Both the position numbers and the translations under genes were made by a program. Shown piece after piece: positions 1 to 11,238 of a stretch of 11,238 bases of DNA. The DNA comes from a virus (Duplodnaviria > Heunggongvirae > Uroviricota > Caudoviricetes), in the IMG/VR virus record IMGVR_UViG_3300005613_000041, positions 1 through 11,238 of that record. One strand, written 5' to 3'. How positions within the stretch are numbered: the first letter of the stretch is position 1; the number at the start of each line of letters is the position of its first letter. The notes beneath the pieces were generated by a model. It saw nothing but the letters and a program-made list of their open reading frames with translations. It was not told the DNA's origin and did no database searches.

Positions 1-2
1 CT

Positions 3-89
3 GGGTTCGCGGGCTGGGACCACGCTCCGTCGTTCTCGGAAGACCAAATCGGGGTGCGCGGTGTCGGGAATCACCTCGTCAGTGTTTAG
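3..89 (+). CDS. 3' end (5'-truncated by window) of a putative Mtd-like C-type-lectin-fold receptor-binding protein; resembles a DGR variable repeat (VR)
   Basis: Frame +3 reads GFAGWDHAPSFSEDQIGVRGVGNHLVSV*, with TAG at 87-89. It matches the W-x3-P-S-x-S-x4-G-x-R-G-V-x2-H-L-x3-stop pattern of the Bordetella phage BPP-1 Mtd C-terminus as I recall it. Variable-type positions carry NNC codons (GGC, GAC, CAC, TTC). Too short for the ORF track. Confidence 0.6.
   Translation, partial: GFAGWDHAPSFSEDQIGVRGVGNHLVSV
50..68 (+). other. G/C-rich element at the VR 3' end (candidate IMH-associated G/C element)
   Basis: CGGGGTGCGCGGTGTCGGG encodes the GVRGVG motif. Position and composition parallel the G/C tract at the 3' end of BPP-1-type VRs. 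Assignment is inference. Confidence 0.35.
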
Positions 90-99
90 CAACATGCGA

Positions 100-124
100 C
101 CATCTGCGATATACGCAAGAGTGG
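100..124. other. Imperfect inverted repeat just downstream of the Mtd-like stop codon (candidate DGR target-recognition hairpin)
   Basis: CCATCTGCG-ATATA-CGCAAGAGTGG: perfect TGCG/CGCA core (105-108/114-117), extendable to 9 bp with two single-base bulges. Starts 11 nt after the TAG. No U-tract, so not a typical intrinsic terminator. Confidence 0.3.
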
Positions 125-153
125 CCACACAACCAAATTAACCATTATGACTT

Positions 154-393
154 ATGATATTGAACATTAACTCGCGGGAAGATCTTGACGCCCTGAAGGG
201 CACGCAGTCTTACGCCGACTTTATCAACTACCTCAAGGGCAGTATGACACGCAAGATCAATGTCGCCGAATACCCGGATAACTACAATCGCGAGGGGTAC
301 GATGGCCCAGAGATTGAGCCGGTCTGGGAGGAAGTAGAGGATATGACTGTCATTGAGCGTTTTGGCTTCTCGAAAGAGGAGACGCTCGACTGA
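154..393 (+). CDS. Small acidic phage hypothetical protein (79 aa), possibly tail-fibre associated
   Basis: Clean ORF with consistent GC-rich codon usage. The N-terminal INSREDLDALKGT and C-terminal IERFGFS resemble, from memory, small proteins encoded next to phage tail-fibre genes. Function not established. Confidence 0.8.
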   Translation: MILNINSREDLDALKGTQSYADFINYLKGSMTRKINVAEYPDNYNREGYDGPEIEPVWEEVEDMTVIERFGFSKEETLD

Positions 394-449
394 TGCACAG
401 GCTTGCAGCGATAAGGACTGTATCAGTGTCAAATTAAAAAGATAATCTA

Positions 450-758
450 ATGAATATACAACAATTAAGATACATAAATAATTCTTCAGCTAAAAGATTA
501 GTTGAATTAGAACAAATATATGGTTATATTAATATACATGAAACTAAAAATATGTTATTAATAAGTATAGCTAAAGATGTTTTAGATGAATCAGGATGGT
601 ATGAACTAAATCCTACAACTTATAATGAAGTATTAGAATTTGTTAGTTCTTTATTTAGAGAAAGTAAAGTTAGTTTAGTGGAAGTACCAACAGATGAAAT
701 TTATAGTAGTTTTAATGATCCTCAAACATCCTATACTTATGATGATTTAACTATATAA
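450..758 (+). CDS. Hypothetical protein (102 aa)
   Basis: ORF with AT-rich codon usage, co-oriented with the module, ends TAA TGA. No recognisable motif. Confidence 0.75.
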   Translation: MNIQQLRYINNSSAKRLVELEQIYGYINIHETKNMLLISIAKDVLDESGWYELNPTTYNEVLEFVSSLFRESKVSLVEVPTDEIYSSFNDPQTSYTYDDLTI

Positions 759-771
759 TGACTAACTAACT

Positions 772-1497
772 ATGACCAAAGTAGAAAAAATTAAATCATT
801 AATCGAAAGTGTTTTTAATGATTTAGAATTTGAAGAAAAAGAACATAAATATAAATTAAAAAAAGGTGGTGAATTAAAGTCAGTATCAAAAAGTATTGAA
901 TCATACAAAAGAAAATTTGATCAAGATAATATATCTAAAGCTTATGCTAAAAAACATAAGAGAAGAGTTAGTGATGTACTAGCTGAATGGCAAGAAGAAA
1001 ATGATAAATCAATTAAATTAGGTAATAGAGTCCATAAATATGCCGAAGATTATTTTCATAACAGAAACAAAGAGCCAGAGGATTTTTATGAAGAAAATGT
1101 AATTAAATTTTTTAATAGTTTACCAGATCATATGATTCCTATTTGTTCTGAAGTAAGAATATATGATAAAAGTCTTGGATTTGCTGGAACAGTAGATCTA
1201 TTGATATATGATACAGAAAAAGATGGTATTATAGTTGGTGATTATAAAACTAATAAAAATATCTATAAGAATTTTGCTGGTCAAAAAATGGAATCACCAT
1301 TTAATTATCTTTTAGATTCACCATTTAATGGGTATCAATTGCAACTTAGTATGTATCAAATTCCTTTAGAAAATATTGGTTTAAAAGTTATTGAGAGAAA
1401 TGTTATTTGGTTCAAACCTGATACTACTTATGAAGTTATTCCAACAGATGATTATACTTCTCACCTTAGATATTATACAATGATAAAAACAACATAA
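772..1497 (+). CDS. PD-(D/E)XK superfamily nuclease (RecB/lambda-exonuclease-like)
   Basis: Motifs in canonical order: SVS, LGNRVH, SEVRI, GFAGTVDLL, GDYKT, QLQLSMY. Only one Cys, so no Fe-S cluster. Confidence 0.88.
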   Translation: MTKVEKIKSLIESVFNDLEFEEKEHKYKLKKGGELKSVSKSIESYKRKFDQDNISKAYAKKHKRRVSDVLAEWQEENDKSIKLGNRVHKYAEDYFHNRNKEPEDFYEENVIKFFNSLPDHMIPICSEVRIYDKSLGFAGTVDLLIYDTEKDGIIVGDYKTNKNIYKNFAGQKMESPFNYLLDSPFNGYQLQLSMYQIPLENIGLKVIERNVIWFKPDTTYEVIPTDDYTSHLRYYTMIKTT

Positions 1498-1498
1498 T

Positions 1499-1906
1499 AT
1501 GTGTGAGACCCTCAATAAAATAGAACAGATATGTACTGATGATAACCCCCATAGCAAAGGAGTTAAACTTCTTGCTTCATTAGTAGATGATAGAATAAAG
1601 ATAATTCATAACAATGATAAAAAGATAACTGAGTTATTAGAAAATCTACTTACTAGATTCGATAATTTAGATAGACATCAGCAAGAATTACAGAAAGAAA
1701 TAAATCGTAATTTCGTAGAAAGATCAGAATGTCCTGTTTGGCAAAAAAAGGATGATGTAATATTCTATACAACATTTAGAAAAAGACATCCATTTATATT
1801 TTTTTCTTCTGTTGTTGGAATGATAACTTCTAGTTTATTTTTATTAAAAGATAATATAATTGATAACTTAAATCAAATAAAAAAATTAATATTTAATTTA
1901 TTCTAA
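1499..1906 (+). CDS. Small coiled-coil protein with a C-terminal transmembrane helix (holin-like or membrane-anchored; function uncertain)
   Basis: Heptad-like segment LLENLLTRFDNLDRHQQELQKEI, basic RKRH, then hydrophobic PFIFFSSVVGMITSSLFLL (aa 98-116, nt 1790-1846). Confidence 0.7.
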   Translation: MCETLNKIEQICTDDNPHSKGVKLLASLVDDRIKIIHNNDKKITELLENLLTRFDNLDRHQQELQKEINRNFVERSECPVWQKKDDVIFYTTFRKRHPFIFFSSVVGMITSSLFLLKDNIIDNLNQIKKLIFNLF

Positions 1907-2526
1907 TGAAAATTTCAGAGTTAATTTATAGAATAAAATCATTATTTCCAGAAAAAGATTCATCACAATCAGGAAAAATATATGATAATAGACTTATTTA
2001 TAATAAGCTAACCTCAGTAAGAAATAGATTGATAACACAACAATATACCAATCATAGTTTTGTTGGTCAATGGAGTTATCAATCATTTTTAATTGAATTA
2101 GAATTAGTAGATAATCCATTTGATGATTCGTCTTATAAAAAGAAGATGTTAAGATCTGTAAATAAAATACCTAAAATATTAAGTACGATTGATAAACATC
2201 TTATACAATCATGTACTAATGTTGATGGTACGATTAGATTTTTTATTACTTCATGGAAAAATATGAATTATATAAAATCAAATAAATACTTGAAAGATAA
2301 AATACATTACTTAATTTTTAATGACTATTTGTACATAATTAATAGTAGTATTCTACAAAAAGTATTATTAACAGCCGTATTTGTTGATCCAATATCTATT
2401 TATACTAGTTCTACTGATTATATGGAAGAAGAATTTCCTATTGATGACGGAAATATTGACAGTTTAATATCTTTAACGTTACAAGAACTAATACCGAATT
2501 TAAAGAATGACAAAGGGAACGACTAG
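1906..2526 (+). CDS. crAss-like tail ring protein (206 aa)
   Basis: N-terminus MKISELIYRI...DSS...DNRLIYNKLTSVRNRLITQQY and C-terminal AVFVDP...EEEFPIDD...LTLQEL resemble crAss-like ring proteins. Sits upstream of the IHF-like and tail tubular genes, with a TAATG overlap to the previous gene. Confidence 0.7.
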   Translation: MKISELIYRIKSLFPEKDSSQSGKIYDNRLIYNKLTSVRNRLITQQYTNHSFVGQWSYQSFLIELELVDNPFDDSSYKKKMLRSVNKIPKILSTIDKHLIQSCTNVDGTIRFFITSWKNMNYIKSNKYLKDKIHYLIFNDYLYIINSSILQKVLLTAVFVDPISIYTSSTDYMEEEFPIDDGNIDSLISLTLQELIPNLKNDKGND

Positions 2527-2974
2527 TAGTTATAGATTATATAGAAGGAATGCTCTAGAAGAAAGAGTAGATATTACACAATATAGAGATATAACAAACA
2601 AATATCTGCTTTATTTAGTAAATAAATTAAAAGAAAATGGACAAGTTAAGCTTCCATTAGAATTAGGTACAATAGTATTTGAAGGAAAAAAGATTAAAAT
2701 AAAATTTAATGAAGATGGAGAAGTAACTAATCTCCCTGTAGATTGGAAATTAACTAAAGAATTCTGGAATGAATTTCCAGAGAAAAAAAATAAAGAATAC
2801 ATTTATTATGATAATGATCACACTAACGGAGTAAGATATAAATTTAAGTGGAAACATTTGGGTAATAAATTAAAATTTAAAAGATTTTATACTTTTGTAT
2901 CTTGTAGAGCATTAAAAAGAGATTTTGCTAAGCTTATAAAAGAAGAAAAAAAGGAATATATGGTTCATGAATAA
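2507..2974 (+). CDS. crAss-like IHF/HU-family DNA-binding protein
   Basis: Basic 155-aa protein. GQVKLPLELGTI matches the IHF/HU beta-strand motif, followed by the crAss-type extension PVDWKLTKEFW...NDHTNGVRYKFKW...RALKR. Conserved position just upstream of the tail tubular gene. Confidence 0.75.
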   Translation: MTKGTTSSYRLYRRNALEERVDITQYRDITNKYLLYLVNKLKENGQVKLPLELGTIVFEGKKIKIKFNEDGEVTNLPVDWKLTKEFWNEFPEKKNKEYIYYDNDHTNGVRYKFKWKHLGNKLKFKRFYTFVSCRALKRDFAKLIKEEKKEYMVHE

Positions 2975-3809
2975 TAATTATGTAAGTATAGATAATGTTT
3001 TAGCTAAAATAAATGATGATTATGCTTTTGAAATTGACGAAGGTATTCTTATTAAATGGATAGCAGAGGCATTAGGATTTCTTAATGTTAATATGTTAGG
3101 TATGGAAGAAAGAATAGCTGTTGTTGATGTTAGTAATTATCAATGTAGATTGCCTAGATTTTGTAAATCTATTATTCAAATAGTGAAGAATAATAATAGT
3201 GAGAGTATTAATAGCGATTCTATTGTAAGTAGTACTGGAACAATTACAACATATGATGATGATGATAGGATAGTTGACTTAGAAGAATTTAATATTATTA
3301 ACATCCCTTATTTAGAGTTTAACTATAGTTATTATGGTTTCAATAAGATGACTAAAAATAATTTTACATCAGTTAAGTTAGCTAATAATAACTTATTTAA
3401 AATAAGTGTTTGTGATATAGATCCAATTTATGTAACAGATGGTGCTGAATATACTATTGTCGGAGAAGATACATTAAGATTTAGTTTTGAAAGTGCTCAA
3501 GTTGTAATTATTTTTTTACAACAAAGATTAGATGAAAATGGTTATCCACTAATCCCAGATGATACTTACGTAATTGATGCTATCAGTAAATATATACTAT
3601 ATAAGATGTCTATAAGAGAATATGTTCAACACAGACAAGGATCAGTTGATAGAAAAAGAGAAATCGAAGATGATTGGTTAAGAGCTAAGAATACAGTTAC
3701 TTCAATGTACATGGTTCCTAGATCTTTAGAAGAATATAACAATCTGTTGAAAAGTACTAATAAATTATTACCACGTACAGACAGACATGAAAACTTTTAT
3801 AAAGAATGA
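2967..3809 (+). CDS. Tail tubular / ring protein (crAss-like Ttub, P22 gp4-like)
   Basis: 280 aa: YVSIDNVLAKI...WIAEALGFL...VDVSNYQCRLP and C-terminal DENGYPLIPDD...AISKYI. Lies directly upstream of the muzzle gene with a 4-nt ATGA overlap. Confidence 0.75.
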   Translation: MNNNYVSIDNVLAKINDDYAFEIDEGILIKWIAEALGFLNVNMLGMEERIAVVDVSNYQCRLPRFCKSIIQIVKNNNSESINSDSIVSSTGTITTYDDDDRIVDLEEFNIINIPYLEFNYSYYGFNKMTKNNFTSVKLANNNLFKISVCDIDPIYVTDGAEYTIVGEDTLRFSFESAQVVIIFLQQRLDENGYPLIPDDTYVIDAISKYILYKMSIREYVQHRQGSVDRKREIEDDWLRAKNTVTSMYMVPRSLEEYNNLLKSTNKLLPRTDRHENFYKE

Positions 3810-6800
3810 AAGATAAAAATATACAAACACCTATCAAAGGACTGAATACTGATAGTTCACCTATTAATCAACCAGAAGGTACTTATAGATACGCTTTAAA
3901 TAGTATCAATAGTAGTAAAGATGGTAAAATTGGTATGTTATCTAAAGAGTCAGGTAATGTTCCTGTAGCTCAATTATCAGATGGATATATACCGATAGGT
4001 CATATTTACATTACTGATAATTCTATTGTTATATTTTCAGTAAATGATTCTGAAAATAGAAGTGAAATTGGAATTTTTGATAAAAATAGTGATTACACAC
4101 TTATTGTTAACAGTGGTGAATTAAATTTTAACATAAGACATCAAATAGAAGGTGAATATAGATTAAGAAATGGTGAAAGAATTGTTTATTGGGTAGATGG
4201 ATTAAATAATGCTAGAGTTTTTAATTTAGATAAACCTTCAACCTACTGGTCAACTGCTTTTACTAACTGGTTAGAAAATGGTAATCCCGAATCTTCATTT
4301 GATGGTGAAAAATGGAATATAGCCAAATTTGAACTTGTAAAGATTTATGAGAAAATACCAACATTTGAAAATATTGAAATTCTTTATGGTGGATATATAA
4401 AACCTGGTTCATATAGTTTTGCCATTCAGTATTTAGATGAAGACTTAAATCCAAGTAATTGGAACAATACTTCTAATCCTGTTAATATTTATTCTGATAA
4501 TTTAAAGGATGAATATCATACTATAAGAGGTTCGAGAAATATTGATAGTGCTGTAATGACTTATGGTGTGTCTAATAAATCAATAAAACTTACTGTTGGT
4601 AATTTAGATGCTAATTATCAGTATTACAGAATAGCTATCATCCAAGCTAATGAGATGAAAGGGTTAGCTACTAAGGCATACGTATCAGAAATCAAATCTA
4701 TTAATGATCCTGTATATGTATATAATGGATATGATGAAGTATTAACTGAAACACCTTTGGAAGATATATTAGTTGAAAAAGAATTAATTCTTGCTGCTTC
4801 ACATATTGAACAGCTAGAAAATAGATTACTTCTCTCAAAAGGTAAAGTTGATGATGTAAATTGGTGTTCTTTTCAAAGATATGCTTCTAAAATTAACTCT
4901 CATCTATCTCTTAAAAGAGTTTATCTTAATACTATCAATGATAGTTCTAATCCTAAAAATCCCATATCTACTTTTGATAGTGTAGGTTATATGCCGGGAG
5001 ATGTTTATTCTTTTGGTATTATTTATCTTATGAAAAATGGTACACTTTCTCCAGTATTTCATATTCCTGGAAGAAACAAAAATTACATTAGAAAAAACAA
5101 TAATGGTTTGGATGATAATATGGATTATTACGAAACTACATACAGTAGTTATCCTGAAATCCATAAATGTCCTAGTAATAAAGATTATTGGGGTCAAGAT
5201 GCTTATGGTGAACAATTAGTTAATAAACCTATTAGACATCATAAATTTCCATCACGAGGTTCTAGAAATATACCAGTTTTTGATACATCTGATGAAGCTG
5301 TAGAGATAAAAAAATATACTCTAAAAGTTAAAATTGCTCTTAAAGATGGAGAAACATATCCATTAAATGTTCTTACTGGTGAACCACTAATCGTTGATTA
5401 CAAATGTTTATATAAGCTTTCAGATAATGAATCTACTAACGAATATTCAGATACTCTAAATGAGTTATTAACCTATAAAAATGCAGAAATAACATTATAC
5501 TCAGGTGATAATACAATTGAAAAAATCAATGGTAATAATGGTATAATGTATGGTGAAATAACAGAACATACTGATAAATTTGAATGGAAATTTTCAGTTG
5601 AAGAAGAAATTGTAGAAACTCTAGATCCGGCATATTATACTGATATAATGGGAATCAGATTTGATACTATTGAAAAACCACATGAAGATGTTGTAGGATA
5701 CTATATTGTTAGACAAAAGAAACAAGATAGTGATAGACTTATTTTAGACAATGCTATTTTTGGATTAATAGATAATAGAAATGTTTCTGGTATTGGTAAT
5801 TATAAAGTATTCAATAAATGGATTACAACTAATAGTGTTTCAAGCAGTGGAACAACTGTTGATAATCAACATCTATACTTCTTTTCACCTATTCATCAAT
5901 TTAATAATGAAAACTTAGTGTTTGATGATATTGAAATTAATGGATACTATGACTTATCTAATAAGATGACTTCTTTTAATGGAGGAATCCCTCCAAGTGA
6001 TTCTGATTATGATAGAAGAAAATATAGTGTTGTTGTAGAAGATGTCATGGAAGGAACAACTTTTAATCCTAGTATTCATGAAGATAATGATACAGATGGA
6101 TTTAGTCTTCTTATTGGATATAGAAATTGTAATGGTGATTATAAAAATATTACTTCTGAATATTCATTCTTACAAACAACCGAAAATGAATCAGCCATAG
6201 ATGATATTATTTATCTTAATGCTGCTAGCAATAAGAAATATTCTGATAGAATAATATATAATGCTTCTATGGATAACAAAATTGGCATTATCAAGTTTAA
6301 AAAGCCTTTGTTTTCAAGTTCAGCTGAGAAAGTAAGACTATTTGGTGATACACATCAAGCTAGAGTACTTTATGGATCATTAAAAAGAACAAACACAAGT
6401 GCTTATAGTAATTTTATGGATAGAAACTACTATAAAGAACATAATAATGTTATACTATTCAAGAATAGTGGAATGGGTAATTCTGTCAGTTTGTTTAATG
6501 GTGATGCTTATGTATCTCCTATGAATCTTGTATCAATGACATATTATGATATGTTGTTTGCTTCTAGAAAGCTAAAAGAAAAAGAAAAAAAATCTGGTGG
6601 CATTCTAGGAACAGTACTTACTGTAGTAGGTGTAGCAGCTACAATATTTACAGCAGGAGCGGCAGCTGGTGTATTTGGTGCAGGATTAGCAGCTACATTT
6701 GGTAGTGCTACAACATTAACAGGAGCTTTAGCATTAAGTAGTTCAGCTATCAGTGCTGGTATATCTATGAATAAGTCTGGTATTAATGTAGAATCAGCTG

Positions 6801-9151
6801 CTAAAATGATTAGTGAAGAATATCCAAGAGGACTTAATCTTGCTACGAGAGATACTGATATGGTATCAACACCAACGATAGACACACCTTGGGGATGTAA
6901 CTTAGGTAACTCTTTATCAGATGATGCCATTGTATGGTTTGCTGATAGATTGACTAATATATTTTTTGAATCTAATATTAATATTAATCTTCGTACTAGT
7001 ATAACATCACTTAACAATGATTTCATTAATCCATTAAATGATGGAGGTAACGAAGAATACGAACTCGATCATGAAGATCTATTAAGTGATCTGAAGGTAA
7101 ACTTAAAAGGATTTGATGAGGAAGAATTTAGACAATATTTAATTGAAAAATTAACCATCATTGATGTAGAACATGATAATGGTAGATTATACAAAGGTTA
7201 TTCTACAGCAGAATGGTATGATGTAAATCCAGATTATCATAGAAAGAATGAAGAAAAAGTATATATACATCTTCCAGTTAATTATACTTGTTGTACTGAA
7301 GATTCTAATGATGAAAGATTTTATAATAACAGGGTGTGGTATTCTCAACAAAGCTTTCAAGAAGAAGCTTCTGATAATTACAGAGTATTTTTAACAAATA
7401 ATTATAAAGACATTGAAGCTGAGTGTGGAGAAATTACTAATATTTTTAGAAAAAGTGATGAATTATTTATGCACACTACAGAAGGATTATGGAAGTTACC
7501 AGCTAACCTTCAAGAAAAAATAACAACTGATGGATTAACTACATATATTGGAACAGGTGAATTTTTATCTATACCTCCTAAAAAGATTAATGATCAAGTA
7601 GGAAATTTAGGTAGTCAACAAAAACATGCAACTATAATTACTAAATATGGAATATTTTTTGTTAACGAAATTGAAGGTAAAATTTATTTACTAAGTGATA
7701 ATCTGAGAGATATTACTAACAGTATGTCATCTTGGTTTAAAAATAATCTTATCTCAAATCTTAGTAATCAAATTTATGATAGTTGTGGTTGTGATTGGGA
7801 TAATGATAACATGTCTAGTATAGATGGTACTGGTATTATTTCAACATTTGATCCAAAAAATGATAGAATACTTTTAACAAAAAAAGATTATAGCATAATT
7901 GACAATAGTTCTTTCAAAGGTCAATTAAATAATAATTCTAGTGATTATGAAGTAGACGATATGGTTCTCGAAAATGGTAAATTCTATAAAATTACAAACA
8001 TTGAATATACAGAAGTTTTTAATGAAGGATTTAATAATTTTATAGAAGATGAAGTAGTTACTATTAATACTATAAGCTTACCTAGTTCTACATCTGAACT
8101 AGGCGGTAGTGTTGTTAGAGATAATTTTGAAATGGAAAAAGGTGTTTTTTACTATACTCCTCCTGACATCGAAGGTGAGTTTACAGATACAATAATCATT
8201 AATACCAGTATTAATAAATGTAATTCAGATAAAGTTATAGTGAATGTGACTGGAGAACCAAATGTTGGAGAAAGTTTGTGGAATTTGGAAGATGGAGCTT
8301 ATGATCCTTCACCAGTAACATCTAATCAAATTATTGTATATGATAAATATCTTAAAATTGAAAGAGCTTTTGTTCCAAGTTGTTCTGATAATTTAGACGA
8401 CACCGTAGCCAAAAACATATTGTATATTGGAACGGACGAAGCAAATCCCCAATTTGAATCTTTATGGTTCAATTGTCTTGGTAGTTATTTTAGCAATAAA
8501 GGTTGGATAGGAGACCATAATCCTGTTGATAGAATAAGTCTTGATAGAGATTATTGTTCATATGATGTTAATAGAAATGGTAACAATATGATCTATGGTC
8601 AAGCTAATTGTGGAGCTTTCAATAATATGACAAATAGTAATATTTTCATTGAAACATTAAGTGAGGATATTGATAATTCAGAATATGACATCAATTTAAA
8701 AGTTTGGTTTGCTGATAGTGATGTTTCATTCGAAGGATGGATTCCAATGACTAAAACTAAATCTGGTGGTTATTCTACGAATAGTTATGCTTATATACCT
8801 TATATTGATTGGTATATTCATACTGTACCAAGAGTTGTATTAATTAATGAGTATTATAATAAGTTTGACTTACAGATTCCAAATGGTACTGGAACTATCA
8901 GATTTAAAGATAATATTACAGTTGGTCATAAAGTCACTATTGAATATTTAGATGAACGATTCATTATAGATAAAATGTCAAACTTTAATGAAAACATTAA
9001 TGACACTTATGACTTTTATTTGGGAGAAATAGATTATACAACAAGAGCTTTTATTACCATTACGATAGAAGCTGATTGGAAAAATCCTGAAGGTCAATCA
9101 AACTTCAATAAAAAAATTGACTTTGAAATAGAATATATAGAAGATACTTAA
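3806..9151 (+). CDS. Muzzle / tail stabilization protein (crAss-like Tstab, P22 gp10-like), N-terminal part, with a C-terminal Ig-like/unknown extension
   Basis: 1781 aa. Muzzle-type motifs: KGLNTDSS...YRYALN, LNFN...VYWVDGLN, PGSYSFAIQY, GYMPGDVYSFGIIY, IRHHKFP, NYTCC...RVWYSQQS, FDPKNDRILLTKKDY (aa 1348-1362). The family's terminal SWTISYS...WISFHSY block is absent here and appears in the next ORF. Confidence 0.8.
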   Translation: MKDKNIQTPIKGLNTDSSPINQPEGTYRYALNSINSSKDGKIGMLSKESGNVPVAQLSDGYIPIGHIYITDNSIVIFSVNDSENRSEIGIFDKNSDYTLIVNSGELNFNIRHQIEGEYRLRNGERIVYWVDGLNNARVFNLDKPSTYWSTAFTNWLENGNPESSFDGEKWNIAKFELVKIYEKIPTFENIEILYGGYIKPGSYSFAIQYLDEDLNPSNWNNTSNPVNIYSDNLKDEYHTIRGSRNIDSAVMTYGVSNKSIKLTVGNLDANYQYYRIAIIQANEMKGLATKAYVSEIKSINDPVYVYNGYDEVLTETPLEDILVEKELILAASHIEQLENRLLLSKGKVDDVNWCSFQRYASKINSHLSLKRVYLNTINDSSNPKNPISTFDSVGYMPGDVYSFGIIYLMKNGTLSPVFHIPGRNKNYIRKNNNGLDDNMDYYETTYSSYPEIHKCPSNKDYWGQDAYGEQLVNKPIRHHKFPSRGSRNIPVFDTSDEAVEIKKYTLKVKIALKDGETYPLNVLTGEPLIVDYKCLYKLSDNESTNEYSDTLNELLTYKNAEITLYSGDNTIEKINGNNGIMYGEITEHTDKFEWKFSVEEEIVETLDPAYYTDIMGIRFDTIEKPHEDVVGYYIVRQKKQDSDRLILDNAIFGLIDNRNVSGIGNYKVFNKWITTNSVSSSGTTVDNQHLYFFSPIHQFNNENLVFDDIEINGYYDLSNKMTSFNGGIPPSDSDYDRRKYSVVVEDVMEGTTFNPSIHEDNDTDGFSLLIGYRNCNGDYKNITSEYSFLQTTENESAIDDIIYLNAASNKKYSDRIIYNASMDNKIGIIKFKKPLFSSSAEKVRLFGDTHQARVLYGSLKRTNTSAYSNFMDRNYYKEHNNVILFKNSGMGNSVSLFNGDAYVSPMNLVSMTYYDMLFASRKLKEKEKKSGGILGTVLTVVGVAATIFTAGAAAGVFGAGLAATFGSATTLTGALALSSSAISAGISMNKSGINVESAAKMISEEYPRGLNLATRDTDMVSTPTIDTPWGCNLGNSLSDDAIVWFADRLTNIFFESNININLRTSITSLNNDFINPLNDGGNEEYELDHEDLLSDLKVNLKGFDEEEFRQYLIEKLTIIDVEHDNGRLYKGYSTAEWYDVNPDYHRKNEEKVYIHLPVNYTCCTEDSNDERFYNNRVWYSQQSFQEEASDNYRVFLTNNYKDIEAECGEITNIFRKSDELFMHTTEGLWKLPANLQEKITTDGLTTYIGTGEFLSIPPKKINDQVGNLGSQQKHATIITKYGIFFVNEIEGKIYLLSDNLRDITNSMSSWFKNNLISNLSNQIYDSCGCDWDNDNMSSIDGTGIISTFDPKNDRILLTKKDYSIIDNSSFKGQLNNNSSDYEVDDMVLENGKFYKITNIEYTEVFNEGFNNFIEDEVVTINTISLPSSTSELGGSVVRDNFEMEKGVFYYTPPDIEGEFTDTIIINTSINKCNSDKVIVNVTGEPNVGESLWNLEDGAYDPSPVTSNQIIVYDKYLKIERAFVPSCSDNLDDTVAKNILYIGTDEANPQFESLWFNCLGSYFSNKGWIGDHNPVDRISLDRDYCSYDVNRNGNNMIYGQANCGAFNNMTNSNIFIETLSEDIDNSEYDINLKVWFADSDVSFEGWIPMTKTKSGGYSTNSYAYIPYIDWYIHTVPRVVLINEYYNKFDLQIPNGTGTIRFKDNITVGHKVTIEYLDERFIIDKMSNFNENINDTYDFYLGEIDYTTRAFITITIEADWKNPEGQSNFNKKIDFEIEYIEDT

Positions 9152-9152
9152 T

Positions 9153-11186
9153 ATGGATATTATTACTACAGTTAGTAAAGGAGAGAGAGATGAAGGACTT
9201 TTAGGTAAGTATTACAATAATACAAGTATGTCTGGAGATCCTGTATTAACACGGATTGATGAAACTATTAATTTTGAATGGTCTTATAACAGTCCCGGTC
9301 TTGGTGTCGCATTAGATTATTTTTCAGTTGTTTGGGAAGGTAAAGTGTATGCTCCTTTTACTGGAAATTATATATTTACTACATTTAATGATGATGGTGT
9401 AAGACTATATGTTAATAATGTTTTAATTATAAATGATTGGAATCATCATCCTGTAACTAGAAATGATTCACCAGCAGTATCATTAACAGCTGGTAATTGG
9501 TATACAATTAAATTAGAATATTTTGAGTTACATACTATAGCTACTATAAAATTATTATGGTCTTATGATAAAATTACAGATCAAATTATACCCAAAACAT
9601 ATTTAACTATTCCAGATTCAGCGGTTATACCAATAAAAACTTCTAAAATTTCTTTAGCAGGAAGTTACAAGGTAAACACTTGGAATAAGAATTATATTAA
9701 TAATGGATTGAATGGTGAATATTTTAATAATACTGATCTATCTGGTAATCCAGTATTAGAAAGAATAGATAATCAAATAAACTTCAATTGGATTGAATCA
9801 AGTCCTGATGCACTTGTCAATAATGATGGTTTCTCAGTCAGGTGGACAGGTTATATACAACCGCCTGTGGATGAAGAATATATATTTGGTATTTCATCTG
9901 ATGATGGCGCTAAGTTAATTCTTAATGGATCAACTATCATAGATAATTGGACTAACTATAATGAAGATGATTTTATGATTTCTGTTCCAGTACAATTATA
10001 TAAAGATACATTATATCCAATAACAATTGAATATTTTGAAAATACTGAAAAGGCAAGAATCTCATTATTATGGTCCTATAAAAATATTGTTAATCAAGTT
10101 ATATCAACAGATCATTTATATACTTCTGATACTGTTTCAAAAATAGAAACAGTATCTCATTTTACTGGAATTAATTCATTTATTAGATATAGTTCTAATC
10201 TTGAAATTAATAAACTTTATAGATTTAATTATGAGATTATAAATAATTCTGAATGTATGGGTGTTAGATTGATTGCTGGTAATACTAAAGGTGAGTGGAA
10301 AACAATTGGTGGTACATATAGTGATACATTATTATTATCAGGTAACAATGAAATTGCATTTGAGGGATATGGTGAGTTTACAATTCAAAATTTCACAATA
10401 GAATTATATGAAATTTCAAAAGATAGAATATATCTTTCTGATGATACTTTGTTCGAAAATAAATCATGGACTATTAGTTATTCATTAAGACTTGATGATT
10501 GGATTAGCTTTCATAGCTATATACCGGATTATTACATATCAACGTTAAAAAATTATTATTCTTTAATTCAAAATAATTATATTTATGAACATAATGATCA
10601 TTCAAGTTATGCTAGATTTTATGAACAAAATTTTCCACATATTATTGAATTAGTATCTAATAAAAATCCAGCTAATAGTAAAGTTTGGGATAATATTGAA
10701 ATAGATTTAACAACAAGAATATATGATAGTGATACAGATGAGTTCAAGAATTCTTCATTAGAGTTTTTTGATAAAGCAATCATATATAATTCTAAACAAT
10801 CAACAGGAGAAATAAATATTATTAACAATGAGTTTTCATCTGATTATTTGATGGATCAAATTACTGATACTCAAGATAGTGTAATAGCTGATAAAAATGA
10901 AAATACTTGGAGTTTAAATAATATTAGAGATAATGTAGCTATTTATGATCAACCTTTATTTACTAAAGCTTGGAATTACATTAAAGCAAGTTTCCCAATA
11001 GATAAAGTTGTAAATCCAACTGCTTATACTGAAGGTACAATAATAGATTTTAGTAAAGAATGGACTGATAAACAACCTCTTAGAGATAAATATATAATTA
11101 TACGATTAATAAATAGTAATACAAATGAATCTATTCAATTTATAACTAACTATAGTATAGAAGAAACAACAAATTCAATAAGATAA
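9153..11186 (+). CDS. Tandem PA14-domain protein fused to the C-terminal part of the muzzle protein
   Basis: 677 aa. Two PA14 domains (aa ~14-151 and ~185-323), a beta-rich segment (aa ~335-420), then FENKSWTISYSLRLDDWISFHSYIPDYY (from aa 434), FPHIIELVSN, FDKAIIYNSKQSTGEI and PLRDKYIIIRL, all typical of crAss-like muzzle C-termini. Confidence 0.8.
   Translation: MDIITTVSKGERDEGLLGKYYNNTSMSGDPVLTRIDETINFEWSYNSPGLGVALDYFSVVWEGKVYAPFTGNYIFTTFNDDGVRLYVNNVLIINDWNHHPVTRNDSPAVSLTAGNWYTIKLEYFELHTIATIKLLWSYDKITDQIIPKTYLTIPDSAVIPIKTSKISLAGSYKVNTWNKNYINNGLNGEYFNNTDLSGNPVLERIDNQINFNWIESSPDALVNNDGFSVRWTGYIQPPVDEEYIFGISSDDGAKLILNGSTIIDNWTNYNEDDFMISVPVQLYKDTLYPITIEYFENTEKARISLLWSYKNIVNQVISTDHLYTSDTVSKIETVSHFTGINSFIRYSSNLEINKLYRFNYEIINNSECMGVRLIAGNTKGEWKTIGGTYSDTLLLSGNNEIAFEGYGEFTIQNFTIELYEISKDRIYLSDDTLFENKSWTISYSLRLDDWISFHSYIPDYYISTLKNYYSLIQNNYIYEHNDHSSYARFYEQNFPHIIELVSNKNPANSKVWDNIEIDLTTRIYDSDTDEFKNSSLEFFDKAIIYNSKQSTGEINIINNEFSSDYLMDQITDTQDSVIADKNENTWSLNNIRDNVAIYDQPLFTKAWNYIKASFPIDKVVNPTAYTEGTIIDFSKEWTDKQPLRDKYIIIRLINSNTNESIQFITNYSIEETTNSIR
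9192..9605 (+). repeat. PA14 domain copy 1
   Basis: GLLGKYYNN...RIDETINFEW...FSVVWEG...Y.F...NDDGVRLYVN...YTIKLEYFE...IKLLWS. DDG at codons 80-82. Confidence 0.88.
9705..10121 (+). repeat. PA14 domain copy 2
   Basis: GLNGEYFNN...RIDNQINFNW...FSVRWTG...Y.F...SDDGAKLILN...YPITIEYFE...ISLLWS. DDG at codons 250-252. 16/24 identical residues with copy 1 over the YYNNT...INFEW block. Confidence 0.88.
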
Positions 11187-11187
11187 C

Positions 11188-11238
11188 ATGAATATATTAC
11201 CAACAATACTAAACACTGGAGCTAGTGCTTTAGGTAAA
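11188..11238 (+). CDS. 5' start of next gene (truncated by window); possibly a virion cargo/ejection protein
   Basis: ATG 1 nt after the TAA at 11184-11186, open to the window end (MNILPTILNTGASALGK). The product guess rests only on position after the muzzle in crAss-like genomes. Confidence 0.55.
   Translation, partial: MNILPTILNTGASALGK

Follow-up and report, generated by a model that had tools for sequence, protein, structure and literature searches.

The muzzle, which seals the tail tip, is the conserved gatekeeper of crAss-like phages, and is so far known as one chain, from a single solved structure. In the window that we analysed (a stretch of 11,238 nucleotides, IMG/VR record IMGVR_UViG_3300005613_000041), a preliminary description proposed that the muzzle is split into two adjacent genes and that its core is built from two chains. 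Is the gene truly broken, and if so, how would the parts come together? We think that this is very probably a true gene fission of the tail-tip gatekeeper, with chains that assemble non-covalently by strand complementation.

The two muzzle genes

The features of the locus are:

3806..9151, + strand: ORF1, muzzle chain 1 (1781 aa; matches PF25731 and phrog_15100; follows the ring protein genes)
7847..7891, + strand: motif 1, FDPKNDRILLTKKDY (ORF1 aa 1348-1362), the final conserved beta-hairpin in the core of chain 1
7892..8260, + strand: module A (ORF1 aa 1363-1485), the first inserted module beyond motif 1
8261..9148, + strand: lineage-specific C-terminal extension of chain 1 (aa 1486-1781, ~300 aa)
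9149..9155, + strand: gene junction TAA-T-ATG, with ORF2 in the +1 frame relative to ORF1
9153..11186, + strand: ORF2, muzzle chain 2 (677 aa; matches phrog_15100)
9195..10130, + strand: tandem PA14 (ORF2 aa 15-160 and 183-326), after the first ~11 residues
10128..10442, + strand: head domain of chain 2 (ORF2 aa 326-430), a seven-stranded CBM-type beta-sandwich
10452..10535, + strand: motif 2, FENKSWTISYS...WISFHSYIPDYY (ORF2 aa 434-461)
10452..11183, + strand: muzzle C-terminal region (ORF2 aa 434-677), with the remaining propeller strands and the C-terminal beta-sandwich

The genes for CrAss_Ring_2 (1906-2526) and CrAss_Ring_1 (2967-3809) are directly upstream of ORF1, which puts it at the muzzle position in the tail module. 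ORF1 encodes, in order, the ring-joining and N-terminal part of the propeller, a large inserted body, the late blades, motif 1 (which ends in LTKKDY), and accessory domains. Motif 2 corresponds to the two strands that come straight after motif 1 in single-chain muzzles; in the AlphaFold model, these strands are at ORF2 aa 440-444 and 449-454. Two genes encode the muzzle here, versus one polypeptide per subunit in gp44-like muzzles. The preliminary description placed the motifs at 7847-7891 in the 1781-aa ORF and at 10452-10535 in the next ORF, which agrees with the translations. Its count of 420 + 433 aa between them is right if it runs as far as the F of FENKSW. (With the N of NKSW as the end point, the spacing is 419 aa of ORF1 plus 435 aa of ORF2, or 854 aa.)

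Judged from the sequences, the homology of both ORFs to the muzzle is far beyond chance. The two ORFs match different parts of the same profile, phrog_15100: ORF1 aa 1-1372 aligns to positions 1-1364 of 1783 (E = 2e-218), and ORF2 aa 431-675 aligns to positions 1539-1781 (E = 1.3e-41). The Pfam family crAss_MUZ (PF25731) scores 170.2 bits on ORF1, versus a gathering cut-off of 27, in two stretches (aa 4-369, positions 2-340; aa 1159-1398, positions 1006-1223 of 1224). ORF1 has no phmmer match among PDB sequences; gp44 of crAss001 was reached only with a profile of aa 1130-1362, which matches residues 1007-1192 of 7qok_A (E = 2e-7).

For ORF2, the link to gp44 is structural. A profile of its C-terminal region did not reach gp44 by sequence, and crAss_MUZ_C (PF25729) scores 22.7 bits on ORF2, under the cut-off of 27. 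But ORF2 aa 425-669 superposes on gp44 residues 1172-1366 (Z = 11.1, rmsd 3.3 Å, 178 aligned residues), and Foldseek links the C-terminal region to gp44 with E = 2.3e-7. This region is also 31% identical to aa 1489-1783 of Fpv1 gp30. Both ORFs align to gp44, one by profile and the other by structure, and the correspondence of ORF2 aa 434-677 to muzzle C-termini, which the preliminary description had supposed, is seen with phrog_15100, Fpv1 gp30, and the gp44 fold. A megablast search of 7000-11238 against GenBank phages gave no match, and a search for related loci with ORF2 as the sole query found no locus.

The gene break

We then considered whether the break is real. The junction reads ACT TAA T ATG (9146-9155), which bears out the TAA-T-ATG reported for 9149-9155, and the further junctions of this type that had been cited do exist (TAA T ATG at 1495-1501 and TAA C ATG at 11184-11190). 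TAA-N-ATG is a normal gene junction in this operon. Between ORF1 and ORF2 we found no terminator, and promoter-like sites are not in excess near the junction. A TAG at 9138-9140, only 4 codons before the ORF2 ATG, closes the frame of ORF2. In the ORF1 frame, the TAA is followed by a TAG at 9173-9175 and then another TAA, all within 9 codons, and we rejected ochre read-through on these grounds.

First, the split is conserved, with the anatomy described above. A contig from another sequencing run (L012) has the identical TAA-T-ATG and the identical arrangement of 1781- and 677-aa ORFs. It has 94.3% nucleotide identity to our sequence over 7381 nt, with 421 differing positions and no indel. Both muzzle genes are under purifying selection; in the core, 140 codons are silently changed, versus 34 amino-acid changes. 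The region of chain 1 beyond motif 1 evolves faster than the core of ORF1 (89.3% amino-acid identity to L012 for aa 1363-1781, versus 97.5% for aa 1-1362).

Second, the same loop is split in six further lineages (we call this break point site 1), with the two genes in relative frames 0, +1, and +2. Their junctions are:

L003: TAA-C-ATG (1 nt gap)
L006: 7 nt gap
L007/L008: 9 nt gap and another in-frame TAA (on 13 contigs of several runs)
L009: 14 nt gap
L010/L011: ATGA overlap (in a JGI and an ENA assembly)
L015: 9 nt gap (88.6-kb IMG/VR genome)

Because gaps and frames differ among the split lineages, they argue against a sequencing error and also against a shared frameshift. Artefactual splits of the muzzle gene do occur in public contigs (L004 and L013, as well as L014 by its gene calls), and in principle a one-base assembly or sequencing indel could have broken a truly continuous gene. 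But L012 has the same junction despite its many differences, the same loop is split in six other lineages, there is no homopolymer at the junction, and the ORF2 frame meets a stop just 4 codons before its ATG. An artefact is vanishingly unlikely, and the view that this is a genuine junction rather than a sequencing error stands.

If the break is real, might the ribosome pass over it? A programmed +1 shift or bypass, which the preliminary description also raised, would yield a fused protein of ~2460 aa, either alone or beside the 1781-aa product. ORF2 does lie in the +1 frame, one base past the stop; L003 has the same TAA-N-ATG spacing; and a fusion would restore the ancestral single chain. But because of the TAG at 9138-9140 in the ORF2 frame, the shift would be confined to 9141-9151, and ACU UAA U does not allow +1 re-pairing of the P-site tRNA. 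No stimulatory RNA structure was found at the junction (MFE of -11.7 kcal/mol versus a shuffle mean of -15.3, z = +1.42), and 186 of 200 shuffles fold better than the junction RNA. The other splits also show no fixed frame relation: their spacing differs, from an ATGA overlap (-4 nt) to gaps of 7, 9, or 14 nt, and they use all three frames. L007 carries two in-frame TAA codons, each chain 2 opens with a conserved Met and an N-terminal strand, and many genomes that are split at another site (site 2, below) have whole genes between the halves. We give the fused protein a very small chance. With varying frames and gaps, a conserved ATG for chain 2, and junction RNA that is less structured than shuffles, this proposal is not supported.

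Alternatively, the two chains might be joined after translation, by a split intein or some other covalent ligation, into a single mature muzzle. It is true that crAss-like phages often carry inteins and introns (PMC7886860). But no Hint/intein family in Pfam matches the ORF1 tail or the ORF2 head, ORF2 starts without an IntC-like block and leads straight into PA14, and the chain-1 tails differ completely between split lineages. (The 1 nt gap also has no room for an intron.) Ligation is extremely improbable. Translation of two separate chains from one transcript, as gene fission implies, is the reading that we favour.

Relatives and accessory domains

The preliminary description stated that in crAss-like muzzles both motifs lie in one polypeptide, separated by a variable loop. 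A survey of relatives agrees: we found 112 single-chain homologues, with loops of 0-535 aa (median 76), versus this and the six further lineages that are split in the loop. In the shortest single-chain forms the motifs are just 0-5 aa apart, so motifs 1 and 2 are neighbouring beta-strands in single-chain muzzles.

Split muzzles are widespread, and another break point is also used, which the preliminary description did not anticipate. This second site lies ~40 aa downstream. It is found in 59 of the best 80 IMG/VR relatives, a count that does not measure prevalence, as these are the top tblastn matches and some of their genomes are nearly identical.

Short database proteins were counted as splits only with genomic context, and several candidates were rejected. 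L004 is a 2.7x long-read contig with a frame change in the Gly/Ala-rich segment, and L013 has 1.1x coverage and an in-frame TAA inside motif 1; both were judged from their sequence to be artefacts. L014, a 2x long-read contig with several short consecutive ORFs, was judged from gene calls only. L005/P0004 and several others are just pieces of genes that run off the end of a contig.

The chain-2 proteins all share the Met start, the N-terminal strand, and the head domain. An HMM for the head domain matches every site-1 split chain 2 and none of the 112 single-chain homologues, and the domain was not found among 50,697 GenBank phage records. Its AlphaFold model is confident (pLDDT ~90) and resembles CBM22, CBM16, CBM35, and CBM36 (VIA-align Z of 8.3-9.5, rmsd 2.1-3.0, 92-98 residues). 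On the other chain, module A aligns to the chain-1 tails of L003, L007, and L009 (BLASTP E = 4e-8 to 5e-6). The sharing of module A and the head domain argues that the cassette itself is homologous. On a tree of the C-terminal domain, however, a single clade of site-1 split forms was rejected (AU test, p = 0.001), so the cassette may have had one origin followed by recombination or loss, or several origins.

Other accessory parts are less shared. The chain-1 tails vary, from 123 aa in L007 to a Cys-rich module in L003, L009, and L015 and ~420 aa here. The ~300-aa extension of chain 1 has no Pfam match and only marginal PHROG matches. Among 5.8 billion proteins, the sole homologue of the ORF1 tail (aa 1440-1781 or 1480-1781) is the orthologue P0164, at 88% identity, and an Atlas feature search with the tail gave only sub-threshold rows (0.76). 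An AlphaFold model of the extension from 5 sequences is unusable for the fold (pLDDT 33). On chain 2, PA14 (PF07691) is matched in two stretches with E = 3.4e-64 (215.5 bits versus a cut-off of 24), and is absent from the other five aligned chain-2 proteins. The nearest solved relatives are the RsgI3 tandem, 6qe7 (E = 1.7e-50), and 6qdi (E = 1.7e-42).

PA14 is a carbohydrate-binding fold. By fold and family likeness only, the accessory domains at the tail tip probably recognise glycans of the host surface. The expectation that the break creates free termini with accessory domains is borne out: chain 2 has the PA14 dyad and the CBM-like sandwich, and chain 1 has the ~300-aa tail.

Given these domains, ORF2 might instead be an interchangeable adaptor for receptor binding, docked on a muzzle that functions without its C-terminal region. 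Its PA14 and CBM-like domains are of lectin type, and its accessory parts evolve faster than its core (87.9% versus 95.0% amino-acid identity to L012). But all 112 single-chain homologues retain the C-terminal 240 aa, ORF1 has none of that region, the core of ORF2 is under purifying selection, and in the model the first strands of ORF2 are in one sheet with motif 1. The adaptor has a small chance of being right; we return to a fission in which ORF2 would complete the muzzle core.

Proposed assembly of the two chains and comparison with known systems

We modelled a complex of ORF1 aa 1130-1485 with ORF2 aa 326-677. Three runs each gave an ipSAE of 0.72, versus 0.00 for the best of 3 controls; they share at least 88% of contacts, and the partner pLDDT is at least 74. 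Of 80 solved complexes, 58 reach this ipSAE mark, as do 2 of 110 mismatched pairs; these counts hold only roughly here since we fed our own alignments to the complex model. The tightest pairs join residues 225-235 of the chain-1 piece to 109-118 of the chain-2 piece, antiparallel. These correspond to ORF1 ~1354-1364 and ORF2 ~434-443, or the second strand of motif 1 and the first strand of motif 2. Also, aa 1374-1415 of module A touch the head domain of ORF2. The sheet across the chains and the contact of module A with the head domain are both modelled only. A caveat is that the high score may just reflect the resemblance of the pieces to one solved chain (gp44, 7QOK), which would be likeness and not binding. 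Overall, the proposal of a core from two chains is supported by the adjacency of the motifs in single-chain relatives, the conserved split, the superposition on gp44, and the complex model, in which the co-folded motif strands are predicted to pair.

Under the fission that we favour, the gene would be broken in a hypervariable loop that links two adjacent beta-strands in one of the late blades of the propeller. From one transcript, chain 1 (1781 aa) and chain 2 (677 aa) would be translated separately, with translation of ORF2 starting one base past the TAA of ORF1. RILLTKKDY, the last core strand of chain 1, would pair antiparallel with NKSWTISY, the first core strand of chain 2, and the rest of the strands, along with the C-terminal sandwich, would come from chain 2. 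The insertion would have a core common to all site-1 lineages, with module A on chain 1 and the CBM-like head on chain 2. The new free ends would then have gained lineage-specific domains, here the ~300 aa at the C-terminal end of chain 1 and the tandem PA14 near the N-terminal end of chain 2. Coupled translation would give 1:1 stoichiometry, and modular decoration may bring an advantage.

A broader reading, which we offer tentatively and rather doubt, is that, in environmental crAss-like muzzles, the late hairpins of the propeller are general "docking ports". Gene breaks would have recurred there, at two or more sites separated by ~40 aa; the strands conserved on either side would serve both as a protein-protein zipper and as recombination arms; and phages would exchange whole cassettes to retarget the tail tip. 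The cassette would comprise the tail of chain 1, the stop and start codons, the head of chain 2, and sometimes extra genes between the halves. If so, the split muzzle would be a modular host-range device like tail-fibre cassettes, and would be the prevailing architecture in some clades, not an oddity.

The split has practical consequences as well. Annotation pipelines will mislabel the second gene (as a PA14 protein here, or as a hypothetical protein of 288 or 375 aa elsewhere), and "Tstab/muzzle" analyses that rely on length or on a single-gene marker will truncate a split muzzle. The two extra free ends allow decoration of the tail tip, and the PA14 and CBM-like domains point to glycan recognition directly at the muzzle, which would bear on host range. 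With the A1002 nozzle (below), this muzzle is a natural system for studying strand complementation in beta-propellers.

How does this muzzle compare with known systems? PhiCrAss001 gp44 (7QOK/7QOL; PF25731, PF25729) is similar in its gene position after the ring protein genes. The gp44 muzzle is a hexameric gatekeeper with a seven-bladed propeller, and insertions make muzzles vary in length (PMC10172136, Bayfield et al. 2023). But gp44 is a single chain of 1371 aa, whereas there are two chains here, with 2458 aa in total. The insertions to which that paper attributes the varying length are in the crass and IG2 domains, while the 854-aa insertion here is in a late propeller hairpin and contains the gene break.

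The closest cultured relative is gp30 of Flavobacterium phage Fpv1 and FpV4-like phages (phrog_15100). It is 31% identical to ORF1 and ORF2 over both parts, it shares flanking genes, and both muzzles have a Gly/Ala-rich hydrophobic segment. However, Fpv1 gp30 is one polypeptide of 1783 aa, with a ~180-aa loop between the motifs and without PA14 domains. A PA14 dyad like that of ORF2 is found in RsgI3 from Clostridium thermocellum (6QE7) and in 6QDI. Those PA14 domains are extracellular sensor modules of bacterial anti-sigma factors, whereas here they are built into a tail-tip protein of a phage.

A split muzzle is not described in the searchable literature, and the nearest precedent is the two-protein nozzle of A1002. 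This Pseudomonas podophage, from a different phage group, has a split nozzle made of the nozzle-rope gp39 and the nozzle-base gp42, in which a second protein complements beta-strands and also bears receptor-binding structures (PMC13730344, 2026). Compared by description, the likeness is that a second protein contributes the strands that complete a beta-propeller of the podovirus nozzle type. In A1002, blades 1 and 2 and the platform are the parts that lack strands, and the C-terminal part of gp39 supplies them. In our muzzle, the break falls in one of the late blades, close to the C-terminus, after the region that aligns to gp44 1007-1192, and chain 2 supplies the entire C-terminal region. The A1002 split was seen by cryo-EM, while the muzzle here is only modelled: that its second protein supplies propeller strands, as in A1002, is indicated by the model and by homology.

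Two muzzle genes and the place of the break

The window covers 11.2 kb at the start of a 75-kb IMG/VR virus record and carries a crAss-type tail module in the order PD-(D/E)XK nuclease, ring protein 2, small ORF, ring protein 1, ORF1, ORF2. The coordinates that the preliminary description gave for the motifs, for the junction between the two muzzle genes, and for two similar junctions were all exact.

Muzzle genes, motifs and junctions in the window
3806-9151, + strand: ORF1, muzzle chain 1, 1781 aa (Pfam crAss_MUZ, phrog_15100)
9153-11186, + strand: ORF2, muzzle chain 2, 677 aa (phrog_15100)
7847-7891, + strand: motif 1 (ending in LTKKDY), from the translation
10452-10535, + strand: motif 2 (FENKSWTISYS...), from the translation
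9149-9155, + strand: ORF1/ORF2 junction, TAA-T-ATG, from the sequence
1495-1501 and 11184-11190, + strand: sister junctions, TAA-N-ATG, from the sequence

ORF1 matches Pfam crAss_MUZ above threshold (170 bits, with a cut-off of 27), and both ORFs match phrog_15100 (1783 positions): ORF1 aa 1-1372 align to positions 1-1364 and ORF2 aa 431-675 to positions 1539-1781. The closest cultured relatives of the window are Flavobacterium psychrophilum phages of the FpV4/Fpv1 group, which have one 1783-aa protein at the muzzle position. ORF1 and ORF2 each align to this protein at ~31% identity.

Searched exhaustively with HMMER, ORF2 aa 425-677 has 1631 relatives. Among the best 150, which we classified, 112 are single-chain proteins (1410-2239 aa) that carry the matching region C-terminally. 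Motifs 1 and 2 are 0-535 aa apart in these 112 proteins (median 76) and 854 aa apart in the window (counted between the last residue of LTKKDY and the N of NKSW). The shortest single-chain forms read as strand, turn, and strand (for example, ...LLIYTKKHIVGDINKSWTVSY...), so the motifs are neighbours in one sheet. The loop between them is an insertion hot spot.

Both ORFs could be placed on gp44, the muzzle of PhiCrAss001, as the preliminary description had proposed. The match of ORF1 aa 1150-1400 stops exactly at the end of Pfam crAss_MUZ (position 1223/1224), and a profile of roughly this region aligns to gp44 residues 1007-1192. We modelled ORF2 aa 326-677 with AlphaFold (pLDDT 83); beginning at aa 425, the model can be superposed on gp44 residues 1172-1366 (Z 11.1, rmsd 3.3 Å, 178 aligned residues). 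The propeller of gp44 has seven blades, with the gate loop in blade 4; residues 318-1021, comprising IG2 and the crass domain, are inserted in blade 3 (Bayfield et al., PMC10172136). This puts the break in the window in a late blade, one of the last.

Separately, the muzzle body in ORF1 contains a 58-residue segment rich in Gly, Ala, Thr, and Val, with zero charged residues (aa 931-988; window 6596-6769). It is the protein's top region for hydropathy and is kept in Fpv1 gp30 and in two related loci (L003 and L004). In Pfam it has only a marginal match, similar to SseC translocators (E 0.082). It may insert into a membrane or form part of the gate.

Reality of the split

The split of the muzzle gene is real, and we have four lines of evidence for this. 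A 13-kb Logan contig from a different run (L012) has the same gene order, exactly the same ORF lengths (1781 and 677 aa), and an identical TAA-T-ATG, with 421 differences and zero indels across 7381 aligned bases. In the core of ORF1, 140 codons are silently changed, versus 34 amino-acid changes. Since silent changes dominate, both genes are under purifying selection, each in its own frame. Upstream of its ATG, the frame of ORF2 is open for only 4 codons, so a sequencing error would need to sit in 11 specific bases; the junction bases have no homopolymer. As well as in L012, the same loop is split in six further lineages that are just 30-45% identical in the C-terminal domain. The survey of relatives that the preliminary description called for turned up both fused and split forms.

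Junctions at the window's break site (site 1) in the six further lineages
L003: TAA-C-ATG
L006: 7-nt gap
L007/L008: 9-nt gap, same frame, second in-frame TAA (13 contigs, several runs)
L009: 14-nt gap
L010/L011: ATGA overlap (one JGI and one ENA assembly)
L015: 9-nt gap (88.6-kb IMG/VR genome)

True artefacts in public contigs look different from the split in the window. A 2.7x long-read contig changes frame within the muzzle gene (L004:7740-8060), and another locus, at 1.1x coverage, has an in-frame TAA within motif 1 (L013:1700-1830). In a 2x long-read contig (L014), the gene calls divide the muzzle gene into several short ORFs in a row, and we judged this case from these calls alone. These three are useful negative controls for surveys.

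The preliminary description also raised a programmed +1 shift or bypass that would fuse the two products. But the gaps vary across the split lineages and the relative frames are 0, +1, and +2, which excludes a shared recoding signal. If the TAA of ORF1 were read through, the ribosome would meet TAG and TAA within nine codons. The junction RNA is poorly structured (less so than 186 of 200 shuffles), and all of the chain-2 proteins start with Met and then a short, similar N-terminal strand. We consider a programmed fusion very improbable. There is no terminator between ORF1 and ORF2. An intein was also rejected: we found no Hint/intein domain, and chain-1 tails from different lineages are unrelated.

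Accessory domains and the fit of the two chains

All of the lineages that are split at site 1 share two elements: module A, ~120 aa directly after motif 1 in chain 1, and a head domain of ~110-135 aa in chain 2. An HMM for the head domain matches the chain 2 of every such split form but no protein among the 112 single chains, and tblastn found the domain in none of 50,697 GenBank phage records. In the AlphaFold model it is a seven-stranded beta-sandwich that resembles CBM22, CBM16, CBM35, and CBM36 modules (Z 8.3-9.5).

What is added at the free ends varies by lineage. L007 is the minimal form, in which chain 1 stops after module A and chain 2 has 376 aa. Four lineages (L003, L006, L009, and L015) have a Cys-rich module at the C-terminal end of chain 1. 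As the preliminary description had suggested, both free ends in the window carry accessory parts: chain 1 ends in ~300 extra aa of unassignable sequence, and chain 2 has, besides the head domain, a tandem PA14 after its first ~11 residues (Pfam E 3.4e-64), whose nearest solved relative is the PA14 dyad of RsgI3 (E 1.7e-50). Compared with L012, the accessory parts (window 7892-10130) are 88-89% identical at the protein level and the core is 95-97.5% identical, so that the accessory parts diverge ~3x more. This suggests that the accessory parts evolve faster, as expected of exposed, host-facing domains.

We modelled ORF1 aa 1130-1485 together with ORF2 aa 326-677, using 64-68 relatives per alignment (the distal accessory parts were outside the model). 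The chains paired with ipSAE of 0.72, 0.72, and 0.71, whereas three controls scored 0.00 at best. The runs had at least 88% of contacts in common, with partner pLDDT of at least 74. Of 80 solved complexes, 58 reach the mark for ipSAE, as do 2 of 110 mismatched pairs; these counts hold only roughly for our custom alignments. That the modelled pair reaches the mark shows likeness, not binding, since it resembles one solved chain, gp44. The most confident predicted contacts join ORF1 ~1354-1364 to ORF2 ~434-443 in antiparallel register, so that the inter-chain contact in the model is the hairpin of the single-chain forms, formed between two chains. Module A (ORF1 1374-1415) is predicted to contact the head domain (ORF2 342-357 and 414-429). 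Thus, the proposal that the core is assembled from two chains gains support both from the single chains, where the motifs are neighbours, and from the model, where they pair across chains.

Second break site, history and precedents

We scanned IMG/VR with an alignment of the head domain and motif 2, kept the best 80 loci, and used profiles of the two core parts to sort them. In this ranked sample, which includes near-duplicates and so does not give prevalence, 18 loci are single-chain (loop length 38-165 aa), one (L015) shares the break site of the window, and 59 are split at a second site ~40 aa further on (L017-L094; for example, L038:1666-8581 and L045:1690-7922). In the other two, the core parts are in different ORFs, and a stricter pass assigned neither. 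The sample does show that muzzles encoded by two genes are common among environmental crAss-like phages.

Site 2 is again a hairpin turn, between strands equivalent to ORF2 aa 468-472 and 476-480. Chain 2 is a uniform 288 aa, with an 85-aa head before the last ~200 aa, and starts with MSKTIxIKLTKxGP. Every stop is TAA. The gaps are -38 to 12 nt in 30 loci, including eight TAA-N-ATG junctions, and 29 loci have at least one ORF between the halves, such as a 212-aa ORF with no family (L027:7100-7738) and one of 705 aa that carries a Fib_succ_major domain (L032:7140-9257; E 5.7e-21). Three short library proteins of 205-209 aa (P0014, P0057, and P0141) start at this position. A single phage can thus use both loops, because the chain 2 of a site-1 split (L010:577-1950; P0053) has an insertion of ~85 aa at site 2, before the IYQHN motif.

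In a tree of the C-terminal domain, the forms split at site 1 are scattered in several places, and an AU test rejected placing them in one group (p 0.001). The L003 split group has a strongly supported sister in P0101, a 694-aa fragment of a single-chain protein with a short loop, in which module A is reduced to its first 47 aa. This points to a recent event in which the cassette was gained or lost as a whole. Since the cassette is itself homologous, its history is read most simply as a single origin, after which recombination between the highly conserved flanking motifs would have exchanged or deleted it.

We found no description of a split muzzle protein in the searchable literature. CrAss-like genes can be fragmented by introns, inteins, or recoding (Yutin et al., PMC7886860), but none of these applies to the split in the window. 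The nearest functional precedent is the nozzle of Pseudomonas phage A1002, where cryo-EM shows that the nozzle-base protein is missing strands in propeller blades 1 and 2, which a second protein, the nozzle-rope, supplies (PMC13730344). The split of the crAss-like muzzle is a phage gene fission in which, going by the model, a second chain completes the strands of a nozzle-type propeller. Such fission is undescribed for this protein in that literature, yet it is widespread; the principle is the same as in A1002, although A1002 belongs to another phage group and is broken at another point.
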